DNA of 52,968 nucleotides, from IMG/VR virus record IMGVR_UViG_3300030329_000759, positions 1 to 52,968 of that record. The stretch is one strand, 5' to 3'. The notes under the pieces are model-generated. The model was given only the letters and a program-made list of their open reading frames with translations. It made no database searches and was not told where the DNA came from. Positions 1 to 52,968 of this stretch are shown one piece after another. Source of the DNA: a virus. Lineage: Duplodnaviria > Caudoviricetes. The position numbers and the translations under genes were made by a program. Each line of letters begins with the position of its first letter. Position 1 is the first letter of the stretch.

Positions 1-100
1 CTTTTGATAAATCTAATATTGTATTAAGAGGTGTAGTTACTGGTGCTCTTGGTGGGGTAAGTACTTTGCCTGGAATATTTTTTTCTAAGGAATTAAAAAA
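1..100. repeat. Terminal overlap with 52869-52968 (circular assembly junction)
   Basis: 1-100 equals 52869-52968 except position 99 (a versus g at 52967); the reading frame continues across the junction. Confidence 0.97.
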
Positions 101-2753
101 TGCAGAAAAAACAGTAAAAGAATTTGAGAAAAAAATAAATAAAGGTAAATCTGTTACAAATAAAGATCCTGCATTAAAAGAGTTAGAAAGACAGTTAAGT
201 AAAACAGATGAGCAAATAGCTAAAGTTTATAATGCAGACCCTAATGCTGGAAGACTTGTAATTGATAAATTATCTACAGAAAAAAACAAGTTACTTCAAT
301 CACAAGTACACAATAAATTATTTCCTGTAGCTGTTAGAATTGCAGGACATATAATAAAATCTGATCCTACAACTTATGTTCCTAAAATAGATAGATCAGG
401 AAAAGCAAAAATACTTGTAGGTGGTAAGCTAAAAAATATATCTACTGCTGTAAATGAAGTTATAGGAAATTTAGGAAAACTAGATGCTTTAACAATAGAA
501 CAAGCTGCTGTAAGAGCAGGTGTTGATCCTGATACTTACACAAAAAGTGTACAAAATAATTTGTTAGATGTTTTAAAAAAGTATGACATAACACCAGAAG
601 AATTTTCTAAAGCAATGAACACTTCAGTTTCTGATAGTGCAAAAATATTTCAGCCATATTCTTATGTGTCAAATTTAACTAGGGCTATGGCAGGTACAGA
701 TAAAAAAGCTAGAGAGTTTATGGAAACTGTTTATACTGAACAATTTAATGCTTCACCAGTTTCTACAATTTTTAATGCTTTTCATACTCTAGAAAGAACT
801 TCTAAAATTTGGGTAACTTCTGCATTGTCTACTACTAGTTTAAATGTTATGGGTGGTCTAGGTGCATTAACAATGAAAACAGCAGCTAATGTTTTTGAAT
901 CTATATTTCAAAGAGCAATTAGAGGAGTTGCTGTTTCTATGGGAGCAGATCCTACAGTTTTAAAAATACAAGAACCAAAATCTATAGGGGATATATTTGC
1001 TACATGGGGCAAACTTGCTAACTACGGAATGACATCTTTAGAAGCTGATGCAATATTAAAGTTTAACCCTACTATTAAAAATAGATTAATAAACACTCTT
1101 GCTATTGGTGAAGGAGAGGATAAACTAAATGCAGTAAATAGATTTTTAGCATCTTTAAATTTAGCTCAAGATGCTCTTTTTAGAAAGTCTGCTTTTGTAG
1201 CATCAGTAGAATCAGAATTAAAATATTTAGGAAAAGATTTATATAAAGATTATTTAAAAAATGATATTCCTATTCCAAAAGAGGTATTAGAAAAAGCAAC
1301 TGAAGATGCTATGAGAGCTACTTTTTCATTTCAATTTGGTGCAAATAAAAGTGCTAAAATAGATGACACAATAATTGAAGCTAGAGGTAATAATATTGCA
1401 AGGGGCTTTATTAATTTTTTTGAAAACACACCATTTGTTTCTTTAGCTATCGCCTTCCCTAGATTTATGGCCAATGCTATTAACTATCAATATAGATTTA
1501 GTCCTATAGGTGGAGCATCAGGTATGTATGACACCTTATCAGGGTTATTGGGAAAAAGATACTTTGGTGTTGGAGGAAAATTAACAGATGATCAAAGAGC
1601 AGCCTTAATAAAAAAAGGAACAGAGGCTACTGCTAGAGGTGCTGTAGGTAGTACTGCACTTTACATGGCATATCAATATAGGATGCAACCTGAAAACAGA
1701 AGCAGAGATTGGTGGGATCTAAAAATAGGAGATGCTACATTTGATGCTAGAGCTTTTTTTCCTGTAGCACCTTACTTTGCAATGGCAGAATTACTTATTC
1801 GTATGTTTGACTTGGCAAAAGATTCGGATGTAAAAACTTTAGATACTAGTGTAGAAGCAGTTTTAGAATCTGTAGCTGGTTTAAAAGCAAAAGATTTAGA
1901 TTTATTTCCAGATTCTTTATTAAGGGCTTTTCAAGACCTAAAAGATGGTACTTTTTTTGAAATGGGATTAACAAGATTTGCAGAAACATTTTTTAATTTT
2001 GGTGGTAGATTTTTACAACCTATAAAACCTATAAGAGAGTACCTTGATGGATTAAGTTATGAAGGTTTAATGGCTAGAGATCCTAAAGATATAGATGTAG
2101 ATATTTATACAGGAGAAAAAGATGGAAATGTTTTAATAGAATCTCTTAGCAATCAAGTTAAAAATAAATTACCTGATGTGGTTGATAATTATGGAAAAGA
2201 TAGTTTAGAAAAAGCAGTATCATACTTTAGACAAGGAGCACCATCAGGGGCAGGTAGATTTTATAGTAATTTTATGGGTATTAAAATGACTCCAGATCAA
2301 AATAAAATTGAAAAAGAAATTACAAGATTAGGTATAGTACCTTGGAGAATGGAGGTATATAAACCCATAGGTATAAAAGCATTTGATAATGTTGTGATCT
2401 CTAATGGATTATATTTTATGGAAAATGAAGTTCTTAATTTAATGAAAACAGAAACTTATAAAAAATCTACTGACAATACTAAAAAAAGATTATTAAAAAA
2501 AGAGATTAGTAAAGCTTTTACTAGTGCAAAAGATAGATTAAAAATAGATGGTGTAGATAAAAGAGATGGATCTGTAATATCAGAAGACTTAATAAAACTT
2601 AACAATTATATAGATTATAAACAACTAAGCAAAGCATTAAGAAAAGAAATAGAAGAAAAGTATCAACAAATGCATCCTGAAAATAAAGAATTAAGTGAAA
2701 CAAAAGAGTTTGGAAAAGCCTTAATGATAAAAGATAGTTTAATTAATCTTTAA
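1..2753 (+). CDS. C-terminal part of large internal virion/ejection protein (joins 51587-52868; ~1344 aa total)
   Basis: The ORF listed at 66 is in frame with upstream FDKSNIVLRGVVTGALGGVSTLPG, which continues from the ORF starting at 51587; last gene of the structural arm. Confidence 0.8.
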   Translation, partial: FDKSNIVLRGVVTGALGGVSTLPGIFFSKELKNAEKTVKEFEKKINKGKSVTNKDPALKELERQLSKTDEQIAKVYNADPNAGRLVIDKLSTEKNKLLQSQVHNKLFPVAVRIAGHIIKSDPTTYVPKIDRSGKAKILVGGKLKNISTAVNEVIGNLGKLDALTIEQAAVRAGVDPDTYTKSVQNNLLDVLKKYDITPEEFSKAMNTSVSDSAKIFQPYSYVSNLTRAMAGTDKKAREFMETVYTEQFNASPVSTIFNAFHTLERTSKIWVTSALSTTSLNVMGGLGALTMKTAANVFESIFQRAIRGVAVSMGADPTVLKIQEPKSIGDIFATWGKLANYGMTSLEADAILKFNPTIKNRLINTLAIGEGEDKLNAVNRFLASLNLAQDALFRKSAFVASVESELKYLGKDLYKDYLKNDIPIPKEVLEKATEDAMRATFSFQFGANKSAKIDDTIIEARGNNIARGFINFFENTPFVSLAIAFPRFMANAINYQYRFSPIGGASGMYDTLSGLLGKRYFGVGGKLTDDQRAALIKKGTEATARGAVGSTALYMAYQYRMQPENRSRDWWDLKIGDATFDARAFFPVAPYFAMAELLIRMFDLAKDSDVKTLDTSVEAVLESVAGLKAKDLDLFPDSLLRAFQDLKDGTFFEMGLTRFAETFFNFGGRFLQPIKPIREYLDGLSYEGLMARDPKDIDVDIYTGEKDGNVLIESLSNQVKNKLPDVVDNYGKDSLEKAVSYFRQGAPSGAGRFYSNFMGIKMTPDQNKIEKEITRLGIVPWRMEVYKPIGIKAFDNVVISNGLYFMENEVLNLMKTETYKKSTDNTKKRLLKKEISKAFTSAKDRLKIDGVDKRDGSVISEDLIKLNNYIDYKQLSKALRKEIEEKYQQMHPENKELSETKEFGKALMIKDSLINL

Positions 2754-2848
2754 CCTGTAGACATATAATAAACATACAGCCCTGCAAACATTGTAGGGTT
2801 TATAGCAGCAATATAAAATGCCATACACCAAAGTATAAATTTAATCAT
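2750..2848 (-). CDS. 32-aa hydrophobic peptide MIKFILWCMAFYIAAINPTMFAGLYVYYMSTG
   Basis: Translated by hand; TAATG coupling to the upstream ORF; fills the gap exactly; not in the ORF track. Confidence 0.55.
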   Translation of the reverse strand: MIKFILWCMAFYIAAINPTMFAGLYVYYMSTG

Positions 2849-3057
2849 TAGAAGTGTTTATTTAAAACGTCTAATCTATCTTCATATGTAGCAATACTAT
2901 CTAACTCCTTTTCTATAGTTTCCATAACATCAGGATGCTCTGCAACACCCTGTGCATTTTCCATTAATACAATTACATTTATTTTATGTTTAGCTATTTG
3001 TCCTTTAGCATGAAAAATTAAAGCTGTTCTTATTTTATCTTTTAAATTAGGCTGCAA
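2848..3057 (-). CDS. Hypothetical protein
   Basis: 69-aa ORF overlapping the nrdB end. Confidence 0.7.
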   Translation of the reverse strand: MQPNLKDKIRTALIFHAKGQIAKHKINVIVLMENAQGVAEHPDVMETIEKELDSIATYEDRLDVLNKHF

Positions 3058-4033
3058 TTTTTTGTTCCTTCTCCTTAGTATCTTTCCATCCCCAATCCCC
3101 TGTCATTCCAGAGGCATTATAATCAGTCACAACACCCTCGAAAAAGTTTTTAAGGGTATCACCCCCTACTATCCAATCTAACCATTCAAGAGGGTTTTCT
3201 TTAACTTTAAAGTTACCTTTTAAACCCAACTGAATTAGTCTTCTATCTGCTATGTATCTAATATAATGCTTGACTTGTTCAGCACTAAGCCCTTTAACTG
3301 CCCCCATCTCAAAGGCTGTATCTACTACAGCATCTTCTAATTTTACCCCATCCCTAAACATTTGATATATATCTTTCTTAAAATCATCTGTAACTATTCT
3401 AGGATGCTCCTTACAAAACTCTCTAAATAATTTAACCATACCCTCACAATGCATGGTTTCATCTCTAACAGACCACTCTACTATCTCACACATACCTTTC
3501 ATCTTGCCATATCTTTGATAGTTAAGAAGCATAGCAAAAGCTGAGAACAAAGACATACCCTCATTCATAACTGACCTAGCTATAGCCTTACCTAATCCTG
3601 ATATAGAATGCACATCTATATCGGACATAAAATCTATCTTGTCTTTCATCTGTTTATAATTTAAAAAAGCTGAATACTCTTCTTCAGGTAAACCTAAAGT
3701 ATCATTTAGTAGTGCATAACTTCTTTGATGTACAAACTCTCTGTTAGTAAAGCTAGTCAGCATGGCTCTAATCTCATTGTTTTTGAATTTCTGTATATAG
3801 TATTCAAGATAATTCGTACCCACAGCTACGTCACTTTGCGTAAACAATCTAAGTATTTGAGTGATATGATTTTTCTCTGCTTCGGTTAACTTACCTGACT
3901 GCCATTGTGACACATCATCTTGCAGTTTGGCTTCCCATTCACCCCAATGGGCTTTCTCAGACTGCACGGCAAACTCTACAGCCCAAGGATATTTAAAAGG
4001 TTTATACACAATTGAGGGATTTGTAAGACTCAT
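3047..4033 (-). CDS. nrdB: Ribonucleotide reductase class I beta subunit
   Basis: Diiron ligands FTQSD, EFVH with radical Tyr (HQRSY), NEG, RDETMH; C-terminal NFFE..V.DY; AAGGAG RBS. Confidence 0.96.
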   Translation of the reverse strand: MSLTNPSIVYKPFKYPWAVEFAVQSEKAHWGEWEAKLQDDVSQWQSGKLTEAEKNHITQILRLFTQSDVAVGTNYLEYYIQKFKNNEIRAMLTSFTNREFVHQRSYALLNDTLGLPEEEYSAFLNYKQMKDKIDFMSDIDVHSISGLGKAIARSVMNEGMSLFSAFAMLLNYQRYGKMKGMCEIVEWSVRDETMHCEGMVKLFREFCKEHPRIVTDDFKKDIYQMFRDGVKLEDAVVDTAFEMGAVKGLSAEQVKHYIRYIADRRLIQLGLKGNFKVKENPLEWLDWIVGGDTLKNFFEGVVTDYNASGMTGDWGWKDTKEKEQKIAA

Positions 4034-4047
4034 ACGTTACTCCTTGG

Positions 4048-4071
4048 AAAAATAAAGGCTCGAATGAGCCT
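4048..4071 (-). terminator. Terminator-like hairpin just upstream of the nrdB RBS
   Basis: AGGCTC/GAGCCT stem with 4-nt loop followed on the minus strand by TTATTTTT. Confidence 0.45.
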
Positions 4072-4121
4072 ATTGATTTTACTAGTTTTATACAAAATTA
4101 AGACTAAAGCAATAAGTATAT

Positions 4122-4379
4122 TTATGTATTTGTATAAATCTCCTCATCTTTTGTAATGTTATTTATGGTTACTTTTTTACTAGATTCTGTCATGTCTTTA
4201 TAATTAAATGTATCACCTAAATTAATTTCATTTAAAATAATTACAATAGATTGCTTTAATTTATATAATTTTTTAGTTCGATTAGAACCCACATATTGTT
4301 TTTCTACCTCATCTAATAATTCTTTTAGTGCTTCTTTAATAAAAAAATTTCTTAAATCCTCATCAATTTCTATTTTCAT
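4122..4379 (-). CDS. Hypothetical protein
   Basis: 85-aa ORF in the operon with RBS. Confidence 0.6.
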   Translation of the reverse strand: MKIEIDEDLRNFFIKEALKELLDEVEKQYVGSNRTKKLYKLKQSIVIILNEINLGDTFNYKDMTESSKKVTINNITKDEEIYTNT

Positions 4380-4686
4380 TTTCTTCCTTTGTTTCTATAA
4401 AAGGGTATAAAGGGCTATTGTCTTTTTCTAATTCTTCTATATTAATTTTCTTTCTACTTTTTATCCAACACTTTGGTATATGCATTCTTGAATTAGTATC
4501 ATCACCTGCATAAGTAGATGCAACACAAACTGCTTTTTTATCTTCAGCTACAATGAAACCAACAGTAACTACATTAGCTAATTCTGCTGTCCTATCATCA
4601 CTCCAACCATCATCGGACTGTGCATCCATCCATCTAATAACCTCTATGTAATCAGTATTAATTTTTTTATTATCTTTTTTACTCAC
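4363..4686 (-). CDS. Conserved-looking phage hypothetical protein (W.DA...GW motif)
   Basis: 107-aa ORF with overlap coupling. Confidence 0.7.
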   Translation of the reverse strand: MSKKDNKKINTDYIEVIRWMDAQSDDGWSDDRTAELANVVTVGFIVAEDKKAVCVASTYAGDDTNSRMHIPKCWIKSRKKINIEELEKDNSPLYPFIETKEENENRN

Positions 4687-5140
4687 TAGGTATCTCCAAT
4701 GGTATTAAATTTTTAGCAGGTACTTGATAAAACTTTTCACCTTTATATACATACTTATTAGGCACTTCAACAATAGGAGTCTTAGCCAACGTTTCACCTT
4801 CGATAAGGTATCCATAAGTTTGATCGGAATTAAAAACGAAAAAACAGATCGGCAAACTGTATTTAGATTTGTCCAAAAACTTACCTTTCCGTTGGGGTAT
4901 TTGGAGTTTTTCATATTGAAACTTTCTTCCTTTCCAGGGTCTTTTAATTTCTACTTCACAATAAAATTTATTAGTGTTCCCATCTACTCCTAAAGATTTA
5001 GAAGTTACTATTAAGTCTGGCCCATATCTATCTTTATTATCTTCAACATAATAATCTTTAGAAGTCCAATATCTTTTACCTGCATCCCTTGCAAGTTTAT
5101 CAAATTTTAAAAATAATTCTCTGTCGAATTTTTTAAACAT
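4679..5140 (-). CDS. PD-(D/E)xK nuclease-like protein
   Basis: GPDLIV...CEVEIK motif; start reassigned to MFKKFD just after the nrdA stop. Confidence 0.55.
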   Translation of the reverse strand: MFKKFDRELFLKFDKLARDAGKRYWTSKDYYVEDNKDRYGPDLIVTSKSLGVDGNTNKFYCEVEIKRPWKGRKFQYEKLQIPQRKGKFLDKSKYSLPICFFVFNSDQTYGYLIEGETLAKTPIVEVPNKYVYKGEKFYQVPAKNLIPLEIPSE

Positions 5141-5144
5141 AAAC

Positions 5145-6896
5145 CTATCCTTGGCAAGATATACATTCGTCAGCATCTTTTAAAGCATCTCTAACAATTT
5201 GAGTGCCTACTTTATCAGCCTGATTAGTTGCACTTGTTCTTAGATAATACAAACCTTTTAAACCTGATCTCCAAGCTCTAAGATGCACACTATTTACATA
5301 TCCTTTATCACTACCTGATGGGAAAAATAAATTAACTGATTGACCTTGACATATAAAAGTTTGTCTATCTGCTGCATGTTCAATTACCCATTCTTGATTT
5401 AATTCAAATGCAGTTTTAAAAACAGACTTTTCATAATCAGTTAAAAAAACACAATGCTGAACCGATCCCTCGTTGCTAATAATAGATTTCCAAACTTCAT
5501 CTGTGTTCTTTTGATACTTCAATAAAACTTTTTCTAAGTATCTATTCTTAATTAAATGTGAACCCACTCTTGTTCTATGCACATAGGCATTAGATTTTAT
5601 AGGTTCTATGCTAGGAGTACAACCACATATGATAGAGCTATTAGCATTAGGTGCTACAGCTAGTAAGTGAGCATTGCGTTTTCCTGATCCAATCATGTCA
5701 GGTGCTTCACCTCTTTGTTCAGCTAATAATCTAGTTTCTTCGAGGGCTTGCATTTTAATATTTCTAAACATACGTTTGTTTATACCTTTTGTAGATACTC
5801 CCTCAAAAGAAATATTATTTTTTTGTAAGTAACCATGAAACCCCATTGCCCCAAGTCCTAATGATCGTTCAGCAATGGCACTTCTTTTAGCCTTAACTAA
5901 ATCATCAGGAGCATTGTCTATAAACTTTTGTAAAACATTATCCAAAAAACGAATCAAATCTTTTACCATGTTAGTGTCTTTCCAATCATCATAAAACTCT
6001 AAATTGACACTAGACAAACAACATACAGCAGTACGTTTTTCATTGGTAGCTAAATGTATTTCATTGCAAAGATTACTACCATGAATTTTAAGACCTAATT
6101 TTTTTTGCTCTTCAGGCAAATGTTTATTAGCTGTGTCTATAAAATTTATGTAGGGAGAACCTGTTCTAAATCGTGCCTCAAGTATACGTTGCCACAACTC
6201 TCTAGCTGACATGGTATCTCTAACAGCTTTTGTATCAGGGTCTTTAAACTGCCACACTTCATTGTTTTCTACAGCTTTAATAAAATCATCTGTTACGTTT
6301 ACTGCATTAAACAGATTAAAGCATTTACGATTAGAATCACCCCCAGTAGGCAGCTTAAAATTAATAAACTCGCACACACTGGGATGACTAACATCCATAT
6401 ATGCTGCATAAGAACCTTTCCTAGTTTTACCTTGTTTATAGGCAGTCATCTGACTGTCAACAACTTTAAGGAATGGGATAGGTCCGGGAGATTTATCACC
6501 GACTGCCCTCACATCAGACCAATGACCACCTACCCCACCACCTTTTACAGACAACCATGCTACTTCAGAATTGTGAGAGATTAAATCTTTTAATGTATCT
6601 CCTACATAAGTTAAAAAGCAACTAATAGGTAAAGATTTCCATTTACCATTAGGAACAGGAGCATTACTAAGTACAGGACTAGCAAACATAAACCACCTGT
6701 TCGACGCATAATTATATATTCTCTGTGCAAAATCAAGGTCATCATTACAATAAGCAAGAGAGGCTCTAGCAAAAGATTCTTGAGGAGATGTTTCTCCTGG
6801 AATCATATAATAGTCTTGCAACAGTTGTAATCCCTGATCTGTTAAATCTTTATCTTTATTTAAGTCTATAGTTATACCATTATAATTCACAACCAA
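5145..6896 (-). CDS. nrdA: Ribonucleotide reductase class I alpha subunit (short, no ATP cone)
   Basis: ISCF, GGGVG, SNLCNEI thiyl Cys, APNANSS, KGLYY, C-terminal CISCQG. Confidence 0.96.
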   Translation of the reverse strand: MVVNYNGITIDLNKDKDLTDQGLQLLQDYYMIPGETSPQESFARASLAYCNDDLDFAQRIYNYASNRWFMFASPVLSNAPVPNGKWKSLPISCFLTYVGDTLKDLISHNSEVAWLSVKGGGVGGHWSDVRAVGDKSPGPIPFLKVVDSQMTAYKQGKTRKGSYAAYMDVSHPSVCEFINFKLPTGGDSNRKCFNLFNAVNVTDDFIKAVENNEVWQFKDPDTKAVRDTMSARELWQRILEARFRTGSPYINFIDTANKHLPEEQKKLGLKIHGSNLCNEIHLATNEKRTAVCCLSSVNLEFYDDWKDTNMVKDLIRFLDNVLQKFIDNAPDDLVKAKRSAIAERSLGLGAMGFHGYLQKNNISFEGVSTKGINKRMFRNIKMQALEETRLLAEQRGEAPDMIGSGKRNAHLLAVAPNANSSIICGCTPSIEPIKSNAYVHRTRVGSHLIKNRYLEKVLLKYQKNTDEVWKSIISNEGSVQHCVFLTDYEKSVFKTAFELNQEWVIEHAADRQTFICQGQSVNLFFPSGSDKGYVNSVHLRAWRSGLKGLYYLRTSATNQADKVGTQIVRDALKDADECISCQG

Positions 6897-7150
6897 TTAT
6901 CTCCTTTTGTTTTTTTTAGTAAATCAATCATCTTATTTAAATACCATAGACATTTTTCAGCATTTTCTAGAGGACTTCCTTTATGCCACATCCTTAACAA
7001 GTATTTAATACAATTTCCTTGACAGTAAGATATTGATTCGTAATTACCAAGAGTGTCAACGATTACATCTATAGTTTCATATTTACCCTTGTTGTAATGA
7101 GGGGGATGATTAACTAAATCTACTTCTTTTTCTTGTTCTCTTAGTTTCAT
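6887..7150 (-). CDS. DUF3310-family protein
   Basis: VNHPPHY...ETID...GNCIKY..R...K...EK..WYL signature. Confidence 0.85.
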   Translation of the reverse strand: MKLREQEKEVDLVNHPPHYNKGKYETIDVIVDTLGNYESISYCQGNCIKYLLRMWHKGSPLENAEKCLWYLNKMIDLLKKTKGDNWL

Positions 7151-7485
7151 GCATTGCCTTTAGTCTTAGTCCAAGAAGATAAATGTACAACATTATTACC
7201 ATTGATAGGTTCGTATTCTTCAAACCCTTCCTCTTTTGCTATATCATCCATTTTTTCTGAAACTCTAGCAGCAAAATCTGTGTCTGTATTTAAAAGATGA
7301 AAACATGTAATCAAAGCATATACAACATCTCTTAACTGATCTGCTTCATCTTCATTCAATTTACTTGATGGCATGAATACAGCACTAACATCGACTGTGC
7401 TATCCCAATTATTTTTCTTAGTAAACTTAGGTCTAAATACTAAAGCTACATCATCATTTGTTAAATTTTTATCCATTTTGCTCAT
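7147..7485 (-). CDS. Hypothetical protein
   Basis: ORF in the replication operon; likely start MSKMDK. Confidence 0.7.
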   Translation of the reverse strand: MSKMDKNLTNDDVALVFRPKFTKKNNWDSTVDVSAVFMPSSKLNEDEADQLRDVVYALITCFHLLNTDTDFAARVSEKMDDIAKEEGFEEYEPINGNNVVHLSSWTKTKGNA

Positions 7486-7930
7486 TACATTTTTCTCCTG
7501 TGTACTTAATAAAATTACCATGTGTTCCTACTGATGCCTCATCAATCCATTCCTGCGGAATTAATTTTAAACTAAAAGTAAATCCATGCTTATCACACCA
7601 ATCTGCATAAGTGGTTCTACTTTTTTTATTTAATTTTCTTTTAGCCGATTCAAATACAAAACGTATATCTAAATTAGGATGTTGTCGTTTAATTAATAAA
7701 TGCTTACGTCTATCTTGTGCTGTGAATAAACCTTTCGTTTCTATTAGTATTCCATTAGGTAATAAAAAATCAGGTGTGTATTTTCTATAAGCTAAATCCT
7801 CCCACTCTATTTTTAAAGGTTCATACTTTGCATCTATACCTTTATCTTGTAAATCTTTTTGTACCTTAAACTCTAATCCACTTCTGTAACCTTTTATCCT
7901 AGAAGTTATATAAGATTTAGCATTAAACAT
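7469..7930 (-). CDS. T7 endonuclease I-like Holliday junction resolvase
   Basis: YRSGLE, YTPDFLLPNGILIETKG, DIRFVF, TTYADWC. Confidence 0.93.
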   Translation of the reverse strand: MFNAKSYITSRIKGYRSGLEFKVQKDLQDKGIDAKYEPLKIEWEDLAYRKYTPDFLLPNGILIETKGLFTAQDRRKHLLIKRQHPNLDIRFVFESAKRKLNKKSRTTYADWCDKHGFTFSLKLIPQEWIDEASVGTHGNFIKYTGEKCNEQNG

Positions 7931-8774
7931 TTTTAATCTCTGTATAACATATCATTGGTTTTTCTTCTGCTCTTGAAACTAAAGAAGGTCTTTCTTGTAG
8001 AGTAGGCCAACATGCATATCTATAGCTACACCAAGAACACTCTATACCTAGCTTTCTATTGCCAGATGGTCTTTTACGATAGGTTTCTTCAACATCTGAA
8101 TAACATCTGCGAAATCTATTTTGCTCTAGCTCTTCAGTTAAGGCTTCAGTTTTTTTGATACATTTATTTGTATCTATGTTGGAGGCATCAACATATTTAA
8201 AACTGCCATTGCCTTTATTGACAACCCACCAACCACCTGGCTTTGTCTTAGTTGCTTTAGCATACCCTGCTAACTGAGATACATATCCAAATGAATCGTG
8301 TTCAGCAAGGGTGTTATAATCTTTAAATTTATTTTCATAAGACCAAGGACTAGCTGATTTAATATCATCAACAGCATCATTGACTATAAGATCTGGTGTT
8401 CCGTCTATTGTCTTGCCATTGTCTAAACTCAGAGTTACTTTCTCTCCGTTTTTATAATCAACACCTGACTGTTTTAATATACCTTTAAATACTGCTTCCA
8501 CAATATCCCCCAACATCATGTTAATAACAAAGCTAGATGATGGGGGTATTGCAACTTCAGGTTTATTTTTGTCAAACCAAAGTTGACAATAACTCCTACC
8601 GATATTTGACATTCGTAATGTAAAATCTCTTTTGTTGTTGTCAACAAATTGTTTTGTCAAAGCAACACGAACATCATTAGTGATCTGATCAATCACCTCA
8701 GGTGACATAGTTGAATCACCTGCCTTCAGACCACTAAGATATTTGTGTATTTTTATTTCAGCAGGATGATTCAC
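7923..8774 (-). CDS. PD-(D/E)xK (Cas4-like) exonuclease
   Basis: RMSNIG..C, GTPDL...DDIKS, QLAGY, C-terminal CSWCSY...C. Confidence 0.8.
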   Translation of the reverse strand: MNHPAEIKIHKYLSGLKAGDSTMSPEVIDQITNDVRVALTKQFVDNNKRDFTLRMSNIGRSYCQLWFDKNKPEVAIPPSSSFVINMMLGDIVEAVFKGILKQSGVDYKNGEKVTLSLDNGKTIDGTPDLIVNDAVDDIKSASPWSYENKFKDYNTLAEHDSFGYVSQLAGYAKATKTKPGGWWVVNKGNGSFKYVDASNIDTNKCIKKTEALTEELEQNRFRRCYSDVEETYRKRPSGNRKLGIECSWCSYRYACWPTLQERPSLVSRAEEKPMICYTEIKNV

Positions 8775-9685
8775 TAAGCTGCTTTATCCTCTTCTACATC
8801 AACAAACTCTGTTACAACTTTATCGGATTCAGCATTACCTTTTTCTTTCAATGCCTTTGTGTGTTCATCACGAACATAATCATTATAATTTTTTATCCAA
8901 TCGTTAAAATTAACTAAAGTCTTTTCATCTTTTTCATTTAGTTTAATTTCTTTTGGATTTAATTTAACAGTTGGCAAATAATACTTAGCACCTGTTGGTA
9001 TAGTCCTCTCTTCAGTTTCTAAATCTATATCGTGTTGAGGAAGTATATGATTCTGTTTAGACATTTGTGTTATAGGAGAACCGAGTATTTTAAAAGCATC
9101 ACGATTATCAACTTCCCAAATAAAAGGTATTGCAGAAAAATCCTCTTTTGCTTTATCTATCTCATTCCCTGATTCATCTACAGGATTATGTAAAGTTACT
9201 TCACCAAACAAAACTCTTACACGTTTAATAGACTTCAATAAATCTTTTGTTTCTTGAGGTAAAGAATTGTAATCTTCTATCCAACCACTAGGCTTACCAC
9301 AATTAACACCACCTGTATTATCAATTAGATCTGATTTCAAATCATTAGCCATGATTGTTTTAACAAACATTCCTTTATCATCATCCAACTTGACATATTT
9401 TTTATGCATAAATTTTTGTTGAAACAACCTAATAGAGGCAGTAGTAGAAAATATTTTTCTATCGTCATGGGGTAGTTGCAACATGTATGATCCTGCATCT
9501 ACGACTTCTACACGTTTTACTTTACCTTTAACGTTTGTTTCTCCCATAATTCCTGCGTGAGAAATTTTTAATCTAGCAAGAGTAGAACCACTCTTCTTTT
9601 TTTCCATGTCTTGCCCCATGCCCATTGCTTCAGCAAGTTGATTAAAGTTATTTGCGTGATCTTTTAAATTTACTAAGTCTGACAT
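8774..9685 (-). CDS. Replication-associated protein, possible ssDNA-binding protein
   Basis: 303-aa ORF between polymerase and exonuclease with an acidic C-terminus; function inferred from position. Confidence 0.5.
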   Translation of the reverse strand: MSDLVNLKDHANNFNQLAEAMGMGQDMEKKKSGSTLARLKISHAGIMGETNVKGKVKRVEVVDAGSYMLQLPHDDRKIFSTTASIRLFQQKFMHKKYVKLDDDKGMFVKTIMANDLKSDLIDNTGGVNCGKPSGWIEDYNSLPQETKDLLKSIKRVRVLFGEVTLHNPVDESGNEIDKAKEDFSAIPFIWEVDNRDAFKILGSPITQMSKQNHILPQHDIDLETEERTIPTGAKYYLPTVKLNPKEIKLNEKDEKTLVNFNDWIKNYNDYVRDEHTKALKEKGNAESDKVVTEFVDVEEDKAA

Positions 9686-9698
9686 AATATTTTTTCCT

Positions 9699-11750
9699 TT
9701 ATATATCTATTTGTTCTAACCAATTGTTTCCTATTTTTGCTTCTAATAATAATGGCACATTAAACTCTATGCCATATTTAGTTTCTAACAACTTAACTAA
9801 ATTCTTTTGCACTTCTTTAATAACATTTTGTATCTCATTAATTTCATCAGGATGTATATCAATTACTATTGAATCGTGTACTGAGTTTACCACAACACTC
9901 TTTAAATGTTTAATACTATTGTATATTTCCACTAAAACCAGGGGTACAATGTCTGCTGTGGCAAATGATTGTACAGGATAATTCTTTATTTGTGTAAAAT
10001 TTGTTACCGATCCGTCCCTTCTCCTCTTAGTATCAGGAAAAGAAAACTCTCTTCCACTAGGTATTTTTATGTATCCATAATTAACTGCTTGATTGGCTAA
10101 TTTTTTATGCCATTTACCTATACCTTTATACTTCTCTAAAAAATGTTCATAATAAGTTGCCTCTGCTCTAGTCCTACCATAGCCTGATGCTCCATATAAA
10201 GGTGCAAATGTATGTGCTTTAGCTACTTGTCTAGTAGTAGGTTGTCCTGCATCACTTATTACTTTAGCAGTATAGGCGTGTACATCAAACCCCTCAGTCA
10301 CTTCCTTGATTGCTGTAGAATCTTGACTGAGAAAAGCTGCAACTCTAAATTCTAATTGTGCAAAGTCAGCCTCCATAATTTTGCCCCCATCAAATCTAGA
10401 TACAAATACTTTTTTGACAGGGAACGTTGAACCTCTAGGCATGTTTTGCATATTAGGATTAGAGCCTGAGAATCTACCTGTAGATGTTACATGTTGATTT
10501 AATTTTACATGTAGAAAATCATCCTCTTTTAAAAAGTTTTCGATGCCATCTACAAAGTTAGACAGATAACTAGTAATAGCAGACAATCTTCTCAATTGTC
10601 CTAAAAAAGTTTTAGCCTCGTCCATACCTTTAGTAGAGGCAACTCTTTCAAGCACCTCTAAATTACTTTTAGAAGTAGAAAAACCATTAGCTGATGCCCA
10701 CTTTACAGAAGGGGGGCTAAACTTTAGTCCTGCTATGTCTTTCGTTTGTTTATATATAAACCCTGTGCCATTACAAACAGAACACTTAGTGGGTTTTTTA
10801 TAAAGACCTCCTGTTTTTTTCTTTTTAAAATAAGAACCTTTACCTTTACATGAATTACATTGCTCTGCTCTAGTTTTATACAAAGTTTTAAAATTAAACT
10901 TTATTAAATTTTTAAATGCAGGTGTCGGCAGGTTTGGTTGTATAGAAGATGCCCATCTTTTTTTATCTATTGGTTGTCTACTAAATAAAACCCAAGACAA
11001 TTGTTCAGGGCTGCCTAGATTAATTGGGGTATCTCCCATTAAATATCTTGTGTAAGAGTTAAGTTTCTTTTCTAAATCTAACTTCTCTTCTTCAAACTCT
11101 TTTCTTACTTGAGATAATTTATTTCTGTCTATCTTGAATCCTGATTGATACATTCTAGACAGCACTACTGCCACTTCATTAGTAATGTCTATTGTTTTTT
11201 TAAGCCCTTGATTCTCAACATCCGACAATCTGTTTTGTATCTTCTCGTATACCTCCTTGGTCGCACCGAGATCATGTCGGAGGTAGGTTTCAAGTTCGAG
11301 TCTTGGAATTTCTCTTGTGCTATATCCTCTTTTAAAATATTCTTTGAGTGTATCTTCTTTTTTTGTTTCACATTCATATCTTTCTGCTACTGCTTTTAAT
11401 CCTAGTGGATTAGTTACACCCCTTTGTAAAACATACTCTGCCAACATAGTATCAAATACTTTACCCTCGTATTTAAACCCACTCTCCCACAACCATAACA
11501 GATCATGGGAAATATTATGTCCAATTAACAGAGTAGCTTGATCTAAATAGCCCTGAACAGCATAGTAATTAGATATTGGATCGTCTTCTCTAGTAACACC
11601 CACATGGTCGAAAATATAAGTGGATGAATCCTCAGAACCCAATGGGTAAATACCAACCATAACCAAAGCATTTGTCCTCTCGAATGGATCAAGATGTAAC
11701 TTATTGTTTTTAGTGGTTGTTGTGTTTTCAACATCTATTATTAATTCCAT
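9699..11750 (-). CDS. polA: Family A DNA polymerase with 3'-5' exonuclease and DnaJ-type zinc-finger insertion
   Basis: ExoI DVE, GHNISHD; motif A DFAQLE; motif B KAHTFAPLYG (Phe762 equivalent); motif C VHDS; two CxxCxGxG repeats. Confidence 0.96.
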   Translation of the reverse strand: MELIIDVENTTTTKNNKLHLDPFERTNALVMVGIYPLGSEDSSTYIFDHVGVTREDDPISNYYAVQGYLDQATLLIGHNISHDLLWLWESGFKYEGKVFDTMLAEYVLQRGVTNPLGLKAVAERYECETKKEDTLKEYFKRGYSTREIPRLELETYLRHDLGATKEVYEKIQNRLSDVENQGLKKTIDITNEVAVVLSRMYQSGFKIDRNKLSQVRKEFEEEKLDLEKKLNSYTRYLMGDTPINLGSPEQLSWVLFSRQPIDKKRWASSIQPNLPTPAFKNLIKFNFKTLYKTRAEQCNSCKGKGSYFKKKKTGGLYKKPTKCSVCNGTGFIYKQTKDIAGLKFSPPSVKWASANGFSTSKSNLEVLERVASTKGMDEAKTFLGQLRRLSAITSYLSNFVDGIENFLKEDDFLHVKLNQHVTSTGRFSGSNPNMQNMPRGSTFPVKKVFVSRFDGGKIMEADFAQLEFRVAAFLSQDSTAIKEVTEGFDVHAYTAKVISDAGQPTTRQVAKAHTFAPLYGASGYGRTRAEATYYEHFLEKYKGIGKWHKKLANQAVNYGYIKIPSGREFSFPDTKRRRDGSVTNFTQIKNYPVQSFATADIVPLVLVEIYNSIKHLKSVVVNSVHDSIVIDIHPDEINEIQNVIKEVQKNLVKLLETKYGIEFNVPLLLEAKIGNNWLEQIDI

Positions 11751-12993
11751 TTACTCTCTCTCCTATCCATTTAACAACAGGCACAGCCATGCTATTACCT
11801 AATGCTTTATACCTATGTCCATCAGGTGTGTGAGGTCTATTGTCATAAGGTATCTCAGTATATCCACATGGAAACCCTTGTAGTCTTTCACATTCTACAG
11901 GAGTTAAACGTCTAATTACTGACTTTTGATGGACATAATTTGTTTGTCTTGCCCCAGAATCTGCCGACAAAGATCCAGATATACTTCCATCTTCTCCTAT
12001 ATAACGAACTTCATCACGTTGATTCTGTTGAAAAATCTTTGGTTCTTGAGCCTCATATACAATAGGAGTGTCTGTCATATTTTCCCACCTTGCTTTCATG
12101 GTAGGGGATGTTTGCTCAGTATCTCTGTATCGTGCATCTTTAGCACGAGCTTCATATACAACAGCATGAACATCTGTTTTAGTTAAGGTGTACATGGTAT
12201 TGTCCTCAGATGCACCTACTCCATTTGGTCCAGCTTTCTCACTTCTGCCAATTAGATTACCTTGAATAGAAACAGGTACAAATCTAGGACAATCCGAGTT
12301 AATATGTTGATCTTCTAAACCCATCTTATCTCCATACCTAGCATCAAGTGTGTTACTTATTCTCGCAGGCCACCTGTTGTCTGTAGTAGAGCTTCCTCTA
12401 GTTTCTTTGGTAGTGTCTTTCCCCTTTTGTCTGCTCTCCTCAGTATCCCTCGACAGGCTTTCGGACTCAAAGAGTATCTCTGCTGCACTTCTCCAGTCCC
12501 CTGAAGAACATCCAACAACAAAGACTCTTTTACGTCTTTGGGGTACTCCGAAATATTGAGCATCCAAAGTTCTGTAGGCGAACCCATACCTGATTTCTTG
12601 AATCGCCCTGATGAAGGAGCTAAAGTCTTTTCCTTTGTTAGAGGACAAAACTCCAGGGACATTTTCCCAGATGAAATATTTGGGTTTAAAGTGGTCAAGT
12701 AATCCAATATAGGTGAGGGCAAGGTTTCCTCTTGGGTCTTCAAGTCCTTTCCTAAGTCCTGAGATACTGAACGATTGGCATGGTGTTCCTCCAATGATAA
12801 GGTCAACTGGTTCATTTATATTCCACTCCTTGTAGTTAGTCATGTCACCTAGATTAGGTACGTTTGGGTAATGATGCTTCAGAACAGCAGACGGAAACTT
12901 ATCTACCTCAGAAAAACCTAAAGGATTCCAACCTAGATTTTTCCAAGCTACAGTAGCTGCCTCTATTCCTGAACAAACTGATATGTAGTTCAT
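11728..12993 (-). CDS. DNA (cytosine-5) methyltransferase
   Basis: Motif I CSGIEA, IV GTPCQSFS, VI ENVPG, VIII PQRRKR, IX RRLTPVECERLQGFP, X ALGNSMAVPV. Confidence 0.95.
   Translation of the reverse strand: MNYISVCSGIEAATVAWKNLGWNPLGFSEVDKFPSAVLKHHYPNVPNLGDMTNYKEWNINEPVDLIIGGTPCQSFSISGLRKGLEDPRGNLALTYIGLLDHFKPKYFIWENVPGVLSSNKGKDFSSFIRAIQEIRYGFAYRTLDAQYFGVPQRRKRVFVVGCSSGDWRSAAEILFESESLSRDTEESRQKGKDTTKETRGSSTTDNRWPARISNTLDARYGDKMGLEDQHINSDCPRFVPVSIQGNLIGRSEKAGPNGVGASEDNTMYTLTKTDVHAVVYEARAKDARYRDTEQTSPTMKARWENMTDTPIVYEAQEPKIFQQNQRDEVRYIGEDGSISGSLSADSGARQTNYVHQKSVIRRLTPVECERLQGFPCGYTEIPYDNRPHTPDGHRYKALGNSMAVPVVKWIGERVNGINNRC
12357..12815 (-). CDS. Overprinted alternative-frame ORF, M.EcoHK31I beta-polypeptide-like
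   Basis: 152 open codons inside the MTase on the same strand; GGA 5 nt upstream of the ATG; LSPKACRGILRRADKRGKTLP motif recalled from MTase-overlapping ORFs. Confidence 0.65.
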   Translation of the reverse strand: MNQLTLSLEEHHANRSVSQDLGKDLKTQEETLPSPILDYLTTLNPNISSGKMSLEFCPLTKEKTLAPSSGRFKKSGMGSPTELWMLNISEYPKDVKESLLLDVLQGTGEVQQRYSLSPKACRGILRRADKRGKTLPKKLEEALLQTTGGLRE

Positions 12994-14210
12994 GCTGAAT
13001 ATACTCCTGTATGAAAGTCAAACTCACAATTAACAATCCTATGAACACCTGATATTTTATTTTTGACTATGTTTAGATACCTTAGTCCATCATCTTCAGT
13101 CTGATCGTTCATAGGGGGATTCCTAGCAATAAGAATCATAAGATCCGACTCCCCTGCTAGACCTGTTTTACTACCCTCAATCATGGCTTGTGATAAAACA
13201 ATCTTACCCTCTGCCTCTGCCGATAGTTGAGTGCAATAAACAACTAAACAGCCATACATTTTGCCTATGTTTCTAGCATAAATAGCATTGGCTTTTAATA
13301 CTTCATGGTTGTTGGTGTTAGATCCCTCTTCAGAAAACTTACTACCAATGTCCATGACAACTATGTCAGGCGAGTAGCTTTTTATAACTGCCTCTGCCCA
13401 AGACATAGTTTTTCCTGTAGCATCTAGGAATTTTAATTTATCTTTTATGGGGTCATAAAGTCTATGTGCCTCTGTCTTATCTTTTACAATTTGATTCATG
13501 GTCATGCCTGTGCAAGCAGTCATGTATCTAGCTGCAATTCTCTCAGGCTTTTCCTCATTGCATAAAATAAGAATCCTAGCACCTTGTTTAGCCCAACCAT
13601 TAGGACTAGCACAAAGGGTTGCATGGAAACTAGACTTACCTACATTTGATCTAGCACCTATGACAAACAGCATTCCATTGTCTAATCCATTCACACCTTG
13701 AAACAAAGAGGGAATGTTAAACTGCCATCTAGTATTACTACTTGCACTAGCTATCAATCCCTCAATAGTGTTGTCAATAAAATCTGTTTTTATTCTAGGT
13801 ATAAAATTATCTTGATGGTTTTCTAAAATATCTTTTAGTGGCTCAAGTGTAGTGACATCCCCATTGACATATTGAAAACCGAGATTGGCTACCAACTCTC
13901 CGACATACTGTCTATTAAGACTAGAAAGTAAATCATCTGCAACGTCTACACCTATGGCAGTTGCAGTTTCTATTTGCTTAAAAAATAAATTAAATTGTTG
14001 CTTCTGAGATGTTGTTAATGTGGGATGTGATGTAAAGAATAAACCTTTGACTTCTTCTAACTCTAGGTCACGTTGATAACTATCCATAGCATCATCTATA
14101 ACCTGTTTAATTTTTTTAATATCTTTTGTGAATAAATTGTTTGAACATCTCCCTTTTAATGAATCATAAAAATCTTTACTTAGTAAACTCTTTATTAGTG
14201 AATGTTCCAT
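12990..14210 (-). CDS. DnaB-like (SF4) replicative helicase
   Basis: Walker A GARSNVGKS, NEE, VVMD, TQLS, IVKNKISG. Confidence 0.9.
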   Translation of the reverse strand: MEHSLIKSLLSKDFYDSLKGRCSNNLFTKDIKKIKQVIDDAMDSYQRDLELEEVKGLFFTSHPTLTTSQKQQFNLFFKQIETATAIGVDVADDLLSSLNRQYVGELVANLGFQYVNGDVTTLEPLKDILENHQDNFIPRIKTDFIDNTIEGLIASASSNTRWQFNIPSLFQGVNGLDNGMLFVIGARSNVGKSSFHATLCASPNGWAKQGARILILCNEEKPERIAARYMTACTGMTMNQIVKDKTEAHRLYDPIKDKLKFLDATGKTMSWAEAVIKSYSPDIVVMDIGSKFSEEGSNTNNHEVLKANAIYARNIGKMYGCLVVYCTQLSAEAEGKIVLSQAMIEGSKTGLAGESDLMILIARNPPMNDQTEDDGLRYLNIVKNKISGVHRIVNCEFDFHTGVYSA

Positions 14211-15051
14211 TAAATGCCTCTATTGTATTTTTTATAAATGTAACGTCTGCTAATTTTCTGTACTTAATATCATCTGTTAATTTCAAAGCTAATACTTTCA
14301 CTCCATGTGATTTTAATATTTTTGTGTACTCAATTGTTTTCTTAGCTGCATCAGGATCAAGAGCAACTATAACCCTTTTAAAGTGTTTAAGTGCTTGTAT
14401 GTGATGTATGTTCATGGAAGTACCTAGTATGGCTACACCTGTAGCACCAAGAGTTTCTATAACACAGGCACTCACAACATCCTCTACAACTATACCTAGC
14501 TTGTGTTGCCCTCGAACAAAACCCTCTGCATAATTACCATACCTTTTCCATTTAGGAATGACATTATCATCTACTGCTCTGCCAACAGCATCTACTAACT
14601 TGCCGTTATCTTCTACAGGAAAAACAATCCTACTCTCTTTAACGTCATAGTGTAAATTAAGATCCTTTGCCCACAGTCCATACCTCTCACAAAATTCAGT
14701 CACAACTGCATACGGATTGTAAGTAACATTGCAATCATTAACATGTTCATAATCATAATTTAACAGGGGTCTGACATGATCAGGTAAAGAAAAAATATCA
14801 GTGTTAATTCTGTTTAGATCGTCCGACTTTTCTATTTTAAAATCTTGCATTCTTTTTCTTATTTCCTCGGCTGACATAAGTATGGTTTTAGCACCTGACA
14901 GAGAACAACTATTAGCATAGCAATTCCATATCAGCTTTCCCATATTGTTGGTTGCAGTAAAGGTGTTAGACCTATTACACTCAGGACATTTACCCCGGAA
15001 TTTCTGTCCGTCAGATAAGTCTAAGTCCTCTACATACCTAAGTACGTTCAC
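14176..15051 (-). CDS. DNA primase
   Basis: N-terminal CPEC...C...C zinc finger; TOPRIM VVED...ALDPDA. Confidence 0.9.
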   Translation of the reverse strand: MNVLRYVEDLDLSDGQKFRGKCPECNRSNTFTATNNMGKLIWNCYANSCSLSGAKTILMSAEEIRKRMQDFKIEKSDDLNRINTDIFSLPDHVRPLLNYDYEHVNDCNVTYNPYAVVTEFCERYGLWAKDLNLHYDVKESRIVFPVEDNGKLVDAVGRAVDDNVIPKWKRYGNYAEGFVRGQHKLGIVVEDVVSACVIETLGATGVAILGTSMNIHHIQALKHFKRVIVALDPDAAKKTIEYTKILKSHGVKVLALKLTDDIKYRKLADVTFIKNTIEAFNGTFTNKEFTK

Positions 15052-15968
15052 AGTATATCACCTTTGCCTGTTGCAGTACGGAGTTTAAAGGCTTCTGTGC
15101 TACTTGTCAAGGTGTTCTTCATATAAGGTTTTAAAGACTGAGCATTAGCATGGCCTGTAACTGACATGATCTGTGGTAAGGGTACACTAGCCTCAACCAT
15201 CTCGGTAGTGCCTGTTCTTCTCATATCCATAATCCACAAACTGTCAGGCAGTCCTGCCTTACTACGAATGTTTCTAGCTAAAGTGCCTAGTATAACTTTC
15301 TCATAAGGCTTCTCCTGGATTTTGCCGTATGCTATTCGAGGTGCTATGTAAGGTTGAAAACCTACGTCCTCATGTTGCTGCACTAATATCTTGTGTAATG
15401 AATCAGGTGTAGGTAACTCAACCTTTGCTCTACGTTTAGACTGTTCTAGTTTTAACACTTGATCGTCAAAAGAATAATTCTCCCATTTTAAATTAGTCAT
15501 ATCACCCAATCTCTGACACCATGTGTATGCCATGTGTACTATCAGTCCAACTGATCGCCACTCAAATTTAGAATATGCAGTATCCAGGAATTGTTTAATC
15601 TGCTCTTGTGTCCATACCTCTTGTCTAACTCTATGAGGCAGCTTCTCAATGTGTGTGAATGGATTATGCATACACAAACCTACTTTAATTCCATAGTTAA
15701 ATACCCTAGACATAACAGATCTAGTGTGATTAGCTGTAGGTACACCACGATTTTTAGCCCATTCGTTGTAGGCTTTTTGCACTATGGGTGTAGTTAAAGT
15801 TTTTACTTTGTGATCATATAAATCTGTGCCATGTGGATTAGCATCACAACAAATAGATATAAAGTAGTTGTAATCTCTTCGAGTATTGTCCGACAATTTT
15901 TCATAAGATAAGGATGCAATGTACTCTTCAACTAGCACCCTTACTGTAGATAGTTTTTTCCTTGCCAT
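15048..15968 (-). CDS. int: Tyrosine recombinase/integrase
   Basis: QRLGD (R), QSK (K), MDMRRT (HxxR position), TGH, KPY (Y); N-terminal SAM-like helices. Confidence 0.88.
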   Translation of the reverse strand: MARKKLSTVRVLVEEYIASLSYEKLSDNTRRDYNYFISICCDANPHGTDLYDHKVKTLTTPIVQKAYNEWAKNRGVPTANHTRSVMSRVFNYGIKVGLCMHNPFTHIEKLPHRVRQEVWTQEQIKQFLDTAYSKFEWRSVGLIVHMAYTWCQRLGDMTNLKWENYSFDDQVLKLEQSKRRAKVELPTPDSLHKILVQQHEDVGFQPYIAPRIAYGKIQEKPYEKVILGTLARNIRSKAGLPDSLWIMDMRRTGTTEMVEASVPLPQIMSVTGHANAQSLKPYMKNTLTSSTEAFKLRTATGKGDIL

Positions 15969-16162
15969 TAGTCTGTCCCTTTACATAAATGATAATTAAC
16001 CATTCGATCTGCATATCTTTTTCCGTATGCTATTCTCGGTACACAACTGTCAGGCTCTGTTGTATTACCTGTGTAAAAATAAATCTTATAAGTGTTATTC
16101 TTATCTTGATGTATCTCGCATCTTCTTGATTGATCTCTGTTGTATTTAAATTTAACAATCAT
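15968..16162 (-). CDS. Hypothetical protein
   Basis: ORF coupled to the integrase start; likely start MIVKF. Confidence 0.6.
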   Translation of the reverse strand: MIVKFKYNRDQSRRCEIHQDKNNTYKIYFYTGNTTEPDSCVPRIAYGKRYADRMVNYHLCKGTD

Positions 16163-16311
16163 TCTGTTGTTTCCCATAAAGAATCTAAAAAAAATCTAAG
16201 TATCTGATTATGATCCATCGACATAATTGTTATCCAATTAGCATACTTCCAATCTTGATAATAGTTTTCATAGTAATGCTCAAAAAGCTCTTGATTAGCT
16301 CTATGACTCAT
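16159..16311 (-). CDS. 50-aa hypothetical protein MSHRANQELF...
   Basis: Hand-translated; ATGA overlaps at both ends. Confidence 0.6.
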   Translation of the reverse strand: MSHRANQELFEHYYENYYQDWKYANWITIMSMDHNQILRFFLDSLWETTE

Positions 16312-16616
16312 TGTTTACCCCCCTTTAACATGTTATGTATGATGTTTTTAATAAGTTTGTAGTCATACTTAGTGTCTTGACCCTCTACCTCTTTGTGTAT
16401 TGCAAGTATTAAACTTTTAGGTATAGCTGCATTTAAGTAATTTAAAAACTCTTGATCGTTAGGAATTAATTTATCTAATGCAGGTAAGTCTTTTCGTAAC
16501 TCTTCCATTACCAATTTTCTATTAGGTGTAAATGACAGAGCCTCTGTCCAATCTTTAGCATTTGCTCGAACAAACATATATGCTAACAAATCAAACCCCC
16601 TTAATACTTTACTCAT
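16308..16616 (-). CDS. Hypothetical protein
   Basis: 102-aa ORF with AGGAGA RBS. Confidence 0.7.
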   Translation of the reverse strand: MSKVLRGFDLLAYMFVRANAKDWTEALSFTPNRKLVMEELRKDLPALDKLIPNDQEFLNYLNAAIPKSLILAIHKEVEGQDTKYDYKLIKNIIHNMLKGGKQ

Positions 16617-16688
16617 AATTAATCTCCTATAAAAGAAAAGGTAGTATTAATGTTGCAAAGTAAAACAACAAACTCCACATAAAAAATC

Positions 16689-16898
16689 TCATCTCTTCTT
16701 CCTCCCTAATCGTATTTGTCTTTTATAATAATCCTCTGCTTCTTTTTGCTCAAGAAAATGTCTAGTTGCAACTAACTCTTGTCGCATATAAGGGCAATAG
16801 GTTTTGTAAACTACACAGTAATTATTACTTTGTTTGTCTTCTTTCTTCTTGAGGTCTACTAGATAAGGTAGTGTTTCATAAAAGTATTCATCAATCAT
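16689..16898 (-). CDS. Hypothetical protein
   Basis: 69-aa ORF with TAATG coupling. Confidence 0.6.
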   Translation of the reverse strand: MIDEYFYETLPYLVDLKKKEDKQSNNYCVVYKTYCPYMRQELVATRHFLEQKEAEDYYKRQIRLGRKKR

Positions 16899-17233
16899 TA
16901 TCCTCTACCTCCACAATGTGATGTTCTCTTAACATCTGCAAAAATATTATGTACGTCCACCTCATCTTTCAACCCCCAATTTTTGGGTTGTTTTTTTTCA
17001 TAATGTTTTCGGATGTAATAAATAGTTTTTGACTTTCTTTGTCCCCTGTTCGGTACTGTAATATCTACTAACACTCCCTCATCCGAAAGAATTTGTAAGA
17101 CATAACGAGTGGCATTAGGTGAAACATTCAACTTTTTCGACAGACTTATAGCAGTCCAACCCTCTTTATTATCCAAATTATTTTTAACAAAATCTCTGAC
17201 GAGTTTAGTAGCTGTTGATGGTGGTCTTGACAT
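16898..17233 (-). CDS. Winged helix-turn-helix DNA-binding protein
   Basis: WTAISLSKKLNVSPNATRYVLQILSDEGVL pattern; start MSRPP after GGGGAG. Confidence 0.65.
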   Translation of the reverse strand: MSRPPSTATKLVRDFVKNNLDNKEGWTAISLSKKLNVSPNATRYVLQILSDEGVLVDITVPNRGQRKSKTIYYIRKHYEKKQPKNWGLKDEVDVHNIFADVKRTSHCGGRG

Positions 17234-17354
17234 CTTCTCTCCCCTCTTTCTCTTTAATTTTTTGTAGTATGTTTTTAAATTTATCTCCATGTATCTTACG
17301 AGATCGATTGGGATTTTTTATTTGATCCCTAACAATAGGATTTCTTATGGTCAT
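17205..17354 (-). CDS. 49-aa basic hypothetical protein MTIRNPIVRD...
   Basis: Hand-translated; GGAG RBS. Confidence 0.55.
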   Translation of the reverse strand: MTIRNPIVRDQIKNPNRSRKIHGDKFKNILQKIKEKEGREDVKTTINSY

Positions 17355-17394
17355 GTTTAGACTCCACACAATTATAAAAAAAAAAAATTAGTAT

Positions 17395-17500
17395 GATCAC
17401 TTGTACTCTAGACACTAAAAAGAATTATCTTAATGCCCCCTAGCCTTTCAAATGTTTTCGTGCATCTCTCGTACCCTAAGTATTGTCAGTACAAGCAATC
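17395..17500 (-). ncRNA. Candidate structured RNA (long interrupted hairpin)
   Basis: 13-bp closing stem GAUUGCUUGUACU/AGUACAAGUGAUC with two G-U pairs, nested inner stems, U12 tract shortly downstream. Confidence 0.45.
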
Positions 17501-17649
17501 AAAATTTTAATACCAAAGTACACTTTTACAAATGTACTTCAGAATTAATACTTTGATACTACTTATAGTCTTAGTTTCCTAAAACAAAATCTGTGCCGTT
17601 GCTAACCTACCTTTCTATTATTTAACTGTTACAAGTTTAGTACACAAAT

Positions 17650-17802
17650 TTAAGACCTGTCAACTTTTTTTTTCTTAGTCGATGGTTTTAACCTACGTCT
17701 TCTCGAAGATCCTTTGCCCTCCTGGATTCCAGGTGAATCAAAAGTTTTAATTTGTTCAACGTGTTGTTTAAAAATATCAAAAAATATTTGTTTTAAATCC
17801 AT
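17650..17802 (-). CDS. Small basic hypothetical protein
   Basis: Start MDLKQ after GAGG. Confidence 0.5.
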   Translation of the reverse strand: MDLKQIFFDIFKQHVEQIKTFDSPGIQEGKGSSRRRRLKPSTKKKKVDRS

Positions 17803-17803
17803 T

Positions 17804-18019
17804 TTACTTCCTCTCATATTCAGGGGTTGCATAAAAGAACATACACTTAGCTTCCAACTGCTCATGTGTCAATTCATATTGTGATCTAGCTAATGTTTCT
17901 CCATCATCTCTGCCTACTTGGTAGGCATGTTGCCATACATTTTTTATTTCTTTGGTATTTATATCTATGAAAAAGAAAATTAATAGGCCACCTAAAATAA
18001 AAGATAATACGTTTGTCAT
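17804..18019 (-). CDS. Membrane-anchored hypothetical protein
   Basis: N-terminal hydrophobic segment. Confidence 0.6.
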   Translation of the reverse strand: MTNVLSFILGGLLIFFFIDINTKEIKNVWQHAYQVGRDDGETLARSQYELTHEQLEAKCMFFYATPEYERK

Positions 18020-18022
18020 TTG

Positions 18023-18211
18023 TTACTCCAATTTAGATATTTCAATTACCAATGTTCCATCACTTGAGTGCATTTGATTTGAGATACCATAGTAATTAAG
18101 AACCTCTTCAAGACACCATGCTATATCCTCTTTAGGATAGGTGGGTTTAATAAGTTGTACCCTCATAAATGTTGGGTCTTTGTGATTCTTGTTTGCGTTT
18201 TGCAATTTCAC
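18023..18211 (-). CDS. Hypothetical protein
   Basis: ORF tiling the early operon. Confidence 0.55.
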   Translation of the reverse strand: MKLQNANKNHKDPTFMRVQLIKPTYPKEDIAWCLEEVLNYYGISNQMHSSDGTLVIEISKLE

Positions 18212-18505
18212 TTAGTTATTCTCCTCAAGTTTTCTCCACAACTCTGCATTCTCGATTTCTTGTATGTCTATCTTAATATCCCTGATAGCAATATCCAATG
18301 CTTTCAAAACAAATGTGTCAACTAAGTTCGACATCAACTCATATTGATCATCATTAAAATGTGTGGGTACAGACTTCAATGCGAGTAACTCATTTATCTT
18401 ATCTAAAATTATATGAGGTGAATTTTGAGAATAATATTTTAGTAAGTCTTCTCGACTGTTTCTGCTGATAGTAAAGTCATCTACTTCTTTTTTAGGTGTT
18501 GGCAT
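18212..18505 (-). CDS. Hypothetical protein
   Basis: ORF with AGGAG RBS. Confidence 0.65.
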   Translation of the reverse strand: MPTPKKEVDDFTISRNSREDLLKYYSQNSPHIILDKINELLALKSVPTHFNDDQYELMSNLVDTFVLKALDIAIRDIKIDIQEIENAELWRKLEENN

Positions 18506-18689
18506 TTCTATCTCCTAATGTATATGGTTTGTCTAAAAACTCTAAGACCTCTGCTGCTTTCTTGAATACTACAACTTCATTGGTAGCATTACTCGATTTA
18601 ATTTTGTAGTGATTGTCTTGATAAAATACTGTGTATACCACACCATTTACAGTAGTTTTTATCATGCCTTCATCAACTCTCTCTGTCAT
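18492..18689 (-). CDS. Hypothetical protein
   Basis: ORF with GAGG RBS. Confidence 0.6.
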   Translation of the reverse strand: MTERVDEGMIKTTVNGVVYTVFYQDNHYKIKSSNATNEVVVFKKAAEVLEFLDKPYTLGDRNANT

Positions 18690-18822
18690 TTTGTTGCCTC
18701 ACTTTCTCTTGTAGTTTTTTATAACAAGACTTACATACCCAACCTGTACTAGTCCTACCACCACCATACTTCAGTTGTTTAAATTCATTACAGGTTTTGC
18801 AGTAAAGTCTAGGTTGATTCAT
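18673..18822 (-). CDS. 49-aa zinc-ribbon peptide
   Basis: Hand-translated MNQPRLYCKTC...VCKSCYKK; two CxxC; ATGA coupling. Confidence 0.6.
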   Translation of the reverse strand: MNQPRLYCKTCNEFKQLKYGGGRTSTGWVCKSCYKKLQEKVRQQNDRES

Positions 18823-18905
18823 AGAAGTCCATTCAAATATAGTGTCACTCCAATTGTAAAGGGATTAAATATTAAAGCAATCAAACACCATAAAATATTA
18901 TTCAT
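18819..18905 (-). CDS. 28-aa hydrophobic peptide MNNILWCLIALIFNPFTIGVTLYLNGLL
   Basis: Hand-translated; GGGAG RBS; fills the gap between genes. Confidence 0.5.
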   Translation of the reverse strand: MNNILWCLIALIFNPFTIGVTLYLNGLL

Positions 18906-18906
18906 T

Positions 18907-19551
18907 TCAATTCTCCCAACTTAAAGTCTTACCTGTTTCGTAGTTTTTTATAACTCCATACTTTATTTCTACCTCGCAGTCAGGATAACGTGTGTCATCA
19001 GGTATAAGTAAACCTGATTCAACCAATGATTTTGCCTCTGCCTCTGACTTAGCAGTCAGTCCTAAGTAACTGTCAGTCCTCACAATCTTTGACGTAACGT
19101 GTGCATCAAAAATGTAAGTAGGTTCAGGCTTGGGTTTAGGTTTAGGTTGGGGTTTCTTATTGTGAAAGTATGCCCTTAACAATTTACTCTTTTCTATGGG
19201 GTAACTGTACCGACAATCAAGATCAGTAGATTTAAAACCATCCATCAACTTCTGTCCTCTGACTTTGAAAGTGTAGTCCTCTTTGTTTAAATACTTCTTA
19301 ACTTTTCTAATAAAATCCCAACCATCATAATCATTGGGTATATTTTTTAAGGCATATAGTTGTTTCATCTTTTCTTTTTCAAGTAAGATCACGTTTAAAT
19401 GTGTCTGACAACCCTCTTCATGTTTAACAACTTGTAGATGTGAGTAGCTTTCAGAGTTTACATGATGCGAAAACTTTATCATAAACCAATCAACTTGTTT
19501 CGTGTCTGCAATAATAGGCATATTAATTAATATTGGTTGTGGTATGTTCAT
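18907..19551 (-). CDS. Hypothetical protein with Pro/Lys linker
   Basis: 214-aa ORF; KPQPKPKPKPEP linker. Confidence 0.65.
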   Translation of the reverse strand: MNIPQPILINMPIIADTKQVDWFMIKFSHHVNSESYSHLQVVKHEEGCQTHLNVILLEKEKMKQLYALKNIPNDYDGWDFIRKVKKYLNKEDYTFKVRGQKLMDGFKSTDLDCRYSYPIEKSKLLRAYFHNKKPQPKPKPKPEPTYIFDAHVTSKIVRTDSYLGLTAKSEAEAKSLVESGLLIPDDTRYPDCEVEIKYGVIKNYETGKTLSWEN

Positions 19552-19784
19552 TCTGATTCTCCTTTGCTTTTATATGTGATTGTAAATTGATATATCAATA
19601 CCCCAATACCCAATGTCAGTATTACTCCGACTAAAACTGAAGTAAAGACAGTACCTAGCAAGGCTAAGTCTATGTCCCAATAAGTAAAGTAAGGCATCAA
19701 TAGTATGTGTAAACCTGTCAGTCCCATTGCCATTAACATAGGGCTGAGTAAAAATGTTATATAAAGTTTATGTGTAGTTTTCAA
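19548..19784 (-). CDS. Two-TM membrane protein
   Basis: Two hydrophobic segments. Confidence 0.6.
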   Translation of the reverse strand: MKTTHKLYITFLLSPMLMAMGLTGLHILLMPYFTYWDIDLALLGTVFTSVLVGVILTLGIGVLIYQFTITYKSKGESE

Positions 19785-20167
19785 ATCGTTCTCCTTTTTT
19801 GTAACTTAATTAAATGTAATTTATCTTTGGTAGTTAACTCTACCTTGCCCTTGTAAGTATCCCACTCAGATCTCAGTAGTTTAGTGTAGGTAGGTTTACT
19901 ACATTTATTTCTCCAATAAACCCATTTGAAACCTATTGATTTAATTTCCACATAAGTACTTCCAACTAAACTTTTAGGATAATTTCTGCGTAAGTTAAAA
20001 ACTTTTTTATCAGAATCGTAAGGATATATTTCATAATATCCATCAGTACTCACAAATTTACTGCACTTTACTTTAATAGCTTTCATATAAACGCCTCTCT
20101 CTTTTCTAATGTTTTTCAATGTCGATAACTTCCGAATCCAAATAAGAATTTTCTGTAAGGCATACAC
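19781..20167 (-). CDS. Hypothetical protein (true start probably internal, MKAIK)
   Basis: ORF track; GAGG before internal ATG. Confidence 0.6.
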   Translation of the reverse strand: MYALQKILIWIRKLSTLKNIRKERGVYMKAIKVKCSKFVSTDGYYEIYPYDSDKKVFNLRRNYPKSLVGSTYVEIKSIGFKWVYWRNKCSKPTYTKLLRSEWDTYKGKVELTTKDKLHLIKLQKRRTI

Positions 20168-20291
20168 TACTACTCAATGTCCCCTCTCTATCAATCATTA
20201 CAGCTTCAACAGCTTCATCCTCGTCAGAAACATTCGACACTTCAAAAACTTTCTCTCTATATTCTCTAACTGTGACAATAAAACTAGCCAT
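20106..20291 (-). CDS. Small acidic hypothetical protein
   Basis: 61-aa ORF with GAGGG RBS. Confidence 0.6.
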   Translation of the reverse strand: MASFIVTVREYREKVFEVSNVSDEDEAVEAVMIDREGTLSSSVCLTENSYLDSEVIDIEKH

Positions 20292-20312
20292 ATTAATTAC
20301 CCTCTCTTTTTT

Positions 20313-20705
20313 TTATAGGTCACACCATGAAAACTTAACATTGTCTTTTGTGTTTTTTTTGTAAAGGTCAGCAAGTTCAATTGCCATTCTAGTTAACTCG
20401 CCAATTAAATCGGCGTGTCTGTAACAGAAACTGTCCAAAGTGTCCTCAGTTGTTTCATTGTTTGAGTCAACTAATCTAGTCCCTGATTTTTTATCGAGAA
20501 CGATTGCCATATATTCCAACGGCGTTGCGTTCAAACCTTCAGTGCCTGTGATTTTACAAACGTCTTTCTTATCCCAATCGTATTCAATTCCATTGGTAAG
20601 AATTCTTTTTGGCTTGTCGTAACTATAAATTACAATTTCAAAGTCATCATAGTTAGTGACAGAAACAACTTTCTTGTCGTTTGTTTTCAATGTCATTCTC
20701 CTCAA
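20313..20705 (-). CDS. Hypothetical protein
   Basis: 130-aa ORF. Confidence 0.65.
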   Translation of the reverse strand: MRRMTLKTNDKKVVSVTNYDDFEIVIYSYDKPKRILTNGIEYDWDKKDVCKITGTEGLNATPLEYMAIVLDKKSGTRLVDSNNETTEDTLDSFCYRHADLIGELTRMAIELADLYKKNTKDNVKFSWCDL

Positions 20706-21361
20706 GTTAAAATAAGTCTAGTCCATTGGTCTGCCATAGCATTGGCAATACCTTTAAATGTTTTACTTCTTTGTTCTGCCCTCTCTTTTGGTGTGAGTTT
20801 CCACAACTCTGAGTACCACTTCGGCATCTTGCTACCATTACCCATAGTCACAAACTCCCCTTTGTCTACTACCTTTGTAGGCTTTAGTAAGGGTAAGTTT
20901 TTTAACCATAAACATGTAGTCTTTTGTGCCTTGTGTCCAAACTGCCAAGGCTGTATTATCTGATCAGGCTTTCTTATCTGACTTGAGATAACTGACATAG
21001 GATTCTCTATTGCTATTCTGTGAATGGGTGCATTCATCAAGAGTCTAACAAAGTCTAAGGCTTTCCCTCTCTTATTCCATCTATCTATATTCTTTGTCTT
21101 GTCCTTGTTATATAACCATCTGTTACCACTTAGAGCAAGGTATGTACAAGGGGGAAAAGCAATCATCATATCCCAATGTTGATCTAATATTTTTGTGATA
21201 TCCCCTTGTATGTGATTCTTATGTGGGTTAGGTTTGATGTCACAAGAGTAGGTGTTCATATATCCTAGTCTTATGAATGCATCTCTGAGTGTTCCTGATT
21301 CCTCACAAGCAACAAGGATTCTAATGTCTTTGGGTAGTATATTAAATGGGATAATTTTCAT
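20702..21361 (-). CDS. Short phage-type cytosine-5 DNA methyltransferase-like protein
   Basis: ILVACEESG, SCD, FPPCT catalytic PC, IENP, KTTCLWL, RSKTF.GIA.AMA.QW. Confidence 0.8.
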   Translation of the reverse strand: MKIIPFNILPKDIRILVACEESGTLRDAFIRLGYMNTYSCDIKPNPHKNHIQGDITKILDQHWDMMIAFPPCTYLALSGNRWLYNKDKTKNIDRWNKRGKALDFVRLLMNAPIHRIAIENPMSVISSQIRKPDQIIQPWQFGHKAQKTTCLWLKNLPLLKPTKVVDKGEFVTMGNGSKMPKWYSELWKLTPKERAEQRSKTFKGIANAMADQWTRLILT

Positions 21362-21594
21362 TTTGAATTGTCCTTATTTGCATCTGTAAATATACCTGTG
21401 TTGTCAAGTCTAGCAACTATGTTTATTAGATGTTGTATATCTGTGTCTGCTAGTTTTGTAGCTTGTCCTGTGGACTCAGAAACTCTAACCATATTTAACT
21501 GTCTCTCTCTGTTTATCATTTGCTTGACTAACCTACCTTTGTCTGTTGTCAAGTGTGCATTTTTATCAAATTTTAACAATGCTCTAAGTTTCAT
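21358..21594 (-). CDS. Hypothetical protein
   Basis: 78-aa ORF with AGGAGA RBS. Confidence 0.65.
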   Translation of the reverse strand: MKLRALLKFDKNAHLTTDKGRLVKQMINRERQLNMVRVSESTGQATKLADTDIQHLINIVARLDNTGIFTDANKDNSK

Positions 21595-21723
21595 TTATAA
21601 ATCTCCTATAGTTAAAAAAAAATCTGTGGGCTATTTGTTTTACCAAGACAATTGATATGTTGCTAATGTCTTACTAGGTCTAGTAGTTACCCTTCTACTA
21701 ATTGTTAATTACTTTATATACTT

Positions 21724-21752
21724 AGTGTAGTGTAAGTACATTTAATACACAA
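21724..21752 (-). promoter_or_regulatory. Putative sigma70-type promoter
   Basis: TTGTGT-17-TACACT in an intergenic gap. Confidence 0.45.
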
Positions 21753-21778
21753 TATTTTTTTATTTCTTTGTATCTTTT

Positions 21779-22060
21779 TTACAACCCCTCCCTACATTTT
21801 CTTTCAAATTCTAGATCTAATTTTTCTTTTTCCAATAATGATAAGTCAAACATATCCCAAGCTTCATCCACACCACAAGATAAATTATTTAAAAAATTAA
21901 GCCACTCATTTTTATTTTTTAAAGTTATTTTTTCAACAAAGTATTCTTTACCACTCTCACTATATAAATTTTCTAAATACTTTTTGTGAGCAAGAGCATC
22001 TTTTTTATTTGTAAAAAATTCAAAGTGTCCTCGTATTGCAGTTGTCATATATAAAATCAT
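21779..22060 (-). CDS. Hypothetical protein
   Basis: 93-aa ORF with GGGAGA RBS. Confidence 0.65.
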   Translation of the reverse strand: MILYMTTAIRGHFEFFTNKKDALAHKKYLENLYSESGKEYFVEKITLKNKNEWLNFLNNLSCGVDEAWDMFDLSLLEKEKLDLEFERKCREGL

Positions 22061-22117
22061 TTTTAAATCTCCCTATATTAAAATTAATTAGTAACACTAC
22101 AAACAGCACTAGGTATA

Positions 22118-22882
22118 TTAAATTGCTTGTGTATATACAAAGTTACTTCTGTCAATATTTTTAATAGCCTCATTCCCTTTTAGACGTAAACCTACAACAA
22201 TATTTTTATCATCTTCGATTCTATTATCGTCAATATCTCCATCAATAACTTTTCTTCCTCGATGTATTGTGGGCAAGGGTTCTCCCTTTTTCACAAAAAA
22301 CACAGTTGCAACATTACCTCCACGTTTCAAAGCATAATCAATCTGTTTTTGGGCTTTGGGTTCTCGACTATCTGACATTGTGAGATGATAGTTACTAGGT
22401 AGTTTCTTACCGAATCTACTAGCAATCTTAGTGTAATCATAGAAATTTAATTCAGGATATGCCATAAAGATATTTTTGTAGGTTATACCATCCCTTACAC
22501 AAAGTATTGACAGATAATCAATGTCTGAAATTGTATTAAGTCTAATTCTTACTTTCTTTTTTAACTTGATAACCCTGTTTTTAACAATCTTTAAGCATTC
22601 ATTACTCAACATTTTCATGAATGTAGCTTGGTCGTTTACAAACAATTCTAATTTTTTAGTTCTCGCATCTCTAACATTGGAGAAAATGCCTCTTCCTGAT
22701 TCTCTCAGACAATCTTCACGACAACCGAATAAATTAGCATTTGGACAAGGATCGAAAGTTGAACCATCTTTTTTTGTAATAATTCTAGAGGTTAAGGTTA
22801 AGTTGTAAAACTCATAAATAGCTTGAGTTAATTTATTAGTCTTTTTAATTTTTGCGTTTGAATCTTTTGTTAATAATTGCAT
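22118..22882 (-). CDS. Gp88-like phage protein with Cys cluster
   Basis: CPNA...C...CL..SGRG, RLNTISD, FYDYTK, NYHLT.S, IDGD.DD.R. Confidence 0.7.
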   Translation of the reverse strand: MQLLTKDSNAKIKKTNKLTQAIYEFYNLTLTSRIITKKDGSTFDPCPNANLFGCREDCLRESGRGIFSNVRDARTKKLELFVNDQATFMKMLSNECLKIVKNRVIKLKKKVRIRLNTISDIDYLSILCVRDGITYKNIFMAYPELNFYDYTKIASRFGKKLPSNYHLTMSDSREPKAQKQIDYALKRGGNVATVFFVKKGEPLPTIHRGRKVIDGDIDDNRIEDDKNIVVGLRLKGNEAIKNIDRSNFVYTQAI

Positions 22883-22915
22883 TTTGTACCCCTTAGTTTT
22901 TAAATTATAATTTGA

Positions 22916-23923
22916 TTATGCTACCTTTAATTTATTTTTTTCTAATACGTTGTCAGTAGCAACTCGTATATATTCAAATGCTTTTTCAGCATCAGAACAT
23001 GCTTTAAATAGTTTTGTTGGATTCTTTTTTAAACTTTCATACCAACTTTTTAAATAACATACATGATTTTTAGACACTAACTTGCATTTGTTGCCATAGT
23101 AAGCATCTAATAAGCTACTAGTAAACTCAGCTACTAATTCCTCATAAGCATATGAATTTGTACTAAAAGAGTTATTTAATTTTCTATTTAATCTAGACTC
23201 ATGCCCTGTTGCATGTCCAATTTCATGACCTAGTGTAGATAAAAAATGTTCTTCACTATCAAATGATTCCTTAATCGGCATATCAATAGAATCGAAATTG
23301 GGGTAATAACATGCCCTATCTCTTTGCACCAAATGCATACCATTTTTTAAATTAATACCTTTTATCATGGCATTCTCTAACTCTGACAATGGGATGGTTT
23401 TTTCTACTTTTTTTGGTTTATATTTATCTTCAAGGTCATTAATAATTTTATCTACATCCTTAACTTTTCCTACCAATTGCGATAGATTCATGACATTGTA
23501 ATATTTATATTTAGGTATCAATCCAAATGTGGGATTTCCATCCTTATCTAAAATTGGTTTATTGTCTTTTTTCTTTTCGTATTGTTTCATAGAGAAATGG
23601 AAAATGTTTGAATACTTGTTTCCCTTTATAACTTTGTATGCATTTTCACCAAACAAAGTAATCATATTGTTTTCGGTTAGCCACAAGTTAGACTTATAAT
23701 TATTTTTAGCCTGAACATATGAAAGTAATAATGCATTTGAACCCTTGTAGACATTTTTGGTATGTGGGTTTAACTGAGATAACAAATTAAAATCTTTAGG
23801 ATTCCAACATTTTTTATAATCTGATGATTTATTGTCAGGGTTAAAAATATCCTCAATCAAAGATTGTAAAATTTTATTTTGTGAAACTTGTTGTGTTGTT
23901 AATGTTTGTTTGTATGTTTTCAT
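22916..23923 (-). CDS. ardC: ArdC-like anti-restriction / ssDNA-binding protein with zincin-like domain
   Basis: N...YKGSNALLL...WLT; ACYYP..D.I.MP; HEIGHATGH..RL.R; YAYEELVAE. Confidence 0.88.
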   Translation of the reverse strand: MKTYKQTLTTQQVSQNKILQSLIEDIFNPDNKSSDYKKCWNPKDFNLLSQLNPHTKNVYKGSNALLLSYVQAKNNYKSNLWLTENNMITLFGENAYKVIKGNKYSNIFHFSMKQYEKKKDNKPILDKDGNPTFGLIPKYKYYNVMNLSQLVGKVKDVDKIINDLEDKYKPKKVEKTIPLSELENAMIKGINLKNGMHLVQRDRACYYPNFDSIDMPIKESFDSEEHFLSTLGHEIGHATGHESRLNRKLNNSFSTNSYAYEELVAEFTSSLLDAYYGNKCKLVSKNHVCYLKSWYESLKKNPTKLFKACSDAEKAFEYIRVATDNVLEKNKLKVA

Positions 23924-23940
23924 TTTAATTATTCCTTTTG

Positions 23941-24219
23941 TTAAAAATTAATTGTTTTGTAGGTGTTACCTTTTCCATCTTTAAGTTTTAAATCAACTGA
24001 AAAACCAAATATTAAATTATTTGTTAGTTTTTTAAATTCGGTTTCAGTTAAACATTTAACATTATTTCTAAACAAACTAATAAATTGTTTAGCCTCATAA
24101 TTATCAGGAAAATATCTAATGTTCCCATATTGGTTTTTAACAATAAAAACTAATTTTTTTTCTGATAATTTTAAAATGTTTATTACTTGTTCTTTTGTGT
24201 AAGTTTTTTCATTTTCCAT
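23941..24219 (-). CDS. Hypothetical protein, first gene of the early arm
   Basis: 92-aa ORF after promoter and RBS. Confidence 0.65.
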   Translation of the reverse strand: MENEKTYTKEQVINILKLSEKKLVFIVKNQYGNIRYFPDNYEAKQFISLFRNNVKCLTETEFKKLTNNLIFGFSVDLKLKDGKGNTYKTINF

Positions 24220-24266
24220 TTTATTATTCCCTTTGTTAAAAATTAAATTTTGTTTCGATGCTTTCT

Positions 24267-24296
24267 ATATTAATAAATTTACTTTTATATTGTCAA
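24267..24296 (-). promoter_or_regulatory. Putative early promoter
   Basis: TTGACA-18-TAATAT with AT-rich upstream sequence. Confidence 0.6.
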
Positions 24297-24822
24297 TAAA
24301 TATTTATATATGGTTGTGCATAAATACAACATCTAGAAAATAATTAATAAATATGTTGACATTTAATTAAATGTATGCGTACCAGGTTTTATATGCAGTA
24401 TATAAAAGTAACTAGTATGAATTAGTAACTAGGGGATAGGGTTGTGGTGAATTTTATTTTTATGCATCGTCTATAAGTTTTTCACATTAACGTGAATTCC
24501 ATGCAATGTTTAACACTTTGATGTGTATTACTGTTAGTGAGTCAGTAAATATATAGGTACTTTTGGGCTATATACTAGCTATAACAGGTTAATTTAATAC
24601 AAATTTTGTACTTGACAGTTGACCTGGACTCGCCGAGGGTGGTGGGTGGGCGTGAGCCACGGGGGGTGCTCTAGATATATATACACACACTCTTACACAG
24701 ATCAGGTATTTTCAAAGTTATCCACAGGGGCGGTATTTCACCTAAAGTGTGACACTATTAAGTGTAAACTTATATGTACTGTGTTAGTGATTTATTTAAT
24801 TAGAATTATTTTTTTATAGTAT

Positions 24823-24850
24823 TTGACAGATTTAACTTTGTGAATATAAT
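24823..24850 (+). promoter_or_regulatory. Putative promoter for the late arm
   Basis: TTGACA-16-TATAAT, both hexamers perfect consensus. Confidence 0.7.
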
Positions 24851-24876
24851 AGAGTCTAACAGACGGCAAAGGTGAC

Positions 24877-24960
24877 ATCACTTATAAGTGTATCACTTAT
24901 AAATATATATCACTTAAAATAAAAAAACACTTATAGTGAGTGTTTCTAAATCACCTAATA
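24877..24960. repeat. Array of five (AT)CACTTA(TAA)-like repeats
   Basis: Copies at 24877, 24892, 24909, 24927, 24950; palindrome CACTTATAAGTG at 24879-24890. Confidence 0.75.
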
Positions 24961-24989
24961 AATATCTGTACTAAAGAAAGTCTGTTAGC

Positions 24990-25199
24990 TTGACTAAAAA
25001 AAGAAAAACTGTATACCTAAATGACAAATCTGTACTAGAAGATTTTTATCTAGCTATCAGAGAAAACAGATTAGATTCTCTTCATATACCACATAGTGAT
25101 GTATTCTTTGTACGAGTTGCATTGAGAAAGAGGACAGGTATTACTTTTGCTTTAAGGGACATTGAGTCGGCTATGAGAAAAGAGGGTTGGGATAAATAA
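24990..25199 (+). CDS. Hypothetical protein
   Basis: 69-aa ORF with TTG start, first gene of the late arm. Confidence 0.6.
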   Translation: MTKKRKTVYLNDKSVLEDFYLAIRENRLDSLHIPHSDVFFVRVALRKRTGITFALRDIESAMRKEGWDK

Positions 25200-25203
25200 T
25201 AAT

Positions 25204-25524
25204 ATGGCTATACCTGACAGATATAAGAAGATGGGTTTTACAAAGTTAAATGTTTGTAAAAGATCTTCTAGACCTGGTAAGAAGATGATGGTGTTAATCA
25301 AAGATGGTGAGAAGTATCGTGTGATACACTTTGGTGATGCATCTATGGGGCATAACTATAGCCCTGAAGCTAGGAAGAGTTTTAAAGCAAGACATGGAAA
25401 GAACATAGCAAAAGGTAAAACTAGTGCTGCGTATTGGGCTAACAAGTGTTTATGGGCTGGCCCTAAAGGAAGTAAGAAGTCACCCCCTAAATCTCAAAAA
25501 CATGTAAAAGGAAGGAAATCTTAA
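25204..25524 (+). CDS. Small basic phage protein (ARKSFKARH motif)
   Basis: K/R-rich; IHFG...ARKSFKARH...SAAYWA. Confidence 0.75.
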   Translation: MAIPDRYKKMGFTKLNVCKRSSRPGKKMMVLIKDGEKYRVIHFGDASMGHNYSPEARKSFKARHGKNIAKGKTSAAYWANKCLWAGPKGSKKSPPKSQKHVKGRKS

Positions 25525-25525
25525 A

Positions 25526-26737
25526 ATGGCTATCCCACAATTAGCAGCAATAGGTGTTCGAGAAGTAGCAAAATTTACAATTAAATACGGAATTCCAGCA
25601 GCTAAAGAAGCATATAAGGCTTACCTTAAAAAAAATCCTGCCGTAAGAAAAAAAATAAAAGGAAGTCTTGAAAATATTACTAAAGATTTTTTTAGTAAAA
25701 AAAGCATTACAAATGCAGGTAGTAAATTTAAAGAAGCAGCAAGTAAAACAAAGACTAGTGCTAGAAAGACTAACACACCCAGACCACCAAAAAAAGATCC
25801 AAAAAAAGATACCACTAAAGATACATCTAAAACAGAAAAACCTGATGTAAAAAAATCAAGAGCACAAAAAGCTTTTGATAGGGGTGCTAAGATGACCCAA
25901 GCTGAGAGAAATGCTCTTGTAAGAAAAAGAGCAGGACAGGCTATTGGTATTACAGGTGTAGGTGTAGGTGTAAGTGAAGCTGTTAAAAGTATTCAATCTA
26001 GCAAAGCTAAAGCAGAAGATAAAGCTAGAGCTAAAGCAGAAGCAGATGCTAAACGAAAAAAAGAATTAAAACAAAAGCAAAAGGATAGAGCAAATCAAAG
26101 AATGAATCAAGCCAATCCTAATGTACAAACATCTGTTAGAAGTGGTGGTTTTGAAGCTAAACGTGATAAGCCTGTATTGGGAAGCTCTAAAAATATTAGA
26201 TATGGTAGTGGAAGAGGTACTACTACATTTGAAGATAAAGATAAAAATGTAGTAAGAGATCGTTTTGGTAAAGCAGTTAAGAGTAAATCAGGTAAAGTTA
26301 GAACAAGAGATATTTTTAAAAGTAGTGTTTTTATGAAAGGCGGTATGACAATGAAAAAAAAGATGATGGCAGGAGGTGGCACTATGAAAAAGAAAGGGTA
26401 TGCTGCTGGTGGGGTAATGAAAAAGAAGATGATGGCAGCAGGTGGAAACATGAAGAAAAAAATGATGGCAGCTGGTGGTAATATGAAAAAGAAAATGATG
26501 CAAGTAGGTGGAGCATTAAAATCACCAACAGCCGATCAAACAGGTTTAAAAAAACTACCAAAATCTGTTCGTAATACAATGGGTTACTTGAAAAAAGGTG
26601 GTGCAGTTAAAAAGAAAATGATGGGTGGTGGAATGTCTAAGAAAAAAGGATATGCTGCTGGTGGTATGGGAATGAAAAAAGGCTATGCTGCTGGAGGTCG
26701 TGCTACAATGAAGAGGTCAACAACACGAGGAAAATAA
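25526..26737 (+). CDS. Highly basic protein with C-terminal KKKMMAAGG-type repeats
   Basis: 403 aa; about ten xxxGG units in the last ~135 aa. Confidence 0.8.
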   Translation: MAIPQLAAIGVREVAKFTIKYGIPAAKEAYKAYLKKNPAVRKKIKGSLENITKDFFSKKSITNAGSKFKEAASKTKTSARKTNTPRPPKKDPKKDTTKDTSKTEKPDVKKSRAQKAFDRGAKMTQAERNALVRKRAGQAIGITGVGVGVSEAVKSIQSSKAKAEDKARAKAEADAKRKKELKQKQKDRANQRMNQANPNVQTSVRSGGFEAKRDKPVLGSSKNIRYGSGRGTTTFEDKDKNVVRDRFGKAVKSKSGKVRTRDIFKSSVFMKGGMTMKKKMMAGGGTMKKKGYAAGGVMKKKMMAAGGNMKKKMMAAGGNMKKKMMQVGGALKSPTADQTGLKKLPKSVRNTMGYLKKGGAVKKKMMGGGMSKKKGYAAGGMGMKKGYAAGGRATMKRSTTRGK

Positions 26738-26740
26738 ATT

Positions 26741-27430
26741 TTGGCCTATCTGATAAGTGATTTAAGTGATTACAACATTCCACTATTTAAATGTTGGGTA
26801 AGAAAAGAGTTTACAAACGGACATAATAACTATCATGGGGAATTTATCCATGCAATAGTTATGGCAGTAAATACAATGCCTGATAGAAGTTTAAGTTTCC
26901 AGGTAATGTTTACAGGTTGTGAAGCTGACGATGGTAGTCAGGAAAATGTACATGGGGGTGCTATGTGGGCTAGAATGCCCATTAGTGCTTTGGTTGGAGA
27001 TATAGAATTAGATGAGTGGCCTGAAAGGATGCCTACTCATTTAGTTCAACCTTGGGATTGCCCATCACATTATCACAGCATAGTTAGGTTTGCTAGAGCT
27101 AATCCTAGCCCTTGGCTTTGTAAGATAGATGGAGATTTTTATAAATCTAGGTATTTGTTTACAGTAGATTTTACAGAGAGCCAAGTGAGTGATGACCCTG
27201 CTCAACACAAGCAATCACATGTGATGATACTGACTGAAGGGCAATGGAAAGGTAACGTAGTAGCTTTACCTAATAACAGAGTTAGAGTAACAAGCCCTGC
27301 ATATTGGGTTACTGGTGAGGGTGCTCCTGATTTTAGACCTAGCCAATATATACATTGTGCAGAACAAGATGATAGTTATACAGATCCAGAAATAACATTT
27401 AATAATTTATATAGTGAAAATGACACCTAA
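26741..27430 (+). CDS. Globular phage protein of unknown function
   Basis: 229-aa ORF with TTG start; W/H/C/D-rich. Confidence 0.75.
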   Translation: MAYLISDLSDYNIPLFKCWVRKEFTNGHNNYHGEFIHAIVMAVNTMPDRSLSFQVMFTGCEADDGSQENVHGGAMWARMPISALVGDIELDEWPERMPTHLVQPWDCPSHYHSIVRFARANPSPWLCKIDGDFYKSRYLFTVDFTESQVSDDPAQHKQSHVMILTEGQWKGNVVALPNNRVRVTSPAYWVTGEGAPDFRPSQYIHCAEQDDSYTDPEITFNNLYSENDT

Positions 27431-27539
27431 AACTAAAAAAACAATGAAAGGTACTGTTGTACCTACTATGATGCCATCATTAACAATTATTGTTGGTGTA
27501 AGTAGAAAAAGTAAAAAAGATAAAAAAAAGAAAACTTAA
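27420..27539 (+). CDS. 39-aa basic peptide
   Basis: Hand-translated MTPKTKK...KKKKT; fills the gap. Confidence 0.45.
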   Translation: MTPKTKKTMKGTVVPTMMPSLTIIVGVSRKSKKDKKKKT

Positions 27540-27917
27540 ATGCCAATAGCAAATAATAGTAGTAAAAAATTTGTAACTGAAACTGTAAATGTAACTTCTA
27601 CGGATGGAACAGCTAATGCAACCTCCCTTTATACTTGTCCTACTAATTTTACTTCATTGGTTAAATTACTTTTGGTTAGTTCAGGAAGTGGGGGGAGTAA
27701 GCAAGTATCCGTTCAGTTATTCGATAACTCAGCTTCAGCATATAACACATTAGTAACTGGACTAAGAATGGAGTCTAGTTCAATTACTAATATACTAGAT
27801 GGTGATCAATTAGCATTACATAGTGGGGATCAGTTAGTAGCTTTTGCAGGTGCAGGTGCTACTAGTAATTTTACATTAACATTGTCAGCAGAAGAGTTTT
27901 TTGATCCTTTGAGGTAA
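27540..27917 (+). CDS. Beta-rich putative structural protein
   Basis: LYTCP motif; S/T-rich. Confidence 0.65.
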   Translation: MPIANNSSKKFVTETVNVTSTDGTANATSLYTCPTNFTSLVKLLLVSSGSGGSKQVSVQLFDNSASAYNTLVTGLRMESSSITNILDGDQLALHSGDQLVAFAGAGATSNFTLTLSAEEFFDPLR

Positions 27918-27921
27918 GTAT

Positions 27922-28014
27922 ATGGGTTTAATATTATTTTTAATTATTGTTGTACCTCCAATAGTGGGTGCTATTATACTAGATTTTAAATTAGGACAAT
28001 TTCATGGCAACTAA
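27922..28014 (+). CDS. 30-aa membrane peptide
   Basis: Hand-translated MGLILFLIIVVPPIVGAIILD...; GAGGT RBS. Confidence 0.45.
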   Translation: MGLILFLIIVVPPIVGAIILDFKLGQFHGN

Positions 28015-28189
28015 AAAGAAGAGTACAGTAAATGTGGCTGGAAACTATACGAAACCTGCATTACGCAAAAGAATATTTAATCAAGTTAAGGCAGGTGGCA
28101 AAGGTGGAGCACCTGGACAATGGTCGGCAAGAAAAGCCCAAATGCTCGCACAAAAATATAAAAAAGCAGGGGGTGGGTACAAAAGTTGA
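28004..28189 (+). CDS. Small basic protein (GQWSARKAQ motif; DUF5872-like)
   Basis: NYTKP...GGKGG.PGQWSARKAQMLA..YKKAGGGY; family name from recall. Confidence 0.7.
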   Translation: MATKKKSTVNVAGNYTKPALRKRIFNQVKAGGKGGAPGQWSARKAQMLAQKYKKAGGGYKS

Positions 28190-28488
28190 CATCCAAGCCT
28201 AGAATAGCTAGAAAGAAAGGACAGCCTAGAAAGTCTAAGAAACATTCTGATTTGTACACAGATGAAGATCCTAAAGGTACGATCAAAGGTTTAAAGTTTG
28301 CTACAGAGGCGGATGCTAAAAGAAGTGTTGCAATTATTAGAAAAAGTGGTAGAACACATGCACATAAGATACAAGCAGCAATAGCTATGGAACAAAGGGC
28401 AAAAGCAGCAGGAAAATTAAAAGCTGCTGCTGTATATAGAAAGTTTATCAATGCTATGAAACTAAAAACTAAAGAAAGAAAAAAATAA
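28186..28488 (+). CDS. Small basic protein
   Basis: HSDLYTDEDPKGTI.GL.F; K/R-rich. Confidence 0.7.
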   Translation: MTSKPRIARKKGQPRKSKKHSDLYTDEDPKGTIKGLKFATEADAKRSVAIIRKSGRTHAHKIQAAIAMEQRAKAAGKLKAAAVYRKFINAMKLKTKERKK

Positions 28489-28489
28489 T

Positions 28490-28750
28490 ATGGCATTAGC
28501 TAAATCACAACGAAGTTTAAAATCATGGACTAAACAAAAATGGAGGACGAAAAGTGGAAAACCTAGTACACAAGGCCCAAGAGCTACAGGAGAAAGGTAT
28601 CTCCCAAGTAAAGCAATTGCTGGATTATCAGCACAGGAGTATGCTGCAACTAGTAGAGCAAAACGAAAAGGCACTAGAAAAGGCAAACAATTTGTGGCTC
28701 AACCTAGTAAAATTGCCAAAAAAACAAGGGGCTACAGAAAAGTAACATGA
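28490..28750 (+). CDS. Small basic protein (SLKSWTKQKW motif)
   Basis: K/R-rich; TGERYLP. Confidence 0.7.
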   Translation: MALAKSQRSLKSWTKQKWRTKSGKPSTQGPRATGERYLPSKAIAGLSAQEYAATSRAKRKGTRKGKQFVAQPSKIAKKTRGYRKVT

Positions 28751-29121
28751 AGACCTTAACTGAAAAACAACAAAAGTTTCTTGATGTTTTATTTGATGAA
28801 GCAGGTGGAGATGTTGTTAGAGCAAAAGAATTAGCAGGATACTCTCCTAATAATTCAACCACAACAATCATTAAAGCAATTAAAGAAGAGATTGTTGAGG
28901 CTACTCAATTGTACATGGCAAGAAATGCTCCTAGAGCAGCCATGTCAATTGTTAGTGGTATGGTTGAACCTACGGAGCTTGGAATAAAAGACAAGTTAAC
29001 TGCTGCTAAAGATTTGTTAGACAGAGTAGGACTTGTTAAAACAGAAAAGCTACAGGTAGAAGCTAACAATGGTTTGATGATCTTGCCACCTAAAGATAGT
29101 GATGAGAGAGAAACTTCCTGA
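28747..29121 (+). CDS. terS: Terminase small subunit-like protein
   Basis: LTEKQQKFL...A..AGYS HTH; upstream of TerL. Confidence 0.7.
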   Translation: MKTLTEKQQKFLDVLFDEAGGDVVRAKELAGYSPNNSTTTIIKAIKEEIVEATQLYMARNAPRAAMSIVSGMVEPTELGIKDKLTAAKDLLDRVGLVKTEKLQVEANNGLMILPPKDSDERETS

Positions 29122-29533
29122 TATAGGCACTTGGGTTTTACCACAACCTAAAGAAGCATTTGATAATGAATCTTTTGTGCCAATCCCCTATTTAAAAAAA
29201 TCTAAATTTATTCCTTTTGGATATAAAGTATCTGAGGATGATCCTGATATTCTAGAACCTATACCACAAGAGTTAAAAGCTCTTGAAAAAGCAAAGGAAT
29301 ATGTTAAGAGATACTCATCAAGGCATGTAGCAGTATGGTTAAAAAAGGTTACAGGCAGATCTATATCACATACAGGACTTTTAAAAAGAATAAAAGATGA
29401 AGGAAGAAACAAAAGGAAATCTCAGGCACTTAGACAATGGGCCAGAAGGCTTGAAAAAGCCATCTCGATTGCAGAAAAGTACGAAAAAACCAAAGGTTAT
29501 AAAGAAACGAGTACAGAAGAAACAAAAGCCTAA
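29099..29533 (+). CDS. DNA-binding protein resembling a serine-recombinase 'Recombinase' domain
   Basis: IPFGY...E...SSRHVAVWL...GRSISH; no catalytic YxRxS domain. Confidence 0.55.
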   Translation: MMREKLPDIGTWVLPQPKEAFDNESFVPIPYLKKSKFIPFGYKVSEDDPDILEPIPQELKALEKAKEYVKRYSSRHVAVWLKKVTGRSISHTGLLKRIKDEGRNKRKSQALRQWARRLEKAISIAEKYEKTKGYKETSTEETKA

Positions 29534-30980
29534 GTTAAACGTACAAGAACAACCTGAGAATATAGAAGAATTAGATTTATCTGAGCAAAATGTAATATTT
29601 AAACCTAATGCTGGGCCTCAAACTAGGTTTTTAGCAGCAGGTGAAAGAGAAGTTTTGTATGGTGGAGCAGCAGGAGGTGGTAAATCCTATGCTATGTTAG
29701 CTGATCCACTACGTTATATGGCTCACCCACAGTTTAGTGGGTTGTTATTGAGGCATACAACGGAAGAATTAAGGGAATTGATTTGGAAAAGTCAAGAAAT
29801 GTACCCTAAGATATACCCAGGCATTAAGTGGTCAGAAAGAAAAATGCAATGGGTAGCTCCAAGTGGAGCAAGATTATGGTTTTCGTACCTTGATAGAGAT
29901 GAAGATGTACTTAGATATCAAGGTTTAGCATTTAGTTGGGTAGGATTTGACGAGTTAACTCAATGGCCTACACCTTTTCCTTGGGATTATATGAGGTCAA
30001 GGCTTAGAAGTACAGCAAAAGACTTACCTGTATATGCTAGAGCCACTACTAATCCTGGTGGGCCTGGACATGCATGGGTAAAAAAGATGTTTATTGATCC
30101 TGCAAAGCCTAATGATTCTTTTTGGGCTACAGATATAGAAACAGGGAATGTTTTAACTTACCCAAAAGGACATAGTAAAGAGGGAGAACCTTTATTTAAA
30201 AGAAAATTTATACCTGCATCATTAATGGATAATCCATTCTTAGCAGAGCAAGGTGATTATGAAACAATGTTGCTTTCATTACCTGAAAATCAAAGAAAAC
30301 AATTGTTAGATGGTAATTGGGATGTATCTGAGGGTGCAGCATTTACAGAATTTAATAGAGATATACATGTAATTGAAGATGAAACTATACCTAGCAGTTG
30401 GACAAGATTTAGATCATGTGATTATGGGTATGGTAGTTATTCAGCAGTATTATGGTTTGCTGTAGCACCTGATGAACAGGTAATAGTTTATAGAGAATTG
30501 TATGTTAGTAAAGTATTAGCTAAAGATTTAGCCAATATGATACTAGATATAGAGCAACAAGATGGAAAAATTAGATATGGGGTTTTAGATTCATCTTGTT
30601 GGCATAGAAGAGGAGATACAGGCCCATCTATTGCAGAAACCATGATAATGGAAGGGTGTAGATGGAGGCCATCAGATAGAAGTGGGGGTAGTAGAGTAGC
30701 AGGTAAAAATGAAATACATAGAAGATTACAAATAGATGAGTTTACAGAAGAGCCAAGATTGGTTATAACTAGCAATTGTAGAAATTTAATTGCACAATTA
30801 CCTGTGTTACCTTTGGATAAAAATAATCCAGAGGATATAAACACTAAATCAGAGGATCATTTGTATGATGCTTTAAGATATGGATTAATGAGTAGACCTA
30901 GATCTAGTTTGTGGGATTATGATCCTAATACTGCAAAGACTTCTAGCTTTACACCATCAGATCCTGTTATGGGATATTAA
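29397..30980 (+). CDS. terL: Terminase large subunit (start uncertain)
   Basis: GGAAGGGKS Walker A, GFDE Walker B, TTNPGG, CDYG, DHLYDALRY. Confidence 0.95.
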   Translation: MKEETKGNLRHLDNGPEGLKKPSRLQKSTKKPKVIKKRVQKKQKPKLNVQEQPENIEELDLSEQNVIFKPNAGPQTRFLAAGEREVLYGGAAGGGKSYAMLADPLRYMAHPQFSGLLLRHTTEELRELIWKSQEMYPKIYPGIKWSERKMQWVAPSGARLWFSYLDRDEDVLRYQGLAFSWVGFDELTQWPTPFPWDYMRSRLRSTAKDLPVYARATTNPGGPGHAWVKKMFIDPAKPNDSFWATDIETGNVLTYPKGHSKEGEPLFKRKFIPASLMDNPFLAEQGDYETMLLSLPENQRKQLLDGNWDVSEGAAFTEFNRDIHVIEDETIPSSWTRFRSCDYGYGSYSAVLWFAVAPDEQVIVYRELYVSKVLAKDLANMILDIEQQDGKIRYGVLDSSCWHRRGDTGPSIAETMIMEGCRWRPSDRSGGSRVAGKNEIHRRLQIDEFTEEPRLVITSNCRNLIAQLPVLPLDKNNPEDINTKSEDHLYDALRYGLMSRPRSSLWDYDPNTAKTSSFTPSDPVMGY

Positions 30981-30990
30981 GGAAATTTAA

Positions 30991-33126
30991 ATGGAAGAAG
31001 AATACACAGAAGATAGACAATTTGCATTAGATGATAAAGAAGAAAATGTTGTTACTGAAGACACTATTGTAAATGCAATGGTGTCGCATGTAATGGAGAA
31101 GTATGTAAAAGCAGAAGATTCAAGAAGAATAGATGAAGAGAGATGGCTTAGAGCATACAGAAACTATCGTGGTATATATGGCCCTGATGTACAGTTTACT
31201 GAAGCAGAAAAAAGTAGAGTATTTATCAAGGTAACTAAAACTAAAGTTTTAGCAGCATATAATCAAATTACAGATGTTTTATTTTCTAATAATACTTTCC
31301 CATTAAGTGTTGAGCCTAGCATATTACCTGAAGGTGCAGCAGATGCAGTTCATTTTGATCCTAAAGCACCTGAAGAACAAGAAAGACCTAAAGTAGCTCC
31401 TATGGTTAAATCAATGGAAAGTTTATATGGTTATTCAGGTGGGGATAGATTACCACCAGGTGCAACCATATATTCTTTAATGGATAGATTAGGGCCATTA
31501 AAAGATAAATTAGAAAATATAAAAAATTTAAAAGAGGGTGCAGGTGTTACACCTACTGCTACCACCTTTTATCCATCAATGGTTGCTGCTAAAAAGATGG
31601 AGAAAAAAATTAAAGATCAGTTAGATGCAAGCAATGCTTCTAAACAATTAAGATCATCTGCATTTGAAATGGCATTGTTTGGCACAGGAGTTATGAAAGG
31701 TCCATTTGCAGTAGATAAAGAATATCCTAATTGGAATGAAGATGGTGAATACGATCCTAGAATTAAAACTGTACCATCTACATCACATGTTAGTGTTTGG
31801 AATTTTTATGTAGATCCTGATGCAGATAATATGGACAATGCTGAATATGTTGTTGAAAGACATAAGATGAGTCGTTCTCAAATGAGAGGTTTAAAGAAAA
31901 GACCTTTCTTTAGAACAAACGTAATTGATGAAGTAATTGAGTTAGGAGAATCTTATTACAAAAAATATTGGGAAGATGATCTTAATGACTATCAAGTAGA
32001 TAAAGGCATAGATAGATTCGAGGTATTAGAATATTGGGGTGTAGTTGATAAAAAATTATTAGAAGATAACGAGGTAGATATACCTGAAGACTTAGGAAAT
32101 GTAGATCAACTACAAGCTAATGTATGGTTGTGTAACAACAAAATAATAAGACTTGTTCTTAACCCTTTTAAACCAGCTAAGATTCCGTATTATGCAGTTC
32201 CGTACGAACTAAACCCTTACTCTTTATTCGGAATAGGTATCGCAGAAAACATGGATGATACTCAAACTTTGATGAATGGTTTCATGCGTATGGCAGTTGA
32301 TAATGCAGTCTTATCTGGTAACCTTATATTTGAAGTAGATGAAACTAACATGGTTCCTGGTCAAGATTTATCTGTATTTCCTGGTAAAGTATTTAGAAGA
32401 CAAGGAGGTGCTCCAGGTCAGGGAATATTCGGCACTAAATTCCCTAACGTATCTAATGAAAACATGCAATTGTTTGACAAGGCAAGAGTGTTAGCAGATG
32501 AGTCAACAGGATTCCCATCATTTGCACATGGTCAAACAGGTGTGTCAGGTGTCGGAAGAACAGCAAGTGGTATTAGTATGCTAATGAACGCAGCATCAGG
32601 TTCAATTAAAACAGTTATTAAAAATGTTGATGATTATTTATTACGACCTATCGGTGAAGCATTCTTTAGTTTTAATATGCAATTTGATTATGACCAAGAA
32701 ATTAAAGGTGATTTAGAAGTTAAGGCTAGAGGCACAGAAAGTTTAATGGCTAATGAGGTTCGTAGTCAAAGATTAATGCAATTTTTACAAGTATCTAGCA
32801 ATCCTGCACTAGCACCCTTTGCTAAATTTTCTTACATAATTAGAGAGATAGCTAAGTCAATGGATTTAGATCCAGATAAAGTAACTAATAATATGGAAGA
32901 AGCAGCAAGACAAGCAGAGATAATGAAACAACAACAACCCCCTCAACCACCAATGCAACAGCCACAAGCTGGAGCACCTGGTGTACCTAACGTAGCAGAT
33001 CCTACAGGGTCAGGTGGAGGAAACATAGGTGTAGGACAAGTACCTATACCTGGAGAACAAGGATTCACAGGCAATGAGCAACCACAGCAACAACAACAAG
33101 CAGCAGCACAACCTCCTCAAGCTTAA
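30991..33126 (+). CDS. Portal protein
   Basis: 711 aa after TerL; FGTG, RTASGISML; Q/P-rich tail. Confidence 0.88.
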   Translation: MEEEYTEDRQFALDDKEENVVTEDTIVNAMVSHVMEKYVKAEDSRRIDEERWLRAYRNYRGIYGPDVQFTEAEKSRVFIKVTKTKVLAAYNQITDVLFSNNTFPLSVEPSILPEGAADAVHFDPKAPEEQERPKVAPMVKSMESLYGYSGGDRLPPGATIYSLMDRLGPLKDKLENIKNLKEGAGVTPTATTFYPSMVAAKKMEKKIKDQLDASNASKQLRSSAFEMALFGTGVMKGPFAVDKEYPNWNEDGEYDPRIKTVPSTSHVSVWNFYVDPDADNMDNAEYVVERHKMSRSQMRGLKKRPFFRTNVIDEVIELGESYYKKYWEDDLNDYQVDKGIDRFEVLEYWGVVDKKLLEDNEVDIPEDLGNVDQLQANVWLCNNKIIRLVLNPFKPAKIPYYAVPYELNPYSLFGIGIAENMDDTQTLMNGFMRMAVDNAVLSGNLIFEVDETNMVPGQDLSVFPGKVFRRQGGAPGQGIFGTKFPNVSNENMQLFDKARVLADESTGFPSFAHGQTGVSGVGRTASGISMLMNAASGSIKTVIKNVDDYLLRPIGEAFFSFNMQFDYDQEIKGDLEVKARGTESLMANEVRSQRLMQFLQVSSNPALAPFAKFSYIIREIAKSMDLDPDKVTNNMEEAARQAEIMKQQQPPQPPMQQPQAGAPGVPNVADPTGSGGGNIGVGQVPIPGEQGFTGNEQPQQQQQAAAQPPQA

Positions 33127-33322
33127 AACATTTGTAAACAATACAAATCAATGGAAAGCATTTAATGAGTTGTTAAATTTTTTAACAGACATAGAACATA
33201 AAACAATGGAACAAGCAACTGATCCAATTGATATTTATAGAGCACAAGGCTCTATGAAAACTATTAATTATTTAAAGCATTTAAGAGATTATGTAAATGC
33301 TGAACAGGAGAATAATAAATAA
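33074..33322 (+). CDS. Small portal-adjacent protein
   Basis: IYRAQG motif; position after portal. Confidence 0.7.
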   Translation: MSNHSNNNKQQHNLLKLKTFVNNTNQWKAFNELLNFLTDIEHKTMEQATDPIDIYRAQGSMKTINYLKHLRDYVNAEQENNK

Positions 33323-35421
33323 TGGTAGCACCTTTAGCAGGACTTTTAGCACCTATAGCAGGAGCAGCAGCTAGAGTTGCAGGACAGGCTCTTACTAGAA
33401 GAGGTGCTATGGCTAGAGCTACTGCTGAAATGTTAACAGAAGAAGAAAAGCAACTTGAAAAAACAAAAGAACCTACATTTAAAACAACACCTAAAGATCC
33501 TAGATTTAGAATAAATCCAAAAGATCCTAATGATCTTAGAACATATGAAGAGGGTGGATCTGTAGAAGAACAAACTAAAAAAATGTTTGATACTGCTAAA
33601 CAGTTATCTAAACAAACAGGGGTAAAGCATGAAGTAGATCATGTAAATCCTAAATCAAATGGTGGGTCAGATGATCCTAGTAATTTACAAGTAGTAACAA
33701 AAGAAGAAAACTTAGTAAAAAATTCTGTACAAAGAGGGACGTATAAACCTATGATTGAAAAAATGTACGATCCTAAAAAATATCCAACATATCAAGAGGG
33801 TGGTGCTGTGGAAGATCAAACTAAAAAATTATTACAAGAGGGTGGACTTAATGAGGAAGGTGGCACAGTAGATCCTGTAAGTGGTAATGATGTGCCAGTA
33901 GGTTCTACACAAGAAGAAGTTAGAGATGATATACCTGCACAGCTAAGTGAGGGTGAGTTTGTATTTCCTGCTGATGTAGTTAGGTTCATAGGATTAAATA
34001 ATCTTATGAAACTAAGGCAGGAGGCTAAAGAAGGTCTAGATAAAATGGATCGTATGGGGCAAATGGGAAATGCAGATGAAGCTGTAGAGGATGATAGAGG
34101 AGAGTTTGATACTGAAATAGATAGTATTATTAATGAGGTAGAAAAAGAAATATCAGCAAAAGAAATGCAACCTGAAGAAAATGCAGATAATTTAAAAAAA
34201 AAGATTGAAGAGGGTGTAACAGGATTTAACGTAGGGGGTAGTGTTGAAAATGAAGATGATACAAAAAGAAATTATAGATCACCTTTTGCTATGAAAAGAT
34301 TAGATCCAAGTAAAGGTATGCCTGATACTGAATCAAGTCAGATAGGTAGATCTTTATTAGATAAGAAAGGATTTACATCAGCTAGAGATATAGTCAGTAG
34401 AAAATTTCCTGATATAGTAGATCCAATTAAAGATCCTAATACATCCACTAGAGTTAGAGATAGAAATAAAACTAAACAAGATAATGTAGCAAAAGATTTT
34501 AGTACATTTATATCAGGCCCAAAAGATTATAAAACTTTAACTGATGCTGATGCTAAATCTAATATAATGAATCAATTACAACATCAGAACGAATATTTAA
34601 AACGGCAAGGGCAAGTTTATCCTAATCCAAAAGATCAAGCATTCATAAATCAATATATGGCAACTATTTTAGCACAAGGAGGTATTAAAGATCTAAGGCA
34701 ATTAGGATATAAAGATGTAGAGCAACCTAAAGTACTAGCAGAATTAATTAAAAAAGGTGATAAATATTATCTTAAATCTGAAGAGGTTAGTAGTCATTTA
34801 GACAAATCTAGAAAAAAATCTAAACTTATTGAAGTTTTACCTGAAAATGTAAAAGTAACAAGCAAAAGTTTAGGTATGGGTAGGAAAGAAACTAAGATTG
34901 TTGGTTTAATTCCACAAGCTCCAAAAAGAATTTTAATTAATAAAGATACAGGTGAACAAGTAGTACAAGGTAAGTATGGAGGAGAGTTAGGATACGAACA
35001 AGATATCACTAGATCACTAGGTTATGGCATGAGATCAAAGGGTAAAGCACGAACAAATATAGAAGCAATTAATGTAGCAAATGATCCAAGAAAAGGATTA
35101 AGATGGGGTAATACTACGCAAACTGAAGGCATGACTAACTTTATGATTAGGTTTGATGAGAATGATAATGCTTTAATATATCCTGAATATTCTGATACTT
35201 CAACAGAAAATTTAAATATGTTTGGTGCTAGTGTATTAGCAGGTGCAGCAGCTACATATGGTCCAGGATTAATGTCTAAGGTAGGTACTAAAATAAGTGG
35301 TATAGTTGGAGAATCAACTGTGAAAACAATAGGAAAAGATGTGCTTAAAAAAGTGGGAAAAAATGTACTCAAAAAAGCAGTTACAAATGTGTTAACACCA
35401 CAGGAGAACAAACAAGCATGA
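33322..35421 (+). CDS. Modular putative virion protein: GG motifs, HNH domain, DIPAQLSEGEFV domain
   Basis: HEVDHVNP...GG....NLQ.....N..K; DDIPAQLSEGEFVFPADVV; five xxxGG units outside the HNH core. Confidence 0.75.
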   Translation: MVAPLAGLLAPIAGAAARVAGQALTRRGAMARATAEMLTEEEKQLEKTKEPTFKTTPKDPRFRINPKDPNDLRTYEEGGSVEEQTKKMFDTAKQLSKQTGVKHEVDHVNPKSNGGSDDPSNLQVVTKEENLVKNSVQRGTYKPMIEKMYDPKKYPTYQEGGAVEDQTKKLLQEGGLNEEGGTVDPVSGNDVPVGSTQEEVRDDIPAQLSEGEFVFPADVVRFIGLNNLMKLRQEAKEGLDKMDRMGQMGNADEAVEDDRGEFDTEIDSIINEVEKEISAKEMQPEENADNLKKKIEEGVTGFNVGGSVENEDDTKRNYRSPFAMKRLDPSKGMPDTESSQIGRSLLDKKGFTSARDIVSRKFPDIVDPIKDPNTSTRVRDRNKTKQDNVAKDFSTFISGPKDYKTLTDADAKSNIMNQLQHQNEYLKRQGQVYPNPKDQAFINQYMATILAQGGIKDLRQLGYKDVEQPKVLAELIKKGDKYYLKSEEVSSHLDKSRKKSKLIEVLPENVKVTSKSLGMGRKETKIVGLIPQAPKRILINKDTGEQVVQGKYGGELGYEQDITRSLGYGMRSKGKARTNIEAINVANDPRKGLRWGNTTQTEGMTNFMIRFDENDNALIYPEYSDTSTENLNMFGASVLAGAAATYGPGLMSKVGTKISGIVGESTVKTIGKDVLKKVGKNVLKKAVTNVLTPQENKQA

Positions 35422-35514
35422 GTTAATGATTCCTCATGTAAAATAAAGAATCTATAATTGGCTACCTTATCCCCCCTTACAGGCTACGGATAGCCCCAAT
35501 AAAAAGGAAGTAAA

Positions 35515-36402
35515 ATGGCTGAAGCAGCAGAAGTGATGGAACAAACAGAAGTACAACCACAAAAAAAAGTGGTAGGTTTTGCTAAAAGATCTGTAAACAA
35601 AGAACGGATTGAAAAAGAAGAAAAAGAAATAGAAGAATTAAAAAAACAAAATCTTGAACAGGTAGATGTAACACCTGAAGAAAAAGAAGAACCTGAACCT
35701 ACTACAGCAGAAGAAAGAAGTTTTAAAAAAAGATATGGTGATTTAAGAAGACACTCACAAAAGAAAGAGCATGATCTTCAAAAGCAAATAGATGAGTTAA
35801 GAAATCAATTAGATGCTTCTACAAAAAAACAAATTAAGTTACCTAAATCAGAAGAAGAGTTAGATGAGTGGACTAAAGAGTACCCTGATGTAGCTCAGAT
35901 TGTTGAAACTATAGCTATTAAAAAGGCTAAAGAACAATCCAAAGACATAGAGGACAAACTTAAAAAAATAAATGCAATGCAAGAAGATGCTTTAAGAGAA
36001 AAGGCAGAAGTGCTTTTATTAAAGAAACATCCTGATTTTGTAGAGATTAGAGAGCAAGATGAGTTTCATAATTGGGTAGAAGAACAACCTGAGTGGGTTC
36101 AAAAAGCTCTATATGAAAATGAACATGATGCCAACTCTGCTGCTAGAGCAATAGATTTATACAAAGCTGATATGGGAATTAGCACTAAAAAGATAACTAC
36201 TAAGGACAAAGAATTAAGTGCTGCTAAATCTGTAGGTAAAACACAGAAGAAAAACCCTGATAGTTCATCAGAAGTTGGTATGATTAAAGAGTCTGATGTA
36301 GAAAAAATGACACCTAAACAATACGAAGCTAATGCTGAAGCTATACAAAAAGCAATGCAAAGTGGTAAATTTATATATGATTTAACAGGTTCAGCACGTT
36401 AG
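35515..36402 (+). CDS. Capsid scaffolding protein
   Basis: E/K-rich coiled coil; FKKRYGDLRRH, HPDF; upstream of the major capsid gene. Confidence 0.75.
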   Translation: MAEAAEVMEQTEVQPQKKVVGFAKRSVNKERIEKEEKEIEELKKQNLEQVDVTPEEKEEPEPTTAEERSFKKRYGDLRRHSQKKEHDLQKQIDELRNQLDASTKKQIKLPKSEEELDEWTKEYPDVAQIVETIAIKKAKEQSKDIEDKLKKINAMQEDALREKAEVLLLKKHPDFVEIREQDEFHNWVEEQPEWVQKALYENEHDANSAARAIDLYKADMGISTKKITTKDKELSAAKSVGKTQKKNPDSSSEVGMIKESDVEKMTPKQYEANAEAIQKAMQSGKFIYDLTGSAR

Positions 36403-36405
36403 CAC

Positions 36406-36433
36406 TTGACATTTAACAATTTGTATTTATAAC
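36406..36433 (+). promoter_or_regulatory. Putative capsid promoter
   Basis: TTGACA-16-TATAAC. Confidence 0.55.
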
Positions 36434-36651
36434 AATAGTTCAACAATTAATGTAAATGTAGTTTGCCCCTATATGGACACCAAGTTACATTTACAAATTT
36501 TATAACGCAACAAAGCAATTTTCAGATTACCTGAAACTTGATTGCCCATATTACCTAGCTAAGTAATATGCACCAATAAAGACAGCCTCTAGAATGATTG
36601 TGTAAGTTATGCGTGTTGGATACTTATACTTATTTTTTGAGGAGATTTATC

Positions 36652-37719
36652 ATGGCTTTTCCTAGAGCAACGGGCCATAACAATTTACCTAATGGTAATT
36701 TTAGCCCAGTAATTTATTCCAAGCAGGTACAACTTGCTTTCCGTAAATCATCTATTGTTGAAGATATTACTAATAGTGATTATTTTGGTGAAATCGCAAA
36801 TATGGGTGATTCAGTTAAAATCATCAAAGAACCTGAAATTTCTGTTCAGACTTATAATCGTGGTACACAAATTACCGCAGAAGATATTGATGATGAAGAT
36901 TTCACATTAGTTGTTGACCAAGCCAATTATTATGCATTTAAAATGGATGATATTGAAGAGGCTCATAGTCATATAAACTTTTTATCACTAGCATCTGATC
37001 GTGCAGCTTATCGTTTAAGAGATCAGTATGATCAAGATGTTCTTGGTTATCTTTGTGGCTTTCAACAATCAGCAAAACATGGTAATGCTGATACAGCTAG
37101 AACAACCTCTCCTGGTACTAATGCTGTTTCAACAGCAGGTGATGATGAGTTATTATCTTCAATGAAGTTAAAGAAGAGTGACTTTGCTAACATTAGTGGA
37201 GGAGGCGATCATTCTATTCCTTTAGCTCCAAGACTTCCAGGACAAACTTCAGTATCTAGTGATACTGCCACATGCTTACAAGTTATTAATAGAATGGGCA
37301 GACTTTTAGATCAGCAATTTGTTGATACAGCAGATCGTTGGTTAGTTGTTGATCCTGTATTTCTTGAAATACTTAAAGATGAAGATAGTAGATTACTTAA
37401 TTCAGACTTTGGTGGATCTGGACTACAAAATGGTTTAGTTGTAAATAATTTACATGGATTTAAAGTTTATGTATCTAACAATCTGCCACAAGTAGGTACA
37501 GGTTCAGCCACTACTGGTAAAAGTAATCAAAATGATAATTTTGGTGTTATAGTAGCTGGACATGCTTCTGCTGTAGCTACTGCTCAACAGATTACAAAAA
37601 CAGAAAGCTATCGTGATCCTGACAGCTTTGCTGACATCGTGCGTGGTATGCACCTCTATGGTCGTAAGATTTTAAGACCTGAGGCAATTGTCACGGCTAA
37701 ATATAATACTGCGTCTTAA
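36652..37719 (+). CDS. Major capsid protein
   Basis: FSPVIYSK, YFGEI..GDSVKI, FADIVRGMHLYGRKILRPEA; start MAFP after GAGGAG. Confidence 0.92.
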   Translation: MAFPRATGHNNLPNGNFSPVIYSKQVQLAFRKSSIVEDITNSDYFGEIANMGDSVKIIKEPEISVQTYNRGTQITAEDIDDEDFTLVVDQANYYAFKMDDIEEAHSHINFLSLASDRAAYRLRDQYDQDVLGYLCGFQQSAKHGNADTARTTSPGTNAVSTAGDDELLSSMKLKKSDFANISGGGDHSIPLAPRLPGQTSVSSDTATCLQVINRMGRLLDQQFVDTADRWLVVDPVFLEILKDEDSRLLNSDFGGSGLQNGLVVNNLHGFKVYVSNNLPQVGTGSATTGKSNQNDNFGVIVAGHASAVATAQQITKTESYRDPDSFADIVRGMHLYGRKILRPEAIVTAKYNTAS

Positions 37720-37733
37720 TAAGGAGATAGACA

Positions 37734-38225
37734 ATGGCAACAGTAGATCAATCAAGTGGTATAAATGGAGGAACACATCCTTCAAGAGCTATCCGTAAGA
37801 TGCCTTATAAAATCGAAACGGATGTTAATTTAGCAACTGTTACAACAACTAAAGGTTCGGCTCTTGCTACAGCAGATGTAATTCAAGTCTTGGATATTCC
37901 AGCTAAGTCTTTGTTGTATGCAGCAGGACTTGAAATGGTACAAGTAGGTGATGGTGGTTACACTATAGATATGGGTGTTTCAACTGTAGATGCTGATAAC
38001 AATGTAGATGGAGTTACATGGGGATCATCAATTGCTACAGGTACAATTACTCAACAAGCAGCAGCTTATCAACCTGTAGTTGTAGGATCAGATTTAACTT
38101 TAGATCTAACACTTGCAACAGTAAGTGCAGTACCTACAACTGGTGTATTTCGTGCTTGGGCTGTTTTACAAGACATTTCTAATGATCTTGGGCCTGATGA
38201 AGTAGATCGTGATCAATTAGCTTAA
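37734..38225 (+). CDS. Capsid-associated/decoration protein
   Basis: Strong RBS; between the capsid gene and a terminator. Confidence 0.6.
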   Translation: MATVDQSSGINGGTHPSRAIRKMPYKIETDVNLATVTTTKGSALATADVIQVLDIPAKSLLYAAGLEMVQVGDGGYTIDMGVSTVDADNNVDGVTWGSSIATGTITQQAAAYQPVVVGSDLTLDLTLATVSAVPTTGVFRAWAVLQDISNDLGPDEVDRDQLA

Positions 38226-38242
38226 TGCTATATTGTTTATAC

Positions 38243-38281
38243 ATGGGTAGCTCTTGCTAAAAGGGTTACCCATTTTTTTTT
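38243..38281 (+). terminator. Rho-independent terminator
   Basis: ATGGGTAGCTCTT/AAGGGTTACCCAT stem followed by a T run. Confidence 0.9.
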
Positions 38282-38293
38282 GAAAGTAAAGTA

Positions 38294-38737
38294 ATGGCTA
38301 TAACACAGGCTTTATGTACGTCATTTAAAAAAGAATTGCTTGAAGGTAAGCATGATTTTTCTGTATCTGGAGGGCATACATTCAAGATTGCTTTATATAG
38401 TGCAGGTGCAGCATTAAGTGCAGGTACTACAAGTTTTACAACTACTGGAGAAGTTGTAGGTGCAGGATATACAAGTGGTGGAATAGATTTAACTAATAAA
38501 ACTGCTACCTCATCAGGTACAGTAGGTTTTACTAGCTTTGATGATGCTACATTTTCCAATGCATCTTTATCAGTGAGAGGTGCTTTAATATATAATTCCA
38601 CTACAGATGGTGGCTCTGGTACGACTAATGCTATTTGTGTATTAGATTTTAGTGCTGATAAAACAACAACAGCTAATGATTTTATAGTTGGTTTTCCTAC
38701 TGCCGATAGTAGTACAGCAATAATAAGGTTTGATTAA
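38294..38737 (+). CDS. Virion structural protein
   Basis: SFKKELL, FKIALY, GYTSGG, GALIYN, VLDF. Confidence 0.7.
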   Translation: MAITQALCTSFKKELLEGKHDFSVSGGHTFKIALYSAGAALSAGTTSFTTTGEVVGAGYTSGGIDLTNKTATSSGTVGFTSFDDATFSNASLSVRGALIYNSTTDGGSGTTNAICVLDFSADKTTTANDFIVGFPTADSSTAIIRFD

Positions 38738-38991
38738 TGGCAACTAGAACTATATCAAGCACTACTGGTGAATTATATGGCGTTGCTGTATATGGAACAT
38801 CAAGATATTCAATAAGTGGACAAATAACAGTTATACCTGATGGAGTGGAGGCAACAGGAAGTTTAGGAAGTGTAAACATTACAGCAACTCAATTTGATTA
38901 CACAACAGTGGCTAATAATTTTGAAAGACGTAGAACAGTTTTTGTACATAGAAGAACAACAGCTTCAGATAGAACAGTAAAGGTAGCTTAA
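38737..38991 (+). CDS. Hypothetical structural protein
   Basis: Coupled ORF; YG.A.YG. Confidence 0.6.
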   Translation: MATRTISSTTGELYGVAVYGTSRYSISGQITVIPDGVEATGSLGSVNITATQFDYTTVANNFERRRTVFVHRRTTASDRTVKVA

Positions 38992-38992
38992 T

Positions 38993-39316
38993 ATGACATT
39001 TAAATGGCCTAGTAAAGACCCTGATGAAACAGTAGATTTTAGTATGGACTGGTCGAGATATTTAAATGATCAGGCAACAATAGATAATGTTATTTGGTTT
39101 GTTGATAATGCTTCAGGAGTAAAAACAGAATTAGCTAATGCTAATGATATAGTAAATGGAATACAGTTTGTAGGTAAATCAAATACTAATACTGTAGCTA
39201 CAATAAATGTAGCATTAGGGACAAATAATTTAAAATATAAATTTAGTTGTCAAATAAGAGATACAAGTGGAACAATTGCTGAGAGAACAGTAATACTTCC
39301 TATTAAGGAATCATAA
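38993..39316 (+). CDS. Virion/tail-associated protein
   Basis: WP.KDPDE..D...DW. Confidence 0.65.
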   Translation: MTFKWPSKDPDETVDFSMDWSRYLNDQATIDNVIWFVDNASGVKTELANANDIVNGIQFVGKSNTNTVATINVALGTNNLKYKFSCQIRDTSGTIAERTVILPIKES

Positions 39317-40041
39317 TGGCATACAATTATTTAGGACTTGTTAACGAAGTCAATAGAAGGCTTAATGAGGTAGAACTTACATCTAGTAATTTTGCTAGTG
39401 CTTCAGGATTTTATGCACAAGTAAAAGATAGTGTTAATGCTTCTATTCAAGAAATAGATCAAGAATATCCTGAATGGCCTTATAACTTTGTTGAGCAAGA
39501 AGATGTATTAACTGCTGGAGTTACTAGATATAGCTTTCCAGCTAATTCAACAACTATTGATTTTGAAAGTTTTAGAATAAAAGAAGATACTACATTAAAT
39601 AACAGAACACAAAAATTACAAGTATTAACTTATGAAGAATATTTAGATAGATTTGTTGAGCAAGAATATACTACAGATACAAGTTTAAGAAGTGTTCCTG
39701 TATTTGTAGCTAAAGGGCATGGATTAGAATATATACTTTCTCCTGCACCTAATAAAGCATATACAGCAGTTTATGAATATTATTTAACTAGTACAGATTT
39801 AGTAGATTCTACAGATGTGCCTAAAATACCAGAAATATATAGAAACGTAATTATAGATGGCTCTATGTATTATGCATATATGTTTAGAGGTAATACACAA
39901 GATGCAATGGTAGCTGAGAAAAAATTTAAAGATGGTCTAAAAAACATGAGAATGGTTCTAATTAATAAGAACACTTATGTTAGATCAACTATGTTAGCTA
40001 GAACACAACGTAGTACTTATGTTTATAGATTGGCTTCATAA
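39316..40041 (+). CDS. Head-tail adaptor (tail tubular A-like)
   Basis: Size, position, LVNEV.RRLNE. Confidence 0.65.
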   Translation: MAYNYLGLVNEVNRRLNEVELTSSNFASASGFYAQVKDSVNASIQEIDQEYPEWPYNFVEQEDVLTAGVTRYSFPANSTTIDFESFRIKEDTTLNNRTQKLQVLTYEEYLDRFVEQEYTTDTSLRSVPVFVAKGHGLEYILSPAPNKAYTAVYEYYLTSTDLVDSTDVPKIPEIYRNVIIDGSMYYAYMFRGNTQDAMVAEKKFKDGLKNMRMVLINKNTYVRSTMLARTQRSTYVYRLAS

Positions 40042-42029
40042 TGCCTGATAATTTACAAACTTATGCTTTTGAATTTAAAGGTGGACTAATAAGTAATTTA
40101 GCACCTATACAGCAAGGAGTGCAACAACCTGGCACAGCTAGGATATTAAGAAATTTTGAACCATCTATTGAAGGTGGTTATAAAAAAGTAAAAGGTTATA
40201 CTAAATTTGATAGTGCTATAGTACCAGGGTTTAATACCCCTAAAGTGCATGGAGCTAGTCAATCAGGTACAACTTTAATAATAGGTAATGTACATTTTAC
40301 TCCTGTTGCAGGAGATACATTAACAATAACAGGGGTGTCTGGAACATATACAGTAGCATCAGGAGGTGTTAGTCATAGTACTACTACTAAAAGAACCACA
40401 CTTACATTAACTACAAGTTTAGATAGTAGCCCTGCTGATCAAGCTAACGTAACATTTACTACAGATTCTACAAAGACTATAAATGGTTTAGCTGCATGGC
40501 AATCATCAGTAATAGCTGTAAGAAATAATAGTGTATTTAGATCTACAGGATCAGGATTTACACAAATAAATGTAAGTCAATATGGAACACCATTAGTAAA
40601 TGGTGGAAGTCAAAGTGGTGGTACTTTAAATATTGATGGTTTAACATCAGCACCACAAGCAGGGGATACATTTACTATTGCAGGAGTAACTTTAATTTAT
40701 ACTGTAACTTCACAACCTACAGTTAATAGTGCAGGAGAAGCAGCAGTATCAATATCTCCTAATTTAGCTAGTAGCCCTAGTGACAATGCAGCAATAACTT
40801 TTTTAGTAGCATCAAAAACTAATACTGCTGTAAATAGATTTGCTAAATACAGAATAGGTACAACAGAAAAAATAGCAGGTGTAGATGGAGCTAACTATCC
40901 ATTTGTATATGATGCAACAACTTATACACCTTTAACAGGAGCACCTGATGATGTAGAAGGTGCATCACATATAGCATCTTATAAGAATCAATTATTTTTT
41001 GCTAAAGGAGATGTATTAACTTTTACTGCACCATATACAGACAATGATTTTGATACAGGAAACGGAGCAGGAAATATAAGTGTAGGTTCTGATATAACTG
41101 GTTTAATTGCTTTTAGAGATCAACTAATTATATTTAGTGAAAATAAAATAGATAAATTAGTAGGTAATACAATAGCTGACTTTATCTTACAACCTGTAAC
41201 TAGAAACATAGGTTGTATAGATTCAGATACTATTCGAGAGGTTGCAGGAGATGTAGTATTTCTTGGCCCTGATGGTATTAGATCTTTAAGTGGATCAGAT
41301 AAAGTAGGAGATTTTGATTTAGCAGTTATATCAAAACCTATACAAAAAGAAGTAACAGATGTTATTTCAGGTAACACCTCATTTTCTAGTGTCACTATAA
41401 AAAGTAAATCTCAATATAGACTGTTAGGTTTTAATAATAATATTAGTGAGGATGCAGCTACAGGTATTTTAGGAACACAACTAGCAGGGCCACAAGGAAC
41501 TATGTTTGGTTGGTCTGAGATAAGAGGGTTTAAAGCATTTGTTGCAGATAGTGATTTTAAATCTAAAACAGAAACTGTAGTATTTGCTAATACTAATGGT
41601 TATGTGTATAACATGGATTCAGGTAACTCTTTTGATAGCTCTAATATTAAAGCTACATTTGCTACACCTTTTATCCCTTTAAATGATGCAGAGTTAAGAA
41701 AAACTATATATAAGTTACATTTATATACAGAGCCAACAGGTAGTTTTGAAACTAATGCAAGTTTAAAGTTTGATTTAAATGAACAAGGTAGTGTTCAACC
41801 AGAGGCAATAGCTTTATCAAATACTGCAGCAGGGCTTTCAGGTGTATACGGAAAGATAACTTCAACGTATGGTACAGCAGTATTTGGGGGTAGATTAAAA
41901 AAGAAATTTACAGCACAGACAATAGGTTCAGGATTTAATACATCAGTACAATTTTTTTCTGATGATTCAAATCCTTCATTTTCACTAGATGCTGCAACAT
42001 TAGAATATGGTACTTTTGACAGACGATAA
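40041..42029 (+). CDS. Tail nozzle (tail tubular B-like) with duplicated insert domain
   Basis: Beta-propeller-like pattern, IGC...TI.E, FLGPDGIR; position. Confidence 0.7.
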   Translation: MPDNLQTYAFEFKGGLISNLAPIQQGVQQPGTARILRNFEPSIEGGYKKVKGYTKFDSAIVPGFNTPKVHGASQSGTTLIIGNVHFTPVAGDTLTITGVSGTYTVASGGVSHSTTTKRTTLTLTTSLDSSPADQANVTFTTDSTKTINGLAAWQSSVIAVRNNSVFRSTGSGFTQINVSQYGTPLVNGGSQSGGTLNIDGLTSAPQAGDTFTIAGVTLIYTVTSQPTVNSAGEAAVSISPNLASSPSDNAAITFLVASKTNTAVNRFAKYRIGTTEKIAGVDGANYPFVYDATTYTPLTGAPDDVEGASHIASYKNQLFFAKGDVLTFTAPYTDNDFDTGNGAGNISVGSDITGLIAFRDQLIIFSENKIDKLVGNTIADFILQPVTRNIGCIDSDTIREVAGDVVFLGPDGIRSLSGSDKVGDFDLAVISKPIQKEVTDVISGNTSFSSVTIKSKSQYRLLGFNNNISEDAATGILGTQLAGPQGTMFGWSEIRGFKAFVADSDFKSKTETVVFANTNGYVYNMDSGNSFDSSNIKATFATPFIPLNDAELRKTIYKLHLYTEPTGSFETNASLKFDLNEQGSVQPEAIALSNTAAGLSGVYGKITSTYGTAVFGGRLKKKFTAQTIGSGFNTSVQFFSDDSNPSFSLDAATLEYGTFDRR

Positions 42030-42046
42030 CAACGAGGTAATTTAAA

Positions 42047-43813
42047 ATGGGTACAGGCTACACAAGAAATGATTCAAGTAATAACATTGCTGATGGTAAT
42101 GTAATTAATGCATCAGATTTAGATGGTGAGTTTGATGCAATAGTTACTGCTTTTTCTACATCAGGACATACACATGATGGTACATCTGCTGAAGGTGGCC
42201 CAATTACTAAAGTTGGCCCTGCCCAAAATGTAGAAATTAGTGCTGCTGGCATATCTCCTTCATTAACTAATACCGTTGATCTAGGTAGTACAGCTAAACA
42301 ATTTAAAGACTTATATATAGATGGTACTGCTAACTTAGATACTGTATCAGCAGACACAGCAAATGTTGCTGGTGCAGTAACATTAGGTTCTACTCTAGGG
42401 GTAGCTGGAAATACTTCAGTTGCAGGTACTTTATCTGTAGCAGGAGAATTTACTTTTGCTACAGCTAATGTTTCTGGAACACTAGGAGTTGTAGGTGCAG
42501 CTTCCGTAGGTGGTACATTTAATGCAATTGGAAACACTTCTGTAGGTGGAACATTTAGAGTTACAGGTAATGCTACAGGTTCAGCAGATTTAGATATTAA
42601 AGGTGCAGTTTCTGTTGGAGGTGTAGGTACATTTAGTAATGCAATAGATGTTGCAGGTGGTATTTCAGGTTCTAGCACTTTAGATATACAAGAAGCAGCA
42701 TCTATAGGTACAACATTAGCAGTAACAACTAATACTGATATAGGTGGAACATTAGATGTTCAAGGTGCAGTTTCTGTTGGAGGTGTCTTAACTTTATCAA
42801 ATGAATTAAATAGTATAGAAAAAATATCAACAACTGAAAATATGTCTGTTGGTGGAACACTAACAGTTAATAATGATTATGTAGGTATTGATAGGTTTGA
42901 CAATATAGGTAATGCATCTATTGGTGGAACATTATTAGTTAATCAAGCTACAACATTAAATAATGATTTAGATGTAGCAGGTGGCATATCAGGAACAACT
43001 ACATTAGATATTAGACAAGATGCTTCTGTAGGTGGAACATTAACAGTTACTAACAATCAAGCTAATGCAGGTACTTTAAGTGTTATTGGTGCTGCTTCTG
43101 TTGGGGGAACATTAGGTATAACTAGTAATGCTTCGGTATTAGGAACACTAGTAGCTTCTGCTATAGATGTTACTTCTACTTTAGAAGTAGTGGGTGCAGC
43201 TTCAGTAGGAGGAACTTTTGGTATAACAAACAATGTTTCTGTGTTAGGCACATTAGTAGCTTCTGCTATAGATGTTACATCAACTTTAGAAGTTGTAGGA
43301 GCAGCATCTGTAGGAGCTACACTAGGTGTAACAGGTAATGCTTCTGTAACAGGTACATTAGCTATAGGTGAAGATTTATCTGTAGTTAGAGGATTTACAT
43401 TTGCATCTGCTGCTGGAACAGGTAGATTAGATGTAGTAGGACTTGCTTCAGTTGGTGGTACACTATTAAGTACAGGTGGAGTATCTGATGCTGATGGTAA
43501 TTTAAGAGATATTCCTAAGTCGAGAACATTTGCAGATACAACAGTTTCTGCTGCTCAAACGGATGCAGGTAACTTTATATTTTTAACCTCTTCTGATCAG
43601 ACAGTTGTAATTCCAACAGCATCTGGAACGTTTGATACTGGAGATATATTTAGTGTGGTTTGTGCAGGAGCATCAGCAACAATCTCATCAAATATTAGTC
43701 TTATGTTTAAAGTAGGAGAAGCATCAGCCACAGCAACAATCACTTTAGGGGCAAATAAAATAGCATCAGTTTTATTTGTTTCATCGCAACACGCATATAT
43801 CACAGGAACATAA
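42047..43813 (+). CDS. Tail fiber with ~12-aa ASVGGTL repeats
   Basis: N-terminal anchor-like region then a repetitive beta shaft. Confidence 0.8.
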   Translation: MGTGYTRNDSSNNIADGNVINASDLDGEFDAIVTAFSTSGHTHDGTSAEGGPITKVGPAQNVEISAAGISPSLTNTVDLGSTAKQFKDLYIDGTANLDTVSADTANVAGAVTLGSTLGVAGNTSVAGTLSVAGEFTFATANVSGTLGVVGAASVGGTFNAIGNTSVGGTFRVTGNATGSADLDIKGAVSVGGVGTFSNAIDVAGGISGSSTLDIQEAASIGTTLAVTTNTDIGGTLDVQGAVSVGGVLTLSNELNSIEKISTTENMSVGGTLTVNNDYVGIDRFDNIGNASIGGTLLVNQATTLNNDLDVAGGISGTTTLDIRQDASVGGTLTVTNNQANAGTLSVIGAASVGGTLGITSNASVLGTLVASAIDVTSTLEVVGAASVGGTFGITNNVSVLGTLVASAIDVTSTLEVVGAASVGATLGVTGNASVTGTLAIGEDLSVVRGFTFASAAGTGRLDVVGLASVGGTLLSTGGVSDADGNLRDIPKSRTFADTTVSAAQTDAGNFIFLTSSDQTVVIPTASGTFDTGDIFSVVCAGASATISSNISLMFKVGEASATATITLGANKIASVLFVSSQHAYITGT

Positions 43814-43816
43814 GTT

Positions 43817-44770
43817 ATGACAGGTGTACATCAATTATTAATGACAAATTTTGCAGCAGGTGGTATTGCTACTGGAGAAGGTCAACTAAATGCTTCTGGT
43901 GGTAATGAAACACAAACGATAGGCATATATAAGTATCATGTCTTTACCTCATCAGGCGACTTTACTGTAACAGGTGGTGGTAATGCCAGAGTCTTAGCCA
44001 TAGGAGGAGGAGGTGGTGGTGGACACAACGCCTCGGGTGGCGGGGCTGCAGGGGAGGTTGATGACTTTCAAGAGCTTTTAGTTTTTGATAACTCAACAAC
44101 CTATAAAGTCAGCATTGGTACAGGTACTACAAATAACGGTTCACAAACCACTATTTCGGCAGGTGGCACAAATTTAGTAGTTTCTCTAGGAGGTGGTAGA
44201 GGCGGAAATTTTAGTACGGCAGGTAATAATGGTGGGTCTGGCGGAGGCGGAGGGGCAGGTCCAAGTGCCCATACTTCAGGTTCTTCAGGGGGATCAGCTT
44301 CTGGAGATAACACAAATGCAGGTGGAACAGGAGGTCCAAATGACAGCCCTTTTGCAGGTGGAGGCGGTGGTGGTGCGACACAAGTAGGACAAAACTTTGC
44401 CAATGGAGCAAGTCATACTGCAGATAGTGAACAAATTGGAGGTGCAGGTGGCGAGGGTATTGCATTAACAGCAATTGATACTAATTTAGCTTTTGCTAAT
44501 TTTTCTTCTTTTACCGAAGCAAACTCAGGAATTGTAGCATCAGGAGGAGGAGCAGGATCAAACAGACACGGAGGTTATGATGACACTTCGGCAAGTTCTT
44601 GTGCTCAAGGTGGTACTGGAGGTGGGCGAGGTGGAAAAGCAGAAGGTGCTACTACTGATACTCACCCAACATCTGCGACATCTTTTGGTAGTGGTGGAGG
44701 TGGTGCAGGATTTACTAGCACTAATGGCTCTGGGGCTGATGGTCTCGTTATAATAAGGTATGCGGCATGA
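43817..44770 (+). CDS. Glycine-rich tail/receptor-binding protein
   Basis: YHVFTSSG, GGGGGG blocks, GLVIIRY. Confidence 0.75.
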   Translation: MTGVHQLLMTNFAAGGIATGEGQLNASGGNETQTIGIYKYHVFTSSGDFTVTGGGNARVLAIGGGGGGGHNASGGGAAGEVDDFQELLVFDNSTTYKVSIGTGTTNNGSQTTISAGGTNLVVSLGGGRGGNFSTAGNNGGSGGGGGAGPSAHTSGSSGGSASGDNTNAGGTGGPNDSPFAGGGGGGATQVGQNFANGASHTADSEQIGGAGGEGIALTAIDTNLAFANFSSFTEANSGIVASGGGAGSNRHGGYDDTSASSCAQGGTGGGRGGKAEGATTDTHPTSATSFGSGGGGAGFTSTNGSGADGLVIIRYAA

Positions 44771-45111
44771 CTAAACGAATGGCATTGATTGATACATCAA
44801 ATAATAAAGTACTTCAAATAATTGTTACTGAAGATGATTGGACAGGTGGTAATTGGTATGAAACTACCTCTGATAACTATGCTGTAATTGGTGGTACATA
44901 TTCTATAGAAAGTGGTAAATTTATAGATATACAGCCGTATGCCAGTTGGACATTAAATTCTGATAAAAAATGGCAAGCCCCTATAACAGAACCAACTCTT
45001 ACAAGTGAAGAACAAGCAGCAGGAAAATATTATGTCTGGAATGAGTCTTTATATCAGTCAGATAATACTAAAGGGTGGGTGCTTGGAACACATGAAGAGC
45101 ATCACAGTTGA
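44767..45111 (+). CDS. Tail fiber partner/assembly protein
   Basis: F...QPYASWTL....WQAP...P, Y.WNE; follows the Gly-rich gene. Confidence 0.6.
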   Translation: MTKRMALIDTSNNKVLQIIVTEDDWTGGNWYETTSDNYAVIGGTYSIESGKFIDIQPYASWTLNSDKKWQAPITEPTLTSEEQAAGKYYVWNESLYQSDNTKGWVLGTHEEHHS

Positions 45112-45578
45112 AAGTAATTAAAAATTTTTTAGAAGAGGAAGAATTTATAAAGTTACAAGGTATTTTTATGTCAGCACTTTGCCCATATTATTTTCAAACT
45201 TGTGTGGCTGATTATGGAGATAAAGACTATATGTTTACTCACACTTTATTTGATAATTACAATCCAAATTCAGAGTTATACAAATACACAGAAACATTAA
45301 TTAAAAAATTAAATGTATTTGCTTTAAAACGAATGAGAGTTATGTGTTACCCAAGAACAGAAAAATTGATAAAACATAAAACTCATGTTGACTATAAAGA
45401 AAGCCATAAAGGTGCTGTATTTTTTTTAAACACCTGTAATGGTGGATTGTATATTGGAGATAAATTTATTAAATCAGAAGAAAATACAGTAGTGAAGTTT
45501 GATTCTTCCATACCTCATGCAAGCACAAATTGTACAGATGAAAAAGCAAGATTTATTTTAAATACAAATTATATGTAA
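45108..45578 (+). CDS. 2OG-Fe(II) oxygenase-like protein
   Basis: HVD...FLN...G...FD...PH...R..LN. Confidence 0.78.
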   Translation: MKVIKNFLEEEEFIKLQGIFMSALCPYYFQTCVADYGDKDYMFTHTLFDNYNPNSELYKYTETLIKKLNVFALKRMRVMCYPRTEKLIKHKTHVDYKESHKGAVFFLNTCNGGLYIGDKFIKSEENTVVKFDSSIPHASTNCTDEKARFILNTNYM

Positions 45579-45651
45579 ATATGAACACACAAACTTCTAA
45601 TAAAATAACAAAGGCTTTTATAGACTTACTTAACAAATACAGGAGATAGCC

Positions 45652-46155
45652 ATGCTAGATCCTTTTACTTGTTTAGCTGCTGCAAATACAGCTTTTACTT
45701 TAGTTAAAAAAGTAGTTAAGACAGGTAAAGAAGCTGAAGAAGTTTATAAAGCTTTATCAAAGTGGGCAGGACATGTTAGTGATTTACAAGAATGGATGGG
45801 GGCTGAACAAAAAAAGCCTAGTATATTTAAAAAGATAACTTATAAGAAGTCAGCAACAGCAGAAGCATTTGATATGTTGATTGCTAAAAAAAGATTAGAG
45901 GAGCAAGAAAAAGAAATAAAGTCTATGTTTTATGTAGGTGCATTATGTCATTTAGGTATAGATGGTTATAGAGAGTTTATTAGACAACGAAGAGAAATAA
46001 AGGCTAAACGTGAGAAAGAAGTATATGAACAGTTTCGTAGACGTAAAGCATTTTTTCATAACACTATAATGGGTGGAGCTATAACTATATTAGTTACAAT
46101 ACTTATTAGTATGATGTGGTTTTTAATAGACATGATTACAGAGGCTAGTAAATGA
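45652..46155 (+). CDS. Coiled-coil protein with C-terminal TM helix
   Basis: AGGAG RBS; hydrophobic C-terminus. Confidence 0.7.
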   Translation: MLDPFTCLAAANTAFTLVKKVVKTGKEAEEVYKALSKWAGHVSDLQEWMGAEQKKPSIFKKITYKKSATAEAFDMLIAKKRLEEQEKEIKSMFYVGALCHLGIDGYREFIRQRREIKAKREKEVYEQFRRRKAFFHNTIMGGAITILVTILISMMWFLIDMITEASK

Positions 46156-46346
46156 TTAGCATATTATTTACTACATTAGTTACATTAACAAACTCTCAGG
46201 TAGAAGAATATATTTGTAGATTAAGTTGGTACGAAAATGGTAAGTGTGTTTATCAATGTCAAAATGGATATGATGCTTTTACTTGGGTTATACGAGAAAC
46301 AAAAGATAATAGTTGTACATTAATGAAAAAGTTTTATAAAGCATAG
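46152..46346 (+). CDS. Small Cys-containing, possibly exported protein
   Basis: Hydrophobic N-terminus; four Cys. Confidence 0.55.
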   Translation: MISILFTTLVTLTNSQVEEYICRLSWYENGKCVYQCQNGYDAFTWVIRETKDNSCTLMKKFYKA

Positions 46347-46355
46347 GAGTAAAAT

Positions 46356-46811
46356 ATGTTGCAGTTACTTACAGGACTATTACCAATAGGTGAAAAATTA
46401 GTTGAAAGATTAATACCTGATCCTACTGCTAGAGCTAAAGCTATGAAAGAGCTTAGAGCAATGGAACAAAAAGGTGAGCTTGCAAAACTAGAAGCTGAGT
46501 ATGCTGACAGAGATTCTGCAAGAGCTAGAGAAACTGCAATTGCAACTAGTGAAAATGCTAGTTGGTTAAACAAATGCGTAACTCCAATACTAGCATTAGG
46601 CACAGTAACAATGTCTTTTGCTTTATTCCTAGTTATTATATTTGCAGATGTAGATGTAAACTCAGGAGCTAAAGATATTTTAGTATATGTATTGGGTGCT
46701 TTAAATTCAGCTACTACAATGGTATTAGCATATTATTTTGGATCATCTGTAGGTAGTAAACAAAAGTCAAATGAAATAAATGATATTTTAGATAAAAAGG
46801 AGTCAAAATGA
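46356..46811 (+). CDS. Putative holin (3TM GTA-holin-like)
   Basis: DRDSARARE, two TM helices, YYFGSS; next to the endolysin. Confidence 0.75.
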   Translation: MLQLLTGLLPIGEKLVERLIPDPTARAKAMKELRAMEQKGELAKLEAEYADRDSARARETAIATSENASWLNKCVTPILALGTVTMSFALFLVIIFADVDVNSGAKDILVYVLGALNSATTMVLAYYFGSSVGSKQKSNEINDILDKKESK

Positions 46812-46930
46812 GTGATTTAACAGACGCACAAAAACGTAAGCTTGTTCGTGAATTAGAAAAAGCATCAAAGCTACATCAAAATCAAGCTAATTTAATTAAA
46901 CGTAATCTTCAAAAGAAAAAGAAAAAATAA
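46808..46930 (+). CDS. 40-aa basic peptide
   Basis: Hand-translated; ATGA and TAATG coupling. Confidence 0.55.
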   Translation: MSDLTDAQKRKLVRELEKASKLHQNQANLIKRNLQKKKKK

Positions 46931-47316
46931 TGAGTGTTGATTGGAGTAAATCTAAATATTTTAAACCTGATGAGTTTGTGTGTTCACATACAGGTAAATG
47001 TGATATGGATGTTATATTTATTGCTAAGTTAAATCAACTTAGAGAAATGTATGGAAAGCCTCTTACTATAAGCTCTGGGTATAGAGATGCAACACATCCT
47101 GTAGAAGCTGTAAAAAAATCTCCTGGAGCACATGCAACAGGACAAGCATGTGATATTTTAATAAATAGAGAGAGTGCATATAACTTACTGAAGATGGCTT
47201 TTAATGTAGGGTTTACAGGAATAGGAGTAAATCAAAAAGGAGGGGTAAGGTTTTTACATTTAGATACAATTAATAATTCACATAATAGACCAAGACCTAC
47301 TATATGGAGTTACTAG
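46930..47316 (+). CDS. Peptidase M15A endolysin
   Basis: ISSGYR, H..G.A.D, FLHLD. Confidence 0.88.
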   Translation: MSVDWSKSKYFKPDEFVCSHTGKCDMDVIFIAKLNQLREMYGKPLTISSGYRDATHPVEAVKKSPGAHATGQACDILINRESAYNLLKMAFNVGFTGIGVNQKGGVRFLHLDTINNSHNRPRPTIWSY

Positions 47317-47319
47317 ATT

Positions 47320-47508
47320 ATGGAAACAGAAAACATAAAACAAGTAGTTGATGGTTTGTCTATGGCTACTGTAGTGGGAACACTTGTTGATGTATTACCT
47401 GCTATTGCAGCAGGGTTTACTATTGTATGGACTCTTATAAGAATATATGAAACTAAAACAGTACAAAAGATTTTAGATGAATATCGTAACGAAGATAAAG
47501 AAGAATAA
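47320..47508 (+). CDS. Small membrane protein
   Basis: LPAIAAGFTIVWTLIRIYET. Confidence 0.65.
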   Translation: METENIKQVVDGLSMATVVGTLVDVLPAIAAGFTIVWTLIRIYETKTVQKILDEYRNEDKEE

Positions 47509-47510
47509 CT

Positions 47511-49616
47511 ATGACTATGCAAAATTCAAAACCAAGTGTAAGTGCTCCTTTAATGTATGAGAGAGATACATTTGTTAGAGAAGCACCTGTTACTTCAGTA
47601 ATTAGAGAAAAGATAGCTAGAAAAATAGGATATGACGGCCCTATGTCAGGGTATGACGAATTTTTAGCATCTTCATTATCTGCTCAAAGACTACATGCAC
47701 AAATGACACAAGGTGTTACATCTAAATTAGCAAGTGCAAAAGGTGGTATTGTTAAAAGAATGGCTCAAGGTGGATTAAGTATTGATGACTTGTATCAAGG
47801 TGTATTAGGTAGAGGTGCAGATGCATCAGGCAGAGATTTTTATACAAAGAAATTTGGTGACACTATTGATGCAAGTGAGGTAGATCAATTTGTACAAGCT
47901 GCAAAAGCATCACCTGAAGGTCAAGAAAAAGGAATATCTACAGAGTTTGTAGATGATTTAAAGGACAGGACTAAATTAAATAGACCTGATGTAGCACCTG
48001 TAGAAGCTGCACAAATAACAACAGATCCAAGGCAAGAAGTTAAATTTGATCCTATAAAACAAGAGGACATTAAAACTGTAGATCCTGCAAAAGCTGCTAC
48101 CTCAGAAACAATAAAAGCAGTTGATCCTAGAGATGCAGCAAAAGTAGATGTAGATAAAACTACTCCTAAAGTTACAGAGGAAGTTGAAAAATTAAAACCT
48201 GTTGTAGGAGATGTTAGACAAGAAGCTCAAGTACAAGCACAAACAGCAGATGTTAAAGCTACTGTATTAAAAAATGTTCAAGCTGCTGAAATAGATAAAG
48301 CAATACAAATTGACAATGTTCCAAAAAGAAAGTTACAAGCAGAAGAATTAATAAGTGGGCCATCTGTTAAATCAGCATTAGTAGAACAAAGTTTAGATAA
48401 GTTTCAAGCTGCACAAGCAGAGTTAGATCCTATGTCTACAGTACAAGGTCAGTTAGAAAATTTAACTAAAGACTTTGATGCTAAAAATCCTCCTGCTTGG
48501 GCAGCAGGTAGTTTAAGAAAAGCAACAGCAGTATTAAATCAAAGAGGTTTAGGTGCTTCTAGTTTAGCAGGGCAAGCTGTTATACAAGCAATATTTGAAC
48601 AAGCATTACCTATTGCACAATCTGATGCACAAACAGTTGCTAATTTAAATATACAAAATTTAAGTAATAGACAACAACGTGCTGTTATTGCAGGACAACA
48701 AAGAGCACAATTTTTAGGACAAGAGTTTGATCAAGCATTTCAAACTAGAGTAACTAATGCTGCAAGAATATCTGATATAGCAAATCAAAATTTTAATTCT
48801 GAAGTACAAGTGACATTAGAAAATGCAAGGTTAGCACAATCTGTTGATTTAGCTAATTTAAACAATAGACAGGCTGTTACTATGGCAACAGCAGCACAAA
48901 TGGCTAACTTAGAAACAACTAATTTAAATAATAGGCAACAAGCAGCAGTACAAAATGCACAATCTTTTTTACAAGTAGATATGAAAAATTTAGATTTTGC
49001 ACAGCAAACTAATTTATTTAAAACACAATCAGTTGTGCAATCTATATTAACTGATACTGCTGCCGAAAATGCTGCTAAACAATTTAATGCTACTAGTGAG
49101 AATCAAGTTAATCAATTTTATGATTCTATGAATGCACAAATAAGTCAGTTTAATGTTTCACAGAATAATGCATTAGAACAATTTAATGTTTCACAAACTA
49201 ACTCCATTAGACAATTTAATGCACAACAAAAAAATGCAGTAGCACAATTTAATGCTAGTAATGGTTTAGTTGTTAGTCAAGCTAATGCACAATGGAGGCA
49301 GCAGATTGCCACAGTAGATACTGCCACACAAAACCAAGTAAATCAATTTAATGCAGCTAATGCTTTAAATGTAACTATGCAAGAATATGAAAATGTTTGG
49401 CAAGAATACAGAGATCAAATGTCTTATGCTTGGGAAACATCAAATAATGAAGCTGACAGAATGAATAATTTAGCTTTGCAAATAATGACTAATGATGCAG
49501 CTATAGAAAAAGCTAAATACCAAATAAAAAAAGGTAATCAAGATGCAGCAGGTGTTTTCGTAGGCGAAGTAGCTAAGATTGCTATACCTAAAATAATTGA
49601 TAAATTACCCTTTTAG
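47511..49616 (+). CDS. Internal virion/ejection protein, Q/N/A-rich
   Basis: NL.NRQQ and QFN repeats; position; GG motifs near the N-terminus. Confidence 0.65.
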   Translation: MTMQNSKPSVSAPLMYERDTFVREAPVTSVIREKIARKIGYDGPMSGYDEFLASSLSAQRLHAQMTQGVTSKLASAKGGIVKRMAQGGLSIDDLYQGVLGRGADASGRDFYTKKFGDTIDASEVDQFVQAAKASPEGQEKGISTEFVDDLKDRTKLNRPDVAPVEAAQITTDPRQEVKFDPIKQEDIKTVDPAKAATSETIKAVDPRDAAKVDVDKTTPKVTEEVEKLKPVVGDVRQEAQVQAQTADVKATVLKNVQAAEIDKAIQIDNVPKRKLQAEELISGPSVKSALVEQSLDKFQAAQAELDPMSTVQGQLENLTKDFDAKNPPAWAAGSLRKATAVLNQRGLGASSLAGQAVIQAIFEQALPIAQSDAQTVANLNIQNLSNRQQRAVIAGQQRAQFLGQEFDQAFQTRVTNAARISDIANQNFNSEVQVTLENARLAQSVDLANLNNRQAVTMATAAQMANLETTNLNNRQQAAVQNAQSFLQVDMKNLDFAQQTNLFKTQSVVQSILTDTAAENAAKQFNATSENQVNQFYDSMNAQISQFNVSQNNALEQFNVSQTNSIRQFNAQQKNAVAQFNASNGLVVSQANAQWRQQIATVDTATQNQVNQFNAANALNVTMQEYENVWQEYRDQMSYAWETSNNEADRMNNLALQIMTNDAAIEKAKYQIKKGNQDAAGVFVGEVAKIAIPKIIDKLPF

Positions 49617-49631
49617 TAAGGACAAAATAAA

Positions 49632-49883
49632 ATGTTAAACATAGATAGCTATATTAAAAAAATAGAGGTAGAAGTTTTAGCTATATTAAGTGACGTTAAA
49701 AAAGAAAAGAAACCTAAAAAAGAAAAAAAAGAGTTAAAAGGTTTTATGTCACCAAAAAACAGTAAAGAAGATTCTAATGCTGAAGATAAAGAAACTGATA
49801 TAGCTAAGACTATGGCAAAGTATGTTGCTAAAATTCGTAAGAAAAGAATGGAATTAAAAAATGACGATACAACTAAGTCCTGA
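49632..49883 (+). CDS. Basic hypothetical protein
   Basis: ORF with AAGGA RBS. Confidence 0.6.
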   Translation: MLNIDSYIKKIEVEVLAILSDVKKEKKPKKEKKELKGFMSPKNSKEDSNAEDKETDIAKTMAKYVAKIRKKRMELKNDDTTKS

Positions 49884-50427
49884 TTTATTACAAGGCCCAA
49901 TACCTGGAATGTCTTTGACTAAAGAACCAGGTGAATATCCTTGGGAAAGACCTACTCAACTAACAACAGTTGAAGAAGCTGTTGAATATTATACCGATAG
50001 GGTTTTAAATTTTGAAACAGAAGATTCACTTTTAAAAGCTCTTGATAGTGGCATATCCATAGAAAGACTTTCTGAAATGTTGGCTGTTTCTTCTACTATG
50101 AATGGCATACATAATCTTGATGTTGGCATTTTAATTAATCCATACATAAGAGAGTTAATGAGATATGTTGCAGAAGATGCAGACGTAACATACATAGATT
50201 CTTACAAAGAAGAAGAACAAAAAAATAAAGTGCCTTATAGATTTATAAGAAAATATTTAGAAGAGTCACTAGAAGAAGAGCAACAACAATTACCTGAAGA
50301 TGCAAGCATGATGATGCAGGAAGAAACACCTGTCCAAAAAGGGTTAATGGCAAGACAACCAACACCTATGATGGAAGAGGAAGTAGAAGAGTTACCACAA
50401 GAAATGTCTGAAGAAGGAGTGCAATAA
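49861..50427 (+). CDS. Acidic virion-module protein
   Basis: PIPGMSLT.EP...PWERP. Confidence 0.7.
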   Translation: MTIQLSPDLLQGPIPGMSLTKEPGEYPWERPTQLTTVEEAVEYYTDRVLNFETEDSLLKALDSGISIERLSEMLAVSSTMNGIHNLDVGILINPYIRELMRYVAEDADVTYIDSYKEEEQKNKVPYRFIRKYLEESLEEEQQQLPEDASMMMQEETPVQKGLMARQPTPMMEEEVEELPQEMSEEGVQ

Positions 50428-51590
50428 TGAGTATATCTTCATTTCAAGCAGGGCTTATAAGATCTCTTGGAGAGGGCTTAAAAGAAGATAGACTTAGAGC
50501 AGAAGCAACTGCTGAGAAAAGAGCAGAGCAACATGCTTTAGAAGTAAGGGCAGCTAAATCAACAGAAAAAAAAATAAGAGTAGACTTAAAACGTAAAGTT
50601 GCAGAAATCAAAAGTATTGCAAAAAGTGCAAAAGTTAATTTAAGTCCTACAGTAGTATCTGCAATTATGGAAAATCCTAAGTTATTTGAAGAATATAAAA
50701 CTATTGCTAAAGATAGACCATCTAAATTACAAGACTTTGTAAAAGCAGATGGTGATGAAATTGTAGACGTTAAACAAAGAATAGAGTTAAATGCACAACA
50801 AGCATATAAAGATATTACAGGGTTTGTTGAACCAGCAGGTAGAACATTTATTCCAGGTTTAGATGTAGATACTTCTAGAATTACTGAACAGTATGCTGCT
50901 GAAGTAGGCATGACACCTGAAGAATTTAGAACAGTACAAGCAAAACAAACTATAGATCCCTTAGATATTCAAGTTGATAAATCTTTATTAAGTAAAGAAA
51001 CTCCTACTACTTTATTAGATAGAAGTGCTGTAACATTATTTAATGAAGTCACTAAACCAGATGGTGGAGATCCTGAAGTAATAAAAACAATACAAAAGGA
51101 AAGAGCACTTCTTAATAGTATGGGTGGAACTAAGAAACCTACTACTGCTGAAATAAGAGCAAGACTGAATCAAGCAATAGGAACATTTACTCAACTGACT
51201 GCTGGGAAAACAGGAAGTAGTGTTAAATTCATTGATGATGGGGCTGGTGGTAGACAATTAATTTTAGAGTTTACTGATCCAAAAGATGTAAATAAGCATT
51301 TAGGAGCTTTAGAATTAGCTGTAAGACCTATTTTAAATAGTACTTTAGGAATAACAGATAAAAGTGAAGAAGGCCCAATACTAGAAGATTTAAGAAGAGC
51401 AGCTAAAATAGATGGTGCATATAATTCCTATGTGGTTAATTTTATAGGATCAAATTATTTAAAACCTGGCCCATCAAAGGCTGAAAAATTAACTGATGGT
51501 GACAAAGGAAAGAGTAAAGATTATCAAGGTAATCTACTAAAATTAAAGAGTGGCAAAAATGTTAGCATTATGGATTTTAAAGAACAATGA
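50427..51590 (+). CDS. Putative internal virion protein
   Basis: 387-aa helical ORF before the largest gene. Confidence 0.6.
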   Translation: MSISSFQAGLIRSLGEGLKEDRLRAEATAEKRAEQHALEVRAAKSTEKKIRVDLKRKVAEIKSIAKSAKVNLSPTVVSAIMENPKLFEEYKTIAKDRPSKLQDFVKADGDEIVDVKQRIELNAQQAYKDITGFVEPAGRTFIPGLDVDTSRITEQYAAEVGMTPEEFRTVQAKQTIDPLDIQVDKSLLSKETPTTLLDRSAVTLFNEVTKPDGGDPEVIKTIQKERALLNSMGGTKKPTTAEIRARLNQAIGTFTQLTAGKTGSSVKFIDDGAGGRQLILEFTDPKDVNKHLGALELAVRPILNSTLGITDKSEEGPILEDLRRAAKIDGAYNSYVVNFIGSNYLKPGPSKAEKLTDGDKGKSKDYQGNLLKLKSGKNVSIMDFKEQ

Positions 51591-52868
51591 AATATACTTA
51601 TAATTTAAATGGTTTAAAGTTTGCTTCTGAAGAAGAATTAAATGAAGATGAACAACAAGAAGTTTTTGATACTTTTCAAAGACAACAATTAGAAACACAA
51701 CAACAACAAAATATTGTAAAAGAACCTGAATCTAAACTTGAAGATGTAGATGAAATTATTTTAAAAGAAACAAAGTATGATTCTATATTTAAAGAGGTAG
51801 GTAAAGAATACAATATAAATCCTCAACTGTTAAAATCTATAGCAAAACAAGAATCTAATTTTGATCCTAGTGCTGAAGGTGAAGATGGTGAAATAGGTAT
51901 GATGCAACTCATGCCTGTTATTAGTAACAAATACATACCCAATCAAAATCCAAATGATCCTAGAAATAATGTTATAGGTGCAGCTAAGTTTCTTCAGCAT
52001 TTAAAAAAGAAATATAACAATGATCCTAATAAAGTTCTTCAAGCATACAATGGTGGAGAAACTCTTTTAGATAAAAATCCTATGGGTGTAAAACAAACAC
52101 AGGATTACAGGGATAGTGTACTAAAAAATATTTCGGCTGCTCAACCATTTAAGCAACAAAAACAAGCACAGCCTATAGTAGGTTCTGCCACACCTGTAGA
52201 ACAACAAGAACCTGTAACTAATACATTTAAAATTAAGTACAATGATTTATATAAAAATCAAGATTACTTTGATCGAGTAGAAGATTATATGGTTTTTAGA
52301 TTTGGAAAAGATTATGAGTATGATAAAAAAGAAGAATCAAAAAAAGAATATGTAAGAAAATTTGCTACACATATAAGGGAAGTTTATTATAACAATATTG
52401 ATTTAACTCAGGAAGTGCTTTGGACAAGTAAAGCAAACAAAGCACAAAGAACAGCAGCAGGATATGCATTTACTTTATGGGAAGCTATACCAATTATAGA
52501 TGGAGGTTACAATAAATTTGAAGCATTTGCTGATATTGCTAATGCTTTAGCTTTTGATCCAATGACATACTTTGGGGCTATTGCAGGAAAAGCAGTAAGT
52601 GTAGCAGGTAGTAAAACTGCATTATCACTAGCAAGAAAACAACTTAATCAAAAAACACTTCTTAAAAATTTAAAACCAGGATTAAAAAATAAAGCAAAAA
52701 GAACAGAAATTAAAAATAAAATAAAAGAAGTTGACAAACAACTTAAATCACATGTAAGACAAAATAGAATTGCACAGTTTAGTACTGGTTTTGGAGTAGA
52801 AGGTTTATTCGGAAGTTATGCAGGAGGACTTGATGAAGCACTTGCTGTTCAACAATATAGAAAAGAAA
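51587..52868 (+). CDS. N-terminal part of large internal virion protein with lytic transglycosylase (SLT) domain
   Basis: Hand-translated IAKQESNF, GMMQLMP, QAYNGG; continues through the junction into 1-2753. Confidence 0.85.
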
Positions 52869-52968
52869 CTTTTGATAAATCTAATATTGTATTAAGAGGT
52901 GTAGTTACTGGTGCTCTTGGTGGGGTAAGTACTTTGCCTGGAATATTTTTTTCTAAGGAATTAAAAGA

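What the first reader, a model, noticed from the sequence alone, without database searches (positions are those of the whole stretch)
12357..12815. Overprinted gene inside the cytosine methyltransferase
Seen: a 152-codon same-strand alternative frame stays open across motifs IV-VIII despite the AT-rich genome, and has an ATG with a short upstream GGA. Established: M.EcoHK31I is a heterodimer whose beta chain is encoded in an alternative frame inside the alpha gene and supplies motif IX. From recall, KM...SS....SGM....W..N..E.P here resembles that beta chain. Unusually, the main frame already has motifs IX and X, while the overprinted ORF lacks IX. Inference: a retained accessory subunit with a function other than supplying motif IX, or an evolutionary intermediate.
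Basis: partly seen in the sequence, partly recalled or inferred. Interest (0 to 1): 0.72.

Follow-up and report, generated by a model that had tools for sequence, protein, structure and literature searches.

The report
Hidden gene inside phage cytosine methyltransferase
A second, unannotated protein of about 150 residues is encoded in a shifted reading frame inside a phage DNA cytosine methyltransferase gene, and the same hidden gene is kept in hundreds of related genes, including dmt of phage P1.

Summary
ORF 12357-12815 (-), 152 codons, lies in the +1 frame of a 421-aa C5-methyltransferase gene (11728-12993, -).

It is far beyond chance. Synonymous shuffles expect 7.0-9.6 stops in that stretch, and 0 of 20,000 shuffles had none.

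It is conserved. All 80 viral loci found through the main-frame protein carry it. In 39 of 40 non-redundant homologues there is no +1 stop between its start and motif VIII: 1 stop observed against 147 expected.

The C-terminal block (LSxKACxGILRRAxKRGKxLPxxLxxAL) is 0.9-1.0 conserved where the main frame is 0.23-0.85. Codon periodicity switches to the inner frame there, and main-frame synonymous sites are suppressed.

The ORF also sits, unannotated, in P1 dmt, mycobacteriophage Omega gp127 and phages of Vibrio, Roseobacter and Ruminococcus. It also sits in the 80 bacterial-genome loci examined, always in the +1 frame of a methyltransferase gene.

No Pfam, NCBIfam or PDB relative was found. A complex prediction supports docking onto its own methyltransferase (ipSAE 0.83, best control 0.00), with a stated artefact risk. 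It is not an M.EcoHK31I-beta-like supplier of motif IX. Translation is untested.

The parts
11728..12993 (-). Host gene: C5 cytosine DNA methyltransferase, 421 aa, with motifs I-X in one frame. It sits in a replication module between a DNA polymerase A gene (9699-11750) and a helicase-like gene (12990-14210).
   Evidence: ORF list. Pfam PF00145, E 8e-59. phrog_116, E 1.2e-89. TIGR00675, E 4.7e-57. AF2 model confident for residues 1-180 and 355-421, with pLDDT below 50 for 188-351.
12357..12815 (-). Overprinted inner gene in the +1 frame, 152 aa, ATG start and TAA stop.
   Evidence: Shuffle tests expect 7.0-9.6 stops and 0 of 20,000 shuffles had none. 253 database proteins at E <= 1e-3. A homologous +1-frame stretch in 80 of 80 viral loci.
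12826..12831 (-). AAGGAG, a Shine-Dalgarno-like site 10 nt upstream of the inner ATG. It is built from main-frame codons Lys55-Glu56 of the conserved YKEW.
   Evidence: Sequence. AAGGAG occurs in nt 150-185 of 49 of 63 unique homologous genes, although the window's long ORFs prefer AAA (711) over AAG (202) and GAA (453) over GAG (210). The context TAYAAGGAGTGGnnnnn(A/T)TG is shown.
12375..12524 (-). Conserved C-terminal core of the inner protein, residues 98-147 (SLLLDVLQGTGEVQQRYSLSPKACRGILRRADKRGKTLPKKLEEALLQ). It contains two predicted helices (118-131 and 137-147) and overlaps the main frame from strand beta7 into the variable linker after motif VIII.
   Evidence: From main codon 175 on, inner-frame column conservation is 0.9-1.0 at the named block positions against 0.23-0.85 in the main frame. 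For main codons 174-203, nucleotide entropy is 1.29 at main codon position 1, 0.73 at position 2 and 0.60 at position 3. pLDDT is 83-94.
12576..12602 (-). Inner-protein residues 72-80 (FKKSGMGSP). The model pairs them as a strand with the edge strand of the methyltransferase (main residues 137-142).
   Evidence: Lowest-error contacts. The strand at main residues 137-144 is seen in the AF2 model of the enzyme alone. Caveat: these partner residues are encoded by the same nucleotides.

Best explanation
The ORF is a genuine second protein-coding gene, overprinted in the +1 frame on the catalytic-domain coding region (motifs IV-VIII plus the following linker) of one clade of phage and prophage C5 cytosine methyltransferases.

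Shown by comparative sequence analysis (my odds about 0.93):
- The frame is kept open.
- It has a conserved start codon.
- It is under amino-acid-level purifying selection. In its last 50 or so codons this selection overrides the main frame.

Inferred: ribosomes start independently at the internal ATG, or TTG in some homologues, behind an AAGGAG built from main-frame codons. They make a protein of about 150 residues that is largely disordered alone, apart from a C-terminal two-helix module.

Inferred (my odds about 0.55): the product is an accessory subunit that folds on its own methyltransferase. In the model its middle part adds a strand to edge strand beta6. The conserved faces of its two helices pack against the post-motif-VIII helix, the start of the target-recognition region and the motif IX segment, that is, at the junction of the large and small domains.

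What binding would do is not known. It could stabilise the enzyme, assemble it, tune its activity or add DNA contacts through the RRAxKRGK stretch.

The gene was probably born de novo inside this methyltransferase clade. No free-standing copy and no relative in any curated family was found.
For: Openness:
- In the window's gene, 0 of 20,000 synonymous shuffles had no stop, with 7.0 or 9.6 stops expected.
- All 80 viral loci retrieved with the main-frame protein have a homologous +1 stretch, and 77 of 80 are open for 152 codons or more.
- Among 40 representatives below 85% main-frame identity, 39 have no +1 stop between the inner start and motif VIII. In total 1 stop was observed against 147.0 expected.

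Selection on the inner frame:
- At main codons 175-202 the block LSxKACxGILRRAEKRGKxLPxxLxxAL is 0.9-1.0 conserved, while the main frame is 0.23-0.85.
- Codon periodicity flips there. Entropy is 1.29 / 0.73 / 0.60 at main codon positions 1 / 2 / 3, against 0.61 / 0.42 / 1.51 upstream and 0.62 / 0.37 / 1.54 at motifs IX-X.
- Third-position entropy at conserved four-fold sites is 1.07 inside the overlap (n = 31) against 1.85 (n = 13) and 1.82 (n = 15) outside, Mann-Whitney p 3.4e-10.
- In five close relatives, third-position differences are 0.05-0.07 in the overlap against 0.17-0.20 upstream and 0.21-0.39 downstream.

Start signal: a start codon sits at nt 175 or 178 in most of the 63 unique genes, and AAGGAG lies upstream in 49 of 63.

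Breadth:
- 253 predicted proteins of similar length match.
- 115 of 50,697 phage records match. These include P1 dmt, Omega gp127, Vibrio phage 1.009.O, Roseobacter phage CRP-821 and Ruminococcus phage NatCom_28775. In all five that I inspected the match is in the +1 frame of the methyltransferase.
- In species-representative bacterial genomes, 565 of 600 pattern matches were confirmed. In 80 of the 80 best, the match is in the +1 frame of a C5-methyltransferase gene.

Link to the enzyme:
- ipSAE is 0.83 / 0.81 / 0.83 in three runs and the best of 3 controls is 0.00. This mark was reached by 58 of 80 solved complexes and 2 of 110 mismatched pairs. The runs agree in at least 61% of contacts and partner pLDDT is at least 72.
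- The interface residues on the two helices (120-121, 123-124, 127-128, 131, 135-136, 138-139, 142-143) are the invariant or nearly invariant ones.
- Partner pLDDT is 73-74 with the enzyme and 52 with an unrelated chain.
- Natural proteins fuse the inner product in frame to the methyltransferase C-terminal half: P0121, P0122, P0123, P0125, P0127, P0128, P0133 and P0135, and locus L151.
Against: - There is no direct evidence of translation. No proteomic or ribosome-profiling data were examined.
- Alone, the product is predicted to be mostly disordered: mean pLDDT 57.8, and only about residues 110-147 are confident.
- The complex prediction has a specific weakness. I gave the two alignments in the same row order and they share nucleotides, so trivial covariation between a residue and its co-encoded partner could seed contacts. 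The best-scored strand pairing (main 137-142 with inner 74-80) is centred exactly on co-encoded residues. On the other side, main 183-206 and 94-107, which are co-encoded with inner-protein interface residues, are not in the interface.
- The fusions may be frameshifted pseudogenes. The four 567-aa proteins are 97-98% identical, so they count as one event.
- P1 and the Vibrio and Ruminococcus phages have shorter forms that start after motif IV and differ in the 'strand' segment. P1 has no clear Shine-Dalgarno site.
- Only 8 of 201 sampled Pseudomonadota genomes carry the ORF, against 113 of 201 with any PF00145 gene, so most C5 methyltransferases work without it.
- At the distance of L011, third-position difference in the overlap (0.34) is not clearly below upstream (0.36).
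- The homologous loci are not phylogenetically independent.
Confidence: 0.6

Rival explanations
1. A real overprinted gene whose product works independently of the methyltransferase, for example as a small nucleic-acid-binding regulator or a host-directed factor. Under this reading its position inside the methyltransferase gene only records where it was born.
For: All the coding evidence applies equally. The basic RRAxKRGK helix could bind nucleic acid, which is my inference. Overprinted viral proteins are often accessory and disordered, as review PMC8227390 describes (abstract and passages seen). The product is mostly disordered alone. The complex score may be inflated by shared-nucleotide covariation.
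Against: The ORF was never found detached from a methyltransferase gene: 80 of 80 viral loci and 80 of 80 bacterial loci. Overprinting itself would also explain that. Fusions to the methyltransferase C-terminal half recur. The conserved helix faces coincide with the predicted interface. There was no hit to PADLOC defence models or to any family that would suggest another role.
Confidence: 0.3
2. The conserved block is used as the tail of a frameshifted isoform. Ribosomes translating motifs I-VIII would slip to +1 near motif VIII and end in ...KRGKxLPxxLxxAL, so no separate protein is initiated.
For: The strongest inner-frame constraint is confined to the last 50 or so codons. The N-terminal part varies, and it is shortened in P1 and in the Vibrio and Ruminococcus phages.
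Against: The +1 frame is also kept free of stops for the 92 codons upstream of motif VIII in 39 of 40 representatives, with 1 stop against 147.0 expected. A slip near motif VIII would not require that. A start codon at a fixed place with AAGGAG upstream is conserved. I saw no slippery site, but I did not search for one systematically.
Confidence: 0.05
3. Not a gene. On this reading the open frame and its conservation are by-products of main-frame amino-acid constraint, codon bias, or a constraint at the RNA or DNA level.
For: Part of the inner-frame conservation over motifs IV-VIII is forced by the invariant main-frame residues. For example, inner G50 derives from main W109-E110. In GC-rich homologues an open +1 frame is not significant on its own: P is 0.1-0.5 for several genes at 55-65% GC.
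Against: Shuffles that keep the protein and the codon usage never reproduce the open frame in the AT-rich genes. In the C-terminal block the main frame is variable while the inner frame is invariant, and variation concentrates at inner-frame third positions. That is the signature of protein coding, not of a nucleic-acid motif.
Confidence: 0.03
4. A homologue of the M.EcoHK31I beta chain, that is, a small subunit that supplies a conserved methyltransferase motif missing from the large chain.
For: The gene layout is the same: a small ORF wholly inside the methyltransferase gene in another frame (passages of PMC2836561).
Against: Beta carries motif IX, which alpha lacks (passages of PMC2836561). 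Here the main frame has motifs IX and X and the inner product has neither. A profile of the inner family finds no solved C5 methyltransferase; the only row is an O-methyltransferase at E 1.1. It finds no Pfam family at E <= 1.
Confidence: 0.02

Closest known systems
M.EcoHK31I alpha/beta heterodimeric C5 methyltransferase, with beta encoded in another frame inside the alpha gene
   Same: A small ORF lies entirely within a C5-methyltransferase gene on the same strand in another frame. The small product is proposed to act together with the large one (passages of PMC2836561).
   Different: Beta supplies motif IX, which alpha lacks, and is required for activity. Here the large chain is complete (motifs I-X) and the inner product has no methyltransferase motif. 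The inner ORF overlaps motifs IV-VIII and the linker. No sequence kinship could be tested.
De novo overprinted genes of viruses (for example tymovirus p69 over the replicase methyltransferase domain, phiX174 overlapping genes)
   Same: It is a long alternative-frame ORF with a narrower distribution than its host gene. Its product is largely disordered. Its best-conserved part lies over a poorly constrained part of the older frame. Synonymous change in the older frame is suppressed. (PMC8227390, abstract and passages seen.)
   Different: It is found in double-stranded DNA phages and prophages across several bacterial phyla, inside a DNA methyltransferase. It is also predicted to bind the product of the very frame it overlaps.
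Out-of-frame HNH endonuclease hidden in actinophage methylase genes (ShiLan element)
   Same: It is another unannotated alternative-frame ORF within a phage DNA methylase gene (PMC11855218, abstract and passages seen).
   Different: That element is a mobile insertion encoding a recognisable homing endonuclease. The ORF here is not an insertion. It is written over the conserved catalytic motifs themselves and has no known domain.
PHROG family phrog_16143 (139-position profile, labelled 'DNA methyltransferase')
   Same: 34 of 39 inner-frame products match it, with a best E of 1.1e-13. The window's product matches at E 4.4e-6. Gene callers have therefore already produced such proteins from phage genomes.
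   Different: The label appears to come from the locus. The products carry no methyltransferase domain: no Pfam or NCBIfam hit. That the family is an overlapping reading frame is my inference, and I did not see it stated anywhere.

Membership tests
M.EcoHK31I-type alpha/beta C5 methyltransferase | The small chain is encoded wholly inside the large-chain gene in a different frame. | tested here: met
   ORF 12357-12815 lies inside 11728-12993 on the same strand, offset +1.
M.EcoHK31I-type alpha/beta C5 methyltransferase | The small chain carries motif IX and the large chain lacks it. | tested here: not met
   The main frame has RRLTPVECERLQGFP and GNSMAVPV. R361, L363, P365, E367, G399, N400 and S401 are invariant in 39 homologues. 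The inner product has neither motif. The beta property is taken from passages of PMC2836561.
M.EcoHK31I-type alpha/beta C5 methyltransferase | Sequence similarity of the small chain to M.EcoHK31I beta. | not testable with these tools
   No tool returned the beta sequence, and sequence from memory is not admissible.
M.EcoHK31I-type alpha/beta C5 methyltransferase | Both chains are required for methylation. | not testable with these tools
   This needs a knock-out of the inner frame by main-frame-silent changes followed by a methylation assay.
Overprinted (overlapping) protein-coding gene | The alternative-frame ORF is longer than chance allows, given the host protein and its codon usage. | tested here: met
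   0 of 20,000 shuffles had no stop. 1 stop observed against 147.0 expected over 40 homologues.
Overprinted (overlapping) protein-coding gene | Purifying selection acts on the alternative frame, seen as suppressed synonymous change in the host frame and alternative-frame codon periodicity. | tested here: met
   A formal two-frame dN/dS model was not run.
Overprinted (overlapping) protein-coding gene | Its distribution is narrower than that of the host gene family, marking it as the novel frame. | tested here: met
   8 of 201 genomes have the inner-frame profile against 113 of 201 with PF00145. 115 phage records match the inner product against 1,877 for the main protein. No free-standing copy was found in 160 loci.
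Overprinted (overlapping) protein-coding gene | The product is translated. | not testable with these tools
   Only indirect signs exist: a conserved start codon and AAGGAG upstream.
C5 cytosine DNA methyltransferase (PF00145), applied to the host gene | A full-length match to the family profile above its cut-off. | tested here: met
   200.1 bits against a cut-off of 22, residues 1-414 on profile positions 1-322 of 324.
C5 cytosine DNA methyltransferase (PF00145), applied to the inner product | Any match to the family profile or to solved C5 methyltransferases. | tested here: not met
   0 Pfam families at E <= 1. 0 NCBIfam families. The PDB profile search found only a chance row at E 1.1. Foldseek's best E was 3.5.

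The most novel reading that the evidence does not exclude
A large clade of phage and prophage C5 cytosine methyltransferases, including Dmt of phage P1, may in fact be two-protein enzymes. Their small subunit would have been born de novo in the +1 frame of the catalytic-domain coding sequence and would now be a required structural part of the enzyme. On this reading the gene has evolved to encode, from the same nucleotides, both a strand of the enzyme and the partner strand that docks on it.
Probability: 0.4. Interest if true: 0.9.

Novelty: new variant of a known kind. Interest (0 to 1): 0.8.

Why it matters
Long same-strand overlapping genes are rare and disputed in double-stranded DNA phages and bacteria, and annotation pipelines discard them.

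Here the comparative evidence is unusually clean. The ORF is about 150 codons long. It is kept open across homologues with as little as 32-37% main-frame identity to the window's enzyme. In one block it dominates the host frame.

The case is also easy to test, because the ORF is present in phage P1, a standard laboratory phage of E. coli.

If the product is a subunit of the enzyme it overlaps, two things follow:
- A widespread class of 'orphan' phage methyltransferases has been studied and expressed without recognising a second component.
- The locus would be a natural example of one DNA stretch encoding two interacting proteins. That is relevant to how new proteins arise and to the design of overlapping genes.

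It also shows that one PHROG family labelled 'DNA methyltransferase' is probably an alternative reading frame.

Tried and rejected
- Homology of the inner product to known families found nothing useful. Pfam and NCBIfam gave no hit at E <= 1. PADLOC gave none. The PDB profile search gave only a chance O-methyltransferase row at E 1.1. Foldseek against PDB had a best E of 3.5 on a low-confidence model. The ESM Atlas returned only unnamed 'hypothetical protein' clusters, mostly viral.
- I recalled that the block LxDILE...YYLSxKA resembles the segment that follows motif VIII in canonical C5 methyltransferases, and considered that the inner product supplies it in trans. No search supports this. 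In addition, the block overlaps strand beta7 rather than lying downstream of it. It stays an untested recollection.
- I looked for a free-standing (non-overlapping) copy and found none in 80 of 80 bacterial loci. These were only the best 80 of 565 confirmed matches.
- A locus search for the 567-aa fusion protein P0135 in viral contigs found nothing. The four 567-aa proteins turned out to be 97-98% identical, so they are one lineage and not independent fusions.
- My first region-based stop count used an alignment column in the variable linker as its end point, so it ran past the inner stop codon in many homologues. I replaced it with a count anchored on motif VIII.
- Six literature searches found no paper describing this ORF. 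Papers outside the held library and all supplementary files were not seen.
- Two queries could not be made. The cluster-member look-up for NCBI names of the inner-frame proteins was switched off. I therefore do not know whether GenBank names any of them.
Full report
**What is there.** The window is a whole virus record of 52,968 bases, estimated 99% complete. On the minus strand a replication module runs primase (14176-15051), helicase-like gene (12990-14210), a 421-aa ORF (11728-12993) and DNA polymerase A (9699-11750). The 421-aa ORF is a C5 cytosine methyltransferase: PF00145 at E 8e-59 over residues 1-414, phrog_116 at E 1.2e-89, and TIGR00675 at E 4.7e-57.

It spans 12357-12815 on the minus strand, starts with ATG and has 152 codons. 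It begins 178 nt after the outer ATG, which puts it in the +1 frame. It overlaps main-frame residues 60-212, from just before motif IV to about 50 residues past motif VIII. The motif names are assigned from my knowledge of the family. The main frame also carries motifs IX and X, and the inner product has neither.

**More than chance.** The +1 frame of the gene has 24 stops, and none lies within nt 178-633. The +2 frame has 47 stops and never stays open for more than 32 codons. Permuting synonymous codons within the gene gives a mean of 7.0 stops in the stretch. Drawing codons from the window's own usage gives 9.6. In each test 0 of 20,000 shuffles had no stop.

**Conservation, tested without selecting on the inner frame.**
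- I fetched relatives with the main-frame protein only. Of 90 pattern matches, 86 were confirmed and 80 were kept.
- All 80 loci give a tblastn hit to the inner product in the +1 frame of the methyltransferase (E 1e-12 to 1e-95). The open stretch is 152 codons or more in 77 of 80. One has 108 codons (L068) and two are cut by the contig end (L070, L074).
- For codon-level work I dropped nine loci. Seven were 3'-truncated (L009, L035, L055, L062, L068, L070, L074), L051 had a frameshifted N-terminus, and L075 was mis-extracted. That left 63 unique genes, the window's included, and 40 representatives below 85% main-frame identity.
- Between the inner start and motif VIII, an anchor that aligns unambiguously, 39 of 40 representatives have no +1 stop. 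In total 1 stop was observed against 147.0 expected from synonymous permutation.
- In GC-rich members the test is weak for any single gene, with P of 0.1-0.5.

**Selection on the inner frame itself.**
- At main codons 175-202 the inner frame reads LSxKACxGILRRAEKRGKxLPxxLxxAL with column conservation of 0.9-1.0. The main frame there is only 0.23-0.85 conserved, and its third positions do not vary at all among sequences sharing the commonest residue.
- Nucleotide entropy by main codon position is 0.61 / 0.42 / 1.51 upstream of the overlap and 0.62 / 0.37 / 1.54 at motifs IX-X. It becomes 1.29 / 0.73 / 0.60 in this block. Variation has moved to the third position of the inner frame.
- At four-fold sites whose residue is at least 80% conserved, third-position entropy is 1.07 inside the overlap (n = 31). 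Outside it is 1.85 (n = 13) and 1.82 (n = 15), with Mann-Whitney p of 3.4e-10.
- In five close relatives of the window, third-position differences are 0.05-0.07 in the overlap, 0.17-0.20 upstream and 0.21-0.39 downstream.
- In the more distant L011 this crude measure shows no clear suppression: 0.34 in the overlap against 0.36 upstream and 0.48 downstream.
- These loci are not phylogenetically independent, and I ran no formal two-frame dN/dS model.

**Start signal.** In most homologues a start codon sits at nt 175 or 178 of the main gene. It is ATG in most genes and TTG in others (19 of the 39 representative homologues), including all those at 55% GC or more that start at nt 175. The context is TAYAAGGAGTGGnnnnn(A/T)TG. 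AAGGAG is present in 49 of 63 unique genes. It is built from Lys-Glu codons that the window's genome otherwise disfavours: AAA 711 against AAG 202, and GAA 453 against GAG 210. In the window AAGGAG is at 12826-12831, 10 nt before the ATG.

**Breadth.**
- The inner product finds 253 predicted proteins of 83-266 aa at E <= 1e-3 among 281 candidates. Nearly all are unnamed or 'hypothetical'.
- A tblastn search of 50,697 phage records finds 115 records, against 1,877 for the main protein.
- I inspected five records: P1 dmt (a 162-aa ORF, L081 2222-2710), Vibrio phage 1.009.O, Roseobacter phage CRP-821, mycobacteriophage Omega gp127 (a 157-aa ORF) and Ruminococcus phage NatCom_28775. In all five the match is in the +1 frame of the methyltransferase gene and no separate CDS is annotated.
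- In Omega the enzyme is naturally split into gp127 (motifs I-VIII) and gp128 (target-recognition region plus motifs IX-X).
- P1 and the Vibrio and Ruminococcus phages have shorter forms that start after motif IV, and P1 lacks a clear Shine-Dalgarno site. The universal core is therefore the last 70-100 residues.
In 80 of the 80 best loci the match is in the +1 frame of a C5-methyltransferase gene. These loci come from Acidobacteriota, Pseudomonadota, Planctomycetota, Chloroflexota, Actinomycetota, Nitrospirota and Verrucomicrobiota.
- No free-standing copy was seen.
- In a sample of 201 Pseudomonadota genomes, 8 match the inner-frame profile and 113 have a PF00145 gene. I fetched five of the ten matches behind those 8 genomes. 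In L170 tblastn finds no inner-frame hit and in L171 only a short one (inner residues 60-95), so neither has the C-terminal block. The block breaks off in L169. In L167 and L168 the block is intact and the stops lie only in the optional N-terminal part.
- The inner gene therefore marks one clade of the family, is younger than the fold, and was most likely born there by overprinting.

**What the product looks like.** No Pfam, NCBIfam or PADLOC family matches, and no solved structure matches by sequence profile. The ESM Atlas returns only unnamed, mostly viral clusters. PHROGs holds a family of such products, phrog_16143, matched by 34 of 39 members. It is labelled 'DNA methyltransferase', apparently because of the locus. 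AlphaFold2 with 115 sequences gives a mean pLDDT of 57.8. Residues 1-102 are almost all below 50. Only about residues 110-147 are confident, forming two helices at 118-131 and 137-147. Foldseek finds nothing, with a best E of 3.5. The enzyme alone folds confidently at residues 1-180 and 355-421, while 188-351 is below pLDDT 50. The best-conserved part of the inner protein therefore lies over the start of the host frame's poorly determined linker.

**How it most likely works.** Three observations link the product to the enzyme it overlaps.
- It is never found apart from the enzyme. Overprinting alone would also explain this.
- Natural proteins join the inner product in frame to the methyltransferase C-terminal half. 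Of 19 longer proteins found among 871 candidates, 10 carry PF00145. I read nine of them. Eight (P0121, P0122, P0123, P0125, P0127, P0128, P0133, P0135) have the inner-frame sequence followed by motifs IX and X. P0124 is merely an upstream extension. One bacterial locus, L151, shows the same fusion, and L130, L133 and L139 are split or shifted. These may be working split enzymes or recent frameshift pseudogenes. The four 567-aa proteins are 97-98% identical and count as one event.
- The complex prediction of the 421-aa enzyme with the 152-aa product supports binding without showing it. ipSAE is 0.83, 0.81 and 0.83, and the best of 3 controls is 0.00. That mark was reached by 58 of 80 solved complexes and 2 of 110 mismatched pairs, counts that hold only roughly with my own alignments. 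The runs agree in at least 61% of contacts, and partner pLDDT is at least 72, against 52 with an unrelated chain.

In the model, inner residues 74-80 pair antiparallel with main 137-142, a strand seen in the model of the enzyme alone. In my reading of the class I methyltransferase fold this is edge strand beta6. The helix faces formed by the invariant inner residues A120, C121, G123, I124, R127, A128, R131, L135, P136, L139, A142 and L143 touch main 174-182, 207-241 and 357-371, the last being the motif IX segment.

**Caveat that I consider serious.** The two alignments share nucleotides and I supplied them in the same row order. Covariation between a residue and its co-encoded partner is therefore built in, and the strand pairing is centred exactly on co-encoded residues (inner 78 with main 137/138). 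On the other side, the interface is not the co-encoding diagonal. Main 94-107 and 183-206, which are co-encoded with inner-protein interface residues, are not in it, and motif IX is encoded elsewhere. I could not rerun the job.

**Comparison with what is known.** M.EcoHK31I has a beta chain encoded in another frame inside the alpha gene. Beta carries motif IX and alpha carries motifs I-VIII, X and the target-recognition domain (passages of PMC2836561). The layout here is the same, but the defining feature is not met, and kinship could not be tested because no tool holds the beta sequence. The ShiLan out-of-frame HNH element in actinophage methylase genes is a mobile insertion and a different thing (passages of PMC11855218). 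The general class is viral overprinting (PMC8227390, abstract and passages seen). Six full-text searches found no description of this ORF. Subscription-only papers and supplementary files were not seen.

**Verdict.** The ORF is a real overlapping gene on evolutionary evidence (my odds about 0.93), widely distributed and unannotated. It is most likely a small accessory protein that docks on its own methyltransferase (my odds about 0.55). It is not an M.EcoHK31I-beta-type supplier of motif IX. Translation and function remain to be shown, and phage P1 offers a direct test.

Noticed in passing
L081 (phage P1, AF234172.1) 2222-2710, inside dmt 1921-4185: The classical phage P1 carries a 162-aa +1-frame ORF inside dmt that ends in ...YFLSSKACAGILRRGEKRRKSLPPLLQMALQSVAKA. 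It is not annotated in this record. It starts after motif IV, directly behind a TGA, and has no clear Shine-Dalgarno site.
   Followed up: partly
L084 (mycobacteriophage Omega) 1739-3043: The Omega C5 methyltransferase is naturally split. gp127 carries motifs I-VIII and gp128 carries the target-recognition region and motifs IX-X. Both are annotated 'hypothetical protein'. The 157-aa inner ORF (1914-2387) lies inside gp127.
   Followed up: partly
P0082 (209 aa): This inner-frame protein has an N-terminal extension that reads like a methyltransferase target-recognition segment (IAIQGSMVGRQEKNGPQGSG...TLNTTDKHAVA) in the same frame. That suggests a rearranged or tandem methyltransferase locus. 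It is unexplained, and the contig could not be fetched.
   Followed up: no
L083 (Roseobacter phage CRP-821) 2392-3085: Downstream of the methyltransferase gene, after one short ORF, lies a 97-aa CDS annotated 'site-specific DNA-cytosine methylase'. It may be a fragment or a split part.
   Followed up: no
L072 and L169: In these two loci the inner-frame block breaks off after ...ACRGML or ...ACAGLI into unrelated sequence. In L072 the main ORF is short (279 aa). These look like local frameshifts or decay.
   Followed up: no
L085 (Ruminococcus phage NatCom_28775) 1906-3900: A 656-664-aa CDS annotated 'hypothetical protein' is a C5 methyltransferase with a very long target-recognition region. It follows a ParB-like / N6-or-N4 methyltransferase gene (756-2006).
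   Followed up: no
window 11728-11750, 12990-12993 and 14176-14210: The polymerase, methyltransferase, helicase-like and primase ORFs overlap each other by 4-35 nt at their ends. This suggests one translationally coupled replication operon.
   Followed up: no
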